Below are positions 1 through 64,000 of a DNA stretch of 64,000 bases, piece after piece. Origin of the DNA: a virus. Lineage: Duplodnaviria; Caudoviricetes. The stretch lies in the IMG/VR virus record IMGVR_UViG_3300005739_000025; one strand, 5' to 3'. Under the pieces are notes generated by a model. The model was not told the origin of the DNA and did no database searches. It saw only the letters and a list, made by a program, of their open reading frames with translations. Made by a program: the position numbers and the translations under genes. The first letter of the stretch is position 1, and every line of letters begins with the position of its first letter.

Positions 1-771
1 CCAGATTATTTTAATAAGTGCTATCAACATATAAAACAATGTTCGGATGTAGATTTTATTGCTGTTGTAAACGACGGTAAAGACGATGTTAATGTTGAGC
101 AAGACACAATTTATATAAAGCATAAAAAAAATACTGGAGTAGGCAAAAGCAAAAACGATCTCTTTAATGCAGCATTAAAGATTAAAAGTATTGAACATAT
201 ATTCATAGTTGAGGATGATATTATTGTTAAAGATTGTTCAGTTTTTAAAAAATATATAGAAGCAAAAGAATTGACAGGAATTAATCACTTCATGTTTGGC
301 TATCACGGTCCCGCCAACAAGAATAATATATCTAAAGGACCCCCTTGTCCGCGTTACGTAATAGATTATAATATAATCAAATTAGCTATTAACACCCATT
401 CGGTAGGAGCGTTTTGCTATTATAGTAGAGAGTGCTTGGAAAAAGTAGGGTTAATCGACGAAGAGTATTTAAATGCATTTGAACACGTAGATCACGACTA
501 TAGATTAGCAAAAGCAGGGTACACAACACCTTATTGGAATTGGCCCGATCTAGCAAACAGTTGCGATTATTTAGACGAAATAGAATGTTCAGAAAACAGT
601 AGTTCAATTAGACCTAGGACTGATTGGATGGAAAACATTAAAAGAGGAGCTGAAATATTTAGAAAAAAACATACATATTTACCAGCATGGCAAAATGCTG
701 TACCTGATACCCCAAAACCAGAACTTATAAAAGTATTAAAAGAGATTAAGAAAAAGCACGGTAAAAAATGA
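1..771 (+). CDS. Glycosyltransferase family 2 (GT-A), 5'-truncated by the window edge
   Basis: Frame 1 is open from base 1 (PDYFNKCY...IAVVNDG...NTGVGKSKN...IFIVEDDI) into the ORF-track segment; GT2-type VNDG, DxD-like EDD, and AFEHVD motifs. Confidence 0.8.
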   Translation, partial: PDYFNKCYQHIKQCSDVDFIAVVNDGKDDVNVEQDTIYIKHKKNTGVGKSKNDLFNAALKIKSIEHIFIVEDDIIVKDCSVFKKYIEAKELTGINHFMFGYHGPANKNNISKGPPCPRYVIDYNIIKLAINTHSVGAFCYYSRECLEKVGLIDEEYLNAFEHVDHDYRLAKAGYTTPYWNWPDLANSCDYLDEIECSENSSSIRPRTDWMENIKRGAEIFRKKHTYLPAWQNAVPDTPKPELIKVLKEIKKKHGKK

Positions 772-1562
772 TAACATTTATTGTTTATATAAGAAAAGAT
801 TCAGATGAAAGAACTAAAAATTTAAATTTAGTTTTACCGTATTATACTAACTTATTTCCTGATGCTAAATTTATATTCGTAGAAGATAGTAGTGAAAACT
901 ATTTTAGTTACTTAAAAGATAAAAAAAATACCAAATATATATCTGTGTTGAATGATGGTCAGTATAACAAAAGTAAAAGCTACAATGTAGGCTTAGCTTA
1001 TGCAGATACAGATATAGTTTGCTTTTTAGATATAGACTGTATTGTTAGTAAGGAAAATATTCAAAAAGGGATTACAACATCTTTAGAATATAACAATATA
1101 TGTATAGGTTATAATGGAGTTAGTATATATTTCACATATAAAACTAAAAACAGTATAAATGAATCAGATAATCTTTATGATTATCTAGACTGCTTGGTAG
1201 ATAAAAGTAAGCTATATTTAAATTACGAAAATGAATATTATCTGGTTGGTAATCTTAAAGCAGTTGGAGGTTGTTTAATAGGGAGAGATGAGGTGTTTAA
1301 GGAGATTAACGGATTTAATCCTAATATTATTGGTTGGGGATACGAGGATAATGAAATAATAAAACGAGCCCTCAAGTTAGAAATTGATGTATGCTATATT
1401 AATACATCTAAACCTTACCTATTTCATCTCCCTCACGGTGTTGACGGGGTTGATAAAAGCAAACACGAACACTATGAAGAAAACTTTTATCTTTATAACA
1501 AAGTTTGTAATAGTTCAAAACTAAACTTGGAGGAATATATTAAAACATGGTCATTAATTTAG
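768..1562 (+). CDS. GT-A glycosyltransferase with galactosyltransferase (GT7C-like) C-terminal motif
   Basis: FLDIDC (DxD); GGC...FKEINGFNPNIIGWGYEDNE matches the GT7C GWGxED motif; ATGA overlap with upstream gene. Confidence 0.8.
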   Translation: MITFIVYIRKDSDERTKNLNLVLPYYTNLFPDAKFIFVEDSSENYFSYLKDKKNTKYISVLNDGQYNKSKSYNVGLAYADTDIVCFLDIDCIVSKENIQKGITTSLEYNNICIGYNGVSIYFTYKTKNSINESDNLYDYLDCLVDKSKLYLNYENEYYLVGNLKAVGGCLIGRDEVFKEINGFNPNIIGWGYEDNEIIKRALKLEIDVCYINTSKPYLFHLPHGVDGVDKSKHEHYEENFYLYNKVCNSSKLNLEEYIKTWSLI

Positions 1563-2350
1563 TAGATTCTAACTTTGAAGGAAGAGATTTAAAAGCTAAT
1601 CCAAGATTTTTTAAATGGTGCACTGATAATAAACAAGTTAGTGAAAATATATTTTTCACCGACTATCAGTTTAACATGGCTAATAAGTTAAAAACTGGAC
1701 AAAACAAAATAGCATGGTTATTAGAACCAAAAGCAATATTACCGGTAATATACTCGTATATTGAAGAACATTATACAGACTTTTATAAAATATTAACATT
1801 TGATAGAGATTTAATATCTAAAATAGATAACGGTCTATTTTGTCCTTATGGTACGTATTGGGTAGATGACAAAGTTAATTATGAAAAGAAAAGATTAGTC
1901 TCAATCATAGCCTCTTTTAAGAATACTACCAAGGGTCAGAATCTTAGACATAGAATTATAGAAAGCTTCGGTAACAAAATTGATGTTTATGGTAAACATC
2001 CGGACTATAAATTTGTTGAAAGTAAAAATGAAGCATTAGACAATTACTATTTTTCAATAGCGGTAGAAAATTCAATTCAAAATAGCTATTGGACAGAAAA
2101 ACTTTTAGATTGTTTTATGACAAAAACAATTCCAATATATTATGGAACTAGAGATGTTGTAAACTTCTTTAATAAAAGGGGAATAATATTTTTTGATAAT
2201 ATAGAACAGCTAAACTATATTTTAAACAATATATCACCTGACATTTATGAGGAGAGAAAAGAGTTTATCGAAGAAAACTATAATCTCGCAAAACAATATA
2301 AGGATCCAGAAGATTATATTTTCTACAACTATAAGGAACTACTAAAATGA
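1547..2350 (+). CDS. GT10-like (alpha-1,3-fucosyltransferase-like) glycosyltransferase
   Basis: YYFSIAVENS...YWTEKLLDCF...TIPIYYG is the GT10 alpha-1,3-FucT motif. Confidence 0.8.
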   Translation: MVINLVDSNFEGRDLKANPRFFKWCTDNKQVSENIFFTDYQFNMANKLKTGQNKIAWLLEPKAILPVIYSYIEEHYTDFYKILTFDRDLISKIDNGLFCPYGTYWVDDKVNYEKKRLVSIIASFKNTTKGQNLRHRIIESFGNKIDVYGKHPDYKFVESKNEALDNYYFSIAVENSIQNSYWTEKLLDCFMTKTIPIYYGTRDVVNFFNKRGIIFFDNIEQLNYILNNISPDIYEERKEFIEENYNLAKQYKDPEDYIFYNYKELLK

Positions 2351-3021
2351 CAGTAGACGTAATTATTCTTTCATATACAAAGAACGTTCAATATTATAAT
2401 ATACTACAAAAGTGTCTCACCACACTTAAGGCGTCCGAGGGTGTTGATGTTAATACTATAGTTGTTGAGACTAATAAAAAACTTAAGGACAAGTTAGATA
2501 CCCTTAAATTACCTATAGACAAATTCATAGTCCCAGACGATGAAAAGTTTAATTATAATAAATTTCAAAACTATGGACTAGAACATAGTAAAAACGATTA
2601 TATTTGTTTTTCCAATAATGACGTATTTTACGAGAAAGATACTCTTAAGACATTAGTAAAACATTTAGACAAATACGATTCGGTTAGTCCCTGGGAAAGA
2701 AGAATGTCATATATGTTTTTCCCTAAACCAGGCATTTATGAAGGCTATTCTTCTAGACAATATGTAACTGGATGGTGTATTATGACAAAACGTAAAACCT
2801 TGGATATAATTGGTAAAATGGATGAGAAATTTTCGTTCTGGTTTGCAGATGACGATTACTCTAAAATGCTTCAAATTAACAACCTTAAGCATGCTCTAAT
2901 TGGCGACGCGGTTGTTGATCATATGGTAGGACAAAGTCATGATTTATGGCCTCCTGAAGAAAGACATAATCAGACTGACGGGTTGGGTAAGGTGTTTGAA
3001 GAAAAATGGAACAAAAAATGA
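2347..3021 (+). CDS. Glycosyltransferase family 2
   Basis: IVVETN, FNYNKFQNYG, ICFSNNDV, GWC...GKMDEKFSFWFADDD. Confidence 0.8.
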   Translation: MTVDVIILSYTKNVQYYNILQKCLTTLKASEGVDVNTIVVETNKKLKDKLDTLKLPIDKFIVPDDEKFNYNKFQNYGLEHSKNDYICFSNNDVFYEKDTLKTLVKHLDKYDSVSPWERRMSYMFFPKPGIYEGYSSRQYVTGWCIMTKRKTLDIIGKMDEKFSFWFADDDYSKMLQINNLKHALIGDAVVDHMVGQSHDLWPPEERHNQTDGLGKVFEEKWNKK

Positions 3022-3851
3022 ACATATATGTAACTATGCCTGGTAATAGAATGGCAGGTTTAATGTCATACTTTATACAAGCAGTTAGTAATTTTAAAGT
3101 AATAGATAATACACAAGATAAGATGTATATCAAATACGACCACAATATGCTGTATTTGGATATGTCTAAATTAGAACTTAATGTATGGGATTATTATTTT
3201 GAACAACCATTTACTTTTACAAAAGAAGAAATTAAAGAAGCTAACGTTATTAAAGATGTATGGTTTAAAGGGGGTTTAGGAGTGTTTCCCACTAGACCTT
3301 CAGCTGAACTATACAAAGAAGCAAATAATCTAATTAAGAAGTATGTTAAGTTAAAAGAGTATACTCAAAATAAACTTGATACCTTTTATACTGAATCTGG
3401 CTTAAAGGATAGTAAATTTTTAGCTATACACAAAAGAGGAACCGATCACCATACTATGGACGCCGAACATCTTTTACCATTAATTAGGCCAGTTATAGCT
3501 TTAGAAAATTTCTTTAAACATACTGATGAAGTAGTAGATGATTTTGATAAAATTTTAATCTGCTCTGATGAAGAAGATATTGTTAATAAGTTTAAACAGA
3601 GATATGGTAATAAGATTGTTAGTTACGATAGTATAAGATCGTTAGATAGTAAACCTATTGGCATACATTACAGTATAGGAAGACAGAACCCTTATAAAAT
3701 GGGGGAAGATATTATTCTGGAAGTTTATTTAATGTCCAGAGCTCACACAATTATGAGAACAGTTTCAAACGTTTCCATATCAGTCATAATGTTGAATAAT
3801 GACATTAACGTTATTAATATAGATAAAGAAATTAACTACGAAAACCTATGA
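3018..3851 (+). CDS. NodZ/GT23-like (O-fucosyltransferase fold) glycosyltransferase
   Basis: LAIHKRGTDH, ILICSDEE, EDIILEVYLMSRAH...SNVS; start placed at ATG 3018 (ATGA overlap). Confidence 0.7.
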   Translation: MNIYVTMPGNRMAGLMSYFIQAVSNFKVIDNTQDKMYIKYDHNMLYLDMSKLELNVWDYYFEQPFTFTKEEIKEANVIKDVWFKGGLGVFPTRPSAELYKEANNLIKKYVKLKEYTQNKLDTFYTESGLKDSKFLAIHKRGTDHHTMDAEHLLPLIRPVIALENFFKHTDEVVDDFDKILICSDEEDIVNKFKQRYGNKIVSYDSIRSLDSKPIGIHYSIGRQNPYKMGEDIILEVYLMSRAHTIMRTVSNVSISVIMLNNDINVINIDKEINYENL

Positions 3852-5146
3852 TTAATCTAAAAAATACTACCCTTGTTGTTGTCGATACTAAACAGCCTCA
3901 TTTAGCTGTAAAAGCTTTAGAAAAAACTTGTGAAAGCATTGACTTTAAAAGAGTAATTTTATTTTCCGATAAAAAGCCTTTTAATTTTAATAATAAATTT
4001 GAATTTATAGAGATTCCTAATATTACAAATTTAGTTGAGTATAGTAAATTTATTGTTAATAAGCTCCCTGATTATATTGATACAGATTTTGTTTTTAGTA
4101 TACATCATGATGGTTTTGTTATAAACCCAGATAAATGGAATGATGATTTCTTAAAATATGACTGGATAGGTGCTCCTTGGAAAAAAGACGCACATTTCTT
4201 ATACAAAGGTGAAAGAGTAGGAAATGGTGGGGTATCTATTAGAAGTAAAAAATTAATGGATCTTGCTAAAATGTATGATTGCGATAACCATGAAGATACA
4301 TTTATATGTTGCAACTTAAGACCGTTTTTAGCTAATAAAGGTATAAAATTTGCTCCATTAGATTTAGCTGCAAAATTTTCAATAGAATTTGGAAGTGATG
4401 ATTTAAATGTAGAGTTTGAAGATGTTTTTGCCTTTCACGGCAAACACACACCTAAACATATTAATGAAATTAAAAATCTACACTTCAAGTACTACAAAGA
4501 AGATCTAATTAAAATGGATCAAGAACAACTTAAAGCTTGGCTAAGAGAAGAAGCAGGTAGCAGCCAACCGGACTATTTTTATTGTAAAACAAAAGGTAAT
4601 TTAACCCTACAACAAATACCAGAAGAATATTTTGAATTGCTTCAAATATTTAAAAATTCTAATATTAAAACATATCTTGAGCTAGGTGTAGCCAACGGTG
4701 GGAGCTTTTTTGTAAATTCTATATTTTTACAAAATACAGCAGAACAATTACATTGTGTAGATAATTTAGCTTACAAAGACACCCATGTTAAGCAGACTAA
4801 AGAAAAGATAGAATCTAAAGTTAATAAGCTTAAAGAATTATTCCCTGAAAAAGAATTTAAATTCTTTAATTCCACAACAGATGAATTTTTTGCTCAAAAT
4901 AAAAAGACCTACGATTGTATTTTTATAGATGCAGATCATTCCTATGAAGGAGTTAAAAAAGATTTTGAAAATGCTTTAGAGGTCCTGAACGAAAATGGCA
5001 TATTAATATTCCATGATATTGCTAACGCTGAAGTAGGTGTTTGTAAATTGTGGAATGAAATAAAAGACAATTTTAAAGATAGCAAAGAATTTAAGTACTC
5101 TGCAGTTGAATGGTATAATTGCGGTATTGGAGTAATTTATACATAA
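3848..5146 (+). CDS. DUF5672-like domain fused to a class I SAM methyltransferase (Methyltransf_24-like)
   Basis: N-half HHDGFV...YDWIGAPW...VGNGGVSIRS; C-half YLELGVANGGS...YDCIFIDADHSYEGVKKDF...ILIFHDI. Confidence 0.75.
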   Translation: MINLKNTTLVVVDTKQPHLAVKALEKTCESIDFKRVILFSDKKPFNFNNKFEFIEIPNITNLVEYSKFIVNKLPDYIDTDFVFSIHHDGFVINPDKWNDDFLKYDWIGAPWKKDAHFLYKGERVGNGGVSIRSKKLMDLAKMYDCDNHEDTFICCNLRPFLANKGIKFAPLDLAAKFSIEFGSDDLNVEFEDVFAFHGKHTPKHINEIKNLHFKYYKEDLIKMDQEQLKAWLREEAGSSQPDYFYCKTKGNLTLQQIPEEYFELLQIFKNSNIKTYLELGVANGGSFFVNSIFLQNTAEQLHCVDNLAYKDTHVKQTKEKIESKVNKLKELFPEKEFKFFNSTTDEFFAQNKKTYDCIFIDADHSYEGVKKDFENALEVLNENGILIFHDIANAEVGVCKLWNEIKDNFKDSKEFKYSAVEWYNCGIGVIYT

Positions 5147-5934
5147 TGGGTAATGAGCTTAATGTTAAAATAGCGGTTAATTCCGTCATTTCTCACTCAC
5201 GTAAATCTATTCCAATTTTAGTTGAATCTTTACTATTGGCGGGTTTTAAGGAGACAGATATATTAATCGTTGAAGGTGGGTATACAGAAAGAACAGTAGA
5301 AGATCATTTAGGTTTAAAATATATTAAAACAGACCATAACTCAATTGATTTTACAGGGCTAATAGAGATAGTAGAACACAGTATACCAGCTGATTATTGG
5401 TTCTACATGCATGATACTGCTGCTGTAGGTAAAAATTTTAGAAATATATTATTAGAGAAATTAGATACAAATTATCAAAAAATTGCTTTATACGATAGTA
5501 GAGCCTCAATGAATATAGGAGCCTATAAATTTGACTATCTAATGAAACATAGAAATTATTTATTAACTAGAAAAAATACTGATTATTCTAGGTTTAGTAT
5601 ATTAGAAGCAAAGCGGGTAGCTACAATGCAGGAAGATTTACTGCTTTGGAAATTAGGCGATACACCTTGTGGCTGTTTTGGTACAGATAGATTAGAACCT
5701 ACACCTCCAGAAGATTTAAAGTATCTTACAGATGTTCTTAAGGTAGATCTCAATCCAATTAACGTTGAGCTATATGATGGAGAACAAACTATAGTTTGCT
5801 ATAGACCTTACGGGGAAGAGTTTGCACCTAGATTGATAGAGTATTATAAACATTTAGATTTTTATAAATTTAAATCTAATTATGGTGCAAATAACCCTAC
5901 AGGTGATAGAGAAAAATTTGTAATAAATTTATAG
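5146..5934 (+). CDS. Hypothetical protein, possibly GT-A-like
   Basis: ATG 5146 overlaps the upstream TAA (TAATG); WFYMHDT resembles a GT-A metal-binding segment; operon context. Confidence 0.45.
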   Translation: MGNELNVKIAVNSVISHSRKSIPILVESLLLAGFKETDILIVEGGYTERTVEDHLGLKYIKTDHNSIDFTGLIEIVEHSIPADYWFYMHDTAAVGKNFRNILLEKLDTNYQKIALYDSRASMNIGAYKFDYLMKHRNYLLTRKNTDYSRFSILEAKRVATMQEDLLLWKLGDTPCGCFGTDRLEPTPPEDLKYLTDVLKVDLNPINVELYDGEQTIVCYRPYGEEFAPRLIEYYKHLDFYKFKSNYGANNPTGDREKFVINL

Positions 5935-5935
5935 T

Positions 5936-6580
5936 ATGAATATAGTTGGAAAACTTATAAGCAATTATAAGCCTAACAATAACAAATTGTTTAATTTTGT
6001 TATACCAACTTTTGAAGGCGGTTATAAACTTGAAGTTATAATAAATTGTTTATTAGCTCAAACTAAACAAAATCATCATATTACAGTAGTTTCAGACGGA
6101 CCAGAAGATAATACAATAAAACAATTACAGAAGTATTATAATTTAGAAAACTTCAGTTATTATACTTTAGATCGTAGATATAATGACTGGGGCCATACAC
6201 CTAGAAATTTTGGTCTTTATCAATCTGAATGTTTGTTTACAATAATGACGGGGTTTGATAATTATTATATGCCAGTATTTGTGAATTCTTTTGAAAAAAA
6301 ATACTTAGATAATAATAATGTAGGTTTTATATATTGTGATTTTGTTTTAAATCATCCTAGAGAAGGTGTCTGGTATCACAAATATTTGGATGCAAAAGTA
6401 ATTAATAGTAGTATTGATATAGGTTGCTTTGCTGCAAGAACAGATATAATTAAAGAAGTAGGTTTAAGAAACGATGTTTTCGCTGCTGATTGGTATCTTA
6501 TAGAAGGTATGTTACCTAAATTTGAGCAAAGAAATCTACAGATAGAAAAAGTGAATCAAACTTTATATGTCCACAACTGA
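5936..6580 (+). CDS. Glycosyltransferase family 2
   Basis: FVIPTFE, ITVVSDGP, RYNDWGHTPRN, IMTGFDNYY, FAADW. Confidence 0.8.
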   Translation: MNIVGKLISNYKPNNNKLFNFVIPTFEGGYKLEVIINCLLAQTKQNHHITVVSDGPEDNTIKQLQKYYNLENFSYYTLDRRYNDWGHTPRNFGLYQSECLFTIMTGFDNYYMPVFVNSFEKKYLDNNNVGFIYCDFVLNHPREGVWYHKYLDAKVINSSIDIGCFAARTDIIKEVGLRNDVFAADWYLIEGMLPKFEQRNLQIEKVNQTLYVHN

Positions 6581-7310
6581 TCCAACAATTACAGTAGTAG
6601 CAATTGCTTATAATGAAGAGGAGATGATGCCGTTCTTCTTAAATCATTACAGTAAATTTTGTGAACATATAGTTATCTACGATAACCATTCTACTGATAA
6701 TACAGAAAAAATTTGTAACGCTTTTGATAAGTGTAAAGTTACTGTGGTTAAGTATGATACTAATAACACATTAAATGATGAAAAATATCTTGAAATAAAA
6801 AACAATGTATACAGGGATTACAATACCGATTATTGTATTGTTGTAGATTCTGATGAATTTCTGTACCATGAAAATATGAAAGATTTTCTTAAACAACATA
6901 AAGATGTTAGTGTTTTTAAACCTCAAGGTTATAACATGATCTCTGAAGTATTTCCCAAAGGCGAAGACATAATGGAGGTTAAGACTGGAGCACCAGAGAT
7001 AAACTACTGCAAAAAGTGTCTATTTAAAATTAAAGATATAGGTAGAATAAACTATATTATGGGGTGTCACGCTGGTGACTTCTACGACCATAACGGTAAT
7101 ATGATAGAACCTGTTTATAACAGCGACTTAAAACTCTTACATTATAAAAATCTATCTTTTGAGTATAGATATAACAGAAGCGTTTTATTTGAAAAGAGAA
7201 TGAGCGAGTTTAATAGATCTACAGGATTCGGTATACATTATACCTTTACTAGAGATAGACAACTAGCAGAATTTAATGTATTGCTTTCACAAGCAACAAA
7301 AGTAATATAA
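6567..7310 (+). CDS. Glycosyltransferase family 2 (Glyco_tranf_2_4/GT92-like)
   Basis: AIAYNEE...FFLNHY...IVIYDNHSTD...CIVVDSDEFL. Confidence 0.8.
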   Translation: MSTTDPTITVVAIAYNEEEMMPFFLNHYSKFCEHIVIYDNHSTDNTEKICNAFDKCKVTVVKYDTNNTLNDEKYLEIKNNVYRDYNTDYCIVVDSDEFLYHENMKDFLKQHKDVSVFKPQGYNMISEVFPKGEDIMEVKTGAPEINYCKKCLFKIKDIGRINYIMGCHAGDFYDHNGNMIEPVYNSDLKLLHYKNLSFEYRYNRSVLFEKRMSEFNRSTGFGIHYTFTRDRQLAEFNVLLSQATKVI

Positions 7311-7314
7311 TATT

Positions 7315-7860
7315 ATGCCTACAGAAACAGGAATTTATTTAAAAGAAGAAATAGAATACGGTCATTTACATTCTAAAAGTTTATTGAATAATATAACTCA
7401 TATTATCGATAATAGTTTACCAGTAATAGACTTTGGTTGCGGAACAGGTTATTATGTGGAAGAGCTTAATAAAAAGGGTTATAAAGCTATAGGAGTTGAC
7501 GGTATATACATAGGCGATAATAAGGATATTAAAATTTTAGATATATCTGAACATGTTGATTTAGGTATAAAAGGAAATGTTATATCTCTTGAGGTTGGAG
7601 AACATATACCTGAACAAAAAGAAGATATTTTTATTAGCAATTTAATTAATCACTGTTCTAATATTTTAATACTATCTTGGGCTGTGGAAGGACAAATGGG
7701 TATAGGACATATAAATTGTAAAAATAATAACTATATAATTAATAAATTAATAGATTACGGTTTTGAGTTTAGTGAAAATATGACAAAAATTTTAAAACAT
7801 AACATTGAACAGCATTGTAACTATTTTTATAACACTTTAATGGGATTTAAAAAAATATGA
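7315..7860 (+). CDS. SAM-dependent methyltransferase
   Basis: VIDFGCGTG SAM motif I; ISLEVGEHI; GIGHINC. Confidence 0.8.
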   Translation: MPTETGIYLKEEIEYGHLHSKSLLNNITHIIDNSLPVIDFGCGTGYYVEELNKKGYKAIGVDGIYIGDNKDIKILDISEHVDLGIKGNVISLEVGEHIPEQKEDIFISNLINHCSNILILSWAVEGQMGIGHINCKNNNYIINKLIDYGFEFSENMTKILKHNIEQHCNYFYNTLMGFKKI

Positions 7861-8501
7861 CACCAATTTCTGTAGTTTTAACTTCTTGTGGAAGACATGA
7901 CTTGTTAGATCAAACAATAGTCTCTTTTAACAACACAAATACCTACCCTATAGATGAATTTATAATAATAAATGATTCCGGTAAAGATGAAGATTTTGAT
8001 TATTTAAGAAAAAAATATACTCCAAATTTTAAAATAATTCATAATAATAAACAATTAGGTCAACTAAAGACTATAGATAAGGCATATGACTTTGCTAATA
8101 ATTTCTACATATTTCATTTAGAAGACGATTGGTTATTTGAAGAAAAAAATTATTATATCGAAAATTCACTATCAATTTTGGATAATAATTACGATATTCA
8201 CCAAGTTTGGCTTAGACATGAATATGATAATCCTCATAAATGTAAAACTGAAGAAATAGATTTAGATGGGGTAAAGGCATTTGAAGTTGAACGCAATTAT
8301 CAAGATGTTTGGAATGGGTTTTCTTTTAACCCAGGTTTAAGAAGAAAGACAGATTATAATACTATGTTTCCTAATGGATATTCAGAATTTGCAGACGAAA
8401 AAGAGTGTGCAATTCAATCAGCAAAATTTGATTATAAAGTTATTAGATTAAAAAACACCACTTGTAGACATTTAGGTTATGGAAGATCAACAAGTAATTG
8501 A
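7857..8501 (+). CDS. Glycosyltransferase family 2
   Basis: VVLTSCGRHDLL, IIINDSG, YIFHLEDDW, FSFNPGLRR. Confidence 0.75.
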   Translation: MTPISVVLTSCGRHDLLDQTIVSFNNTNTYPIDEFIIINDSGKDEDFDYLRKKYTPNFKIIHNNKQLGQLKTIDKAYDFANNFYIFHLEDDWLFEEKNYYIENSLSILDNNYDIHQVWLRHEYDNPHKCKTEEIDLDGVKAFEVERNYQDVWNGFSFNPGLRRKTDYNTMFPNGYSEFADEKECAIQSAKFDYKVIRLKNTTCRHLGYGRSTSN

Positions 8502-9147
8502 AAATTTAATTTTAGGAGAGACCTGTTTACTTAATGTTCAATTAAGAAGATTGGGTATTACTTCAGGACCGCATAATATTTTCGATAACGCTTTAGTAAA
8601 CTTGGACGGTGTATATGAGATCGTTAATAATGATTTTCAAGATATGATATCTAGCTGTGATTTCAAACGCTATACATTTTACCCAGACCATAACATTTCC
8701 TACAGCAAGTTTATTAGTTCAAAATATACTTTAGATAAAGATAATATATTTTCCTGGGATGTATTTTCACATTTTCACACAGACTCGTTATCTCAAGATA
8801 TTATAGATAGTTTAGAAAGAAAAATACAACGAACAAAATTGTTATTTGAAAATAAAAATAAGCTAAGATTGTTCTATTACTATAGATATAGTAAAAAATA
8901 TAATATAGAGAAATTAAAAGAAAAAATTAATGAATTTTTAAATCTTTTGAAATTTAAATATAATAAAGAATTTAAGTTTGTTTTATTGACTAACAATATA
9001 GTAGAAAATAATAAAAACTTAATTTACATTAACGATAGTTTTCAACATTTTCATTTTGATACAGTAAATTCTTGGATTGGGATAGATGAAAATTGGGATG
9101 GTAAGAGTGATAATGATTTATTCGATTTAATGAAGGAGAAGCTATGA
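8479..9147 (+). CDS. DUF1796-like (putative papain-like peptidase) protein
   Basis: ILGETCLLNVQLRRLG...SGPHNIFD resembles the DUF1796 SLGxxC...QL...SxPFD N-terminus. Confidence 0.5.
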   Translation: MEDQQVIENLILGETCLLNVQLRRLGITSGPHNIFDNALVNLDGVYEIVNNDFQDMISSCDFKRYTFYPDHNISYSKFISSKYTLDKDNIFSWDVFSHFHTDSLSQDIIDSLERKIQRTKLLFENKNKLRLFYYYRYSKKYNIEKLKEKINEFLNLLKFKYNKEFKFVLLTNNIVENNKNLIYINDSFQHFHFDTVNSWIGIDENWDGKSDNDLFDLMKEKL

Positions 9148-9713
9148 AAACCCTTATAGTATCTAGATTTAATGAAGATTTAGATTGGTTATATAAAGTT
9201 AAAGATTGGAAAATAGCTCTATACAACAAAGGTCAAGATATTAATTTAGATTGTATAAAACTACCTAATGTTGGTAGAGAGGCAGAAACTTATCTCAACT
9301 TTATTGTTAACAACTACGATACTTTAAAAGGAATATATGCATTTTTTCAGGGTTATCCCTATGGACATGGTTTAAGTAATAATGAAAATATAATTTCAGA
9401 TTTAGAAAGTATAAATGAAAATTTAGGTTTTCAATTTTTTAAAAATTCTAGAATTTTGTACTGTGACCATAGAGGGTTACCAGATCATGACACAGGGTTA
9501 AATATTAAAGATTACGTAAGTAAGTATAATATAAAAATACCAGAAGTATTGACGTTTTCACCAGGAGCTCAATTTGTCGTAAAGGCTGAAAATATTAAGC
9601 TCAGAGATAAAACATTTTATATAAATTTACTCAATTCAGTTAACTACGATATCAAACCGGTAGAAAGTTATATTTTAGAAAGATTATGGAAATACATTTT
9701 TGAAAATGAATAA
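9144..9713 (+). CDS. DUF3431 family protein
   Basis: IVSRFNEDLDWL, LPNVGREAETYL, FFQGYP, GAQFVV, YILERLWKYIF. Confidence 0.8.
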   Translation: MKTLIVSRFNEDLDWLYKVKDWKIALYNKGQDINLDCIKLPNVGREAETYLNFIVNNYDTLKGIYAFFQGYPYGHGLSNNENIISDLESINENLGFQFFKNSRILYCDHRGLPDHDTGLNIKDYVSKYNIKIPEVLTFSPGAQFVVKAENIKLRDKTFYINLLNSVNYDIKPVESYILERLWKYIFENE

Positions 9714-10392
9714 ATTTTGTTTAATTCCGTTTTTTGGGGGTGATAGTTCCGCAGCTCATAGTAAAAAAGAAAAAAGAAAAGAGTACTTAATAAAAACTAT
9801 AGGTAGTTTAAAAAAAGATTTTAATAATATATTAATTACTGTTTTTAATAACTATGATAAAGATCTAATAAAAGACGCACATGATAATATTTTTATTATT
9901 GAATGTAATCCTGTTTATTTACCATCCACATCTATAAGATTTGTACAAAAAGAATTTTCATTCGATTCAATTTTAGTTACAGAGGCTGATCACAAATTTA
10001 TTATAAATTTTAATCTTATAGACAATAACCTAAAAGATAATAATTATTTTTCTCCCCATAGATTAGAAAAAGTTTATAATAAAAGCAAATTAGTAGATAA
10101 TAATATTGAAGTAAAAGGGATTTCATACAATTTACCCAATACTCCAAAAGAGTTAAGCAATGTTATAGATGAAAATTTTTATTTACCGGTAAATGCCTAT
10201 ACTGCATTTGGAGGTTCTTTTTACTGTTCTGAAAGAGTTTTTAAAAATGTTATATTTAAAGACTCTATAGAATACCCCGTAGAGCATGCGACAGGGTTTG
10301 ACATGTACCATTCAGGCAATAAATGTTATAGAACGATTAACGTATTTGATTTTTGTAATATACACTTAAGTGGTGAAGAGTATTTACAATAG
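9706..10392 (+). CDS. Hypothetical protein (last gene of the glycan operon)
   Basis: Long ORF overlapping the upstream stop; ATG 9706 preferred to TTG 9700; LVTEADH may be a DxD-like segment. Confidence 0.55.
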   Translation: MNKFCLIPFFGGDSSAAHSKKEKRKEYLIKTIGSLKKDFNNILITVFNNYDKDLIKDAHDNIFIIECNPVYLPSTSIRFVQKEFSFDSILVTEADHKFIINFNLIDNNLKDNNYFSPHRLEKVYNKSKLVDNNIEVKGISYNLPNTPKELSNVIDENFYLPVNAYTAFGGSFYCSERVFKNVIFKDSIEYPVEHATGFDMYHSGNKCYRTINVFDFCNIHLSGEEYLQ

Positions 10393-10857
10393 TGCTGCTT
10401 GAAAGTGCATCCAGTCGTAATTTTTAACCCTACCTAAACTGACCCAACCTTCAGATTCTACAATCTTCCAAAAAGCTTCGTACTCTTTTTTAGCAAATAC
10501 TGCTTTATCTTTTTTCCATTTTAATCTATTTCTATCTGGGTCTAAATCTACAGCAGCACCCCAAGAATGTATAGACCATGCAGATCCACCACGCATTTTA
10601 CGAACGTTTAAACAACCACCGAAACTATTTAATTTAAGCTTTTGTATCTCTTTTAAACCGTATGTTTTTAACGTTTGTTCGAAAATCTTATACAATGATT
10701 CAGCACATTTTTTATTACAGGACATCTTTCTTACTTTAGCTTTTATATCCCACGCTAAATACATTTCATATGGTAAATCAATCTTAATTTGATTCTCTCC
10801 TACAGATCCATAATAGGATGTCATTGATGCAAAATTTTGTTTTGGCCACTTATTCAT
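10384..10857 (-). CDS. Endolysin, peptidase M15 family (L-Ala-D-Glu peptidase-like)
   Basis: SFGGCLNVRKMRGGSAWSIHSWGAAVDLDP (H...D zinc ligands) and DWMHFQ. Confidence 0.85.
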   Translation of the reverse strand: MNKWPKQNFASMTSYYGSVGENQIKIDLPYEMYLAWDIKAKVRKMSCNKKCAESLYKIFEQTLKTYGLKEIQKLKLNSFGGCLNVRKMRGGSAWSIHSWGAAVDLDPDRNRLKWKKDKAVFAKKEYEAFWKIVESEGWVSLGRVKNYDWMHFQAALL

Positions 10858-11320
10858 ATGGTTGATTTTCTACCCAGTTTAAAGGTGCATAAGATCTATC
10901 ACTTTTATACTTATCAGCATACAATTGAACAATTGTTTCTTGTACTTCTTCTTTAACATACTGTATATCACCCTTTAATGATGTATTGGATTCAGTATTG
11001 TATCTAAAATCTATAGCTGCTTGTAATCCTAGATACGCTGAAATTATAATAGCAAAAATTTTTATCGTCTCAACAAATATAGTTACAAATGGTGTTGTTA
11101 TAGTGGGTAATGGAGCTGTTAAGAAAAGAATAAAAACACTAATACCGTAAAATAGTATTAACATTAATATGGAAGTAAACACAACAAAAAATTTCTTACT
11201 TCTAAGGAAATTAATAGATTTCATTTCCTCAACATAATTTGTAGGTGTGTTTGGCGGTACTTTATCGTGACTAAGCATTGCAGCAATAGACTGACCAAAT
11301 TGGACTACTCTGTCCCACAT
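10850..11320 (-). CDS. Two-TM membrane protein, holin candidate
   Basis: Two hydrophobic helices; directly upstream of the endolysin; TAAATA motif 5 nt before ATG. Confidence 0.5.
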   Translation of the reverse strand: MWDRVVQFGQSIAAMLSHDKVPPNTPTNYVEEMKSINFLRSKKFFVVFTSILMLILFYGISVFILFLTAPLPTITTPFVTIFVETIKIFAIIISAYLGLQAAIDFRYNTESNTSLKGDIQYVKEEVQETIVQLYADKYKSDRSYAPLNWVENQPYE

Positions 11321-11348
11321 GTAATTATTTAGTCAAATAGACTAATAA

Positions 11349-11468
11349 TTAGAATATTAAAGCGCCCAATATAAACGCAACAATTAATCCTATAATTACA
11401 CCTGCTTTTTTGGGATTTTCTTTTATCCAATTATCGATTTTAAGATAATATTTTGTTAATTTATCCAT
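11349..11468 (-). CDS. 39-aa membrane microprotein (MDKLTKYYLKIDNWIKENPKKAGVIIGLIVAFILGALIF), absent from the ORF track
   Basis: Translated by hand; TAATG overlap with upstream gene; C-terminal TM helix after a ENPxxA motif reminiscent of the DUF883/YqjD C-terminus. Confidence 0.7.
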   Translation of the reverse strand: MDKLTKYYLKIDNWIKENPKKAGVIIGLIVAFILGALIF

Positions 11469-11995
11469 TATAGTAAAAACCAAACTAATGATGAAAACAA
11501 TAACGCACCACCAAATGGCACACCTAGATTATATGGAGGAGGCGCTAAATTCATAAATTGTAGTCCAAGAAGTACACCAACACCTGCAGCAATTACAGCT
11601 GCAATTAATTTTAATCTATGATAACGCTTTACTGCAGCATTATACTTTTCCATAAATTTCTGTGCTTCAGCTTGTTGTATTATTCCCCACTCTTTTAAAG
11701 CATCAGCTGATTTTTGAACTTTTACTGTTCTTTCTTCACTTTGTTTTAATTTAGCCTGAGCGTTAGCTAATGATACTTTTAATTTAGCATTTTCTTCTTT
11801 AGCTGAAACCAACTCAGCTTTAATTTCTTTAACTATATTTCTTCCTTCAGATAGAGTTGGTTTTTTAGGCTCTTCTTTTAAAACTTGCTGTTGTTCTTGA
11901 ACTTTAGGCTGTTTTTTAACAAATGGCCAAGAATAGCCAGTTGAAATAAGTAACATTAATAAAACGGCTGCTGTTAATATTTTTTTCATAATCAT
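11468..11995 (-). CDS. Signal/TM-anchored coiled-coil membrane protein (spanin-like)
   Basis: N-terminal hydrophobic signal, long heptad coiled coil, two C-terminal TM segments; in lysis cassette. Confidence 0.5.
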   Translation of the reverse strand: MIMKKILTAAVLLMLLISTGYSWPFVKKQPKVQEQQQVLKEEPKKPTLSEGRNIVKEIKAELVSAKEENAKLKVSLANAQAKLKQSEERTVKVQKSADALKEWGIIQQAEAQKFMEKYNAAVKRYHRLKLIAAVIAAGVGVLLGLQFMNLAPPPYNLGVPFGGALLFSSLVWFLL

Positions 11996-12270
11996 TCAGG
12001 TTTTAAAACTACTTTATCTTTAGCAAACAAGAGTTCTATTTGTTCTAAAAGTGTATCCAATCTTTCTGCTAATCTTAATGCTCTGTCTATCTTTACGGAA
12101 ACATTTTCATTTTCCTGATCTGCGTTATTAAGCTCATCTTTTACTTGTTTTAATGACTCAATAACTTTTTCAGTATTAACTTGAGGTGGTAGTGGTCTTT
12201 TATGTGCAGGGTCCAAACAAACACACCCAGTCAATAAAAGAATAGAACTTAAAATTAGAGCTAATCTCAT
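11992..12270 (-). CDS. Lipoprotein, o-spanin candidate
   Basis: Lipobox LLLTG-C at residues 11-16, Pro-rich linker, coiled coil; ATGA-coupled to the next gene. Confidence 0.6.
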   Translation of the reverse strand: MRLALILSSILLLTGCVCLDPAHKRPLPPQVNTEKVIESLKQVKDELNNADQENENVSVKIDRALRLAERLDTLLEQIELLFAKDKVVLKPE

Positions 12271-12281
12271 AATATAATTTA

Positions 12282-12289
12282 TATTTATA
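12282..12289 (-). promoter_or_regulatory. T4-type late promoter TATAAATA driving the lysis cassette
   Basis: Exact T4 gp55 consensus upstream of 12270; a gp55 homolog is encoded in the window. Confidence 0.7.
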
Positions 12290-12334
12290 GCATTAATTAA
12301 TCAACTTTTTTTTAATATTACATAAATAATTTTA

Positions 12335-14041
12335 GTGATAAACACAAACGTAGTTAGAAACTATCAAACTGCAGAATACGGTAAATTTGTTGAATTAAAA
12401 GATTCCAGGTATCCTGCAGTTTCTGTTACTAGATTTTCCTATCCAGATAACACAAACGCGTTTCCCTCTAATTCTAGTGCACAGACTGTATCCTCTGTGG
12501 AGATTTATCCAAAATACGGGGTTTTATCTTATATAACAAATTTTGACGATATGGCGGTAACTCTGTCTGCAGAAAATGTTAATATTGGTTCTGTTACAAT
12601 TAAAGACAATAATACCGGTGCCATGGCGGATGTTGTAGCTGATCCTGATAATGGTTTAAATGCCTTAAGAGTTATATCCCAGGATTTAGAGTCAATAATT
12701 GATGATGTAACAATAGGCGACAAACAAGGGAATACTGCCAGTGTTAACCCAGGTCTATCTGCGCTAATGGTTCAAGTTGTTAATACAGATCAAGCTCCTA
12801 ATAAGATAGCTTATGCTGACTCTCCTAATTTAGATGCATTTGGAAGATTGAGAGTGTCTGAACCTTTTTCATTATTTGATTCAAAGTCACTTCATGATTT
12901 GAGTCCTTTGGTGTTTAATCATGTATTGAGTGGCTCAGGAGATGCTCAGTTTGATATTAATGATGCATCAGTAAATTTGACAACTAATACAGCAAACAGT
13001 TTTGCAATAAGACAGACATTTACAAGATTTGGTTATCAGCCAGGAAAGAGTCAATATGCTTTATTCACAGGTGTAATGGAGCCTCAGCCTAATGTAATCA
13101 AAAGATATGGTCTTTTTACAAGCTTAACCGCTGTCCCTTATACACCAAATGTTGGTTTATATTTTGAAGCTTCTGACGGAGAAATGAGCGTTTGGATTAA
13201 TAACTTAAATGGTGGAACATCAACAACTCCATCCCAGTCAGCTGTAAGAGCTAATTGGAACTTAGACCCGATGAATGGTAATGGTCCAAGTGGTATTAAT
13301 TTATCTTTTGATAAAGCTCAAATCTTTGTAATAGATTATGAGTGGCTTGGGGTAGGAAGAGTGAGGTTTGGTTTTGTAGTTGAAGGAAAAATATATTACT
13401 GTCACGAATTTAATAACGCAAATATTGTAACAGCTCCTTATCTCTTTACACCCAATTTACCTGTAAGAGCTGAAATAAGACAAACAGGTCCTGGTTCTGG
13501 TTCTTTTAGAGTCATTTGTCAAAGTGTAATGAGTGAAGGTGGTCACAATATGGCTGGTGTTACTCATAGTGTTTATACTTCAGCGGTCGGCCTTAATATT
13601 AATACAGCGGGTCAAAGAAGAGCTATTCTTGGCTTAAGACTACAATCAAATAAGCTAGACAGTATTACAGAAATTCTAAATGCATTTGTTGGAGTCAATC
13701 CAGGTGGTTCAAGCTCTGTGGCTCATTTTAGATGGGAAATTGTTTTAAACCCAACAATAGGAGGCACAACACCTGTTTGGACTAATATAACAAATTCAAA
13801 TCTTCAGAGCTTTATTGCATCAGATGAAACAAATACCGTTACAGGTGGTACAGATTTATTAACAGGTATTGGAAATGTTGGTACACCTATTGATATATTT
13901 TCTTCTAACTTTCAAAGATTTAAAAGATTAGGGTGTAGTATTAATGGTATAAGAGATGAGATATATCTTGTTATAACCCCTCTTGTTAACCCTGCTAATA
14001 ATGGGGTGTGGGGTACTTTAACTTACCTAGATGCAGATTAA
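12335..14041 (+). CDS. Virion structural protein (T4-like structural/fibre family)
   Basis: DAFGRLRVSEP, RQT...YQPGKSQ, IDYEWLGVGRVRFG motifs; Gly/Ser/Thr/Asn-rich; TAAATA 6 nt before GTG. Confidence 0.65.
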   Translation: MINTNVVRNYQTAEYGKFVELKDSRYPAVSVTRFSYPDNTNAFPSNSSAQTVSSVEIYPKYGVLSYITNFDDMAVTLSAENVNIGSVTIKDNNTGAMADVVADPDNGLNALRVISQDLESIIDDVTIGDKQGNTASVNPGLSALMVQVVNTDQAPNKIAYADSPNLDAFGRLRVSEPFSLFDSKSLHDLSPLVFNHVLSGSGDAQFDINDASVNLTTNTANSFAIRQTFTRFGYQPGKSQYALFTGVMEPQPNVIKRYGLFTSLTAVPYTPNVGLYFEASDGEMSVWINNLNGGTSTTPSQSAVRANWNLDPMNGNGPSGINLSFDKAQIFVIDYEWLGVGRVRFGFVVEGKIYYCHEFNNANIVTAPYLFTPNLPVRAEIRQTGPGSGSFRVICQSVMSEGGHNMAGVTHSVYTSAVGLNINTAGQRRAILGLRLQSNKLDSITEILNAFVGVNPGGSSSVAHFRWEIVLNPTIGGTTPVWTNITNSNLQSFIASDETNTVTGGTDLLTGIGNVGTPIDIFSSNFQRFKRLGCSINGIRDEIYLVITPLVNPANNGVWGTLTYLDAD

Positions 14042-14055
14042 TAAATACTAATAGT

Positions 14056-14883
14056 ATGTTTGTTGGTATTTTAGCTTTAACAGCTTTTGTTATTGCGGGT
14101 GTGGCAGCTTATTTTTCCGTTCAAGGCATTGCTACTCTTTATGCAGGTGCTTTTATTTCCGTACTGGTAATGGCTGGTGCTTTAGAAGTCGGAAAGCTAG
14201 TTGCAACTAGCTTTCTTTATCGCTATTGGCATAAGACCAATCTACTATTAAAAACGTATATTTTAGTAGCGATTCTTTTACTAATGGGTATTACATCTAT
14301 GGGTATATTTGGTTTCTTAACTTCTGCTTACCAATCTAGTTTAGTAGAATATTCACAAGCTGAAACTCAACAAACTTTTTTAGTATCACAAAAAGATATT
14401 CTACAGAAAGAGTTAGAGTCATTAACACTTAGAGTTGATACATTAAACAAATCACGTTTAGCACAAGAACAAAGATTGCCTTCAATGTCACGAAGAGCTG
14501 CAGCTCCTGTATATGAAGATATAAAACAATCAGGTGAGGAGATAACTCAGGCAAGAAACAGAATGAATGAAATCTTTACAGAAATTAAAACTCTGGATGT
14601 TCAAGTCTTAGAAGCTCAAAAACAAAGCGGTCAACAAAAAGATATCGGTACTTTAAAGTATGCTGCCGAGCTATTCAATACTGATATTAATACAATTGTT
14701 AAATGGTTTACTTTAGCTATTATTGTTGTATTTGATCCACTAGCAATTGCTTTAGTTTTAGCTTATAATATTGCCACAAATAGAAAATTTAATGACGATG
14801 AAGTTGAAACAGTGAAAGAAGAAGTTACAACGTTAGGTAGAGTTAAACGTATGTTTAACGGTAAAGCTAAATACAGGAATTAA
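14056..14883 (+). CDS. Multi-TM membrane protein with central coiled coil
   Basis: Three N-terminal hydrophobic helices, coiled coil, C-terminal TM; start moved to ATG 14056 after TAAATA. Confidence 0.6.
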   Translation: MFVGILALTAFVIAGVAAYFSVQGIATLYAGAFISVLVMAGALEVGKLVATSFLYRYWHKTNLLLKTYILVAILLLMGITSMGIFGFLTSAYQSSLVEYSQAETQQTFLVSQKDILQKELESLTLRVDTLNKSRLAQEQRLPSMSRRAAAPVYEDIKQSGEEITQARNRMNEIFTEIKTLDVQVLEAQKQSGQQKDIGTLKYAAELFNTDINTIVKWFTLAIIVVFDPLAIALVLAYNIATNRKFNDDEVETVKEEVTTLGRVKRMFNGKAKYRN

Positions 14884-14884
14884 T

Positions 14885-15022
14885 ATGAAATACAGTAATA
14901 GAAGAAATTATAGGGATCAAATAATTGTAGAAGAAGAAATAATTACTAAAAAAACGGTAGTTAAGAAAAAAGAAAAAAGTCTCTTAAAAAGTTTACTAAA
15001 CAAGTTCATTAAAAACAAATAA
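14885..15022 (+). CDS. 45-aa basic hypothetical protein (MKYSNRRNYRDQIIVEEEIITKK...), absent from the ORF track
   Basis: Translated by hand; fills the gap exactly between the flanking genes. Confidence 0.5.
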   Translation: MKYSNRRNYRDQIIVEEEIITKKTVVKKKEKSLLKSLLNKFIKNK

Positions 15023-15030
15023 ATATAATT

Positions 15031-15267
15031 ATGGACGATATTCAAAATACTTTAGATGCTTTAAAAGATTCTGTTTATGAGATTAACAGAATTATAAGAG
15101 ACAATTTAAATGATGAGCAAAATTTAAGATTTTTAAAAGCCAACATAGATCACTTATCTTTAAAGATCGCAGATAATGAAGTTGACCAAGCTTTAACCGG
15201 ACAAGATAATATAAATGTAATAAATGCCATTACAAACGGCACAAGTTATTATCAAGCTAATTCCTAG
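15031..15267 (+). CDS. Hypothetical late protein
   Basis: 78-aa ORF; TAAATA 5 nt before ATG. Confidence 0.6.
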   Translation: MDDIQNTLDALKDSVYEINRIIRDNLNDEQNLRFLKANIDHLSLKIADNEVDQALTGQDNINVINAITNGTSYYQANS

Positions 15268-15299
15268 TTGCTAATTATTTTTTTACATTAAAATAAATT

Positions 15300-16208
15300 G
15301 TGAGTAAAAAATTCACAATATTTCATGTAGATGGCGGTGTAGGCAAAAATATAGTTGCTACTAGTGTAGTAAGAGCGATTAAAAAAAATTACCCAGATAG
15401 AGAACTAGTAGTTGTATCTCACTATCCAGAAATCTTCATTCATAACCCTAATATTTACAGAGTTTATAAGCTTGGTATGTGTTCTTATTTTTATGAAGAT
15501 TATATTAGAAATAAAAACTCTTTAATATTAAGACAAGAACCTTATTACTCTAGTGACGTTATTAATAGAAATAAAAATTTATCCCACGCCTGGTGTGATA
15601 GTTTAAATATAAATTTTGATTCTGAGAAACCTGAATTATTTTTTAATGTAATAGAAGAACAAAATGCTGATCTGTTATTTAAAAATATTAATAATAATAA
15701 ACCAGTAATAGCAGTACAGACAAACGGGGGATCGGGTTATGAAAATAACAATATAACTTTTAATTGGTATAGAGATGTTCCAATAAGTTTAATTCAACCA
15801 GTAATAGACAAATATAAAGATGTTTTTACCTTTGTTCAAATAAGATCAGAAAATCAACCAGTTTTAGAAAACACATCACAAGTAAAACTCACCATTAGAG
15901 AAATACTTTTATTACTCAGTAAAACTTCAGGCTCCATTTCTATAGATTCTTTTACACAGCATGCTTTAGCCTCGTTTAACAAACCATCTGTAGTTTTGTG
16001 GGTGGGAACATCTGAAAAGGTTTTTGGATATAGTAAAAATAAAAATATTATTTCTAGTTACAGATCAGAATTAGATAATTTGGAAAGTTATTTAGAACCT
16101 TACCCTCTTATTACCAAAGGTCATCAATGTCCAAAAAATTATAACCCATATAATTTATTTGATCCTAATATTATAGATCAAAACTTTAAAGAATTATATT
16201 TAAGCTAA
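15300..16208 (+). CDS. GT9-like (heptosyltransferase fold) glycosyltransferase
   Basis: [30 protein letters not shown]-terminus; [25 protein letters not shown]-terminus. Confidence 0.75.
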
Positions 16209-17333
16209 TTTTACAATATTAAAATAAGAACCTGATAGAGCTCTGCTTTGTAATTTTCTATCATCGTCAAATTCTTGTGAAAGAGAATAACTTACTTTAA
16301 ATGTACCTGTAACACTTGATTGCCACGTCATTGTTCCAAATAATGATGCGGGGAAATCTAAGTTACCAGCTATTATATCGGTTGTAGTATTGTTTGCCAA
16401 TCTTACAGGTTTAACCGAATCGTTCAACAGCCCGTTTCCTATTAAAACTGCAGGTGATACTGGATATGATTGATTGTTATACGCAGGACCAGTAAATCTG
16501 AATCTTATATTGCCTTCAGTAATAAGGTTATAGTTTACAGCATAAACTCCAGGAGCGCTTAATGTAACGGATAAGTTTGCGTCGTCAAAAAATGTATTTA
16601 AACCACTAGTTACTTGGGTGTGAGAGGTTTTTAATACATAAATGTTTGATAATACAGGTGTAAAGGTAACTTGACTACCGTTTATACCTGCAGTACCTTG
16701 TGGTCCCGTTGCCCCGGTGGGACCTGTCGGTCCTGTAGCTCCTGTTGCGCCTGTTGCACCAGTAGCACCTGTAGGACCTGTAGCCCCGGTTGCACCGTTC
16801 GTTCCATTTGCACCGGTAGGTCCAGTGGCACCTGTTGGTCCTGGAACAGTTGAGCTAGCACCAGTAGCACCTGTAGGACCTGTTGCACCTGTAGGTCCAG
16901 TTGCTCCAGTAGCTCCTACTGGACCTGTAGGTCCGGTAGAACCCGTATCACCTCTAACACCTTGAGGACCTGTAACACCTTGTGCTCCTTGAACGCCTTG
17001 AACACCTTGTGCTCCTTGAACACCTTGTGGGCCTGTTGGACCTTGTGGGCCTGTTGGACCTTGTGCACCTGAAGGTCCAGTTGTACCTGTAGCCCCTGTT
17101 GGACCTGTTGGACCTATAGGCCCTTGAGGGCCTTGTGGTCCGGGTGAACCTGTTAACCCAACGTAAAGACTTGCTGAAATTGGTCCAAAAACTGTTAATG
17201 AACCGAATATATTTTGATTAGCTGTAATAGAAGCTGAATAACAACTATCAATTAAATCTCCAAAATCTGCTTGTGTTGGGAAATCCCCTGTTTCGAATCT
17301 ACTTTTAAGGTACTCTAAAGACTGTATGGCCAT
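16200..17333 (-). CDS. Collagen-like virion fibre protein
   Basis: Long G-X-Y run rich in GPT/GAT/GPQ; N-terminal [22 protein letters not shown] motif; TATAAATA 5 nt before ATG. Confidence 0.85.
16677..17159 (-). repeat. Collagen G-X-Y triplet repeat (9-nt periodicity)
   Basis: Tandem [12 protein letters not shown] codons with one interruption (ASSTVP). Confidence 0.9.
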
Positions 17334-17364
17334 ATTATTATTTATACGGCTACTATATAAAATG

Positions 17365-17820
17365 TGGAGATGAGGGGAGTTGAACCCCTGTCCATATAAC
17401 CTACACTTAAAGGTCTACATGTTTAAATGTCTTTAGCATTCTAGCCACCGTACGGTAACTTGGACTTTTAGGCTGCTTGGCGACACTAACCTTAGTTTTA
17501 AGTCTGCCTATAGATTATTATCGCAAACCTACATACGGAGGATTTTATTTTGTTACGTTGATACAGTCCACAGTTCAACTACCTCTGCTAGCAATGTAAT
17601 CTTAGAGGATCTAATTACAAGGACCTTAGGCTGCTAAGAGATACTCTTCTTCAGCGCCAACGAGGAACTCGTCAGCATTGTTAAAGATATACTCGGCTTC
17701 AGCCAAGATATCTGCAGTGTTATCTTCTGCATTTAGTTTTTAATCGATTTTTACGAGGCCATCGATCAACCTCGACATGCACTTAAAGTTTCAACTATAT
17801 GTCGAATCCAGTACATCCCC
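17365..17820 (-). ncRNA. ssrA: tmRNA (456 nt)
   Basis: 5' GGGGAUG pairs with 3' CAUCUCC-A including the G3.U70 Ala determinant; T arm AGGGG-UUCAACU-CCCCU; D-loop analog ACUGGAUUCGAC; PK1 (CGAGG/CCUCG and AUCGAU/AUCGAU); UAAAU-GCA resume context; tag ends LLAA-stop; CCA not encoded. Confidence 0.95.
17626..17730 (-). other. tmRNA tag reading frame: (A)AEDNTADILAEAEYIFNNADEFLVGAEEEYLLAA*
   Basis: 34 sense codons read by hand from resume GCA (17730) to TAA (17626-17628). Confidence 0.85.
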
Positions 17821-17881
17821 AAATTTCAAAGATCTTTAATATTATAAGTATTTAATTAACTAATCAATAATAAATAATTTA

Positions 17882-18106
17882 GTGCCTGTAGAAATTAAAC
17901 ATATTGATACTTTTCAAACTAGATTTTTCAATTCCTTTGTAAATTTAACAAAACAAGATAGTACGAAATACCCTGCCGTTACTACTACTAGAATAGAGCC
18001 AAATTATCTTCAAGGAACGTCAATGGATCTGTTAACTTCTTATTCTATCTATGATCAATTTGCTTTAAGAGTCTGGGCAAATAACTCTCCTTTATCCTCA
18101 ATTTAA
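17882..18106 (+). CDS. Small late protein; stand-alone copy of the N-terminal module shared with 12335 and 18138
   Basis: TRFFNSFVNL...KYPAVTTTR...SIY resembles AEYGKFVEL...RYPAVSVTR...EIY; TAAATA 5 nt before GTG. Confidence 0.55.
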   Translation: MPVEIKHIDTFQTRFFNSFVNLTKQDSTKYPAVTTTRIEPNYLQGTSMDLLTSYSIYDQFALRVWANNSPLSSI

Positions 18107-18137
18107 TTGCATTTTTTTAAATAAGTATTAATAGAAT

Positions 18138-19085
18138 ATGTCCGATCGAATTGTTAAAGGTTATCAATCTGCAGAGTACGGAAAATTTTTAGAATTAAGT
18201 AATAATAGCAATTTCCCCCCTGTATCAGTTGTTAGATGGTCTTATCCAGACACAACATCTGCATTCCCTGGTAATTCTGCTGCTCAGCCCTTAAGCTCAG
18301 TAGACATCTATCCAAAATATTCGGTTTTAACAACCTTAACAAATCCAGAAGATATATCTATCTCTCTTTCAGCTGGAAATATAAACGTAAATTTATCTGA
18401 TGTAGAAAATCTAGTAAATAAATCTAATACTCTTTTAGATAATTTAACAGGAAATGTTTTAGATATAGAAGCGTTGGTCAGTACCAACAATACATATACA
18501 AACGAAATACGTGTATATTCTAATAATATTCCTACTATAGCATCAGATACTAGTTATCTCGACGATATTTATAACTATGCTACTTTTACATACGGGCAAG
18601 TTGCTATCATAAACAACACTACTAATGAAGTTCGTAACTCTTTATTTAATGGAATTGGTGGGTATTCATTAGGCGGTTATTTTAATAGCTATAACATATT
18701 TCTTTCTAGCATAGATGCAACACTTAAAAATGGTCTAAATGTAGAAGGTGGTGGAGGTACATTTACAGAGGCACCCGTTAAAAAGATAGCTTCAGACACT
18801 CTGGTAAGTTCCTTTATTACCCCTAGTGCAAACAGAATATATAATATATTTGGTGTATCTACTGCTAGTGTAGGTCAATATCTTCAAATTTATGATGTTG
18901 CTGGAACAACTCCAACAGGCACACCTGCTGGTATATTTTTCGTTCCTGCAAATAGTAATTTTAATTTTGAATTTGTAAAAGGTATGCCATTTACAAATAC
19001 TAACGCACTAATTGTTAACAGTATTACACCTATAGATTATAATGCAGGTAATAGCGATCTATTTATAACTGTAATATACAACTAA
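18138..19085 (+). CDS. Virion structural protein
   Basis: First ~80 aa closely paralogous to 12335..14041; C-terminal beta-rich domain. Confidence 0.6.
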   Translation: MSDRIVKGYQSAEYGKFLELSNNSNFPPVSVVRWSYPDTTSAFPGNSAAQPLSSVDIYPKYSVLTTLTNPEDISISLSAGNINVNLSDVENLVNKSNTLLDNLTGNVLDIEALVSTNNTYTNEIRVYSNNIPTIASDTSYLDDIYNYATFTYGQVAIINNTTNEVRNSLFNGIGGYSLGGYFNSYNIFLSSIDATLKNGLNVEGGGGTFTEAPVKKIASDTLVSSFITPSANRIYNIFGVSTASVGQYLQIYDVAGTTPTGTPAGIFFVPANSNFNFEFVKGMPFTNTNALIVNSITPIDYNAGNSDLFITVIYN

Positions 19086-19098
19086 ATAATAAAAAAAA

Positions 19099-22000
19099 AT
19101 GTCTATCTCAACAACAAATACAGAAAATTTAGGGGAAGCTAGAAGAACTCGTAACGTGTATGATAATTACGATAATTTATTATCTGTTGTAAAGTATGAT
19201 AAAAATGAAAGAGTTGATTATGTTTTAAAAACGAAAGGTAATGTCCCTGGCAAGGCCGTAGAAACACAAAAATTAGAACAAATACAAGTAGATATTAATA
19301 GATCAGCAACAAACTTGACAGCAGAATCAGCGACATTAAGAGCTAGAGTTTATAAAAACGATAATAGTAAAGTGTTTGAAACAGGTTTTATATACTGGGT
19401 AGGTAACCCCAGAGATAATGTTTTAGGAAAACCAAGAGTACGTAATATTTTTAATACACCAAATGTATTTAAAGGTAACTATTCTTTGAATATAACAGAT
19501 CTTCAAGATACAGCAACCTACAACTACAGAGCATACGTAATTCATGAATATGGGACAAATTATAGTGAAGTCAATCAATTTAATACCGTAGATTCAACTA
19601 CAATCTTTAGCATAGCAGGCGACAGATTTTCAGGACCATCCCCCCTTAAAGTAAATCTTTCTGCAATAAATGCAGGATTTGGCGACTTTACATACGCCTG
19701 GAATATGACAGGAGGCCAAATAGGTTTTAATTATCCGTTAAATAGTATCAATATAACAGCATCCGGTCAAGGGTACACCCCAACAACAAACAACTATACT
19801 CTACAGAGTATAACAATAGGAATGTCTGGTACTGCTTATGATATAACGGATAATATTATTGTTAGGGTAAATGGGATACCAACGCCTAGCTTAACGGCTA
19901 ATTTAGGATTTAACCCAACAACATTAACCTATGGTATTACATCAGTGAGCGTACCCAATGAGCCTTTATCTGGTTATCAAACTGATAATCTTAAAATTAC
20001 ATTCGTAGCACAGAGTAGTGCATCTCTTTTCTTTGTTGGGATAGGAGACAGTAATGATCTACCATATACAGATGAAGCCTTAATTGCTTCTTCTATTCAA
20101 ACATTAGATCCAGCGCCAGAATTTATTCTACATACAGGTGATATTAATCAAGAAGATCTATCAGGTAAATTTGTTGATAATTTTTTACCTCTTTGGAATT
20201 CATCCCCTTTAATATCTTCATTCTATCTTGCTTTTGGTAATCACGATTTACAAGGCGGGGATTACGGTAATTATCTTTTTGACTATTTACCTGCTACAAG
20301 AGAAAGCATAGGATCAACCAATAGAACAAATAAAAAATATTGTTATGATTTTGTTAAAGGGTTGTGTCATTTCTTTGTTATTAATACTGGTAATAATGAC
20401 ATACAAAGCTTAGGTACGGCTGGCGACCCATTCGCGAATATAAACAGTCAGCTTGATGAAATTATACCAAAAATTCAAGCATCAAATTCAAGATGGAAAA
20501 TATTCGTATGTCACAGACCACCTTATACTAATGATGTACAGCACAGACAAGGATTTTTTAATTACAACTCAACATTCTGGAATAACATTGAATCGAGGTT
20601 AAACTTTGAAAATTTAGGAATTGATGTTGTTTTAAATGGTCATGGCCAACAATATTCAGTGTTTCAAAAAAACGGTGTGTATTTTATACAAAACGGTTTT
20701 GGTGGAGCTAATAGAAGAGGTATATTAGAGCCTTTCGTACCTGAAACTGTAATAAATATTACCAATCTAGCCGGTTATATCAAATATTATGTAAGTTTTG
20801 ATGACTTTAGGTGGGAAGTTATTAATGTAGAAAATAATAACATTGTTGATGAGAGAACAATATCTAAAACAGGGACAGCTGGAATACCAGCCTCGGGTAC
20901 AGGTATAGGCGATTCTTACATAGTAACTAGAGAGAATAAAGTTTTAGTAAATAATGTTTATCAACCATCCTTATCAGCAATAACATATCTCGATCCTGAA
21001 ACTGGTTATTGGTCTGTTTCAACTATAAAATTTTTAACCGGTCCTATAATTTATAGTAATTCTGGTACAAGAGCAATAACACTATCAACTAATGGACCTG
21101 TCAACCAACCAGCAACTTTTACTGCCAATACTAGTATTGGTATTACTAATGCTGACTACTTAACTCGTACCATCACTCATACCTTCTCAACTGGAGGTAA
21201 TTTTATTGTTAGAGCTTTTGCAATACTAGGTAATAATATAGAAAAACAAGCGCAAAGAGTTGTTAGAGTAACTGGAACTTCTAACTTCCTACCTGAATGG
21301 CAATCTGTATTAACCTCACCATTCGCTAATAATGTTATTGCGGCGTATGACTTTCGTAACTTAGCCGGTTCACCTGGGATAAACGAGTATCCATTTTTGT
21401 TATATACCTTTGAACCTTCTTACGTTACAGTTGCTGGGTACAGTAATAACCCCGCTCAAAATAGAAGTTTATTTGTTAAATCCCCATTTATTCCTGATCC
21501 CCTTGCTGGAAGTATTGCTGTAGGTGGATATACAACACAAGGTATACCACTGAGATTAACGTCTAATAGCTATATACCTTTCGGTATAGGGGGGTATGAT
21601 ATTGGAGGTTATAATACAGAAAGTCTGTTTGGACAAGGTATAATAGAAAGTGGCAAGGCTTTAAGATTTGATCCTATACTTTTACCAGCTGGTTATTACT
21701 ATTCCGCTAACTACCCAGGAGGCTATTACGAATCTCAATCATGGTTTGCAGGTGGGGTAGGACTTGACGTTGCTTTTGATACACGTAGACCGTTCACTGT
21801 ATCAATGTGGGTAAATTATACAGAATTTAAAGATCCAGGTACTAAAATATTTTCAATTTTAGATTGGAGAAGTATGCCATACAGTATTACCCAATCTACA
21901 ACTGCTTTAAGTATATTTAAAAATGCATTTAACAATGAAATTATTGCAGGGTATGGTGGTGAAGAACCAGTTGCTGGTTATTTTACTGGCTATCCGATGT

Positions 22001-23913
22001 TATGTACTTGTGACCCTGCAAAAATGCTTACTCCAAATCAATGGAATCACATGGTTGTTACAAGAGATAATAATAGTATTTATAGTTATTATAAAAATGG
22101 TTCGCTTATGCTTTCCGGGACACCTGGAATGGGATTGTGGGGTAATGAAATTATATCCGGGCCTAGTAGCTTTCACGGTACATCTTTTACATTTGATGGT
22201 GCCGCGGGCTATTCTTCTGGTATCCTTGTAGGAAATACTACAGAGTTGTTGTCTCAAACAGCACCTCCAAGCGGTTTATTTGACTCCCTAGCAATTTGGA
22301 GAAAGGCTCTTAATCAAAATGAAGTTACAGAGCTTTATAATTCTGGAGCAGGTACTGAAGATTTTGCTTTTTATAAGCCTATAGTAGGACCAAAACTATG
22401 GCTCGGCGGCAGAGGTCAATTTAACAGAGAATTTGCTAATAGATTTCAAGATTATAGACCAACCATTAATACAACATTTGAATATAAAGGAGACTCATAT
22501 TGGGATAATGTAAGTTTGTATGCTCAATTTGATGGTACAGAAGCTTCTACAAATATTATAGATTCATCTAGTAATGCTGTAGAGTTATCGTCAACTAATG
22601 TAACAATATCTACAAATACTAAAAAATACGGATCTGGCTCAGGTTTCTTTAATGGTACAAGTTGTGCAATTACAACTCTATCTAGCGAAGATTATTGTCA
22701 TTTCGATGATGATGACTTTACAATTGAGTGGTGGGATTATATAGCAGGTTATTCAGGTTTTAGTAATTATAGTCCAATACTATTTTACGGCAACCCGGGA
22801 TTTTTACAACTTAATTCTATACCAGATGAAGAAAGATTTAATACATCTTTAGGTATAGCATACCATGGCAACAGAGATGATCATGTTGTAGTTTGGGTTG
22901 GTGGTTATCCAAACACTAAATTATATTTTAATACTGGTAGTAGAAGTCTCTCTACATGGAGTCATAACGCCTTAACAAGAAGTGGTTCTACATGGAGATT
23001 TTTTAGAGACGGTTTTTCAACTAATTTAAATTTTGGTAGTAGTAGGATTGGAGGCTATGGTGTTGTTGGGGGTCCAAGAACAGGCAGCATCGGCACAGCT
23101 TACATAGGGGGATATGAAAGTTTAAGAAATACTAATTTAGGACCACAACAATATTATTTTAATGGTTACATTGATGATTTAAGAATTACAAAACATGTAG
23201 CACGTTACACAACAAACTTTGTAGTACCCACAACATCATATCCTGTAGAACTGGGCGATATAATCGGTACAAGATTTAATAGAAATATGCCCCAAGGTCA
23301 GGCAGGATCCTTTGCAGTGGCACAAGAAACGGTTCCTGTAACATACCCCCATACACTAGTATTTGTAGGAAAAGCTGACGTAACAATTGGAAGTAGAACT
23401 ATTTTTCAAAACATACAAACAACATATAGTGATCAAAATATAAATCCTGATTTAAGAGGCGGTCAACAAATAGAAAGAGCTATCTTTAGTCGTGGAACTT
23501 TATTTGAAAATATTCCAGGATTATCCCCATCAAACGCACAAATAGATGCTAATGTAGGGGGATATTATACACCAACGGGCAATGAATGGTTTTACATTTC
23601 ATACAGTTTCCTAGGGCCAAACAACAATGATAATATTAGATATTATCTACAAACACCAACTGTATCAGGAGAAGGCATTCTCAACGGCTACAACGCACCA
23701 GGGTTTAATGGAATACCCGGGTTTGGTCTCGGAGGCTATGCTTTAGCTGGATATACTGGTAATTTAAATTCTATTCATCAAAATGCAAATATTATTCAAG
23801 GTATTGCAAGACTTGGAATTTATATTAATCAAGGTTTCCCTACACATAGTGACATGGTGTCATTATTCCAAACAGTAACTGCAGGCCCTGCCAACGATTT
23901 ACCATTACAATAA
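19099..23913 (+). CDS. Large multidomain virion/tail protein: Ig/FN3-like, metallophosphoesterase, PKD-like and two LamG/ConA-like domains
   Basis: Phosphoesterase motifs GDSN, HTGDIN, GNHD, CHRPPY, NGHGQ; LamG motifs FTVSMWVN...WNHMVVTR...DSLAIWRKAL and DFTIEWW...FNGYIDDLRITK. Confidence 0.75.
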   Translation: MSISTTNTENLGEARRTRNVYDNYDNLLSVVKYDKNERVDYVLKTKGNVPGKAVETQKLEQIQVDINRSATNLTAESATLRARVYKNDNSKVFETGFIYWVGNPRDNVLGKPRVRNIFNTPNVFKGNYSLNITDLQDTATYNYRAYVIHEYGTNYSEVNQFNTVDSTTIFSIAGDRFSGPSPLKVNLSAINAGFGDFTYAWNMTGGQIGFNYPLNSINITASGQGYTPTTNNYTLQSITIGMSGTAYDITDNIIVRVNGIPTPSLTANLGFNPTTLTYGITSVSVPNEPLSGYQTDNLKITFVAQSSASLFFVGIGDSNDLPYTDEALIASSIQTLDPAPEFILHTGDINQEDLSGKFVDNFLPLWNSSPLISSFYLAFGNHDLQGGDYGNYLFDYLPATRESIGSTNRTNKKYCYDFVKGLCHFFVINTGNNDIQSLGTAGDPFANINSQLDEIIPKIQASNSRWKIFVCHRPPYTNDVQHRQGFFNYNSTFWNNIESRLNFENLGIDVVLNGHGQQYSVFQKNGVYFIQNGFGGANRRGILEPFVPETVINITNLAGYIKYYVSFDDFRWEVINVENNNIVDERTISKTGTAGIPASGTGIGDSYIVTRENKVLVNNVYQPSLSAITYLDPETGYWSVSTIKFLTGPIIYSNSGTRAITLSTNGPVNQPATFTANTSIGITNADYLTRTITHTFSTGGNFIVRAFAILGNNIEKQAQRVVRVTGTSNFLPEWQSVLTSPFANNVIAAYDFRNLAGSPGINEYPFLLYTFEPSYVTVAGYSNNPAQNRSLFVKSPFIPDPLAGSIAVGGYTTQGIPLRLTSNSYIPFGIGGYDIGGYNTESLFGQGIIESGKALRFDPILLPAGYYYSANYPGGYYESQSWFAGGVGLDVAFDTRRPFTVSMWVNYTEFKDPGTKIFSILDWRSMPYSITQSTTALSIFKNAFNNEIIAGYGGEEPVAGYFTGYPMLCTCDPAKMLTPNQWNHMVVTRDNNSIYSYYKNGSLMLSGTPGMGLWGNEIISGPSSFHGTSFTFDGAAGYSSGILVGNTTELLSQTAPPSGLFDSLAIWRKALNQNEVTELYNSGAGTEDFAFYKPIVGPKLWLGGRGQFNREFANRFQDYRPTINTTFEYKGDSYWDNVSLYAQFDGTEASTNIIDSSSNAVELSSTNVTISTNTKKYGSGSGFFNGTSCAITTLSSEDYCHFDDDDFTIEWWDYIAGYSGFSNYSPILFYGNPGFLQLNSIPDEERFNTSLGIAYHGNRDDHVVVWVGGYPNTKLYFNTGSRSLSTWSHNALTRSGSTWRFFRDGFSTNLNFGSSRIGGYGVVGGPRTGSIGTAYIGGYESLRNTNLGPQQYYFNGYIDDLRITKHVARYTTNFVVPTTSYPVELGDIIGTRFNRNMPQGQAGSFAVAQETVPVTYPHTLVFVGKADVTIGSRTIFQNIQTTYSDQNINPDLRGGQQIERAIFSRGTLFENIPGLSPSNAQIDANVGGYYTPTGNEWFYISYSFLGPNNNDNIRYYLQTPTVSGEGILNGYNAPGFNGIPGFGLGGYALAGYTGNLNSIHQNANIIQGIARLGIYINQGFPTHSDMVSLFQTVTAGPANDLPLQ

Positions 23914-23921
23914 ATATACAT

Positions 23922-24917
23922 ATGAGAGTTAACTTAAACAAAGTTGCAGAACAGATTATACCTGAATACTGTCATAAGCAATTTGTTGACAATGTTTCGG
24001 AAATATCTCTACCACCCCTGTATCGTGGTGCACTTAGAACCTTTTACCCGTCTACAATTAAAAGACAGAAAAGTGGAGATAAACTTCGTAGATATATATT
24101 TACCTACAATTCAAACGGTAAGTTTGATTTTATTGCTACAAGACACGGGCAAAGAAACGGTGGTAATAATATAAGACCAGATGAAGTACAGTTAAATGTT
24201 ACATTAACAGACCCGGAAAATAATTTTGCAGTACTTAAAAGCAGAAATTTTAATAAAGTTTCTAATAATGTTTATACTTTTGGCCAGGTTACAAGAATTA
24301 TATATGTAAATCAAACTTATTACTGGCAAGAAAGACTTCCCGAGGATAATATTTTTAATAGTTTATATTATTCAGCACCAACAACAAATTCTTTAGAAAA
24401 TGCTGATAAAGAAAACGATGTAAACTGGTTTCAATTTGGTACAAATAAATATGTAATTGCAAATAGCACAGGCGTCGGTTTCTATAATAATAATACTTTA
24501 GTAGGTTTAAATAGTTGGCCTATTAAAAATGAAGAAATAAAAGTAAAAAGATATATTACACAGGATAGTCAAAATGTAAATTCTTTTTCTACTGATCTTG
24601 TTACTGAGACAAGACCAGTAATGCTTGACGACTCATATTTACATAAATGCTTTAACAATGTAAAGCTCGATGCTTATGACACGGTATTCGTAGAGGTATT
24701 ATGGAAAGAATACACCAATAAAACATCATTTAGAGCGAGTAAGCCAATATGGATTGGTGAATCATTTACTATTCCAGTACTAAAAGGTAGAGTTTATAGA
24801 GTCGGGACTTTGGCAAAGAGTAATGGCGTTAATGATTATGACGTCGTAACATTTGCACAAAGGACAAAAATTAAAACAACAAGAAATAAAAGAGGAGGAA
24901 ATACAGTTTATAGATAA
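23922..24917 (+). CDS. Hypothetical late protein directly upstream of the group I ribozyme
   Basis: 331-aa ORF; TAAATA 5 nt before ATG; no family recognised. Confidence 0.7.
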   Translation: MRVNLNKVAEQIIPEYCHKQFVDNVSEISLPPLYRGALRTFYPSTIKRQKSGDKLRRYIFTYNSNGKFDFIATRHGQRNGGNNIRPDEVQLNVTLTDPENNFAVLKSRNFNKVSNNVYTFGQVTRIIYVNQTYYWQERLPEDNIFNSLYYSAPTTNSLENADKENDVNWFQFGTNKYVIANSTGVGFYNNNTLVGLNSWPIKNEEIKVKRYITQDSQNVNSFSTDLVTETRPVMLDDSYLHKCFNNVKLDAYDTVFVEVLWKEYTNKTSFRASKPIWIGESFTIPVLKGRVYRVGTLAKSNGVNDYDVVTFAQRTKIKTTRNKRGGNTVYR

Positions 24918-24936
24918 AATGTAAAAAAATAATTTA

Positions 24937-25128
24937 GGCCCGTACTGGGTGAATTCGGTGAAGCCGTAACGTAAAGACGATGGTAATACCGAGCCAAGTT
25001 AGAAGCCAACTTCTAAAAGGTGTAGAGACTACTGGAGGTAAAATGGTTTACCTTAATAACCAGCTAGAGCGCCCAGCAGTACATTACTGAAGATATAGTC
25101 CACCCGTTGAGAAATCAATGAATATGTG
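24937..25128 (+). ncRNA. Group I intron/ribozyme catalytic core (IA-like, P7.1 insertion), no homing endonuclease
   Basis: P3 CUGGGUG(24945-51)/CGCCCAG(25070-76); P4 UUCGGU/ACCGAG; P5 GCCGU/AUGGU; P6a UUAGAAG-CCAA-CUUCUAA; J6/7-P7 GUAGA-GACUA(25027-31) with AAGAUA-UAGUC(25090-100); P7.1 AGGUAAA/UUUACCU; P8 CAGUA/UACUG; P9 CGUUGA-GAAA-UCAAUG; P9.0 AC(25102-03)/GU(25126-27) places omega-G at 25128. Confidence 0.9.
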
Positions 25129-25150
25129 TTGCCGTTAGGCGAAGGGGTCA

Positions 25151-27856
25151 ATGACACAAAACAGTGAGATAAGAGTATTAAATGAAATACTTAAAGACGG
25201 AATACGTATCAACGACGTAGAGCGTGATAACGTACAAAAATTCCGTGTATCAACTCCACAAGCAATGATTGATACCGATTTTGAATACTCATTGCAAGGT
25301 ACAAAATGGGAATTAGTTAACTTAAACAACAACGTACCTTCAGTATTTGCTCGTGCCAATGAACCTGCTTATACAGCAGAGCAAGTGAATAGCATTACTA
25401 TTTCACCTAGCGGTAGTAGAGATGTGGTAGTATCTGTTAATATTCAACCTGGAATTCCTTTTGCGGTTGGCAATCCTATCGTTTTAAAGGAAACAGCTGA
25501 CACAACTTATGTTGATGGTGCTTATGTAATTAAGGCCCTATCCGGTTCAAGAGCTTTTATTGTTACAACTAAATCTCCTGGTCCACTTTCTACCATAGGC
25601 ACTAACTTTAAAACCCCTTATACCACAATTTTTACAGGAGACTTCTATACCAATTCCCAAATTCTAACTTTAGGCCTTTCTGCTATATCAGGTACTAAAG
25701 ATGCAGTTATAGAATTTACTGAGCCGCACGCATTATTTTTGGATTCACCGATTACTGTAATTGACGTAGACAAGCCAGGAGCTACTTACATAGGCTCATT
25801 CAAAGTAAAAGACGTTTTATCAGATAGTATGGTAACGTTTGTTACAGATGAATCAAATAATTATGATAACAACAACTCTTTAGTTGAAAAACTTTCTAGT
25901 TTAAGAGTGTATGCTCGCGGTGAGGGAGTTGCAATACATAGATTTTTTGATGGTGGTGTACAAATTAACCCGGGTACAGCTTCACCAAACGCTCAAATTA
26001 TACGTCAAACAAGAAAATATTTTAGATACCAATCAGGTAAAAGCATGCAGTTTAGTACTGGAGTACTGTTAAAGCCTGTTTACGAAGTTACTAATGCTTA
26101 TGTTGACACAACAAATTTTGACTTATCTACATATTCTTTTTATGATTTTATTATAACCACAGAACAGTACCACGGGTTCTCTCCTGTTGATAGTCACCGT
26201 CAAGGTGCTATAGTTGAATTGGTTGGTTTTACTGTTACTAACGGTACAAACCCCTACAATAAAAGATTTGAAGTAGCGGAAGTAATAAATTCAAAAACAT
26301 TTAAAGTTAAAATACCGGTTAGTGAATTTAATCCATTTCCAACAACAGACTTAAACCCAGGTGGTATTGCAGAAGTAGAAGTTCAAGGTTGGAACGATGC
26401 AACAGTAAGAACTGGTATGTTTGATGATCAAAACGGAATATTTTTTGAATGTGATGGGGAGTCATTAACTGTGGTAAAAAGATATAGTACCACACCAACT
26501 AATGGAACAGTAAGTGTAAAAACAGGAAAGAGGTTAATGACATCTTTTGATGGAAATACCAAATTTAAAACTCAATTTACTGAAAATGATTACGCTGTAA
26601 TAAGAGGACAGTCTTACATGTTTTCTAGTATAGTAAATGACACTTCGGCTTACATAGTCCCTGCTTACAGAGGACCTGATGCTGATAATATAAAGATTTA
26701 TAAAACCTTAGAAGAAAGAATTAAACAAAGTGAATTTAATTTAGATAAACTTGACGGTACAGGTCCTTCTGGGTATGTTCTTGATTTAACAAGAATGCAA
26801 ATGGTGTTTATTGATTATTCTTGGTATGGAGCCGGAAAGATTAGATTCGGTGTCAGATCTACTGATGGTATTATTATATATTTCCACGAGATCTCCAATA
26901 ATAACGTTAACAGAAAAGCCTATATGCGCTCTGGTAATTTGCCTGGCCGTTTTGAAATTCAAAGCCGATCAAAAACAGGCACACTATTAACCTCTCTATC
27001 AACTAACACTTTGAGCGCGTTAGTATCTTTTACAGATGCTGCAAAGTTGCCTGAAAAAGGACGTATTATTGTAAACAATGAGTATATAAAATATACAAAA
27101 TCAATAACATCCACCAACAATGGTTTAATATTAAATTTCGATCAAAGAAATACAGCTAATCTATTAAATGGTCCTGTTACGGCTAACGTAGGAGATGGTT
27201 TTATATCTTATAATCAAAATTGTTCTCCAGCATTAAGTCATTGGGGTGTTTCAGTTATTATGGATGGTAATTTTGATCCAGACAAATCATATCTTTTTAC
27301 TGCTGCTACTTCTGGTAACTTTGCTGTTACACCTGATGAAAGAGCAATTTTATCAATTCGATTAGCACCGTCTGTAGATTTTGGTATTCCAGGATCTTTC
27401 GGTGTAAGAAGTCTTGTAAATAGATCATTAATTACACTAAAAAGTATAGGCGTTGCAGTAACAAGACCATCTCAGATTATAGCTAGAGTAAACGTAGAAG
27501 ATTCAAGATTTAAAATAGACAATAATTGGCTACCGGCCGGTAACGGTAGTATTGCTCAATATATGGATCATACTGGTTCTACAGGTACCTTCTCTGCATC
27601 TGGTAGAGGCGGAGACGTTGTGGCAGCGTTTTATATCACTCCAAATATTAACTTCGGTACAACTAGTAGAATTTGGATTAACGACGCATTTGATATTGAT
27701 GTTATTAGAGAATTGGGCAATAGTATTTTAGGTGGTAATAATTCATACCCTGATGGACCTGATATTCTCACATTATTTGTAAGAACTATCGAGGGTACAG
27801 GTAGTACTAACGGGGAAGCACGTGCTAGAATTTCCTGGACAGAAGCTCAAGGCTAA
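25151..27856 (+). CDS. Large virion structural protein, paralog of 12335..14041
   Basis: FRVSTPQAMIDTDFEY, RQTRKYFRYQSGKS, IDYSWYGAGKIRFG motifs; ends SWTEAQG. Confidence 0.7.
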   Translation: MTQNSEIRVLNEILKDGIRINDVERDNVQKFRVSTPQAMIDTDFEYSLQGTKWELVNLNNNVPSVFARANEPAYTAEQVNSITISPSGSRDVVVSVNIQPGIPFAVGNPIVLKETADTTYVDGAYVIKALSGSRAFIVTTKSPGPLSTIGTNFKTPYTTIFTGDFYTNSQILTLGLSAISGTKDAVIEFTEPHALFLDSPITVIDVDKPGATYIGSFKVKDVLSDSMVTFVTDESNNYDNNNSLVEKLSSLRVYARGEGVAIHRFFDGGVQINPGTASPNAQIIRQTRKYFRYQSGKSMQFSTGVLLKPVYEVTNAYVDTTNFDLSTYSFYDFIITTEQYHGFSPVDSHRQGAIVELVGFTVTNGTNPYNKRFEVAEVINSKTFKVKIPVSEFNPFPTTDLNPGGIAEVEVQGWNDATVRTGMFDDQNGIFFECDGESLTVVKRYSTTPTNGTVSVKTGKRLMTSFDGNTKFKTQFTENDYAVIRGQSYMFSSIVNDTSAYIVPAYRGPDADNIKIYKTLEERIKQSEFNLDKLDGTGPSGYVLDLTRMQMVFIDYSWYGAGKIRFGVRSTDGIIIYFHEISNNNVNRKAYMRSGNLPGRFEIQSRSKTGTLLTSLSTNTLSALVSFTDAAKLPEKGRIIVNNEYIKYTKSITSTNNGLILNFDQRNTANLLNGPVTANVGDGFISYNQNCSPALSHWGVSVIMDGNFDPDKSYLFTAATSGNFAVTPDERAILSIRLAPSVDFGIPGSFGVRSLVNRSLITLKSIGVAVTRPSQIIARVNVEDSRFKIDNNWLPAGNGSIAQYMDHTGSTGTFSASGRGGDVVAAFYITPNINFGTTSRIWINDAFDIDVIRELGNSILGGNNSYPDGPDILTLFVRTIEGTGSTNGEARARISWTEAQG

Positions 27857-27899
27857 CAAATTCAGTTGAAATAGCTTATCTAAAGGATAAGTTTTATAA

Positions 27900-29111
27900 A
27901 TGTTAAAGGTATGCGCGTTGTTGCCTGATTATTTAGATACACCTATGGGTGGGCTTGGTGTACAGTTTATGGAGATGTATGCTCACTTAAAGGATAGAGT
28001 AGATTATTATATTGTTGGGTTACCAGAAAAACCTAACGTTAAACATTTTAAATCAAATCTAACACCTTTTGACAACTTTCAGTACCCATCAATTAATAAC
28101 ATTTATCATCAATTACTTTATTATCATAATGCATTAAGTTTTAATGTAGATTTCGATATAATACATGCTTTTGATTGGTCAACAGCACTTGCAGGAGTTT
28201 ATTTATCAAGGAAATTAAACAAGCCTCTTGTATATGGTATGAATCTTTCCTCAAAAAATCTAAATCAGGTTGGAACCTTTTTTTGTACCAATGTAAAAAC
28301 ACCTGACGGACATTTTTTAAACCAGTATATGATAGAAGTTGAACAATTAGGTTTAAAATATTCTAATAGAATAACACAAGTTTCACAGTACTATGAAAAC
28401 TTATACAGCCAATATAAAGATAAAACAGTAATAATTTACAATGGTCTCGATGTTAAAAAATGGACCCCTTCACGAAAAGTAAAATTTCCTGGTAAAAATA
28501 AAATAAAGGTTTGTTATATAGGTCGCGCCTGTGATATGAAAGGAATAGACATGATAACTGGCTGTGATATTCCAGATAATATTGATTTTTATTTTGTTGC
28601 AGCTAAAAAAGGTGCTGAAAGTAAAGTCTGGAAGGATATAACTAACAAAATTAATAATATTAATATATTTCATATTAAAGGACTTTTTGGTCAAGATAAA
28701 ATTGATTTTCTACATGCAATGGATGGTGTGGTAATGCCATCAAAACATGAGCCTGCAGGTATAGTTGCAATGGAAGCGTTAATATCAAAAAACATTCTAA
28801 TTACGACAGCTGCTGGTGGTATTGCTGAGACTGTAGAAGATATTGACTACATGGAGTGTCATAGCAGTAAAGAACTGCAACAATGTTTAGAGACTTTAGC
28901 GAGTTTAGATGAGCAAAGTATAGATAATTTAAAAAATGCTGGCTATAAAAAAATGTTAGAAAGAGATTGGAGTTTTTCTGCAAATCAACTATATAATTTA
29001 TATCAGGAAGTTAAAGGAGAAGAACCGTTACCTGATATGTCTCGTACTTTAGAAAAAACTATACAAGATATTGAGGAATATAACAAAAAAGAAGACGCGT
29101 TTATGTTTTAA
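27900..29111 (+). CDS. Glycosyltransferase family 4 (GT-B)
   Basis: PMGGLG, IIHAFDW, YIGRACDMKG, VVMPSKHEPAGIVAMEAL (E-x7-E). Confidence 0.85.
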   Translation: MLKVCALLPDYLDTPMGGLGVQFMEMYAHLKDRVDYYIVGLPEKPNVKHFKSNLTPFDNFQYPSINNIYHQLLYYHNALSFNVDFDIIHAFDWSTALAGVYLSRKLNKPLVYGMNLSSKNLNQVGTFFCTNVKTPDGHFLNQYMIEVEQLGLKYSNRITQVSQYYENLYSQYKDKTVIIYNGLDVKKWTPSRKVKFPGKNKIKVCYIGRACDMKGIDMITGCDIPDNIDFYFVAAKKGAESKVWKDITNKINNINIFHIKGLFGQDKIDFLHAMDGVVMPSKHEPAGIVAMEALISKNILITTAAGGIAETVEDIDYMECHSSKELQQCLETLASLDEQSIDNLKNAGYKKMLERDWSFSANQLYNLYQEVKGEEPLPDMSRTLEKTIQDIEEYNKKEDAFMF

Positions 29112-29112
29112 A

Positions 29113-30255
29113 ATGAAAGTATTAGCAATAGTTCCAGATTTTATAAAAGAACCTTCCGGTGGTTTAGGCGAACAATTTCGTCATATGATGGAACATCTCG
29201 AAGGTAAAGTAGAATACTACATAGTAAGTTATCCGGAAGAAAATAATTATAAAAACTATAAAGCCGCTAGAGCACCTTTTATGCTCGATCATGCAGCTCT
29301 CACGACTATTTACGGTCAGTCCATATATTTTCTTAAAGCATTAGAGTTTCAAGAAGACTTTGATGTTATACACGCTTTTGATTGGTCTACGTTTTATGCA
29401 GGGTGGTTGTGCAAAGAACACTTCAAAAAGCCATTGGTAGTTACAGTTAATTTATCTTTAAGAGGTTTAAATAATGCAGGTATATTTTATTGTCAAGATC
29501 CAAAAACAATAGACGGTAATAGAATTAATCAATTGCAAATATATTTTGAAGAACTAGGTGTTATAGCTGCAAATAAAGTCGTTCACGTATCAGAATATTA
29601 CAATAAATTGTTTCCTCAACAAATACAAGATAAATCTAAAGTTATTCCTAACGGTATTGAAATAGAAAAGTGGGTTAAAAAGAGAGATGCAAAATTGCCA
29701 GGCAAAAATAAATTAAAATTTTGTTATATAGGTAGAGCTTCTTCAATGAAAGGATTAGACACAATACTAAATTGTGATATACCGGATGATATTGATTTTT
29801 ACTTTGTAGTTTCTTCTAAAAATGCAGAGGAACCCTATTTTACAAACATTAAAAATAAAGCTAACGGTAAGAATATTTTTTATATACCTGGTCTATATGG
29901 ACAAGACAAGATAGACTTTCTTTATGCAATGGACGGTGTAGTAATGCCCTCTATACACGAACCTTTTGGTATAGTTGCGTTAGAGGCCTTAATATCAGAA
30001 AACTTCTTTATATCCACGGGAGCTGGTGGTTTAAGAGAAATTGTAGAAGGTATTGAATGGTTTGAAATTCAAAATAGTTTTGATTTATTAAATACATTTA
30101 AAAAAATACAAGCTTTATCATCTGAAAATAAACAAAAAATTCTACAAAAAGGTAAAGAAAGAGCATTGCAGTATCCCTGGTCGACAGCAGCTAATCAATT
30201 GTATAAAGTTTATACAGCAGTAGGACCATCCAAAACAATAGAATTTTATACTTAA
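29113..30255 (+). CDS. Glycosyltransferase family 4 (GT-B), tandem paralog
   Basis: PSGGLG, VIHAFDW, YIGRASSMKG, VVMPSIHEPFGIVALEAL; start moved to ATG 29113. Confidence 0.85.
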   Translation: MKVLAIVPDFIKEPSGGLGEQFRHMMEHLEGKVEYYIVSYPEENNYKNYKAARAPFMLDHAALTTIYGQSIYFLKALEFQEDFDVIHAFDWSTFYAGWLCKEHFKKPLVVTVNLSLRGLNNAGIFYCQDPKTIDGNRINQLQIYFEELGVIAANKVVHVSEYYNKLFPQQIQDKSKVIPNGIEIEKWVKKRDAKLPGKNKLKFCYIGRASSMKGLDTILNCDIPDDIDFYFVVSSKNAEEPYFTNIKNKANGKNIFYIPGLYGQDKIDFLYAMDGVVMPSIHEPFGIVALEALISENFFISTGAGGLREIVEGIEWFEIQNSFDLLNTFKKIQALSSENKQKILQKGKERALQYPWSTAANQLYKVYTAVGPSKTIEFYT

Positions 30256-30259
30256 TAAA

Positions 30260-30907
30260 ATGGAATTTTTGGAACATATATTTTACAATAAAAAAAATAA
30301 GTTCTATAACGAGGGTAAAATAAACACGAAAAGCTGGACCGCAGATAATTTAAAGTGTTTTATTAAAAAATATAGAAAACCATATGAAGATCTCTTTAAA
30401 GAAAAAGCTTCTATAGAACAACTAGTTCAAGCTCGTCAAAAAGATTCTAGTATAGATTGGTTCCCTGAAATATTTTGGCATAACAAAAAAGATATAGCTG
30501 TGTTTGAGTATGTTGGAGAATCTATTAATAGCTTAAATATTCCTAAAGATTATAGAGAACAATTTAATAAAATCTTTTCAGATTTGTTAAACATGGGTTT
30601 AATGCATAGTAAAATAGTAGAATTTAATAGATATAAAGGCACATTTTATGAAAAAAATTTTTTTGAAACTACAAAAAATATTTTTGACAACGAACTAACA
30701 GTTTTAAATAACAAATTATATCTTGTTGATTACTCTGGACATCTAGTTAAGATTAAAAAATCAAATAGATTTGAATCTTTAGCTTGGGATAAAGATAAAG
30801 AAGCTCTTTATTCTAAATCTATTAATATAGAAGAATATAAAAAAGAAATAGAAAAATTTTTAGATACAATTAAAAAAAGAGAGGACCATAAAGATCCTCT
30901 CTGTTAA
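30260..30907 (+). CDS. Protein-kinase-like fold protein, probably degenerate
   Basis: FPEI...FEYVGE...IP...Q...I...L...G.MHSKI...LYLVDYS resembles RIO/Kdo-kinase-like motifs, with HxD changed to HSK. Confidence 0.45.
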   Translation: MEFLEHIFYNKKNKFYNEGKINTKSWTADNLKCFIKKYRKPYEDLFKEKASIEQLVQARQKDSSIDWFPEIFWHNKKDIAVFEYVGESINSLNIPKDYREQFNKIFSDLLNMGLMHSKIVEFNRYKGTFYEKNFFETTKNIFDNELTVLNNKLYLVDYSGHLVKIKKSNRFESLAWDKDKEALYSKSINIEEYKKEIEKFLDTIKKREDHKDPLC

Positions 30908-30939
30908 CTGCAGTTACGCTTATTTAGCGTTATACTAAA

Positions 30940-31134
30940 TTAGGCAACTTGAAGTCCAGCCTTGCGGATAGCACGGGTAAAATCACGTGCATCAACACGA
31001 CGCAAAGAACGGGCATGCTGATTGGATTGCTCCAAAACATTAACACGCTTGACGGTGAATTCACCGTTGCGGCTACGCTCGATCTTAGCGAAGAAGGTCT
31101 TCGGACGAAGGTTCTTATTTGTGTAATCGATCAT
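30940..31134 (-). CDS. 64-aa Arg/Lys-rich early protein
   Basis: AAAGGAG Shine-Dalgarno (31142-48) 7 nt before ATG; TTGATT-N15-TATAAT upstream; GC-richer codons than neighbours. Confidence 0.75.
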   Translation of the reverse strand: MIDYTNKNLRPKTFFAKIERSRNGEFTVKRVNVLEQSNQHARSLRRVDARDFTRAIRKAGLQVA

Positions 31135-31184
31135 CGTTTAACTCCTTTCACTATTCATTATATAACATAAATATCTTAATCAAT

Positions 31185-31919
31185 ATGAAATTTGCAGATT
31201 TTTTATTAATAGAAGAAAAATTTTCAGACTCAATACTTAATAGAACTGTAAATTACTTAGAAAAAGAAAAAAAAGTACTATTTTTAACAACTTCTAATAG
31301 ACCACCAAGTGATGAAACAGATGTTCCAAAAAGTACACAATTAGCCAAATATATTCAAAGTAGATTAGGGTTGTTAAAATGTGAGATAATAGATGTATCT
31401 AAACTTAACATTTATAATTGTGTTGGTAATGTAAGCACAAAAGAGGGTAATCAGTGCGGAGTAAAAGGTGCATTACTTAAAAATAAGGAAAAAAACCCTT
31501 CCGGGTATCATAGATGCTGGGTGTCTTACAGTCACGATGACGATGAATTATGGAAAGTTACAAAATCGCTGTTTGAGTCAACAGCGGTTGTGTTTTTTGG
31601 TTCTGTAAGATGGGGCCAAATGAATGCTTATTATCAAAAATTAATAGAAAGACTTGATTGGATTGAAAATAGACATACAACTTTGGGGGAAAATAATATA
31701 ATAAAGAATATTAAAGCTGGTATAATAGCAGTTGGCCAACAATGGAACGGTAAACAGGTTATAGAAACTCAAAAACAAGTTTTTAAATTTTACGGATTTA
31801 AAGTGCCTGAGGAATTATCCTGGAATTGGCAGTATTCAGATAATCCAAATTTAGAGACTAAAGAGTCTTACAAGAAAGCTATTACTACTTTTGATAAAGT
31901 TTTTAAACTAAATAATTAG
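31185..31919 (+). CDS. Flavodoxin-like / NADPH-dependent FMN reductase family protein
   Basis: LFLTTSNR...STQLA, IIDVSKLNIYNC, DDELW...VVFFGSVRWG...KLIERL; start moved to ATG 31185. Confidence 0.8.
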   Translation: MKFADFLLIEEKFSDSILNRTVNYLEKEKKVLFLTTSNRPPSDETDVPKSTQLAKYIQSRLGLLKCEIIDVSKLNIYNCVGNVSTKEGNQCGVKGALLKNKEKNPSGYHRCWVSYSHDDDELWKVTKSLFESTAVVFFGSVRWGQMNAYYQKLIERLDWIENRHTTLGENNIIKNIKAGIIAVGQQWNGKQVIETQKQVFKFYGFKVPEELSWNWQYSDNPNLETKESYKKAITTFDKVFKLNN

Positions 31920-31920
31920 A

Positions 31921-32739
31921 ATGAACAATTTTGATATAACTTATAGTATATTACTAGAAGAGTTTTTAAATGAGGAGGATTTAACTACCAGGGGTACAGA
32001 ACTTTTAAACTATTTAGACGAATTACAAGACAGACATTTTATATTATATTTTGTTGCTCAGGTTTTTGATCCAACAGGTGTTTTATCTTATCCTGACTTT
32101 AGACGCTCAATTAGAAATTTTGAAACAGAGCAGAGTAATTGGAACGCTGGAATGGTGTTTGTATCATTTTTAGCGGCGTTGCCTGGATTAGGTATGGGTG
32201 CGAGACTTATTAAAGATATTATATTATTCCCGTTAAAAATGTTAGGTAGTAGTAGTAAAGTTGCGAGATTTGCATTATCTAAAATTACAAGATTTTTTTC
32301 TAGATCATCTAAACTTAAAGTGGAAATGTCTAAAGTGTTAGCAAAAATGTTTGATAAAGATAATGTAGGTAGAGATACAAAAGTATTTTATAATGCTCTA
32401 CAGAGATTGGGCATTAAAGTTGATAAAGAAGCAATAGCAGAGGCTGCGGTAAAAACTGGTGTAAAAGTAGATGAAAAATATTTAAGAAAAATATCTAACG
32501 ACCCATCGTTTATAAGTAAAATTATGAAAATAGTAGCAGCTAAAGGCGCGGGGTTAACTAAGAGAGGCGCTAGAACTGCTACAGCCGGAACCACTGCTTA
32601 TACATCTTTATCTGATCAAGCTGGTAAAAATTTATTTGATATATTTAAGAGTATACCCAGAACCAGAACAGACGCAGTAAGAGGCGGGGGTATAAATTAT
32701 ATAGGTAGAATAGGTGCAACAACACCCCCTAAGTTTTAA
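31921..32739 (+). CDS. Hypothetical late protein (probable head-internal protein)
   Basis: TAAATA 6 nt before ATG; N-terminal F..(I/L)LEEFLNE leader; SFLAALPGLG segment. Confidence 0.55.
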   Translation: MNNFDITYSILLEEFLNEEDLTTRGTELLNYLDELQDRHFILYFVAQVFDPTGVLSYPDFRRSIRNFETEQSNWNAGMVFVSFLAALPGLGMGARLIKDIILFPLKMLGSSSKVARFALSKITRFFSRSSKLKVEMSKVLAKMFDKDNVGRDTKVFYNALQRLGIKVDKEAIAEAAVKTGVKVDEKYLRKISNDPSFISKIMKIVAAKGAGLTKRGARTATAGTTAYTSLSDQAGKNLFDIFKSIPRTRTDAVRGGGINYIGRIGATTPPKF

Positions 32740-33114
32740 TTACTCAGTAATAAAAATTTTTCTAAGAACTGATTTGACCATTTCGTCAAACGACTCTTTC
32801 AAGCCTTTTTTCTTCTTAGATTTTTTCTTACCACCCTCTTGGTCTTCACCTTTAGCACCTGCAATGATATCACCTCTTGTTACTTTATCATAAGGTGGAT
32901 AATTGTTTGCTAAGTTACCATCGTTGGATTCGTTAACCTTTTTCTTACTTTTACCTGCTTTTGAATAAGCAATTGCTGCAGCTTGTTTAGTAGCTGCTTT
33001 TTTTGACTTAGGTTTTGAACCCTTACCAACTTTACCAGTTTTTTTGTACTTTTTCATTTCTGTTTCTATATTTTTTGAAATAGTTTTTTTTGATTTTCCT
33101 TTTTTGAGTGGCAT
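32740..33114 (-). CDS. Lysine-rich small basic protein (MPLKKGKSKKTISKNI...QAAAIAY family)
   Basis: Start moved to ATG 33114; very basic; TAAATA upstream. Confidence 0.7.
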   Translation of the reverse strand: MPLKKGKSKKTISKNIETEMKKYKKTGKVGKGSKPKSKKAATKQAAAIAYSKAGKSKKKVNESNDGNLANNYPPYDKVTRGDIIAGAKGEDQEGGKKKSKKKKGLKESFDEMVKSVLRKIFITE

Positions 33115-33125
33115 AACATATATAT

Positions 33126-33587
33126 TTAGCACTTTTTAAAGCATTTTCTATATAAATTTAACAAATCTTCATCAGTAAATTTCATTTGTCTTAGAAAAGT
33201 TTCAATAAATCCTAAATCTTTAGAATTTAAAACTTGAATAACATCCGGGTCATCTTTCTTTTTTCCTAACTCTATCATTTTTTCTAAAATACCTTTTTTT
33301 AACAGAGTTAATTTTGAGTAGTTTGCACTTGTAACTTCTTGTGGTTGTTCATCTTCTACGGTTTCTATATTTGTTTTATTTACTGTTTGCACCGGATCAT
33401 AACCCGGTGGTATATTTACAATAAAGACCTTTAACTCATTACCAATATTTTCATGAAGTATATAACCCTCAAAATTAGGACTATTATAAAATCCTAATTT
33501 TTCAGCCCATAATGGATCAACCTTTATTCTTATCTTCTGTAACTTTTTATTTTCTAAAACATTTTTACAGATATTTAAAAATTTCAT
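33126..33587 (-). CDS. Hypothetical late protein
   Basis: TAAATA 5 nt before ATG; MKFLNICKNVLEN leader. Confidence 0.6.
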   Translation of the reverse strand: MKFLNICKNVLENKKLQKIRIKVDPLWAEKLGFYNSPNFEGYILHENIGNELKVFIVNIPPGYDPVQTVNKTNIETVEDEQPQEVTSANYSKLTLLKKGILEKMIELGKKKDDPDVIQVLNSKDLGFIETFLRQMKFTDEDLLNLYRKCFKKC

Positions 33588-33633
33588 AATATTATTTATT
33601 GAATTTTAGTGATTGAATATTATATTATAGTAT

Positions 33634-34284
33634 ATGAGTAAAAAGAAACTTCAGCATGCTAATCACAATATAGTTCATACATCAGAAGAAATAGAAGAGT
33701 TAATAACCAAAGGAGCCAAAGCATACGAAAATTATTTAGACGCTTTAGGGTTCGACTGGCGTAATGATCCTAATAGTGCGGATACCCCACATAGGGTAGC
33801 TAAAGCGTTTGTAACAGATCTGGCTATGGGTTGTTATACTGAACCACCAAAAGTGACGGCATTTGATAATGTTGATAGTTATGATGGCATGGTTTGCCAG
33901 AACAATATTAAGGTTGTTTCTTTATGCTCTCATCACCATGCACCTTTTATGGGTGTTGCTCATGTTGCTTATATCCCCTCTAAAAGTGGTAAAGTTATCG
34001 GACTATCGAAACTTAATCGAATTGTTGATTGGTTTGCCCGTCGTCCACAAGTTCAAGAAAATCTCACAATGCAGATTCATCAATATATTGATCAGGTTTG
34101 TGAGAAAAATAATGGGGTTGCAGTACTTATCGAAGCCAATCACACCTGCTGCTCTAATAGAGGTATTAAACATGATTCTACTATGAGAACAGCTAGAATG
34201 TCTGGTTCTTTTTTAGATAATAAAGATCAATCTAGAGCTGAGTTTTATAAGTTTGTAGAGTTTGCTCAAACCTGTAAGGGTTAA
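33634..34284 (+). CDS. folE: GTP cyclohydrolase I
   Basis: [53 protein letters not shown]. Confidence 0.95.
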
Positions 34285-34694
34285 TCCTTCTTGGTAATAT
34301 CTACTAAACCACCGTGTGCCTTTATAAAAGGTGCACCCAATAGAACTTTATAATTATTATCTGATCTGTCAGTAACAGAGAACGGTACGTTTTTATACAA
34401 CTTACCATTTACTATACAATCGGTTTGTATTACAGGTCTATCATCTATGTTACCCCCACCAATGTGAATTTTTATAACTTCAATAACAGGGAGAGTAACC
34501 TTTTTACCGTTTTCTAATTTAAAAGTTACTTCGTTCTTATTAATTTTTACTTCTGTTCCATGTAAGACGTTGTGCGCTTCATTGCCCGTATCAGTTTTAG
34601 CTTTAAATCTACCCAAATTAGGAATTTCTATATCTTCTATTAATCCGAGTGAGTTTTCAGTTATAATTGAGTTAGCTAAACAATGAAAATTCAT
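34281..34694 (-). CDS. Retropepsin-like aspartic protease (RimK-associated / ATP-dependent Zn protease family)
   Basis: FKAKTDTGN (DTG) and [16 protein letters not shown]. Confidence 0.8.
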
Positions 34695-34699
34695 ATATT

Positions 34700-34711
34700 T
34701 ATTTATAAATA
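34700..34711. promoter_or_regulatory. Palindromic double late promoter TATTTATAAATA
   Basis: TATAAATA on both strands, each exactly 5 nt from an ATG (34717 plus, 34694 minus). Confidence 0.8.
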
Positions 34712-34716
34712 ACTAT

Positions 34717-35253
34717 ATGGGTAAAAAGACCGATTTAATTAATATATACGAAACATATAAAAATGAAGTAGTGGAAGAACTCAATATTGGTGTACCTCAA
34801 GGAGGCCCCGCTTTACACCCTACATTAGACGCTCAACCAACCAACGATCATATGGTTGGAATTAAGATAAAAGACGAAGATAGCGAACATCTTCCTTGTA
34901 ACGAACCACAAGAAGATAATAATACTGGGATGGCAAAGAGTGAAACTTTTAGCATCCTTAAAAACGCAAATGATTTAATGAATCTATTACAAACGGTTCA
35001 AAAAGTAGAGCCATGGCAGCTAAGTAAATTAGTAAAAGCAAACGATTATATTACATCATTAAAAAATTCGTTAGAATATGATGAGTTTGAAAAATGTCAA
35101 AAAGATATGCAGACAGGTATGAATGACATAGCTAACGGAATGGTGGTTGTATCTAAGATTAAAGATATGTTAACAGGCGAGGATATGGGTGTTAACGAAG
35201 AAGTGTTAAAACAAGTAATCTTTAATATTGAGTGTCTAAAAGAAAATAATTAA
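34717..35253 (+). CDS. Hypothetical late protein (probable head-internal protein)
   Basis: Late promoter; VEPWQLSKLVKANDYI motif. Confidence 0.6.
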   Translation: MGKKTDLINIYETYKNEVVEELNIGVPQGGPALHPTLDAQPTNDHMVGIKIKDEDSEHLPCNEPQEDNNTGMAKSETFSILKNANDLMNLLQTVQKVEPWQLSKLVKANDYITSLKNSLEYDEFEKCQKDMQTGMNDIANGMVVVSKIKDMLTGEDMGVNEEVLKQVIFNIECLKENN

Positions 35254-35741
35254 TCCTTTTTCTCTTCTTTTTCTTCTTGTGGAACTTCTGTATCCACGTA
35301 CTCCTTCATTATATTATCAATAAACTTTAAAACTTTACGAGCCTTTTTGGGTGGTATTTCTAATTCACCCAAATCTTCATCTAGGTTTTGATAATTATAA
35401 CGGTTAATAACGTTTACTAAATTTTCTTCAACCGCGGTAGCACTGTCTTCATCCAAACCTTTAAGATATTTGATTACTTTAAGTCTATCGTCATCGTCTA
35501 GATCTACTAAAAGAGCTTTAGCTATCATTCCAATTAAAAATGCATCTGATGAACTTCTTGTAGCGGGTGTTTCGACAGGTTGTTCTGTCTCTACAGAAGC
35601 AGGAGCCGGTGCAGCAGGTGGCATAGCTGGAACTGGAGCTGGAGCTGCGGCTAAACCCGCAGCAGGTTCACCATAAGGTGGAACTTGTTCTGTTAAAACA
35701 TACTTATAAGCTCTATTAAGCTCTTTAATAAAATTACTCAT
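35250..35741 (-). CDS. Hypothetical acidic, Pro/Ala-rich late protein
   Basis: TAAATA 5 nt before ATG; MSNFIKELNRAYKYVLTE leader. Confidence 0.6.
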   Translation of the reverse strand: MSNFIKELNRAYKYVLTEQVPPYGEPAAGLAAAPAPVPAMPPAAPAPASVETEQPVETPATRSSSDAFLIGMIAKALLVDLDDDDRLKVIKYLKGLDEDSATAVEENLVNVINRYNYQNLDEDLGELEIPPKKARKVLKFIDNIMKEYVDTEVPQEEKEEKKD

Positions 35742-35749
35742 AATATTAT

Positions 35750-36253
35750 TTAGGTAGATATGTACTTTAAATTTTTAACATCTTCTAAAGTCTTTATTAA
35801 ACTATAATATTCTTCTTTATTAACGTACTTTCTTAACTTAGTAGTATCTCTATCTTTTAAGTAAAAGCTACTTATCTTTTCATTTAAGCCTGTAAATTCC
35901 CCGTTTTGTTTTATAAAAATGCTATCGTTTTGAACCATAATAAGAGGAATAGGTAACAGCCTTTTTAAATGTTTAAAAACTAACAAAAAGTTTTTTAAGT
36001 ATTTTTTTGAAGTAATATTCGATAAACTATCAGTGAAAACTACATAGACGGGCCTATTTTTTAACGTTTTATTTTTGCTTAAAGTTAGTATTTGCTCTAC
36101 AAAAAAGTGTAAAATTAATTTTTTGAGGTCTTTCTCTCTTAAGTCAGTTGGATTTAATCCCAAATTAAGTATATCAGCAAAAATATTAGTAGAAAATGAA
36201 GAGCAATCATAATAGACTATATTATGATTTTTAGCAGAATACTTTTTCACCAA
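35750..36253 (-). CDS. Hypothetical protein (weak resemblance to a 5'-nuclease N-terminal region)
   Basis: 167-aa ORF; IVYYDCS...LILHFF...VYVVFTD; TTG/GTG start uncertain. Confidence 0.45.
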   Translation of the reverse strand: MVKKYSAKNHNIVYYDCSSFSTNIFADILNLGLNPTDLREKDLKKLILHFFVEQILTLSKNKTLKNRPVYVVFTDSLSNITSKKYLKNFLLVFKHLKRLLPIPLIMVQNDSIFIKQNGEFTGLNEKISSFYLKDRDTTKLRKYVNKEEYYSLIKTLEDVKNLKYIST

Positions 36254-36270
36254 CTAATTATATAATAATT

Positions 36271-36687
36271 TTACTCTTTAACAAGATTTTTTGGCGGCTT
36301 ACCAATTCTAACGTTAATTATACCGTTATAGTAGTTTTCATTTAATAAAACATCTCTACTTATTTGTTCTTTAATTTCCTCGTAGCTTAATTCCCATTTA
36401 GAACCACAAGTCTTTAATATTAAAAACTCAAAATTGTCTTTGCCGCACTTCTTAATGTCTTCATTTAAGTCATTTGAAGAGCCTGTATAAAATTTCCAGT
36501 CTGATTCTTTACTATCAATTCTATTTCTAAGTTTACCCTTTAAGGGTTTTCTTTTAATTTTACGTCTGCACTGTTTTTTACCGATGTAGGTTTTATTATT
36601 TGTAAGATTTTTTATACTGTAAATAAAACCAAAGCAGTCTTCGGTGAAGTCTAACCCATCTTTAATTTTCCAGTGCCCTAAGTCCAC
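36271..36687 (-). CDS. GIY-YIG family nuclease (free-standing)
   Basis: FGFIYSIKNLTNNKTYIGKKQ...WKFYTGSS...F.IL...YEEIKEQ...YYNGIIN. Confidence 0.8.
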   Translation of the reverse strand: MDLGHWKIKDGLDFTEDCFGFIYSIKNLTNNKTYIGKKQCRRKIKRKPLKGKLRNRIDSKESDWKFYTGSSNDLNEDIKKCGKDNFEFLILKTCGSKWELSYEEIKEQISRDVLLNENYYNGIINVRIGKPPKNLVKE

Positions 36688-36695
36688 TAGATTAA

Positions 36696-36914
36696 TTATT
36701 TTTCCTTTTTATTTTTTCTACTCTTCTTCTTTTTGCCTCTCCAAGCATCATTTCTAGAATAAATTCCCAATACATGAGGAACTCTTGAATCCCCAGAAGC
36801 GTAAAAATCTGTATTACCTACTTCACCACCATGCCCGAATGAACCGCCAGTTCCAAAAACACCTCCAGCACCTGCAGCGTTCATTTCATGTATGTAGGAC
36901 TTAAAACTCTTCAT
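36696..36914 (-). CDS. Small late protein with basic C-terminus
   Basis: MKSFKSYIHE leader; TAAATA upstream. Confidence 0.6.
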   Translation of the reverse strand: MKSFKSYIHEMNAAGAGGVFGTGGSFGHGGEVGNTDFYASGDSRVPHVLGIYSRNDAWRGKKKKSRKNKKEK

Positions 36915-36954
36915 ATATTGATTATTTAATAAATTATACTATACTTTGTAATAT

Positions 36955-37347
36955 ATGTTGTTAGAAAACTATATAAAAGAAATTAAAGAGGATACTATAG
37001 TTAATGAGTTAAACTTAAAAGAAAAATCTCTATCTTTACCAGCGTTAAAAGCCAAATGGGTTGCAAGATTAATCAACCATAAAAATACTCTAAACGAGCT
37101 AGAAAAAAAGAAACGAATTTTAGTAAAAAGATTATTACCACAGGTAAAGGAATCTCTTCCTGTTAAACTTTCTGATAATCTAATTAAAGATGCTGCCGAA
37201 GATACTAAAGAAGTAGCTGAAATATCAGAAAAGATAAACGAACAGAAACAAATTATAGAATTTTTGGAAAGAACAGAAAAAGTAATGACGTCTTTTACCT
37301 ATGATATAGGTAATATTGTCAAAGTGATTCAACTAGAGACGTTATGA
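36955..37347 (+). CDS. uvsY: Recombination mediator UvsY
   Basis: LKEKSLSLPALKAKW...FDIGNIV-like C-terminus; directly upstream of uvsW. Confidence 0.75.
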   Translation: MLLENYIKEIKEDTIVNELNLKEKSLSLPALKAKWVARLINHKNTLNELEKKKRILVKRLLPQVKESLPVKLSDNLIKDAAEDTKEVAEISEKINEQKQIIEFLERTEKVMTSFTYDIGNIVKVIQLETL

Positions 37348-38798
37348 TAGAGTTAGATTACTGTAATACTAAGAATAAAGGTATCATTAAAGGTCCTTTA
37401 ATGAAAGAAATAAGAGAGTATTTCTCTGAAAAAAATGAAGCCGCTAAATTTTTAAGACATAGATTTAAATTTATACCACAAAGAAAATATGTTATAACAC
37501 CTACAGGTAGATTTAATGTCGGTTTAACATATGAGATTATTAGCTTTCTCAAAAACACATACCCACAAGAGAAATTTAACGTTACAAAAGACTTATTAAA
37601 TGTATCTACACCCAACTCGTGGTATGAATATTTTAAAAATAATTTGGATATCTTAAAATTAAACTTAAATCTTTACGATTATCAAGAAGATATAGTTAAA
37701 AGATGTTTAGTTTCTGGTCGTGGTACTATAGTTTTGGCAACTGCTGGTGGTAAGACTTTAATTACCTCATCGTTGATCAATCATGCGAGAAACACTCTCT
37801 ATAAAGATAAAAAATCCTTTAGATGTTTTGTTATTGTACCTTCTCTTTCACTAGTTGAGCAAACAATAGATAAATTTAATGAGTACGGGGTCAATTTTAC
37901 GTACTCAAAATGGACAGGCAACAATCAATTAAACTTAGGTACAGATGTTGTAGTGTGTAATTTAGGCATTTTACAAAGTAAAAACACAGACATAACCATA
38001 TTACAAAATATTGACCTACTTATTGTAGATGAAGTACACATGCTTAGACAGAGTAATAATTTTAATAAAATTATTGATGTTGTGGAAACACCTCACAAGT
38101 TTGGATTTACTGGCACGTTACCAGAATCTAATGTAGATAAATGGAATATTGTAGGTAGGGTTGGTCCATTGCTTTACGAGCGTAAGGGTTATGAGCTTAG
38201 AAAAAATAATTTCGTATCTAATGCACAAGTTTCTATCTTAGAGCTAAACTACAAAACAAGACCACCACAATCTCATAGCGTTATTGATAAGTATAGATCT
38301 GAATTAGAATTCTTAATTTTTAGCGAATACCGTAACAAAGTAATAAGTAAAGTATGCGACAACGCTAAAAATAATATCTTAATAATGGTAGATTATATTA
38401 GACATGGTGAAAAAATTTACAACATTCTTAAAGAAAATTTATCTGAAAGTAAAGAAATCTACTTTATTCAGGGCTCAGTTGATACTGATGTTAGAGAGAA
38501 AATTAGAAAAAAGATGGAATACAAAGATAATGTTGTGTGTATTGCCATATCAAAAATATTTTCAACAGGTATTGATATCAAGAATTTACATTATATAATT
38601 TTTGCAGGAGGTGGAAAAGCTAAAATAAAAATTTTACAAAGTATTGGACGTGGGTTGAGATTACATAAAAATAAAAACGTTTTTAGTATTATCGATATAC
38701 AAGATCAACTCCATTACAGCATTAACCACGGTAAAAAAAGAATAGAATTTTATGTACAAGAAAAAATCCCTTACCAAAAAACAACCCTCTCAGAGTAA
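37344..38798 (+). CDS. uvsW: SF2 DNA helicase UvsW
   Basis: LYDYQ, LATAGGKT, IVDEVH, GFTGTLP, STGIDIKNLH, LQSIGRGLR. Confidence 0.92.
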   Translation: MIELDYCNTKNKGIIKGPLMKEIREYFSEKNEAAKFLRHRFKFIPQRKYVITPTGRFNVGLTYEIISFLKNTYPQEKFNVTKDLLNVSTPNSWYEYFKNNLDILKLNLNLYDYQEDIVKRCLVSGRGTIVLATAGGKTLITSSLINHARNTLYKDKKSFRCFVIVPSLSLVEQTIDKFNEYGVNFTYSKWTGNNQLNLGTDVVVCNLGILQSKNTDITILQNIDLLIVDEVHMLRQSNNFNKIIDVVETPHKFGFTGTLPESNVDKWNIVGRVGPLLYERKGYELRKNNFVSNAQVSILELNYKTRPPQSHSVIDKYRSELEFLIFSEYRNKVISKVCDNAKNNILIMVDYIRHGEKIYNILKENLSESKEIYFIQGSVDTDVREKIRKKMEYKDNVVCIAISKIFSTGIDIKNLHYIIFAGGGKAKIKILQSIGRGLRLHKNKNVFSIIDIQDQLHYSINHGKKRIEFYVQEKIPYQKTTLSE

Positions 38799-39300
38799 AA
38801 AGTTAGACTCTGCTCCAGTGGTTGCTGAAGTTGCCGTTACTAAACGTAAGAAGAAAAAATCTGTATCAGATAAAGACCATTACGTTAATGGTAGAGAATT
38901 TGAAGATGCAATTAAGGGTTATTATTCTTCCGATAAAATTACAGCTTATCTAGGCGAAAGTTTGAGAAAAATAGCTGTCGGATTATCTTATGCTCCAAAC
39001 TTTATTAACTATTCCTTTAAAGACGACATGATCGGGGACGCAGTATTAAAAATGTATCAAGCATTAAAGCATAAAAAATTTAAATTAGATCATGGTTTTT
39101 CACCGTTTAGCTATTTCACAACCATTGCATTTCATGCATTTATATCTAGAATTAAAAAAGAGAAAAAGCACCATCAAGTTATAGAAGATTATAAAGAGAG
39201 ACAATATAATCTATTAATTAACTCTGATGAAGATATGAGATCTCATAGAGTTTATACTAAACCTAGCAATGTCGATCACGACATATATAATGAAGATTAA
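38752..39300 (+). CDS. 55: Late-transcription sigma factor gp55
   Basis: HYVNGREF, IAVGLSYAPNFINYSFKDDMIGDA, PFSYFTTIAFHAFISRIKKEKK. Confidence 0.92.
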   Translation: MYKKKSLTKKQPSQSKKLDSAPVVAEVAVTKRKKKKSVSDKDHYVNGREFEDAIKGYYSSDKITAYLGESLRKIAVGLSYAPNFINYSFKDDMIGDAVLKMYQALKHKKFKLDHGFSPFSYFTTIAFHAFISRIKKEKKHHQVIEDYKERQYNLLINSDEDMRSHRVYTKPSNVDHDIYNED

Positions 39301-40343
39301 TGAGTAATGCTAAATGGGCAGTCTTTACAGATCTGCACCTAGGGGTACATCAAAATAGCTCAGTATGGCATAAAATTGCTTTGGATTGGGTTGATTGGTT
39401 TGTAGCAGATTTAAAAGAAAAGAATATAAACCAAATTATATTCACTGGAGACTTTTTTCATTCTCGTTCTGAGATATCCGTTAATACTATACACGTAGCG
39501 GCAGAATTTTTAAGTAAGCTTAAAGGTTTTGATATAAAGATGGTTGTTGGTAACCACGACAGCTACTATAAACAAAAAGCAGAAGTACATTCCCTTTCTA
39601 TTCTATCTGGTTATTCCAATATAGAAATATTTGATAAAGTTTCTGTTATAGATATTAACGGTAAAAAGGCGACCTTCTGTCCTTGGGGGTTCGACTATGG
39701 TGATGTTAAGGATTGTGATATAATCTTTGGACACTTTGAGATTGAATCATTTAAGATGAATGCTCATAAGTTGTGTGAAGAAGGTTATAAACCTAAAGAT
39801 CTCTTAAAGAAAGCACCTTTAATATTCTCTGGCCACTTTCACTTAAACGAAGAGCGTGAATATGAAGAAGGTAAAATCATTTACGTTGGTAGTCCTTTCC
39901 AACTAGATTTCGGTGAAAGAGATTGTAATAAAGGTTATTATATTATTGACTTTAAAGATCTTTCCTACAATTATTTTACTAATAACAAAACACCAATACA
40001 TAAAAAACTATTAGTTTCTGAAATTATAAACGGGGAAGAGCTTAAAGAAGAATATAAAGAACTGATTAAAAATAACTTTGTAAAGATTGTTATAGATACA
40101 AATATTGAACAAAAAATCTTAGACAATATAATACATCTATGCAACAGTTATTCACCCTTGTCTCTCACTGTTGATCCCTTAGTAAACTATAATCTAACAA
40201 ATGATCAAGAAGGTACAGATCTTTCCGGTGTAGACATATCCAAAGCGATAGTAGAGTTTGTTAATCTTCTCGATATTAAAGAGAAAGAAGAAGTAACAAA
40301 ACATACATTATACCTTTACAACCAAGCATTAAAGCATGACTAA
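39300..40343 (+). CDS. 47: Recombination endonuclease subunit gp47 (Mre11/SbcD-like)
   Basis: FTDLHLG, FTGDFFH, VGNHD, FGHFE, FSGHFH, YVGSP. Confidence 0.92.
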   Translation: MSNAKWAVFTDLHLGVHQNSSVWHKIALDWVDWFVADLKEKNINQIIFTGDFFHSRSEISVNTIHVAAEFLSKLKGFDIKMVVGNHDSYYKQKAEVHSLSILSGYSNIEIFDKVSVIDINGKKATFCPWGFDYGDVKDCDIIFGHFEIESFKMNAHKLCEEGYKPKDLLKKAPLIFSGHFHLNEEREYEEGKIIYVGSPFQLDFGERDCNKGYYIIDFKDLSYNYFTNNKTPIHKKLLVSEIINGEELKEEYKELIKNNFVKIVIDTNIEQKILDNIIHLCNSYSPLSLTVDPLVNYNLTNDQEGTDLSGVDISKAIVEFVNLLDIKEKEEVTKHTLYLYNQALKHD

Positions 40344-42141
40344 GAGAGTAAATTTTGAAAAGCTAGTTATAGAAAACTTTTTATCTATTGGAAATAAACC
40401 AGTAGAGATTAATTTTCGTTCTGGTTTACATGTTATAACCGGTATAAACAAAGACCAAGCTGATAGAAGAAATGGTATTGGTAAGAGTACGATATTGGAT
40501 GGTTTGAGTTTTGTATTGTTTGGCTCTACATTAAGAGAGCTTAAAAAAGAATTTGTAATAAACAATATTACAAAAAAGACTTCAAAGCTTACGTTAACGT
40601 TTTCTATTACTGAAAACAATGTAACAAATCACTACGAAGTTTTTAGATCAATAGAACCTAGTAAGTGTTATTTATACGAGAACGGTGTTGATATTACTCG
40701 TGACTCTATGGTTAATACTACAGAGTATATACAGAATATATTAAAACTTACTCCAGAAGTATTTCAAAACTGCATAGCTATGACGTTGAATAATATGATT
40801 CCGTTTATGGCTAAGAAAAAGATAGAAAAGAGAAAATTTATTGAAAGCATTTTTAATTTAGAAATCTTTAGCGAAATGAATAGCAATTTAAAAGTAGAAT
40901 TGCTCGAAGCTAAAAGAGAATTAGATATTAAAAATGGTAAGTATGAGGAGATTAAAAACTTCTTTAATGCACTCACCACACAAAACGAAAATAAAGAAAA
41001 AGAAAAACAAAGCAGAAAAGAAACTTTAAATAAACGACTTACAGATAATCAGAAAGAAATAGAACAAATTGATGCTAAAATCGATAAACACCAAAAATTA
41101 GATCTCACATCTGTTAAAGAAAAAATACAATTAGCTAACGAAAAGATTAATGAATTAACCACAAAGATTAATACCGTCGGTAAAGAAATTACATCGATAG
41201 AAACAAAAAGAGATTTTAGTAGATCATCCTTATTGAAGATTGGCACAGATAAAGAAACCTGTCCAGTATGTCTTAAACCGGTAACTGAAGCAGATAAGGA
41301 CCATATTAAAAATAAGAAAAAAACTTTTAATGATGAAATTAAGGCTTTTGAAAAAGATATTAAAGTGTTAGAAGAAAAACTTAATATTTACGAACAGTCT
41401 AAACATAAATTAAACGAAGCAGTTAATAAACTTAATGAAATCGTCAACAAGCAAAATGTTCAAAATGAACAGAAAAAACATTTCTTACAAAGAAGAAAAC
41501 AACTAGAAGATTACATTAAAGATATAGAAAAAGATTTAGAGGACTTAGATAAAACAAATACCGATTTTGGTAAGGCACTAAATGATCAAAAGGTAAAGTT
41601 AGATGATATAACAGCGGCATTAGAAAAAGACCGTCATAATATTAACATACTTGACTACGTAAAGTTCGTTTTAAGTGAAGATGGAGTTCGTAGTTATATT
41701 GTTAAGAAGATCTTGACTCTGTTTAATAACAAGCTATCACACTATCTTCGTAAGTTAAACTCTAATGCCTTTATAGCTTTTGATGAGTTCTTCGAAGAGA
41801 CTATAGTTAATAATAAAAACGTTCAAATGAGTTACTTCAATTATAGCGGTGCTGAAAAGAAAGTAATAGACCTTGCCATCATGTTTACATTTATAGAAAT
41901 GTTAAGATTACAAAGTGGTGTTATATATAATGTTCAGTTTTATGATGAGCTATTAGATACAAGTCTTGATGAAGCTGGTGTAGAGCTGGTTGTGTCATTG
42001 CTAAACGAACTCACCCAAACATTTGATTACGGTATATATATTATATCTCATAGGAAAGAATGCTCAAAACTCTCTACAGGAGACGTTATTTTCTTAGAAA
42101 AGAAGCAGGGTATAACTAAAAGAATACCCTTTGAAGGATAG
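40336..42141 (+). CDS. 46: Recombination endonuclease subunit gp46 (Rad50/SbcC-like)
   Basis: RNGIGKST Walker A, CPVC zinc hook, YSGAEK signature, FYDELLD. Confidence 0.93.
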   Translation: MTKRVNFEKLVIENFLSIGNKPVEINFRSGLHVITGINKDQADRRNGIGKSTILDGLSFVLFGSTLRELKKEFVINNITKKTSKLTLTFSITENNVTNHYEVFRSIEPSKCYLYENGVDITRDSMVNTTEYIQNILKLTPEVFQNCIAMTLNNMIPFMAKKKIEKRKFIESIFNLEIFSEMNSNLKVELLEAKRELDIKNGKYEEIKNFFNALTTQNENKEKEKQSRKETLNKRLTDNQKEIEQIDAKIDKHQKLDLTSVKEKIQLANEKINELTTKINTVGKEITSIETKRDFSRSSLLKIGTDKETCPVCLKPVTEADKDHIKNKKKTFNDEIKAFEKDIKVLEEKLNIYEQSKHKLNEAVNKLNEIVNKQNVQNEQKKHFLQRRKQLEDYIKDIEKDLEDLDKTNTDFGKALNDQKVKLDDITAALEKDRHNINILDYVKFVLSEDGVRSYIVKKILTLFNNKLSHYLRKLNSNAFIAFDEFFEETIVNNKNVQMSYFNYSGAEKKVIDLAIMFTFIEMLRLQSGVIYNVQFYDELLDTSLDEAGVELVVSLLNELTQTFDYGIYIISHRKECSKLSTGDVIFLEKKQGITKRIPFEG

Positions 42142-42173
42142 TTGAAAGTTTTATTAAAGAAGTAAATAGATTT

Positions 42174-43412
42174 ATGTTTTTTCAAAAAAGTCCTATGATG
42201 ATGTCGCCGTTACAGCGTAACGCGCAAAAAATGACACCAACCTCTCCGATGATGCCAATGCAAGTGCCTGGAGCTCCGGGTCCGATGGTACCGCCAGAGA
42301 GCAATTTACCAAGAGCTATTCAATATTATGCTGATTATTCTGGTTGTGGTTTCTGGAGAATGATTTGGCCTGAACATATTATTAATGCTTATAATCATTG
42401 TACTGTTCATGGTAGTACAGTAATGTGTCTTGATCCCAGATGGTATGTTCAAGCTAAGGTTGTAAGAATACAAAGACAAGCAACAGAACATCAACTTCAA
42501 TTCGTTAAATTCCTTAAAGAAGTCCAAAGCCAAGTAGGATTCAGACTCATTTATGAAATCGATGATTTAGTATTCCATGAAGATATTCCCGAGTATAATA
42601 AATTTAAGCCAGCGTTTACTGATCCAAAGATCAGACAAAACATTTTGGAAATAATGAATCTCTGCGATGAAGTTACAGTAACTTGTCAATTCATGAAAGA
42701 TTATTATGAAGGTAAGACTGGACATAAAAATGTAACAATTATACCAAACTATCCACCAAAAATGTGGATTGGTAATCACTATGATCCTAAATGGATTTCA
42801 GATTCATATGATCAATTTCAAAGCAAGCCACGTATTTTATATGCTGGTTCTGGGGCACACTTCGACGTTGATAATAGAGTAGGTCAAAACGATGACTTTG
42901 CACACGTTATTAAAGCAATTGCTGACACAGTTGATAAGTTTCAGTGGGTGTTCCTCGGAGCATTTCCATTGCCGCTTAGACCTTTTGTTGAGTCTGGTAA
43001 AATAGAGTTTCACCCGTGGGTAAATCTCTACAACTATGGAGAAAAGATTAAAAACTTACGTATTAATATGATGGTTGCTCCATTACAGGACAACAACTTT
43101 AATAAATCTAAGTCAGATTTAAAATTAATTGAAGCTAATGCATTTGGTATTCCTATTGCATGTCAAAATCTTTGTACATATGAAGATGCACCATTTAAAT
43201 TTGATACAGGTGAAGAAATGATAGAGGTCGTTAAAGAAGTCTTAAGTAAGAAAGGTAGATATATGAATCTATCTGCAAAAGCTAGAGCTACAGCCAATAC
43301 AAGGTGGCTTGAGAACGAAGATAATCTTAAGGCCTATGTAGAGCTCTTTACCTTACCATGGGGCGACAAAAACAGAACTAAACTAAATGTTATTAACGGC
43401 ATTACCGTTTAA
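42174..43412 (+). CDS. GT-B fold glycosyltransferase
   Basis: DYSGCGFWRMIWP, RIQRQ, IYEIDDL, APLQDNNFNKSKSDLKLIE; TAAATA 5 nt before ATG. Confidence 0.75.
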   Translation: MFFQKSPMMMSPLQRNAQKMTPTSPMMPMQVPGAPGPMVPPESNLPRAIQYYADYSGCGFWRMIWPEHIINAYNHCTVHGSTVMCLDPRWYVQAKVVRIQRQATEHQLQFVKFLKEVQSQVGFRLIYEIDDLVFHEDIPEYNKFKPAFTDPKIRQNILEIMNLCDEVTVTCQFMKDYYEGKTGHKNVTIIPNYPPKMWIGNHYDPKWISDSYDQFQSKPRILYAGSGAHFDVDNRVGQNDDFAHVIKAIADTVDKFQWVFLGAFPLPLRPFVESGKIEFHPWVNLYNYGEKIKNLRINMMVAPLQDNNFNKSKSDLKLIEANAFGIPIACQNLCTYEDAPFKFDTGEEMIEVVKEVLSKKGRYMNLSAKARATANTRWLENEDNLKAYVELFTLPWGDKNRTKLNVINGITV

Positions 43413-43722
43413 TATTGCTGTAATATAAATAGCAAATACTAGGATAGGTAAAGAAAATCAAAAAAGGCCACCATAATGGTAAAGAAAATAATACTGTAAA
43501 TACTAAACCGACAACAAGCGATAACCAAAAACTTAAGCATATAAAACAAGAAATTAATTTACCTAAAATTTTTGATTTAATAAAAATTATATCATCAAAT
43601 TGATCCGGCATTAAATCTTTTTTAAATAATATTTTACCTAAAGTAATTTTTAAAGGTGAAAAAAACCATAAAAGTAGTACGCTATTGACGGTCAATAGTC
43701 CTATTAAATAAAAAAATATCAT
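43402..43722 (-). CDS. Small membrane protein, DUF1360-like
   Basis: LGKLISCFICLSFWLSL motif plus TM helices. Confidence 0.55.
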   Translation of the reverse strand: MIFFYLIGLLTVNSVLLLWFFSPLKITLGKILFKKDLMPDQFDDIIFIKSKILGKLISCFICLSFWLSLVVGLVFTVLFSLPLWWPFLIFFTYPSICYLYYSNIKR

Positions 43723-44021
43723 AATTTGTTAGCAATGTAAGAAGATATTATATTTAAATATTTTCTTTTTACGTGTTTTTCTACACATTTAAAGCACAAA
43801 TCTCTATTTTTTAATCCCTCTATTTCATTTAAATATTCTTTTCTCAACTCTTCACAATCAGGGATTATTTCTGGACAAACTTTTTCTTTATCAAACATTT
43901 CTTCACCAATAGTAAATAATTTAGAAATTTTGCCTATGTTTTTACAAGTCGGTAATATATATTGTAAAAATACAAATATTAATAAGCTAAAAAATAAAAA
44001 GTAAATTATTAAATTTGTCAT
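43719..44021 (-). CDS. TM-anchored Cys-motif protein, paralog of 44018..44218
   Basis: CPEIIPDCEELRKEY...CFKC...KY. Confidence 0.6.
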   Translation of the reverse strand: MTNLIIYFLFFSLLIFVFLQYILPTCKNIGKISKLFTIGEEMFDKEKVCPEIIPDCEELRKEYLNEIEGLKNRDLCFKCVEKHVKRKYLNIISSYIANKL

Positions 44022-44218
44022 ATACTAGGTTGTGCTAAAGATAATATTATAGTAACATATTTATTTCTCAAGCTTCTTTCAACGCATGAGCTACAAACTC
44101 CTTGCTCCCTATACCTGTCCAACTCTTTTTGATACTCCAGTCTTATTCTTTCACAGTTTGGTATTTCTGCGGGACATGGCTCGTCAAAGTTAAAAAATTT
44201 AAGTTGAATATCCTCCAT
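44018..44218 (-). CDS. Small Cys-motif protein
   Basis: CPAEIPNCERIRLEY...CSSC...KY. Confidence 0.65.
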   Translation of the reverse strand: MEDIQLKFFNFDEPCPAEIPNCERIRLEYQKELDRYREQGVCSSCVERSLRNKYVTIILSLAQPSI

Positions 44219-44250
44219 AAAAATATATAATTATCTAGTAATAAAAATCA

Positions 44251-46815
44251 ATGAGTTATAGAAATCTTGCTTATGATCCTAAAAATGAGTCGGTAAAGCT
44301 ATTTACTTGGGACGAGCACGGTAATAGAACATCTTACGATGTTTCGTATAACCCTTATCTCTATATAGAATCACATAATAAAGCGGATAAGAAAAGCATC
44401 TTTAATACTCCTCTTAAAAAGAAGGCATTTAAGAATCAATACGAGAGGTCAAAATACGTAAAGGAGTCTAATATTAAGAGACTTTTTGGCAATTTAACTA
44501 TTAATCAACAATTTTTAATAGATATGTTCTGGCAAGATTATGAGAAGCCAGAGTTCGTAAGAAATAATTTAAAGATAATGTTTTTGGATATTGAGACTTA
44601 TAGTGTAGAAGAATTTTCAACCCCCGAAAAGGCAGATCACCCTATTAATCTTATTACCTGTTATGACTCTCTTACAGAAAAATATATCACGTTCGGTCTT
44701 AAAAAAGAATACACACCTAAGCATTCAGATGAAAAGTATATCTGTTGTTTTAATGAAAAAGAGCTCTTATTAAAGTTTATAGATTATTGGTCTAAAGACT
44801 ACCCTGACGTTGTTTCGGGTTGGAACTCACATGGGTTTGATATTCCATATATCATTAACAGAATTACAAATATGCTCGGGTTTGAGTATGCTCAAAAACT
44901 TTCACCAGTAGGTAGAGTTTACAATAGATCAATGAAAGGTCAGTTCGGTAGAGAGCAAATACGCTGGTATATTGATGGACTTTCAAGCGTTGACTACCTG
45001 GATGTTTATAAAAGATTCGCTCCGAACCGTGAGAGTTATAAGCTGGATAACATCGCAAGACTTGAATTAGATGAGCAAAAAGTTGATTATGGTAGCACAA
45101 ATTTATCCGATTTAGCAGATACAAATTGGGAACTATTTGTAGATTATAACATTCAGGACGTTAAGCTAGTAGTTAAATTAGAGAAAACTTTAAAGTATAT
45201 TGAGTTATTAAGAATGTTATCTGTTGCTGGTCTAACGACTATGGAAGCTGCAATGGGCTCTATGACGGTTATTGTAGGTGCTTGTGCGATTAGAGCTCGG
45301 CAACGCGGTGAAATTATACCAACTTTTATTAGACCTCCCGATGATGGATCGCAAAATGCTGGCGCGTTTGTTAAGGATCCTGAGTCAGGTTTTCAGAAAA
45401 ATGTTGTGAGTTTTGACGCTAATTCTTTGTACCCAAACACAATGATTACGTTAAATTTGTCTCCAGAAACGAAGATAGGTAAAATTGTTGAGAAAGATGA
45501 CAGACAAGTAACCATTAAAGATGTTAATAATAACAATTTCAAACTGGCTATAGATAAGTTTGCTAAACTAGTTAAAGATCAAGAGTTAGCAATCTCTCGC
45601 GCTGGTGTATTATTCTCACAGAAGAAGAAAGGGTTAATCCCAGAAGTCGTCGACCATTACTATAATAAACGGGTAGAAGTTAAAAAAGAACTTAATAAAC
45701 TAAAAAGAAAATTAGCTCAGAACCCGGGTGATAAGCAGCTTGAGATAGAAATTAATAGGTTAGATATTAAACAATTAACAATTAAGATCTTTATTAACTC
45801 AGTGTATGGAGCGTTAGGCAATAAAGTATTTCCACTCGGTGATGACGACTTAGCTGAAAGCATTACACTAACAGGTCAAGCTGTTATTAAGGAAAGCGCT
45901 GAAATTGTTAAAAGGTACATTCAAAATAAAATCGGTAAGGACCCCGGTGAGGTTAACAAGTATTCAGATACAGACTCATGTTATTTTGTGCTGGATGAAC
46001 TAGTTCATCATATGAATATCGTTCCAGTAAAAAATAATAAGATTACAAAAGAATTTTATAATGTAGTTGAAGACGTTACGGAGTATCTCAATCAAGAAAT
46101 AACAGCTTGGGGTAAGAAAGTACTTAATAGCAAGGATTGTAGATTTATATTTAAGAGAGAGAAAATTTGCGACGTTGCTCTATTTTTACAGAAAAAAAGA
46201 TACGTCTTACATGTGCTGGACGACGAAGGCATTCCTTCTAATGAATTTAAATACGTTGGGGTAGAGGTTAAAAGAACTACAATGCCTGCAAGTGTTAAGC
46301 CTATAGTAAAAGAGATTATTGAAACAATGCTGCTCACACAAAACCAACAAGAGACAAATAAAATTGTTGAAAGAGCTTACGAAACATTTGTTAACTTACC
46401 CGTTGAAGAAATAGCAGAAACCTCAGGTATTAAGGGTTTAGAAAAGTATGCTAGCTTATGTGAAGGTTTTAAAACAAGTAAAGGAATGCCACATCACGTT
46501 AAGGCAGCTTATTTTCATAACGTTTTGCTATCTAAATTTGATATAGAAAAAAAATACGAAAAGATTCAATCCGGCGATAAAATTAAGCATTTTCAAGTTA
46601 AAACTCCAAATAGATATGGTATCAAAAAGATTGCCTACAAGTATTATTATCCTGAGGAATTTAAAGACTCGTTTCAGCCAGACCATGAAAAAATGTTTGA
46701 GAGGATTGTTTATTCTGTTGTAGAAAGATTTTACGATTGTGTAAAATGGAAGGCTAAAAAACCTGGTGAAATGTTTCAATCAGATTTATTTGACTTATTA
46801 AGTTTTGATAGTTGA
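44251..46815 (+). CDS. 43: Family B DNA polymerase gp43
   Basis: Exonuclease motifs DIET, GWNSHGFDIPY, YNIQDV; polymerase motifs SFDANSLYP, KIFINSVYG, YSDTDS, KKRY. Confidence 0.96.
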   Translation: MSYRNLAYDPKNESVKLFTWDEHGNRTSYDVSYNPYLYIESHNKADKKSIFNTPLKKKAFKNQYERSKYVKESNIKRLFGNLTINQQFLIDMFWQDYEKPEFVRNNLKIMFLDIETYSVEEFSTPEKADHPINLITCYDSLTEKYITFGLKKEYTPKHSDEKYICCFNEKELLLKFIDYWSKDYPDVVSGWNSHGFDIPYIINRITNMLGFEYAQKLSPVGRVYNRSMKGQFGREQIRWYIDGLSSVDYLDVYKRFAPNRESYKLDNIARLELDEQKVDYGSTNLSDLADTNWELFVDYNIQDVKLVVKLEKTLKYIELLRMLSVAGLTTMEAAMGSMTVIVGACAIRARQRGEIIPTFIRPPDDGSQNAGAFVKDPESGFQKNVVSFDANSLYPNTMITLNLSPETKIGKIVEKDDRQVTIKDVNNNNFKLAIDKFAKLVKDQELAISRAGVLFSQKKKGLIPEVVDHYYNKRVEVKKELNKLKRKLAQNPGDKQLEIEINRLDIKQLTIKIFINSVYGALGNKVFPLGDDDLAESITLTGQAVIKESAEIVKRYIQNKIGKDPGEVNKYSDTDSCYFVLDELVHHMNIVPVKNNKITKEFYNVVEDVTEYLNQEITAWGKKVLNSKDCRFIFKREKICDVALFLQKKRYVLHVLDDEGIPSNEFKYVGVEVKRTTMPASVKPIVKEIIETMLLTQNQQETNKIVERAYETFVNLPVEEIAETSGIKGLEKYASLCEGFKTSKGMPHHVKAAYFHNVLLSKFDIEKKYEKIQSGDKIKHFQVKTPNRYGIKKIAYKYYYPEEFKDSFQPDHEKMFERIVYSVVERFYDCVKWKAKKPGEMFQSDLFDLLSFDS

Positions 46816-46845
46816 TTTTTTAATTATTAAAATTAAATTAAACAT

Positions 46846-47199
46846 ATGAAGAAAATAATCCTATTCATTGATCACGTCGGTTACACTGTAGTAGCTGAAG
46901 AAGTTAGCTCTGATGAAAAGAGCCTTGTTGTAAAGAACCCATCAGTTCTCCAAGCATCGCCCAATAATCAAAACCAACTTCAAGTTCAGTTGTTGCCTGT
47001 GCTCTTTAAGGAGTTTGTTGATTCTTCAGTAAGAGGTAAGGGTGTTACATTTACTTATCCTAAGGATAAAATTGTTGTTTCTGACGCTGACTTAGATCAG
47101 AGACTTAAGCAACAATATGAGCAAATGTTTACTGATACACCAAATGCTCAAGGTGCTAAGCCCTCTGAAGAAGTAATCAAACTTTTTGACGACGAATAA
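46846..47199 (+). CDS. Hypothetical early protein
   Basis: 117-aa ORF; TTGATT-N16-TAAATT upstream. Confidence 0.65.
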   Translation: MKKIILFIDHVGYTVVAEEVSSDEKSLVVKNPSVLQASPNNQNQLQVQLLPVLFKEFVDSSVRGKGVTFTYPKDKIVVSDADLDQRLKQQYEQMFTDTPNAQGAKPSEEVIKLFDDE

Positions 47200-47200
47200 G

Positions 47201-47228
47201 TTGAAATACAGAAATACTACTATATACT
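47201..47228 (+). promoter_or_regulatory. sigma70-like promoter TTGAAA-N16-TATACT for uvsX
   Basis: Near-consensus -35/-10; ATG 7 nt downstream. Confidence 0.65.
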
Positions 47229-47235
47229 TTCTTGT

Positions 47236-48294
47236 ATGAAAGATAAAAACTTACAAGATGTATTTGAAGTATTAGACGAGACCCCGTATACTACCTTTTT
47301 ATCAGAAAATACGTTATCAAACGTAGATAAATGGTATGATACGGGGTCTTATGCCTTAAACGCTATTATCTCAGGTAAAATTAAAGATGGTGGTGTTCCT
47401 AAGGGCAGAGTGATTATATTTGCTGGTGAAACAGGAACAGGGAAGACACTCTTAATTAATAAGATTCTTGGACTAGCTCAAAAACAAGGCATTCATCCAG
47501 TGATTTTTGATTCAGAGTTCGCCGTTGATGCCGAATCAGCTAAAAATGTTGGGCTTGATCCCGACAACACAAAATACGTACCTGTAGAAACAGTTGAAAG
47601 TTTAAGAAACTCTATATCTAAGTTCTTAGATAAGGTTATTGAGAACAAAATGCAAGGTAAATTTATTATCTCAATAGATAGCTTAGGCAACCTTTCATCT
47701 GAAAAAGAGCAACAAGACATCTTAAAAGATAAAGCAGCTGCTGATATGGGCTCTAGAGCAAAAGGTATTAAGAGTTTGCTTAGAACGCTTACATTGAAAG
47801 CAGGTCAAGCGGGTGTTACTGTTTTGATTTCTAATCATACCTACTCCGACCCGGTTGCTCTCTACCCGTCTTTAATTAAAAATCAATCTGGTGGTTCAGG
47901 TCCGCTTTATATGGCATCTGTCATTGTTCAATTAGCTAAAAAAAATGAAAAAGCTGAGACTGATGATGATGAAATTTTACCTGAAGCAAAAAATTATGCA
48001 GGTGCTACTTTAAGAGCACTTACAACTAAAAATAGATTTGTACCACCATTTTTAGAGACATCCTTGTATTTGAACTTTCTTAATGGGTTAGACAAATATT
48101 CTGGATTGTTTGATATGGCTATCAATCATGGCATTATTATCCAAACTGGATCTACATATACTATGCCAGATGGAACTAAACTAGGTTATAAGAAAAACTT
48201 TATTAATGAAAAGTTTTATGAGGAAGTTATTTTACCTGGATTAGAAAAGATTTTATCTGAAAAGTATAGATACTCTAAACCGGTTACGGAATAA
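47236..48294 (+). CDS. uvsX: RecA-like recombinase UvsX
   Basis: DTGSYALNAIISG, AGETGTGKT, FDSE, IDSLGNL, NHTY, SGGSG, YMAS, KNRF. Confidence 0.93.
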   Translation: MKDKNLQDVFEVLDETPYTTFLSENTLSNVDKWYDTGSYALNAIISGKIKDGGVPKGRVIIFAGETGTGKTLLINKILGLAQKQGIHPVIFDSEFAVDAESAKNVGLDPDNTKYVPVETVESLRNSISKFLDKVIENKMQGKFIISIDSLGNLSSEKEQQDILKDKAAADMGSRAKGIKSLLRTLTLKAGQAGVTVLISNHTYSDPVALYPSLIKNQSGGSGPLYMASVIVQLAKKNEKAETDDDEILPEAKNYAGATLRALTTKNRFVPPFLETSLYLNFLNGLDKYSGLFDMAINHGIIIQTGSTYTMPDGTKLGYKKNFINEKFYEEVILPGLEKILSEKYRYSKPVTE

Positions 48295-48313
48295 TTCGAA
48301 ACCAAATACGCGG

Positions 48314-48348
48314 CCGCGTAGTCGGGTAACTGGCTACGCGGTTTTTTT
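48314..48348 (+). terminator. Rho-independent terminator after uvsX
   Basis: 12-bp stem CCGCGTAGTCGG/CTGGCTACGCGG with GTAA tetraloop followed by T7. Confidence 0.9.
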
Positions 48349-48349
48349 A

Positions 48350-48377
48350 TTGCATTATTAAAATAATTTTATATAAT
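48350..48377 (+). promoter_or_regulatory. sigma70-like promoter TTGCAT-N16-TATAAT for the thyX-queC-HO-FDBR-GATase run
   Basis: Near-consensus; ATG 5 nt downstream. Confidence 0.65.
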
Positions 48378-48382
48378 TCATT

Positions 48383-49036
48383 ATGGTTACCTTAATTTCA
48401 GTAACAGAACCTAACGAATATCTAAAAAAGGAAGGTATTAAAACAGCTGAAGATTTAGTTGTTTTTGTCGCTAGGGTGTCGAATCCAAAAAATCAATTTA
48501 ACAGTAAAACAGGTCCAAAACTTTTATCCTATCTGATACAACATAAACATTGGAGCCCGTTTGAACATGTTTCTGCTACTTTAGAGATTAAAACTTCTAG
48601 AGCAATTGCAGCTCAACTATTAAGACATAGATCATTTACATTTCAAGAATTTAGTCAGCGCTACTCTTCAACAACTAGTTTAGAAAAATTAGAATGGAGA
48701 GAACAAGGTAAAACAAATAGACAGGTTGGTGATTCAGAAATAACTCTATCTGTTGTAGATCAAGGTATGGTCGATGCTGCGCAAAAAGCTTGTATCAAAA
48801 CATATGAAACCTTAATTGCAAATGGTATAGCTAAAGAATGTGCTAGAATGATTCTACCTCTTAATACCACATCTATAATATACATGACAGGAACGTTGAG
48901 ATCATGGATTCATTATATACAATTAAGAAACACAAAGGATACACAAAAAGAACATAGAGATATAGCTTTTAGCGTTAAGACTATACTTAAGACACAATTT
49001 CCAATAACGTTTGAAGTGTTGAAAGAATTAAAATAG
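48383..49036 (+). CDS. thyX: FAD-dependent thymidylate synthase
   Basis: HWSPFEH and RHRSFTFQEFSQRY (RHR-x7-S); HWIQLR-like motif; TQKEHR. Confidence 0.95.
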   Translation: MVTLISVTEPNEYLKKEGIKTAEDLVVFVARVSNPKNQFNSKTGPKLLSYLIQHKHWSPFEHVSATLEIKTSRAIAAQLLRHRSFTFQEFSQRYSSTTSLEKLEWREQGKTNRQVGDSEITLSVVDQGMVDAAQKACIKTYETLIANGIAKECARMILPLNTTSIIYMTGTLRSWIHYIQLRNTKDTQKEHRDIAFSVKTILKTQFPITFEVLKELK

Positions 49037-49050
49037 ATATATAATAAGTT

Positions 49051-49773
49051 ATGAGCAAAAAGAAAATAGTAGTAACGGTTTCTGGGGGTATGGATAGCGC
49101 GGTACTACTTTATATGGCAGTACAAAAAGTCGGTAAAAATAATGTCTACCCTTTGTTTTTTAATTACAACCAACGTCATATACGAGAGTTGGGATGTGCC
49201 CGGGGGTTAGTAATGAATGTTTTAGATAAAGAACTTAAAGAGATTGACGTTTCTTTTATTCGAGAATTAGCTCCTACTAGCTCACTCACAAATGATGATA
49301 TTGAGACACCAAAAGTGGATGAAGTAATGGGTGAAGCACAACCAAAATCATACGTACCATTTAGAAACTTAATGTTTTTAAGTATCTGTTGCTCATATGC
49401 GGAGAGTGTAGATGCCAGTGAGGTGTGGTATGGTGCAACACAAATAGATAGCTTAGCTGGTTACTGGGATGCGGAAGAAAACTTTGTTAAAAAAGTTAAC
49501 CAAGTGGTAAAGTTAAATAGAGAAAAGAAAATTAAAGTTGTCGCGCCATTGCTCAGTGCAAATAAATCAGATATTGTAATGAAAGGTGTTGAGTTGGGAG
49601 TGCCTTTTGATATGACCTATACCTGTTATTCAGGGGATATGCCCGCAGATGCAACATCTGCGTCTTCCTCTTTAAGAATAAAGGGATTTTTAATGGCAGG
49701 TTATATCGATCCTATGCCCTACAAACAAGATTTAACTGAGATCTGGCAAAAGCATAATTGCAAAATAATATAA
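49051..49773 (+). CDS. queC: 7-cyano-7-deazaguanine synthase (variant lacking three Zn cysteines)
   Basis: SGGMDS, YNQRH, YVPFRNLMFLS, YWD, APL...K..IV..G..LGVP...TYTCY. Confidence 0.9.
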   Translation: MSKKKIVVTVSGGMDSAVLLYMAVQKVGKNNVYPLFFNYNQRHIRELGCARGLVMNVLDKELKEIDVSFIRELAPTSSLTNDDIETPKVDEVMGEAQPKSYVPFRNLMFLSICCSYAESVDASEVWYGATQIDSLAGYWDAEENFVKKVNQVVKLNREKKIKVVAPLLSANKSDIVMKGVELGVPFDMTYTCYSGDMPADATSASSSLRIKGFLMAGYIDPMPYKQDLTEIWQKHNCKII

Positions 49774-49777
49774 TACT

Positions 49778-50368
49778 ATGGAACGTTCTGAATTACAAAC
49801 AAGACTTAAAAATGAAACTAAAGGTATACATGATCTGGCAGAAAATATGACAGTAATGAAATCTTTTATTGATGGATCATTTAAGCTAAGACATCTTCTA
49901 CAATATTTGATTAATGTAAAGCCTCTTTATGATGTTGTTGAACAAAGATTATTACAACCTTATATTTTAAAAAATTCTGATTTAAAAAGAACCGATAAAA
50001 TACAACAGGATATTGACTCTATAGTAAAACATTTTAGATCTATTGGTGATGATTTGGGACATATGCTTACACCTTTAGAGGTTACAGATCTGTGGGTAGG
50101 TTGGTGTTGGAGTAAACCAAAAGATTTATTGAAGGCCGATCTATATACGCGTTGGCTAGCAGATATGTACGGAGGTCGCATTATGGCTAAAAATATGGGG
50201 ATATTTGCTGAGTCTTTAAAATTTAATGATACAGCTAAAGCTATAGAAGATGTTAGGTCGATAATAGATGAGAAAAATAAAGATGTAGACAATAACGATA
50301 TTATTGAAGAGACCATGAAAGTTTTTGAATATCATACTGATTTGTTTACTATTTTAGAAAATGAATAG
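49778..50368 (+). CDS. Heme oxygenase (HO1/HemO-like)
   Basis: LKNETKGIHDLAE (proximal His) and YTRWLADMYGGRIM distal-helix motif. Confidence 0.85.
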   Translation: MERSELQTRLKNETKGIHDLAENMTVMKSFIDGSFKLRHLLQYLINVKPLYDVVEQRLLQPYILKNSDLKRTDKIQQDIDSIVKHFRSIGDDLGHMLTPLEVTDLWVGWCWSKPKDLLKADLYTRWLADMYGGRIMAKNMGIFAESLKFNDTAKAIEDVRSIIDEKNKDVDNNDIIEETMKVFEYHTDLFTILENE

Positions 50369-51023
50369 TCACTTAATAATACAAAATTATTTTAACGAAC
50401 TATCATCACTCTTTAAAGAGTATTATGGAGATCCAGACGCTAAAACACTACCATTTCAAAAAGATATACACTCTTGGTTAAATTATTTTTATAAATCTCC
50501 TATTTTTAGACATATTCATTTAGAATATTATAAAACAGATAAAATTTGTGTACTCCACTCTAATATATTTCCAAACCCATTAGTAGATTTACCAATTATG
50601 GGGTTTGATCTTATAGCTTTGGGTGATAAAATTTCGGGATTATTCTTCGACTTTACCCCTACGGTAACTGAATCTCATGCTCTAAGACATAGTTTAGAGA
50701 ATTTAAATGAAAGATATAAATCTAAAAAACGCCTATTACCTGAATGGGCAACCTTTTTTAGTGATGATTTTTATTGCGTTACTCCTGAACCTAATGAAAT
50801 GGATAGGATCTTTAAAGATATAAAATTTTATATTAAACATTATCTTGAATTTGGTAGAGGTAAATTAGAAGAATATACATTTAATATAGCTATACAAAAC
50901 GGTTATTGTAAGGGTCAACAAAAAAATGATAAAACATTTAAAGCGCTTTCTGCGGAAATAGGAAGTAAAGATGCTAAAAAATTTCTTACTAAATATCTTT
51001 TTCCGAAAATTGCAATTAAGTAA
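50361..51023 (+). CDS. Ferredoxin-dependent bilin reductase (PcyA/PcyX/PebS family)
   Basis: FRHIHLE, VLHSNIFP, LPIMGFDLIA, RLLPEWATFFS, YCKGQQKNDKT...L...IG...FL..YLFP; adjacent to heme oxygenase. Confidence 0.88.
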   Translation: MNSHLIIQNYFNELSSLFKEYYGDPDAKTLPFQKDIHSWLNYFYKSPIFRHIHLEYYKTDKICVLHSNIFPNPLVDLPIMGFDLIALGDKISGLFFDFTPTVTESHALRHSLENLNERYKSKKRLLPEWATFFSDDFYCVTPEPNEMDRIFKDIKFYIKHYLEFGRGKLEEYTFNIAIQNGYCKGQQKNDKTFKALSAEIGSKDAKKFLTKYLFPKIAIK

Positions 51024-51043
51024 ACGTACTATAAAATACATAG

Positions 51044-51700
51044 ATGTGTGGTATATATGGAGCAAATGATAGAGAAAAATTTCTTACTCTACAAAAATTA
51101 AATACAGAACGAGGAGATTTTTGCGAAAGTAGCGTATTAGTCACAAAAGACGGGTTTGAAATACATAAGGTTCCAAAAAAAGCTAAAAAAAATTATAAGT
51201 TTCCAAAAAGAAAAAAATTTGATTTGTATCTAGGACACTCCCAGGCCCCAACTTCCACTAAAAGATTATTTAACCCAGAAACATCTCATCCATTTACTGT
51301 TGAAAATTGGGTAGTAGCTCATAATGGAGTATTAACAAATTACAAAGAGCTTGTTAATCAATTTCAAAGACCATACAACAACCCGGTAGATAGCAGTATT
51401 ATACCCTATCTTATGTACAAAATGAGTGAACTTTCATCTAACGAAATAGAAATTATAGTTAATTCGTTAGAGTTTTTAAAAGGTACGTTTGGTGTTTGGA
51501 TACATAACGCATTTACAGGTAACACATTTTTAGCTAAATGTGGGGTAACATTATTTGCAGATATATATGATAATTGTTTTAGCTCAGTAAGTTACAAGTT
51601 TTTTGACCCTTTAGAGGAAGGAACACTATACCAACTAACAAGTGAAGGAATCACTAGTGTCGCAACATTTGATTGTGATAGTCCGTTCTTTACTGTTTAG
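51044..51700 (+). CDS. Class II (Ntn) glutamine amidotransferase domain, stand-alone
   Basis: MCGIYG (Cys2 nucleophile), LGHSQAPT, SHPF, VAHNGVLTN, VDS. Confidence 0.85.
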   Translation: MCGIYGANDREKFLTLQKLNTERGDFCESSVLVTKDGFEIHKVPKKAKKNYKFPKRKKFDLYLGHSQAPTSTKRLFNPETSHPFTVENWVVAHNGVLTNYKELVNQFQRPYNNPVDSSIIPYLMYKMSELSSNEIEIIVNSLEFLKGTFGVWIHNAFTGNTFLAKCGVTLFADIYDNCFSSVSYKFFDPLEEGTLYQLTSEGITSVATFDCDSPFFTV

Positions 51701-52548
51701 TCCCAAGGCATATCACCTTTAGATCTACCAATATAAACACCACCGTAAGGGTCTTTATCAAAATCTTCCACGTCTTCAGGGTCATAACCAGAAGTTACCT
51801 CACCAGTACCTTCACCTTCATTTTCCTCTTTCTCTTTTGTCTCTTCTGGATCTACAGCTTCGTAGTTACCACCGTCGGTTTTTTGTAAATAACCTGTTCG
51901 AATAAGAGAAGAAATGTTTATTTTTGCTTCTGACTCTTCCATATCAGGGTTATCCCCTATCATCATTCTAGTTAATTCTTCTCTAGAATATCCACCTTCA
52001 CCTAAAATTCTTTCCCAGAATCTTTTCATTACTGGATCATCTATACCCGCACCAGCGTTTGTTTGTTTTGATGTTTCTGACGATGGCTCTTCTTTGTCTA
52101 GCTTATCTGCATTTTTTAAAGTGTAATTTGTTAACTTTTCTACACCTTTTTGTGATGGTTTTTTATCCATAACAACCCCATCTCTTTCGTCTTTAAGTAC
52201 CCCTGCTGCTTTTAAAGCATTGTATAATACTCTAGCTGAGTATTTTGAATTAGTGTTATTGATAGATGGTTTAATTTCTCTAATAACTGGAGCCAACTCC
52301 ATTTCATAAAAGTCCTTATATAGTTTTGGGGACTTTCCACCCTTAGCTTTAAATGTGGATAAGAATTTTGAAAATACTTGCGATGTTTCTTCAGGTGTTA
52401 AGTCGTATTTACCTTTAGCTAATTCTGGAAACTCAGCTTTTACCTCTTCCCCTGATCCTGAATAGTCACCCATCTCTACAGGTGCTAGTTCGTTTAATAC
52501 GTTTTTCTTTTTATAAGCTTCAAAAATTAGATATGAGTCTTTGTCCAT
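51697..52548 (-). CDS. Acidic late protein (probable head-internal protein)
   Basis: TAAATA 5 nt before ATG; D.YLIFEAY...VLNE leader. Confidence 0.6.
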   Translation of the reverse strand: MDKDSYLIFEAYKKKNVLNELAPVEMGDYSGSGEEVKAEFPELAKGKYDLTPEETSQVFSKFLSTFKAKGGKSPKLYKDFYEMELAPVIREIKPSINNTNSKYSARVLYNALKAAGVLKDERDGVVMDKKPSQKGVEKLTNYTLKNADKLDKEEPSSETSKQTNAGAGIDDPVMKRFWERILGEGGYSREELTRMMIGDNPDMEESEAKINISSLIRTGYLQKTDGGNYEAVDPEETKEKEENEGEGTGEVTSGYDPEDVEDFDKDPYGGVYIGRSKGDMPWD

Positions 52549-52576
52549 TTGATTATTTATATTTTAGACATATAAT
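52549..52576 (+). promoter_or_regulatory. sigma70-like promoter TTGATT-N16-TATAAT overlapping a minus-strand TAAATA
   Basis: Both motifs read directly; serves GT2-gp41 (plus) and 51697..52548 (minus). Confidence 0.65.
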
Positions 52577-52584
52577 ATACAGAA

Positions 52585-53244
52585 ATGGATACGGTAATTT
52601 GTAGTTTAACGAGAAATAAGGATAGATCCAATACAATATTATGGAGATCGTTGCAGAAAATAGGCGAGATTAAAATTAATATAGAAGATAACAACACTAA
52701 AAAAGGTTTAAGTCAGTACTATAATGAGTGTATCGAAAAATTTAAAGATAGTGATTGTATAGTTTTCGTTCATGATGATGTTGATATTATTAGTTCTGAT
52801 CTTTTATATCAACTCCGGGAAGGTTTTAAACGTTTTGATGTTATTGGTGTCGCTGGGTGTGTTAATCCTAAAATTTTAGATAGAAATTTATGGCATTGGA
52901 TGGCCGGAGATAGATCAAACTGCCGTGGAATAGCCGGGCACCCATATAGTGATTCTGAATTTTTCGTAACATCTTTCGGTCCTACACCTTCTAGAGTAGT
53001 AATTATAGATGGAGTTTTAATGGCAATTAAAACTAAAAAGATTTACAATTCCGGAATACGATTTGACGAACAGTTTAGATTTCATCATTATGATATAGAT
53101 TTTAGCTTGACCTGTAACACTAAAAAAGCTAAAATAGGGGTCTGGCCAATACTTATAAACCACCAATCACCTGGGCTAAAGGATTTTGACACAACATGGA
53201 ACGAAAGTAATCAAAAATTTATAGACAAATGGAAAAACAAATAG
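52585..53244 (+). CDS. Glycosyltransferase family 2-like (Glyco_tranf_2_5-like)
   Basis: IVFVHDDV, FDVIGVAG, IIDGVLMA, FDEQFRFHHYDIDFS. Confidence 0.8.
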   Translation: MDTVICSLTRNKDRSNTILWRSLQKIGEIKINIEDNNTKKGLSQYYNECIEKFKDSDCIVFVHDDVDIISSDLLYQLREGFKRFDVIGVAGCVNPKILDRNLWHWMAGDRSNCRGIAGHPYSDSEFFVTSFGPTPSRVVIIDGVLMAIKTKKIYNSGIRFDEQFRFHHYDIDFSLTCNTKKAKIGVWPILINHQSPGLKDFDTTWNESNQKFIDKWKNK

Positions 53245-54554
53245 ACCAAGACCTTTACGAGTATATTATCTTCTATAATTGTCTTGTAGATAAAACGTAT
53301 CTCTCTAGTATTAGTGATTACGTCAAACCCAGCATTTTTAAAAATAAAGATATTAAAGCTGTAATAGGTATTATTCTAGACTTCTTTAAAAAGAACGGCA
53401 ACTTACCCACAAACACTGAAATAAAGGTTTACCTCACTGACGATGCTCTTAAACAAAGCTTTAAAGCTGTACTCACTAAGCTTGTAGATATAGATAAAAA
53501 GTTTGATAAAGAAGAACTTTATAAAAATACTGAAACTTTTCTTAAGGAAAGGCACGTCTTTAATACATTATTACAAGCCGCTGAACATTTAGATTCCAAA
53601 AATTTAGATACACACAAGCTTTTAGCTAAGATTGAACACGCTGTTAATATAGATCTATCTACAAACTATGGTACAAACCTACTAATAGATATAGATAACT
53701 TTTTAACAGAGTTAAACAGAGATGAACCAGTTATACCTACCGGTTGGAAGTGGATGGATAATAAGCTTGATGGAGGTTTTTTAGAGAAAGGTCGAGCGCT
53801 TTATCTGTTTATGGGCGAAACTAACGTGGGCAAGAGTATCTTTTTAGGTAATATTGCTACGAACATAGCATTACAAGGTAAAAAAGTCTTGCTACTTACA
53901 TTTGAAATGTCGGAAGTAATGTATTCAAAGAGGCTGGCATCTTCTATTACCAAGATTCCTATGTCAGATCTCAGAAAAGATCAACAAACACTTAAACAAT
54001 TACTTGTTGAGACAAGAGAACAAAAGAAAAATTCTGCCATATTAATTAAAGAATTTCCCCCTTCAACAGTTTCCCCCGGACAAGTTAGTGCATTTATTAA
54101 AAAACTTATTCAATCAGGCTTTCAACCTGATGCTATAGTTTTAGATTATTTAAATCTACTTAATTCACCTCATGGTATTAACAGTTATGAGAGGGTTAAA
54201 TACATTGCTGAAAAAGTTAGGGCTATGAGCTATGAATTTAATTGTCCTATTATTAGCGCTACACAGGTTAATAGATCAGGCTTTAATGTTGATCAACCTG
54301 GTTTAGAAACAATATCAGAAAGTACTGGTCTTGCTGCTACAGCAGATGCAATATTTACAATATGGCAGAAAGACGAGGATAAAGAGATGGGAATAGTTAA
54401 TCTTGGTTGTGTTAAGAATAGATTTGGTCCTAATTTTGGTAATACAGTATTAAGAGTAGACTATTATACACTATCTCTTAAGGAAGACGAAATGATTTCC
54501 GGTACCGATGAAGCGCTGGACTTCTCAAAATCTATAAACGCTTTAGTTGAATGA
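53229..54554 (+). CDS. 41: Replicative DNA helicase gp41 (DnaB-like)
   Basis: GETNVGKS, TFEMSE, IVLDYL, SATQVNR, SESTGLAATAD, KNRFG. Confidence 0.93.
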   Translation: MEKQIDQDLYEYIIFYNCLVDKTYLSSISDYVKPSIFKNKDIKAVIGIILDFFKKNGNLPTNTEIKVYLTDDALKQSFKAVLTKLVDIDKKFDKEELYKNTETFLKERHVFNTLLQAAEHLDSKNLDTHKLLAKIEHAVNIDLSTNYGTNLLIDIDNFLTELNRDEPVIPTGWKWMDNKLDGGFLEKGRALYLFMGETNVGKSIFLGNIATNIALQGKKVLLLTFEMSEVMYSKRLASSITKIPMSDLRKDQQTLKQLLVETREQKKNSAILIKEFPPSTVSPGQVSAFIKKLIQSGFQPDAIVLDYLNLLNSPHGINSYERVKYIAEKVRAMSYEFNCPIISATQVNRSGFNVDQPGLETISESTGLAATADAIFTIWQKDEDKEMGIVNLGCVKNRFGPNFGNTVLRVDYYTLSLKEDEMISGTDEALDFSKSINALVE

Positions 54555-54581
54555 TTTTAATATTGGAATATATATTATACA

Positions 54582-55472
54582 GTGAATGCTAATTATATAC
54601 ACGTTTTTACAGATGCAGATCTAGATGGTGCCATAAGCTACTTAACACTTTGTTGGTTTATTGGGAAGGATTTGCCTGTAACAGCAACCACAGAAAAAGC
54701 TTTTGGAGAAGATTTTAAGAAATTTTCTCTTAGCAATGACATAAACAATTATACAAGAATTTATGTTCTTGATATAGACATTTGTAGTTACGCATCTCAA
54801 TTAGATAGACCTAATTTTAGTTTAGTCGATCACCATTTAGGTAGTATTGAATGTGGGTATAATTTTAAACACGCAAGACACAAGATAGAGGACAGTGGTA
54901 GTACATGTAAGCTTTTATACAACGTATTAAAAAATCATTATAATAAGGATATTGATGCATCTAAAAAACTATTAGTGTCTATTGGTCATGATTATGATAG
55001 CTACACATTAAAAAATAGAGAGCTCTCTATTGGGTTAAATATGTTGTTTTGGAACTTGCAAGGCAATAGACTAGAAAAATTTAAAGAGAGATATAAAAAC
55101 GGTTTTAAAGAATTTACCAACGAAGATTTAAAAATAATTTCTTTTTATAAAAATAAAATTAATAAACATTTACAAGATAATCATATTTTTTCTGGTGTGA
55201 TTCCTATGGGCGGAAAAAATGTAAAGGTTTCATCTGTATTTGCAGACTTTTGTATCAATGAAGTTGCACAAGAAGTTCTTACAAGAACAAATAGCGAAGT
55301 TGCAATTATAGTTAATCCAAAAACTGAATCAGTATCTTTTAGAAAAGCTTCGGGGTCTGATTTAAATGTGGCTAAGCTTGCGGCAAAAATAGCTGACGGT
55401 GGTGGTCATCCAAGTGCTGCTGGGGGTAAAATAACAGAAAGCTTTATGGAGTTCACAAAATTACTAAAATGA
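54582..55472 (+). CDS. DHH/DHHA1 family phosphoesterase
   Basis: TDADLDG, VLDI, VDHH, GGGHPSAAGG. Confidence 0.88.
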   Translation: MNANYIHVFTDADLDGAISYLTLCWFIGKDLPVTATTEKAFGEDFKKFSLSNDINNYTRIYVLDIDICSYASQLDRPNFSLVDHHLGSIECGYNFKHARHKIEDSGSTCKLLYNVLKNHYNKDIDASKKLLVSIGHDYDSYTLKNRELSIGLNMLFWNLQGNRLEKFKERYKNGFKEFTNEDLKIISFYKNKINKHLQDNHIFSGVIPMGGKNVKVSSVFADFCINEVAQEVLTRTNSEVAIIVNPKTESVSFRKASGSDLNVAKLAAKIADGGGHPSAAGGKITESFMEFTKLLK

Positions 55473-55747
55473 TTAATAAAGAATTAGAATATAGAGAAAA
55501 TTTACACCTATTCAGAACCTTTTGTAGTTTCTTGTGTATTGTTTACAGTAAAAAATATAATATGGCAAACATATTGTTATTATATCTACAGAACAAAGGT
55601 GTGAGAGACCTATTTAAGGAGCTTTTATCTGTTAATACAGATTTTGAATCTATCAAAATATTTTTAGAATTTGACCCTACACTTTATAAAAGTAAGTATA
55701 TAATGAAGTATCTTAATAATTTTAAGAACAAAAGAATACTTCAATGA
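55469..55747 (+). CDS. Hypothetical protein
   Basis: ATGA-coupled ORF in the replication operon. Confidence 0.55.
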   Translation: MINKELEYRENLHLFRTFCSFLCIVYSKKYNMANILLLYLQNKGVRDLFKELLSVNTDFESIKIFLEFDPTLYKSKYIMKYLNNFKNKRILQ

Positions 55748-56421
55748 GAAATACTGATATAAAGCATATCTATAATACATTTCTAAGAATATCTCGACAA
55801 AAACAAAATAAGCCCTTTAAGCTTAGATCGAACTGGGATGATTTTGAAAAATCTGATTTTTACTTACCTGTTTTAAAACTTAAAAACTTTTTTGATAGAA
55901 ATTATACGGTTAATATAGAGGATTATTTTTTATCTCCTTATGAAGTTTATGAAGAAAAAACTTACTACGATTTAGACTTCTATAATACTTTATCAGCTGT
56001 GAAGGTTTATAATATTTTTTGTGGTAAGAAAAATCAGTTAGACGCTGATAATGAAATACAGGTAAATTCTATTCTAAGAGGTTTAAAATTTATAAAAAAA
56101 TTCTGTATTGAAAAAAATATAAGCCTGTCAGATTATTTAAATTATCTAGAACCTGGAGCTGTTGTTAACAGCTTTATTATTCACTTAAAAGAAAAAAATA
56201 TTAGCGTTTACAATCTTTTTACCTTTAAAGACTTTGACAAAATTTACTCCAGAAACGATTTTGATACTTTAAGATTCATATTGAACGATTTACCTTTAAA
56301 ACTGTCCATTTTAAGAGCTAAATTTTATAACTCTAAAAAAGGTAAAAGCATAGCTATTAACGGTTTAAAAATTATTGAAAAAGAAATTAACCAAAATCTT
56401 CTTGATAAATCGAAGAAATAG
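55744..56421 (+). CDS. Hypothetical protein, possible gp59-like helicase loader
   Basis: Size and position directly upstream of gp32, as for gene 59 in T4-like phages; sequence support weak. Confidence 0.4.
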   Translation: MRNTDIKHIYNTFLRISRQKQNKPFKLRSNWDDFEKSDFYLPVLKLKNFFDRNYTVNIEDYFLSPYEVYEEKTYYDLDFYNTLSAVKVYNIFCGKKNQLDADNEIQVNSILRGLKFIKKFCIEKNISLSDYLNYLEPGAVVNSFIIHLKEKNISVYNLFTFKDFDKIYSRNDFDTLRFILNDLPLKLSILRAKFYNSKKGKSIAINGLKIIEKEINQNLLDKSKK

Positions 56422-56435
56422 TATACATTTATAGT

Positions 56436-57296
56436 ATGAATAAATTCACTCCTTCAATGTTCGAAAGTATTAAAAATGCATTACAAAAAAATTCACAACA
56501 GTCTTCTTACAAAAACATTCTTAAGACAGAAGTGGGTAATTCTTATACCGTTAGACTTTTACCTAATGTAAAAGATCCTAGCAAGACTTTTTTCCACTTT
56601 TATTCTGTTGGTTGGACTTCTTTTGCTACTGGTCAGTATATTACATACTTGAGCCCATCTACTTTTGGTGAGCGTGACCCTGTCTTAGAAGCTAAGTATC
56701 GCATTCTTCGTAATGATAATGAAGACGAAGAGCTTAAGAAAAAAGCTAATGCTGTATTGCGTTCTGAAAAATGGCTAGTTAACGCCTATGTAGTTAAAGA
56801 TCCCAAGACTCCTGAGAACGATGGTAAGGTTATGATCGTTCGTTATGGTAAACAGCTTCAAAAGATTATTATGGATGCTATTGAAGGTGAGGGTTCTGAA
56901 GATTTCGGTCCAAGAATCTTTGATCTATCCTCCAACGGTTGTAACTTTGTTATCAAGGTTGAGAAGCAAGGCGATTATCCAACCTATGTTAGTAGTAAGT
57001 TTGGTATGCCTAAAGCTATTGAAGGTCTTGATGAAAGTAAGATCGAGTCAATCTATAACAGTACATCTGATTTGACCTCAGTACTTCCAGTTAAGAGCTT
57101 TGAAGAGATTCAAGGTCTTCTTAACGAACACTTCTATTGTAATGAAGATGTCCAAGAAAAAGTTACTTCGTCTGCTGTTGTTAGTACACCTTCAAAGACT
57201 ATGTCTGATTCCGTTACCGTTACTGACAGTTCTGATGAGTTGGTGGATGAAAATAAGGTCAACGAACTCCTTAAAGGGCTTGACGAATTAGTCTAA
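56436..57296 (+). CDS. 32: Single-stranded DNA-binding protein gp32
   Basis: VRLLP, VNAYVVKDP..PENDGKV...RYGKQL..II, IFD...GCNFVIKV...YPTY..SKF; acidic tail. Confidence 0.9.
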   Translation: MNKFTPSMFESIKNALQKNSQQSSYKNILKTEVGNSYTVRLLPNVKDPSKTFFHFYSVGWTSFATGQYITYLSPSTFGERDPVLEAKYRILRNDNEDEELKKKANAVLRSEKWLVNAYVVKDPKTPENDGKVMIVRYGKQLQKIIMDAIEGEGSEDFGPRIFDLSSNGCNFVIKVEKQGDYPTYVSSKFGMPKAIEGLDESKIESIYNSTSDLTSVLPVKSFEEIQGLLNEHFYCNEDVQEKVTSSAVVSTPSKTMSDSVTVTDSSDELVDENKVNELLKGLDELV

Positions 57297-57297
57297 T

Positions 57298-57777
57298 ATG
57301 GAAAATGATGTACTAGATGTAGGTTCATTGCCTACCGATCCTAGAGAAATGGCTCTAAGGTTGTTAGGTATGACTGCTGCGGAGCTAAAAAGTATAGATG
57401 AAAAAGTTGTATCTGGTAGAAACTCTGTTGGTGGGATTAGAACAGATATTAATAAAATTGTTCAAGATTTTAATAATATCAAACCTACAACTAATACAAT
57501 TCCTACACAGCAGGGTATATCAGCTCCTCCACAACCTGTTCAGGTAGTTCATCAACCTATAACACAACCAATATCTGCTCCTGCGGTTGTACAAGTAGAA
57601 GAGGAAAATAAAAATCAATTAGAATTTGACTTCTATAAGGCTATTAAACCAGAAGATCTAGAGTATAGATTGAGATTGATAGAGCAATCTCTTCAAGATA
57701 TAACTGGAAAAATAGATTTAGTGATTAATATTATAAAAAAAAATACTCAGGACCTAAATGGAAGTCACGACGAATAA
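57298..57777 (+). CDS. Hypothetical protein
   Basis: 159-aa ORF, Pro/Gln-rich middle, C-terminal coiled coil. Confidence 0.6.
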   Translation: MENDVLDVGSLPTDPREMALRLLGMTAAELKSIDEKVVSGRNSVGGIRTDINKIVQDFNNIKPTTNTIPTQQGISAPPQPVQVVHQPITQPISAPAVVQVEEENKNQLEFDFYKAIKPEDLEYRLRLIEQSLQDITGKIDLVINIIKKNTQDLNGSHDE

Positions 57778-58492
57778 TAAATTTTTTAAGAAACTTTTTC
57801 TCGAACAAATAAGTAGAATTTCTGATAACGCGGTATTCGTACTAAGCAATAATTTGTTAGAGTGTAAAACTTGTACACCTGATAACTCTGTAATATTAGG
57901 CTTAAAGTTTAAAGTAATAACTAAAGATAATATTGATACTCCAATTACTATTAACGTAGGGGATATTAAAAAGTTAATACGTGCTTTTGATTGTATTGAA
58001 GATGAAAATATTACGTTTAAATTAGAAAATAACAATATCACTTACTCTGATAAAAATGTTAAATTTAAATACCATTTGCTAGAGAACGGTATTATTAATC
58101 AACCAAAAGTCAATCTTCAAAAACTTGATCAACTAGAGTTTGATGGTACATTTTCGTTGACAGATAAAACGCTAATCGATTTAATTAAAGCTAGTACTTT
58201 CTCTACAGATTCAAATAAAATTTATATCTCGTCTAATGAAAATTTATTGAAAGGTAATCTAACTGATAAAGCAAAATATAATGTGGATAGTTTTGAAATT
58301 AATGTATCAGATAATTATACAGGTAAATCAGTTGAAAATCTCTGCTTAAATTTTGAGGTATTTAGAATTCTTAGTACATCTAAAGTCAATAAGCTAGATT
58401 GTAAGATTTCTTCCAAAGTTGGAGTTGTTTTATTTAGTTTTGAGAATAATATAATTACATCAAAGTATATAGTATCAGCTCTAACAAAATGA
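57758..58492 (+). CDS. 45: Sliding clamp gp45
   Basis: 244 aa with clamp-like beta pattern (FSLTDKTLIDLIKASTF, LCLNFEVFRIL); in replication operon. Confidence 0.7.
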   Translation: MEVTTNNKFFKKLFLEQISRISDNAVFVLSNNLLECKTCTPDNSVILGLKFKVITKDNIDTPITINVGDIKKLIRAFDCIEDENITFKLENNNITYSDKNVKFKYHLLENGIINQPKVNLQKLDQLEFDGTFSLTDKTLIDLIKASTFSTDSNKIYISSNENLLKGNLTDKAKYNVDSFEINVSDNYTGKSVENLCLNFEVFRILSTSKVNKLDCKISSKVGVVLFSFENNIITSKYIVSALTK

Positions 58493-58878
58493 AAAAGCCT
58501 AAAAATACAATTAGAACACCATCTTACTTTTGCAAAAGACTAAAGGATAATAATTTTATTGTTTTTAAGGTTTTTAATAATTATGGTAAACACGATCCAA
58601 GAAGATGGACTGTGTTAGTTGATCCAGGTGGAGCCTCAGTGTTTATTACTTGTTACACAAACAAGGAATTCTCAGGGGATATTATGTTTGAATTTTCTGA
58701 TGGTGGTCAAAGATTTCCAAAAAACTACAGCCTCAAGACAGAAAGTATTGAAGTGGTTATAAGTCACTTGATTAATAGGGGAGTTAGTAACAATGCTAAG
58801 CAGTCTCCTTTGTATTTTTTACCTAAATACTTTAGTAGTAATGTCAGAGAAACCGAACAAGAAGTCAAAAATGGATAA
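58489..58878 (+). CDS. Hypothetical protein
   Basis: ATGA-coupled ORF. Confidence 0.6.
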   Translation: MKKPKNTIRTPSYFCKRLKDNNFIVFKVFNNYGKHDPRRWTVLVDPGGASVFITCYTNKEFSGDIMFEFSDGGQRFPKNYSLKTESIEVVISHLINRGVSNNAKQSPLYFLPKYFSSNVRETEQEVKNG

Positions 58879-59152
58879 GCTATCTGCTCCAGAAAAAGCT
58901 CACATTGAAGAACTGCTCAAAAGCGCAATGCAGGATTATGCAGTTCGTCAACACAAGTTTATAAAGGATAAAGAAGAGCTTGCCAAAAAGTTATCTAGCA
59001 TTATTTCAGAATATCTTGGCCCGTTCATGATTATTGGATATGACACAAAAGGCGAACCCTTTAATATTTTACACACCTCTTCACAATTAGATCTTGATGC
59101 TCTAATAACCGCAATAAATAAGTTCATATTTAATATTCATAACAACCAATGA
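58841..59152 (+). CDS. Hypothetical protein
   Basis: Start moved to ATG 58841, downstream of TAAATA at 58824-29. Confidence 0.55.
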   Translation: MSEKPNKKSKMDKLSAPEKAHIEELLKSAMQDYAVRQHKFIKDKEELAKKLSSIISEYLGPFMIIGYDTKGEPFNILHTSSQLDLDALITAINKFIFNIHNNQ

Positions 59153-60012
59153 AAACTATTTTACTCTTAGGCAACGGATTTTTAGGTAGTAACCTATCAA
59201 ACTTTTTCTCACAAAACAATGTAGATTATAATATTTATAATAGGTCAATGTTAGATTATACTAACCCGGATGTACTTAATAATTTTTTAGATAATAATAA
59301 AGATAAATTTTTTGCGGTCATCTCTTCTTTTGGTTACACTGGTAGACCCAACGTAGATGGATGTGAGGCAAATAAAGAAGATTGTTGGAATTTTAACGTT
59401 ACATATCCTCTAAACGTAGTTAAAGTTGCAAACGACCACAAACTACCCGTTATACATGTAAGTAGTGGTTGTATTTATAGTGGTTATGATAAAGTATATA
59501 CTGAAGATGATAAACCTAATTTTGGTTTGTTTTCTGATGACAGTAGTTTTTATAGTAAATGTAAACATGCCGGTGAACTGGCATTAGATGGTTATTGTGT
59601 TTATATTTTAAGAATAAGAATACCTTTTACAAATACATTTGTACCTAAAAATTATTTTACTAAACTTTATAAGTATAACGACCTAATAGACATGTCAAAT
59701 AGTGTTACTAGTGTAACAGATTTTAATAATTTTGTTTTTAGATTTATGTATTTGCTTAGAGATTTGCCTGGCGGTATCTACAATACAGTTAATCCACAAC
59801 CAGTAAAGGCATCTGAGGTTGTTGATATAATGAAAAAATATGGAATAGAAAATCCTAACTGGAACTTTATAGATGTTAAGGATTTAAATACTATAGCAAA
59901 AAGAAGCAATTGTGTTCTGAGTACAGAGAAGATAGAAAAATATAATCTTCCGTTCCCCAATACATTGGAATCATTAGAAAGAGATATTAAGGTTTTTAGA
60001 GGTTATATTTAA
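59149..60012 (+). CDS. NDP-4-keto-6-deoxyhexose reductase / 3,5-epimerase-4-reductase (RmlD/NRS-ER-like SDR)
   Basis: LLLGNGFLG Rossmann motif, GYTGRPNVDGCE, HVSSGCIY, YSKCK (YxxxK). Confidence 0.85.
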   Translation: MKTILLLGNGFLGSNLSNFFSQNNVDYNIYNRSMLDYTNPDVLNNFLDNNKDKFFAVISSFGYTGRPNVDGCEANKEDCWNFNVTYPLNVVKVANDHKLPVIHVSSGCIYSGYDKVYTEDDKPNFGLFSDDSSFYSKCKHAGELALDGYCVYILRIRIPFTNTFVPKNYFTKLYKYNDLIDMSNSVTSVTDFNNFVFRFMYLLRDLPGGIYNTVNPQPVKASEVVDIMKKYGIENPNWNFIDVKDLNTIAKRSNCVLSTEKIEKYNLPFPNTLESLERDIKVFRGYI

Positions 60013-60365
60013 TGTTCTTTAAAAAGAGGTTTTTACCCACTAATAGAGGCTTCTACGCAGTTTTACATGGTACTTATAAAGGCAATTTTTTTGTTTTTAT
60101 AAAACAAAACATTACCAGTTGTGTTTGTTTTACTTTACCAGATAAAGAAGTTCTTACTGTCCCGTTAAATGATTTTTCTAAGGCACTCTCTTCTGGAATT
60201 ATAGAATTTATAGAAAAACTACCTAAAAAGGTATATACAACAGTTGAAGAAGAATTTATTAAGATAAATAAGTTTAATGGATATAGTAGAGCCCAGAAAA
60301 ATAACAAGCCCGATAAGCGGCTTACCAGTAGAGCCCAGAATTGTAACAATACAGCACGGAAATAA
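60012..60365 (+). CDS. Hypothetical protein (C-terminal tail overlaps the next ORF)
   Basis: TAATG-coupled ORF. Confidence 0.55.
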   Translation: MFFKKRFLPTNRGFYAVLHGTYKGNFFVFIKQNITSCVCFTLPDKEVLTVPLNDFSKALSSGIIEFIEKLPKKVYTTVEEEFIKINKFNGYSRAQKNNKPDKRLTSRAQNCNNTARK

Positions 60366-60456
60366 AATTGTTAAAGAGGCTCATTGGATAGATCCCGCTT
60401 CAGGGACATTTATAAGAAAAGGTATTATTTCAGTAGAAGAAGTAAAACCTAGTTGA
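60277..60456 (+). CDS. 59-aa late protein (MDIVEPRKITSPISGLPVEPRIVTIQHGNKIVKEAHWIDPASGTFIRKGIISVEEVKPS), absent from the ORF track
   Basis: Translated by hand; TAAATA (60265-70) 6 nt before ATG; 14-bp direct repeat encoding VEPR twice. Confidence 0.7.
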   Translation: MDIVEPRKITSPISGLPVEPRIVTIQHGNKIVKEAHWIDPASGTFIRKGIISVEEVKPS

Positions 60457-60485
60457 TATATTCTATTATTTTTTTATAATAATAG

Positions 60486-61526
60486 GTGTTTTTACCGTTA
60501 ACAGAAAACTATATCGCGAGTAAGTTTTTTCAAAACTGCGGTAAACCCTTTTATAATAGAACTCAGAAAACCTATCAAGGTTCTTGCCCTATTTGTAGAG
60601 AAGGTAGCTCTTGGCTTAAAAAAAGACGATGCTACTATATCGTTGATAAGAACGTAGTCTGCTGCCATAATTGTGGTTGGTACAGCAATCCATATAATTG
60701 GATTTTAAAAGTAACAGGTCTTAATTTTTCTGAAGTTAAAAAAGAATTAGAAAATTTTGATACACCTATATTTTCTGTAAATATAAAGCAAAAGGATAAC
60801 AAAAAAGAACACAATATAACAGAGAACTTGCCTTCAGATAGTATTAACTTATTAGACGAAAATCAAACAGAGTATTATTCTCAAAACCAAACCATTAAAC
60901 AGGCACTAAGTTTACTTAGAAACAGAAGACTTATAAGCGCTATAAACAGACCTTTAACATTTTATATTTCACTAACTGACAAGGTACACGAAAATAGATT
61001 GGTGATACCTTTTTACAGTGATGATAATAAGATAATCCATTATCAAACAAGAACTGTTTTAGATACTGATACTAGACCAAAATATCTATCAAAAGTAGGG
61101 TCCGAAAAGTCTCTCTACGGTATTAATGCTGTAAATAGCGATCTCGAATATTTGTTTATTACAGAAGGTCCAATCGATGCTATGTTTTTACAAAATGGTA
61201 TTGCAGTAGCAGGTATTAATGAGAGTAAGACAAGAAACTTTACCGAGACCCAAAAACAGCAACTTAATGGCTACCCTCTACATAAAAAGATATGGGTATT
61301 AGATAATCAATATAGCGATAAAACAAGTAAACAAAAGACAAAGAACCTATTAGACGCAGGTGAAAACGTATTTATATGGCCTGAAAATCTAAAGAATTAC
61401 AAAGATTTAAACGAGTATTGTATAGATAAAAAGTGTGATAGTTTTGATAGAGATATTATTTTAAATAATACCTATTCAGGACTTAGAGGTAAGTTACTAC
61501 TTACTAGTCGTTGCTGCCAGCAATAA
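60486..61526 (+). CDS. 61: DNA primase gp61
   Basis: CPIC...CCHNCG zinc finger, RLVIPFY, KYL, ITEGPIDAMF TOPRIM, VLDN, KDLNE. Confidence 0.92.
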   Translation: MFLPLTENYIASKFFQNCGKPFYNRTQKTYQGSCPICREGSSWLKKRRCYYIVDKNVVCCHNCGWYSNPYNWILKVTGLNFSEVKKELENFDTPIFSVNIKQKDNKKEHNITENLPSDSINLLDENQTEYYSQNQTIKQALSLLRNRRLISAINRPLTFYISLTDKVHENRLVIPFYSDDNKIIHYQTRTVLDTDTRPKYLSKVGSEKSLYGINAVNSDLEYLFITEGPIDAMFLQNGIAVAGINESKTRNFTETQKQQLNGYPLHKKIWVLDNQYSDKTSKQKTKNLLDAGENVFIWPENLKNYKDLNEYCIDKKCDSFDRDIILNNTYSGLRGKLLLTSRCCQQ

Positions 61527-61923
61527 GATAACCTTTAAGAGCTTCTGCTAATGCTGATAGATCAACCGCCACTCTAGAAATTCTCTTTGATTCAGAGCTG
61601 GCAATTTTTTCAAACATTGTATCACAGTCACAATTGTGTAGTTTGGTTTGAACAGAAGATTCATTAACTCCGTTTAAGTATTCTACAAATTCTTCAATTT
61701 TAGAAATCCAATTAGTAAGCTCAGATTTTTGTGAATCTAGACTTTGTTGTTTTAAAGCTGCGATATCTTCGCCTGGCTTGATCCCAGCACCAAGATCTTC
61801 AGGAGCAACACCTGGCTCTAATTCACCTTGAAGAGCATCCTCTTCACCTGTGTCCTGAGGTGGCTTAATTTCTTCTTCATCTTGTTCTAATAGAACTTTG
61901 AAACGATCTTTAAATAGTGACAT
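61504..61923 (-). CDS. Acidic late protein (probable head-internal protein)
   Basis: MSLFKDRFKVLLEQ leader; TAAGTA variant motif upstream. Confidence 0.6.
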   Translation of the reverse strand: MSLFKDRFKVLLEQDEEEIKPPQDTGEEDALQGELEPGVAPEDLGAGIKPGEDIAALKQQSLDSQKSELTNWISKIEEFVEYLNGVNESSVQTKLHNCDCDTMFEKIASSESKRISRVAVDLSALAEALKGYLIAGSND

Positions 61924-61964
61924 ATAAATTACTTATTCTAACCAAGCTAAAATAAATAATTAAA

Positions 61965-62351
61965 ATGGGTAAAAATAATAAAATGATTAGCGAAGATGTT
62001 CAGAACATATATAACAAATGGGTGTCTGGAATAGCTAAAAGAGAAGCGCCACCAGAAGTAATAACAGCAGCTGATATTCAGAATAGATATAGAAATGGTT
62101 TAAACTATACAGCGCCTCAATCGCTTCCTTATCCTTTAACTAATCTTTTAGATTTTTTAGGTAACTTATTTGTTAAGTCTGCTGAAATGAGACATTCTTT
62201 GGGAAGTGCTATTACGTATCCAGTAATTAAAGAAAAAAAATCTAGTGTAGATGCAATTAAAAAACTAAATGAAAAATTAAGAGAGATTCAGGACATTATA
62301 TACTCTTGCACTGAAGAGCTTAATCAAATAGTTGAAAATAAAGAAAAGTAG
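61965..62351 (+). CDS. Hypothetical late protein
   Basis: TAAATA 6 nt before ATG. Confidence 0.6.
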   Translation: MGKNNKMISEDVQNIYNKWVSGIAKREAPPEVITAADIQNRYRNGLNYTAPQSLPYPLTNLLDFLGNLFVKSAEMRHSLGSAITYPVIKEKKSSVDAIKKLNEKLREIQDIIYSCTEELNQIVENKEK

Positions 62352-62365
62352 AATATAATTATATT

Positions 62366-62821
62366 GTGATTTTACAAATAATTAAAAGTTTAATAATAAC
62401 TTTTACTGTAGCAGCAGCAATAGGATATTTTTTAACAACAGTAGGCATATCCTTTTTGCCAACTTTTTTCTTAGTTGTAATTTTGCAATTTTTGTTTTTT
62501 TATTTTTATGGTGAAATAGTAAAAAGAAGAAACGAAACACTACAAGTAGAAGCAGAGATTAATATAGCAAAAGAATTATCCCGTCAACAAGTCACTGTGA
62601 CTTGTCCTTGCGATAGAAATATTCAAACTACTATTCCTGTTGATTTAAGCCGACAAAACAGTTATGTATGTCAAGGGTGTAATAAAGATATAAGCGTTTT
62701 TATAGAAACTAAAACAGCTCTCTCTACTAAGCCCGTTATGTCTAATCCATTAGACACACCTATAATGTTAGATGAAATACAGAAAGTTTTAAAAGATGAT
62801 GCAAATAGAAGAGAAAAATAG
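62366..62821 (+). CDS. Two-TM protein with C-terminal zinc-ribbon-like motif
   Basis: Hydrophobic N-terminus; CPC...CQGC. Confidence 0.6.
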   Translation: MILQIIKSLIITFTVAAAIGYFLTTVGISFLPTFFLVVILQFLFFYFYGEIVKRRNETLQVEAEINIAKELSRQQVTVTCPCDRNIQTTIPVDLSRQNSYVCQGCNKDISVFIETKTALSTKPVMSNPLDTPIMLDEIQKVLKDDANRREK

Positions 62822-63176
62822 CTCATCCATACTACCTGTTAAGGAGATTAAACAAGAGTATAATATTGCTGATTTAAACAATATAATTACCCAGTTACTT
62901 GCAAAAATAGATCCAAAGCTTTTAAAAACTTTTGATTTTTATTCTCTTAAAAACAATAGAGGTTTGGTTTTAGATTTATTTAATAATCTGGAAAATATTA
63001 TTAAAGATAAAAATTTAATTTCCGATAACCTGAACAATATAACAAAGATATTTGAAACAATAAAGATACAATTTCAGTTATTAGAAGAAATAAAAATAGA
63101 TAAACCGGAAAATAATGAAATTTTTACCGTCTTTCTTGCTACAACTCTGTCATACTTAAAAAAATATTTTTCTTGA
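62796..63176 (+). CDS. Hypothetical protein
   Basis: 126-aa ORF overlapping upstream stop. Confidence 0.5.
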   Translation: MMQIEEKNSSSILPVKEIKQEYNIADLNNIITQLLAKIDPKLLKTFDFYSLKNNRGLVLDLFNNLENIIKDKNLISDNLNNITKIFETIKIQFQLLEEIKIDKPENNEIFTVFLATTLSYLKKYFS

Positions 63177-63201
63177 CGTTCTTAAATATTTTTTATATAC
63201 T
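63173..63201 (+). promoter_or_regulatory. sigma70-like promoter TTGACG-N17-TATACT
   Basis: Near-consensus; ATG 6 nt downstream (63208). Confidence 0.7.
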
Positions 63202-63207
63202 TTATTT

Positions 63208-63525
63208 ATGAGTAGTAAAAAATATGTAACATTTGAAACTAAAAAGAACGGAACCATTGCAATGTCAAAAGAAACATTCGCTAGATGGTTGTGTTTAATG
63301 GAAGCTTTTTATATCATTGAAAAGAAAGCAGAAGAACTAGAGGTCAATTTGACTGATAATGATCTAGTAAGACCCTTAGCATTTGAAAAATATATTGATC
63401 AGCGCTTTGAGAGCATGATGTTAGATCTCACACATGATGAAAAGAATAATTTACTTGGTAAAAATTTCGTACATTATTCAAACAACCCTGAAAGCGAAGA
63501 ACTAGTAGTATCCACCATAAGTTAA
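63208..63525 (+). CDS. Hypothetical early protein
   Basis: 105-aa ORF behind a near-consensus sigma70 promoter. Confidence 0.6.
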   Translation: MSSKKYVTFETKKNGTIAMSKETFARWLCLMEAFYIIEKKAEELEVNLTDNDLVRPLAFEKYIDQRFESMMLDLTHDEKNNLLGKNFVHYSNNPESEELVVSTIS

Positions 63526-64000
63526 CGTGTTGTTAATATTCATATCAAATACCTGGAACCTAGACTGAGCTTCAGCATCTCCTGGATATGATGAAGTTCT
63601 AATAACAGGTGTAGTTTGATTACTAGATAATATCCCGTAATAAGTATCATCATGTACTTGGGCACTACCCTTTTCAAATGTTATATCTGGCTCAAAAGAG
63701 TAATCAAAACGCTTAGCTTTTAACATCCACACATAGTGTCCCATAAGCGGATTAATTTGAGAATTGTCTTCATCACATCTTTCGGTGATTTCAAACATCT
63801 TACCGTCCCTTTCACCTGGTCTGTCGGACCCATATTCTAAAAGTTTAAAAACATCTCCAGATTTTGGTTCCCATGTTGGAGGAAACACAGCATAGAAACT
63901 ACTTATATGTACATATGCTGTTACCGTGTCATCGCTTTGAAAACCAAACTTACTTAATACTAAGGCATTTTCAGCTAATTTAACTCCCATTATTAAAGGC
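63502..64000 (-). CDS. Neck/head-completion protein gp14-like, 5'-truncated by the window edge
   Basis: LSKFGFQSDD...EPKSGDVF...MFEI resembles the T4 gp14 SKFG...P.EGD motifs; frame open to 64000. Confidence 0.6.
   Translation of the reverse strand, partial: PLIMGVKLAENALVLSKFGFQSDDTVTAYVHISSFYAVFPPTWEPKSGDVFKLLEYGSDRPGERDGKMFEITERCDEDNSQINPLMGHYVWMLKAKRFDYSFEPDITFEKGSAQVHDDTYYGILSSNQTTPVIRTSSYPGDAEAQSRFQVFDMNINNTLTYGGYY

What the first reader, a model, noticed from the sequence alone, without database searches (positions are those of the whole stretch)
24937..25128. Orphan group I ribozyme: intact catalytic core in an intergenic gap with no convincing 5' exon
Seen: all core helices (P3-P9, P7.1, P9.0 placing omega-G at 25128) pair well, so the RNA looks under selection rather than decayed. 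It lies between a stop codon (24917) and a start codon (25151) and has no homing endonuclease. Its 5' end (UAAUUUAGGCCCG) resembles the T4 td intron start (UAAUUGAGGCCUG), but the exon that should pair with GGCCCG is replaced by A7. The preceding AAAATA-ATTTA is a one-mismatch copy of the TAAATA-N5 late-promoter pattern, which would start a transcript exactly at G24937, giving a guide-first ribozyme like the engineered trans-acting L-21 form. The best cis alternative is a weak 5-bp P1 (UUUAU 24907-11 / GUAAA 24921-25) that would only swap the last residue of 23922..24917 for LPLGEGVNDTKQ. Inference: a natural trans-acting or mRNA-processing group I ribozyme.
Basis: partly seen in the sequence, partly recalled or inferred. 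Interest (0 to 1): 0.85.

Follow-up and report, generated by a model that had tools for sequence, protein, structure and literature searches.

The report
Guide-first group I ribozyme before a virion gene
A real, conserved self-splicing-type (group I) ribozyme sits between two phage structural genes with its parts in swapped order, so that its guide pairs with a site just before the next gene's start codon; it probably cuts the messenger RNA there rather than splicing two exons together.

Summary
Window 24937-25128 is an intact subgroup-IA, T4-td-like group I core (RF00028, 70.7 bits). It lies between a stop codon (24915-17) and a start codon (25151), has no ORF, and has no usable upstream 5' exon.

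GGCCC (24937-41) pairs with GGGUC (25145-49), and U25148 forms the wobble pair that marks a group I cleavage site, 2 nt before the ATG.

- Fifteen related phage contigs carry the same upstream gene, ribozyme and virion gene. In all of them this pairing sits 0-6 nt before the ATG.
- The G.U pair never varies. Both strands change together at pairs 1 and 5 within these contigs, and at pair 3 in Flavobacterium phage immuto.
- A td-like 3' splice-site motif (P9.0 plus G25128) is also kept.

The order is therefore guide, core, omega-G | 20 nt | GGGU | ATG, which is a permuted intron-exon layout.

Best reading (0.55, inferred, no RNA data): guanosine-dependent cutting after U25148 frees a near-leaderless mRNA. 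Late genes in this phage typically have TAAATA-N5-ATG. A 20-nt circle may form as a second product.

Ordinary cis-splicing, ORF fusion and trans action are not supported. I found no published natural example. This scan has noted permuted group I ribozymes before, in this genome and in others.

The parts
23922..24917 (+). Upstream ORF, 331 aa, function unknown. It has its own TAAATA-N5-ATG start and ends ...RGGNTVYR*.
   Evidence: One search lists the ORF. It has no PHROG family and no tblastn match in phage records. Homologs (31-56% identity) were found only in contigs that also carry the ribozyme and the 901-aa gene; their C-terminus and stop codon sit at the same place.
24918..24936 (+). A/U-rich spacer between the stop codon and the guide. 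It contains AAAATA (24926-31), a one-mismatch copy of the late-promoter-like TAAATA.
   Evidence: One search shows the sequence. In relatives the spacer is 12-21 nt, A/U-rich and lacks G, so no upstream P1 can form. Several relatives have an exact TAAATA here.
24937..24941 (+). Guide (IGS) strand of P1, GGCCC, joined to P3 by GUA (24942-44).
   Evidence: It is in the same register as the T4 td guide. It pairs with 25145-49 in the minimum-energy fold. It covaries with the downstream strand across 27 distinct ribozymes.
24945..25100 (+). Catalytic core: P3, P4-P6a, P7 (guanosine-binding helix), P7.1/P7.1a, P8 and J8/7.
   Evidence: RF00028 scores 70.7 bits. P7 and J8/7 are invariant, while P3, P6a, P7.1a and P8 covary richly in alignment A1. 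The core is 71-85% identical to family members whose upstream protein is only 31-56% identical.
25101..25128 (+). J7/9, the P9 hairpin (25106-19, GAAA loop), the P9.0 3' strand (25126-27) and the omega-G candidate G25128.
   Evidence: All 27 family members have a G 6-12 nt after P9 whose two preceding bases pair with J7/9. The pair types differ between lineages (AC/GU, GA/UC, AA/UU, AU/AU). The related tails AACAUAAAUG (immuto) and the similarly placed AAUAUGUG (window) resemble the true td 3' end AACAUAAUG|C.
25129..25144 (+). Start of the 20-nt segment X (25129-25148) between the two splice-site-like positions. It contains a small hairpin at 25130-41.
   Evidence: X is about 18-19 nt in immuto and about 56-90 nt with covarying GC-rich hairpins in other relatives. 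Its first base can pair with guide base 1 in 23-24 of 27 members, as a P10 would.
25145..25149 (+). Substrate strand of P1, GGGUC. U25148 pairs with G24938 as the wobble pair. The predicted cut lies between U25148 and C25149, 2 nt before the ATG.
   Evidence: In 15 of 15 relatives with the same gene context the matching 5-mer ends 0-6 nt before the ATG. Variants change on both strands: CGCCC/GGGUG, UGCCC/GGGUA, GGCCG/CGGUC, and GGUCC/GGAUC in immuto.
25151..27856 (+). ORF of 901 aa, a virion structural protein. It lacks the TAAATA-N5-ATG found at other late genes.
   Evidence: phrog_5838, E 8e-178. It is 35% identical to cyanomyovirus S-RSM4 SRSM4_036 from that protein's residue 79 onward. The start Met is conserved in the relatives.
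25125..25158 (+). Possible masking helix: UGUGUUG (25125-31) with UGACACA (25152-58). It covers omega-G and the UG of the start codon.
   Evidence: A helix in the same relative position recurs with different sequences in four lineages and is absent in three others. It overlaps the P9.0 3' strand, so the two pairings exclude each other.

Best explanation
This is a td-like (subgroup IA) group I ribozyme in a permuted, guide-first layout that acts on its own transcript. The guide GGCCC (24937-41) cannot pair upstream. It pairs with GGGUC (25145-49), 17 nt beyond the ribozyme's td-like 3' end, and forms a P1 helix whose U25148.G24938 wobble marks the reactive bond. Guanosine or GTP bound in P7 would attack between U25148 and C25149. 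That cut would separate the upstream RNA, still carrying the ribozyme, from the mRNA of the 901-aa virion protein, which would begin G-CA-AUG. The result resembles the leaderless starts that this phage's late promoters (TAAATA-N5-ATG) appear to give other late genes. A td-like P9.0 and omega-G (G25128) are also retained, so a second step is possible: U25148-3'OH attacks after G25128 and closes the 20-nt piece 25129-25148 into a circle (natural back-splicing). What the sequences show: the intact core, the long-range pairing with covariation, its fixed position at the start codon, and the absence of any exon-restoring splice. What is inferred: that cleavage occurs, the nucleophile, the second step, and the benefit for translation.
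For: The core is real and conserved. The guide is in the td register. In ordinary introns of the same family inside ribonucleotide-reductase genes, a short guide candidate (GCGU) likewise lies about 6 nt before P3, so GGCCC occupies the guide position (by eye; the exon borders there are inferred from protein homology). The minimum-energy folds of the window element and of L027 contain the long-range helix. In 27 distinct ribozymes all five pairs are standard in every sequence, G.U is invariant at pair 2, and both sides change together at pairs 1, 3 and 5. In 15 of 15 contigs with the same gene pair, the site ends 0-6 nt before the conserved ATG; the chance of this is about 0.007 per sequence, given about one GGGU[CU] per kb. 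The spacing to the ATG varies by 0, 2, 3, 5 or 6 nt, and L003 has an in-frame TGA touching the ATG, so this stretch is not coding. The 331-aa gene, the ribozyme and the 901-aa gene stay together down to 31% protein identity. TAAATA-N4-6-ATG marks 11 of 75 ORFs but only 14 of 1886 ATGs in the window, and the 901-aa gene lacks it. No + strand terminator separates the genes. The P9.0/omega-G and P10-like features are shown.
Against: There is no RNA evidence. No public run holds this phage, and the one RNA contig found covers only the conserved core. The substrate 5-mers were located by searching for complementarity, so the 100% pairing is partly built in; the independent support is their position at the ATG and the matched changes on both strands. 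In phage immuto and in other sub-groups the same GG(G/A)U| site is followed by a terminator or by structured RNA rather than an ORF, so producing an mRNA 5' end cannot be the general role of the family. Leaders of 2-7 nt are not strictly leaderless. A guide joined to P3 by only 3 nt, with the substrate strand arriving from the 3' side, is an untested geometry. The host, and whether it translates leaderless mRNA, are unknown.
Confidence: 0.55

Rival explanations
1. It is a natural permuted intron-exon device whose selected product is the small circular RNA (25129-25148 here; 18-90 nt in relatives). Cutting at the start codon is then a side effect.
For: Both splice-site-like determinants are conserved across the family, including members with no ORF after the GGGU| site: immuto, and stand-alone forms with their own TAAATA promoter. 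In relatives, segment X carries covarying GC-rich hairpins.
Against: X is only 20 nt here and 18-19 nt in immuto, and it has no conserved sequence between lineages. The strict placement 0-6 nt before the ATG in 15 of 15 contigs with this gene pair is not explained by a need for a circle. Omega-G is assigned by homology and a 2-bp P9.0 only.
Confidence: 0.15
2. The long-range helix is real but acts structurally or as a regulator. It, together with the 25125-31/25152-58 helix, hides the start region of the 901-aa gene or simply closes the fold, and no cleavage happens there.
For: The pairing lies next to the start codon. A second helix covering the UG of the AUG recurs in four lineages. The GGGG/GGGU stretch could also serve as a weak ribosome-binding site.
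Against: This reading does not explain full conservation of the catalytic core, of the invariant G.U wobble, and of the J4/5 and J8/7 elements that read that wobble. A simple hairpin would do the same job. Other genes in this phage show no ribosome-binding sites.
Confidence: 0.17
3. It is an ordinary cis-splicing intron. One version splices U24911 to G25128 and replaces the last residue of the 331-aa protein with 12 others. The other splices U24911 to G25144 and fuses the two ORFs in frame (my first idea).
For: A stop codon at the intron start is typical of phage introns (PMC2504315). In the window, U24911 joined to G25145 would be in frame. Homologs without a ribozyme carry an extra 55-240 aa at the N-terminus.
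Against: G24921, which the weak P1 needs, is absent in every relative, and their spacers contain no G at all. The base before GGGUC is U or A in the relatives, so there is no omega-G at that position. L003 has TGA directly before the ATG, and the spacing to the ATG is not a multiple of 3. The upstream protein's C-terminus and stop codon are conserved in place. The 331-aa protein shows no similarity to the N-terminal extensions of homologs.
Confidence: 0.05
4. It is a trans-acting ribozyme, transcribed from a promoter at about 24926, that cuts another RNA such as initiator tRNA or other phage or host messages.
For: The layout is guide-first. TAAATA-like motifs occur in the spacer of several relatives, and an exact TAAATA plus a conserved leader precede stand-alone relatives.
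Against: A perfectly placed, covarying cis partner exists. A 5-bp guide would match about one site per kb. No conserved trans target was found.
Confidence: 0.03

Closest known systems
T4 td intron and other phage subgroup-IA introns (td, nrdB, nrdD/sunY)
   Same: It has the same core with the P7.1 insertion. The guide and the sequence before it match td (UAAUU-AGGCC, same register for the G that pairs with the splice-site U). The P9 hairpin and a similarly placed 3' tail (td AACAUAAUG|C; immuto AACAUAAAUG; window AAUAUGUG) also match.
   Different: In td the strand GGGU lies upstream as the end of exon 1, and splicing restores thymidylate synthase. Here GGGU lies downstream of the core, no gene is restored, there is no homing endonuclease, and there is no P2.
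Engineered permuted intron-exon (PIE) constructs and the guide-first L-21 Tetrahymena ribozyme (own knowledge; reviews found)
   Same: The order is guide, core, omega-G, then an insert, then the 5' splice site. This is the order engineers use to circularise an insert. The guide is at the 5' end, as in L-21.
   Different: This one is natural, conserved in a phage lineage, opened in the P1 loop, has a very short insert, and carries an mRNA as the 3' trailing part.
Lariat-capping ribozyme (GIR1) of twin-ribozyme introns (cited in PMC8637638)
   Same: It is a group-I-derived ribozyme that does not splice but cuts just upstream of an ORF and thereby creates the 5' end of an mRNA.
   Different: The lariat-capping ribozyme has a remodelled core and makes a 3-nt 2',5' lariat by branching. 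Here the core, the G.U pair and omega-G are those of an ordinary group I intron, and there is no match to that Rfam family.
Clostridioides difficile c-di-GMP-controlled group I ribozyme in a 5' UTR (PMC3984707)
   Same: It is a bacterial group I ribozyme outside a coding region, and its choice of reaction site next to the start codon decides whether the downstream gene is translated.
   Different: That ribozyme has a normal exon order, an upstream riboswitch aptamer, and true splicing that builds a ribosome-binding site. None of these is present here.
Natural circularly permuted group II introns (PMC8637638) and back-splicing of the coral mitochondrial ND5-717 group I intron (PMC6545197)
   Same: These are natural cases where a self-splicing ribozyme's parts or exons are out of order and RNA circles result.
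   Different: They belong to a different ribozyme class (group II), or the back-splicing results from a circular or giant transcript rather than a permuted ribozyme gene. Neither is placed at a start codon.

Membership tests
Group I catalytic intron (Rfam RF00028), ribozyme fold | Conserved core P3-P8 with the P7 guanosine-binding helix and J8/7 | tested here: met
   70.7 bits against a gathering score of 50. P7 and J8/7 are invariant, and P3, P6a and P8 covary in 27 relatives.
Group I catalytic intron (Rfam RF00028), ribozyme fold | P1 helix between an internal guide and a strand ending in U, with a U.G wobble at the reactive bond | tested here: met
   24937-41 pairs with 25145-49, with G24938.U25148. 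G.U is invariant and the other pairs covary. The strand order is reversed relative to the canonical hairpin.
Group I intron as an intervening sequence | The 5' exon lies directly upstream of the guide (P1 hairpin), and removing the element restores a continuous gene or RNA | tested here: not met
   No upstream partner exists for the guide, and the relatives' spacers lack G. The flanking ORFs are separate genes with a conserved stop and a conserved start. TGA abuts the ATG in L003, and the spacing is not a multiple of 3.
Group I intron as an intervening sequence | Omega-G at the 3' end, positioned by P9.0 and P10 | tested here: inconclusive
   A G with a 2-4 bp, lineage-specific P9.0 lies 6-12 nt after P9 in 27 of 27 members. 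The next base pairs with guide base 1 in 23-24 of 27, and the tail is td-like. Such short pairings are easily found by chance.
Group I intron as an intervening sequence | Guanosine-dependent self-splicing activity | not testable with these tools
   No run holds this phage. The only RNA contig covers the conserved core.
Subgroup IA (phage td-like) | Extra P7.1/P7.2-type helices between P7 and P3' | tested here: met
   P7.1 is 25032-35/25060-63, and P7.1a is 25036-42/25047-53. Both are conserved or covarying.
Lariat-capping (GIR1) ribozyme | Match to the family model, with its remodelled junction replacing P1 | tested here: not met
   Only RF00028 is found in 24850-25260, even at E<=10.
c-di-GMP-II allosteric group I ribozyme | c-di-GMP-II aptamer directly upstream of the ribozyme | tested here: not met
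   No riboswitch family matches. The upstream 19 nt are an A/U-rich spacer.

The most novel reading that the evidence does not exclude
Freshwater T4-like phages carry a family of natural permuted group I ribozymes that perform both chemical steps on their own transcript. In this window the first step releases the virion-protein mRNA with a near-leaderless 5' end bearing the added G, and only then unmasks its start codon. The second step back-splices a 20-nt mini-circle. This would be a natural counterpart of engineered PIE and L-21 ribozymes, used for gene expression rather than as a selfish intron.
Probability: 0.3. Interest if true: 0.9.

Novelty: new variant of a known kind. Interest (0 to 1): 0.8.

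Why it matters
Group I ribozymes are textbook selfish introns. Only two natural cases of them being put to another use are known: the eukaryotic lariat-capping ribozyme and one riboswitch-controlled 5' UTR ribozyme. A conserved phage lineage that keeps the full splicing core with guide and substrate in swapped order, aimed precisely at a start codon, would be a third case. It would also be the first natural guide-first or permuted group I ribozyme in viruses, a layout so far known only from engineering. It links ribozyme chemistry to leaderless-type translation of late phage genes. It can be tested directly with one in vitro transcript and GTP. It also offers compact (about 215 nt) natural scaffolds for RNA circularisation or for defining an mRNA 5' end.

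Tried and rejected
1. In-frame ORF fusion, U24911 to G25145 (my own first idea). Rejected because L028, L027, L017 and L003 have U or A rather than G before GGGUC, L003 has TGA touching the ATG, and the spacing varies by non-multiples of 3.
2. G24921 is not conserved in any relative.
3. Homology of the 331-aa ORF to the N-terminal extensions of 901-aa homologs. None was found. PHROGs gave nothing.
4. RNA evidence. No run holds the stretch (best word share 0.12). Laying three runs gave only pieces of the conserved core from relatives. The RNA run has a 179-nt contig at depth 73 that covers 24956-25128 and ends 5 nt after the omega-G position. This cannot be told apart from an assembly break at the edge of a conserved block.
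5. Whole-genome search. No genome is held for this window, so the second ribozyme noted 125 kb upstream could not be read.
6. Trans targets. GGGU[CU] occurs about 130 times in the window. Besides 25145, only 55032 lies just before an ORF start, which is consistent with chance.
7. ARAGORN does not call the intron-split tRNA genes of the tRNA-associated relatives, so their exon borders were not used. The 3' end was instead calibrated on ribonucleotide-reductase introns by protein reading frame and on T4 td.
8. Five literature searches found no description of a natural guide-first or permuted group I ribozyme in phages or bacteria.
9. I did not run the count of structure pairs or build a covariance model. 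Pair counts and controls were computed in Python on alignment A1 instead.

Full report
**Observation.** Rfam's group I model matches window 24899-25121 on the + strand at 70.7 bits, E 6e-16. No other family matches 24850-25260, even at E<=10. Reading the sequence and the minimum-energy fold gives these helices:
- P3 24945-51/25070-76, then P4-P6a.
- P7 25027-31/25096-25100.
- The subgroup-IA insertion P7.1/P7.1a.
- A 5-bp P8.
- P9 25106-19 with a GAAA loop.
- A G at 25128 preceded by GU, which can pair with AC 25102-03 (P9.0).

The element lies between the TAA of a 331-aa ORF (23922-24917) and the ATG of a 901-aa ORF (25151-27856) and has no ORF of its own.

**Context.** The 901-aa protein is a virion structural protein (phrog_5838, E 8e-178). 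It is 35% identical to cyanomyovirus S-RSM4 SRSM4_036, starting at that protein's residue 79. The 331-aa protein has no family and no match in phage records. The phage is not in the isolate collection. The nearest ribozyme there is in Flavobacterium phage immuto, 78% identical. The window also carries a tmRNA gene.

Many ORFs in the window start as TAAATA-N5-ATG. The motif precedes 11 of 75 ORFs of at least 80 aa, but only 14 of all 1886 ATGs. If TAAATA is a T4-type late promoter (established knowledge of T4 late promoters; not tested here), these late messages begin at or next to the ATG. The 901-aa gene lacks this motif.

**Relatives.** A 19-20-mer from P7/P7.1 retrieved 25 viral and 90 metagenomic loci. 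Fifteen distinct sequences have the window's gene context: a homolog of the 331-aa gene ending ...RGG-x-T-x-x-x-stop, then a 12-21-nt A/U-rich spacer without G, then the ribozyme, then the ATG of a 901-aa homolog.
- Homologs of the 331-aa gene were found only in such loci (56% identity in L028, about 31% in L017, L027 and L003).
- Eighty other relatives of the 901-aa gene have no ribozyme. They carry instead a 55-240-aa N-terminal extension, often with a GGAG ribosome-binding site.
- The ribozyme is 71-85% identical across this family, while the upstream protein falls to 31%. This argues for purifying selection rather than decay.

**The guide's partner.** In every member the five bases that lie 2-4 nt before P3 (8 nt in immuto) can pair with a 5-mer lying after P9. 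In the window this is GGCCC 24937-41 with GGGUC 25145-49. This is the position and register of the td guide. The helix appears in the minimum-energy folds of the window element and of L027.

In alignment A1 (27 distinct ribozymes) all 135 pair cells are standard. The second pair is G.U in 27 of 27. Both sides change together at three pairs:
- Pair 1: G-C to C-G in L003, and to U-A in L135.
- Pair 3: C-G to U-A in the immuto type.
- Pair 5: C-G to G-C in L162.

Sliding the partner strand by one column drops pairing to 56-59%. Reassigning 3' strands among sequences never reached 27 of 27 fully paired in 10,000 trials.

A caveat applies. I located the 3' strands by searching for complementarity, so full pairing is partly built in. 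The independent facts are as follows. In all 15 contigs with this gene context the site ends 0-6 nt before the conserved start codon; in L135 the cut would be GGGU|AUG. GGGU[CU] occurs only about once per kb. The three variant guides in this group each meet a matching variant site. An invariant U.G next to covarying Watson-Crick pairs is the signature of a group I P1 with its reactive bond after the U (established knowledge of group I introns).

**Why this is not ordinary splicing.**
- No upstream strand can pair with the guide.
- I also considered a splice from U24911 to G25145, which would fuse the ORFs in frame in the window. The base before GGGUC is U or A in the relatives, L003 has TGA directly before its ATG, and the distance from the site to the ATG is 0, 2, 3, 5 or 6 nt. 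The stretch is therefore non-coding, and the two ORFs are separate genes with a conserved stop and a conserved start.
- No + strand terminator lies between them, so co-transcription is possible.
- Several relatives have an exact TAAATA in the spacer 6-13 nt before the guide, whereas the window has only AAAATA. The ribozyme may therefore also head its own late transcript, but this is uncertain here.

**A retained 3' splice site.** The T4 td intron ends ...AACAUAAUG|C after P9, P9.1 and P9.2. Immuto has AACAUAAAUG|U, and the window has a similarly placed AAUAUGUG|U, 8-12 nt after P9. In ordinary introns of this family inside ribonucleotide-reductase genes, where the protein reading frame fixes the junction, the intron also ends 7-11 nt after P9 where P9 is present.

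A scripted scan finds, in 27 of 27 members, a G 6-12 nt after P9 whose two preceding bases pair with J7/9. The pair types are lineage-specific (AC/GU, GC/GU, GA/UC, AA/UU, AU/AU, UU/AA). The base after that G can pair with guide base 1 in 23-24 of 27, including G opposite C in L003, as a P10 would. These pairings are short and could partly arise by chance, so I rate omega-G (G25128) as probable rather than shown.

The resulting order is guide, core, omega-G | X | GGGU | ATG, which is a permuted intron-exon layout. X plus GGGU is 20 nt here (25129-25148), 18-19 nt in immuto and about 56-90 nt in other relatives, where it carries covarying GC-rich hairpins.

**Related layouts elsewhere.**
- A second group (L009, L006, L157, L175) starts right after TAAATA with a conserved AGUUCUUU leader. 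That leader pairs over 16-24 bp with the 3' end, followed by a U run. A local hairpin GGGUA-loop-UGCCC sits just inside this closing helix. This looks like the same ribozyme opened in P2 instead of P1, as a stand-alone RNA gene.
- A third group (L011 and relatives) has TAAATA, AGUUCUUU, GGCCC, the core and GGGUC, followed by long structured RNA.

Earlier notes of this scan describe another permuted group I ribozyme 125 kb upstream in this same genome, and others in other genomes. I could not read those sequences, because no genome is held.

**Mechanism proposed.**
- Step 1 (inferred): guanosine or GTP in the P7 site attacks after U25148. The downstream RNA leaves as G-CA-AUG..., with a 2-nt leader plus the added G. 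This resembles the promoter-made starts of the other late genes.
- Step 2 (possible): U25148-3'OH attacks after G25128, circularising 25129-25148 and leaving the upstream RNA ending in omega-G.

A further helix may mask the start codon and omega-G until the reaction occurs: UGUGUUG 25125-31 with UGACACA 25152-58. A helix in the same position recurs with different sequences in four lineages and is absent in three. It competes with P9.0, and its role is unexplained.

**Weaknesses.** There is no RNA evidence. No public run contains this phage. The single RNA contig (179 nt, depth 73, covering 24956-25128 plus 5 nt) may only reflect an assembly break at the edge of a conserved block. In immuto the GGAU| site is followed by a terminator rather than a gene, so the family's common role may be circle formation or 3' processing, with start-codon cutting specific to this lineage. 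The host and its use of leaderless mRNA are unknown.

**Comparison and novelty.** By fold this is a td-like subgroup-IA group I ribozyme. By function it fails the defining test of an intron, because nothing is restored. It works like the guide-first and permuted constructs made in the laboratory. In outcome it resembles the lariat-capping ribozyme and the C. difficile 5' UTR ribozyme, but it shares neither their altered core nor an aptamer. Five full-text searches found no natural permuted or guide-first group I ribozyme in phages or bacteria. The nearest published cases are permuted group II introns and coral mitochondrial back-splicing.

I class it as a new variant of a known kind, of high interest, resting on comparative evidence only.

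Noticed in passing
window 17362-17820 (-): A full-length tmRNA gene in a phage window (Rfam RF00023, 144.6 bits). The related contig L027 also has a tmRNA (10914-11325) plus three tRNA genes.
   Followed up: no
window, e.g. 23912-23924, 34706-34719, 17333 (-), 52548 (-): TAAATA-N4-6-ATG precedes 11 of 75 ORFs of at least 80 aa but only 14 of 1886 ATGs, and almost no gene has a ribosome-binding site. Late messages of this phage look leaderless.
   Followed up: partly
L009:8792-9101 (+); L006:5924-6241 (-); L157:3723-4054; L175:358-718: Stand-alone relatives of the ribozyme. An exact TAAATA is followed by a conserved AGUUCUUU leader, which forms a 16-24-bp helix with the 3' end, then a U run. 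A P1-like hairpin GGGUA-loop-UGCCC sits after P9. This looks like a group I ribozyme circularly permuted in P2 (fold z = -6.3 for L009).
   Followed up: partly
L011:5199-5485 (-) and L014, L016, L026, L150, L163: The same guide-first ribozyme lies behind TAAATA-AGUUCUUU. Its GGGUC site is followed by more than 150 nt of repeat-containing, apparently structured RNA (motifs CCUAUAAAAA-GGAAG) rather than an ORF.
   Followed up: no
L002:2986-3220 (MW353175, about 145035-145270): Flavobacterium phage immuto has the same layout (GGUCC ... AAAUG|U ... GGAU|C) between a hypothetical gene and a terminator hairpin. The annotated 44-aa 'hypothetical protein' immuto26A_226 (L002:3036-3170) lies wholly inside the ribozyme and is probably not a gene.
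   Followed up: partly
L012, L007, L021, L108, L146, L141 and others (ribonucleotide-reductase genes): These are ordinary introns with the same core. The last 3 nt of exon 1 plus the first 5 nt of the intron (AAU|GCGCU) pair with the first 8 nt of exon 2 (GGCGCAUU). The helix covaries between phages, and I could not identify it with a named group I pairing.
   Followed up: partly
window 25125-25131 / 25152-25158: A 7-bp helix joins the omega-G region to the UG of the start codon and the next codons. A helix in the same position is seen with other sequences in L028, the L027 group and the L017 group, and it excludes P9.0.
   Followed up: partly
window 24956-25128 (run X20): A freshwater metatranscriptome holds a 179-nt contig at word depth 73 that is 95-99% like the ribozyme core and ends 5 nt after the omega-G position. 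It may be an abundant ribozyme RNA of a close relative or an assembly artefact.
   Followed up: partly
window 55032-55043: GGGUU lies 4 nt before the ATG of ORF 55041-55472. It is the only other guide-complementary site next to a gene start in the window, which is consistent with chance.
   Followed up: no
L029-L107 (homologs of the 901-aa gene): Homologs without the ribozyme carry an extra 55-240 aa at the N-terminus. The lineage with the ribozyme lacks that part and instead has the separate 331-aa gene upstream.
   Followed up: partly
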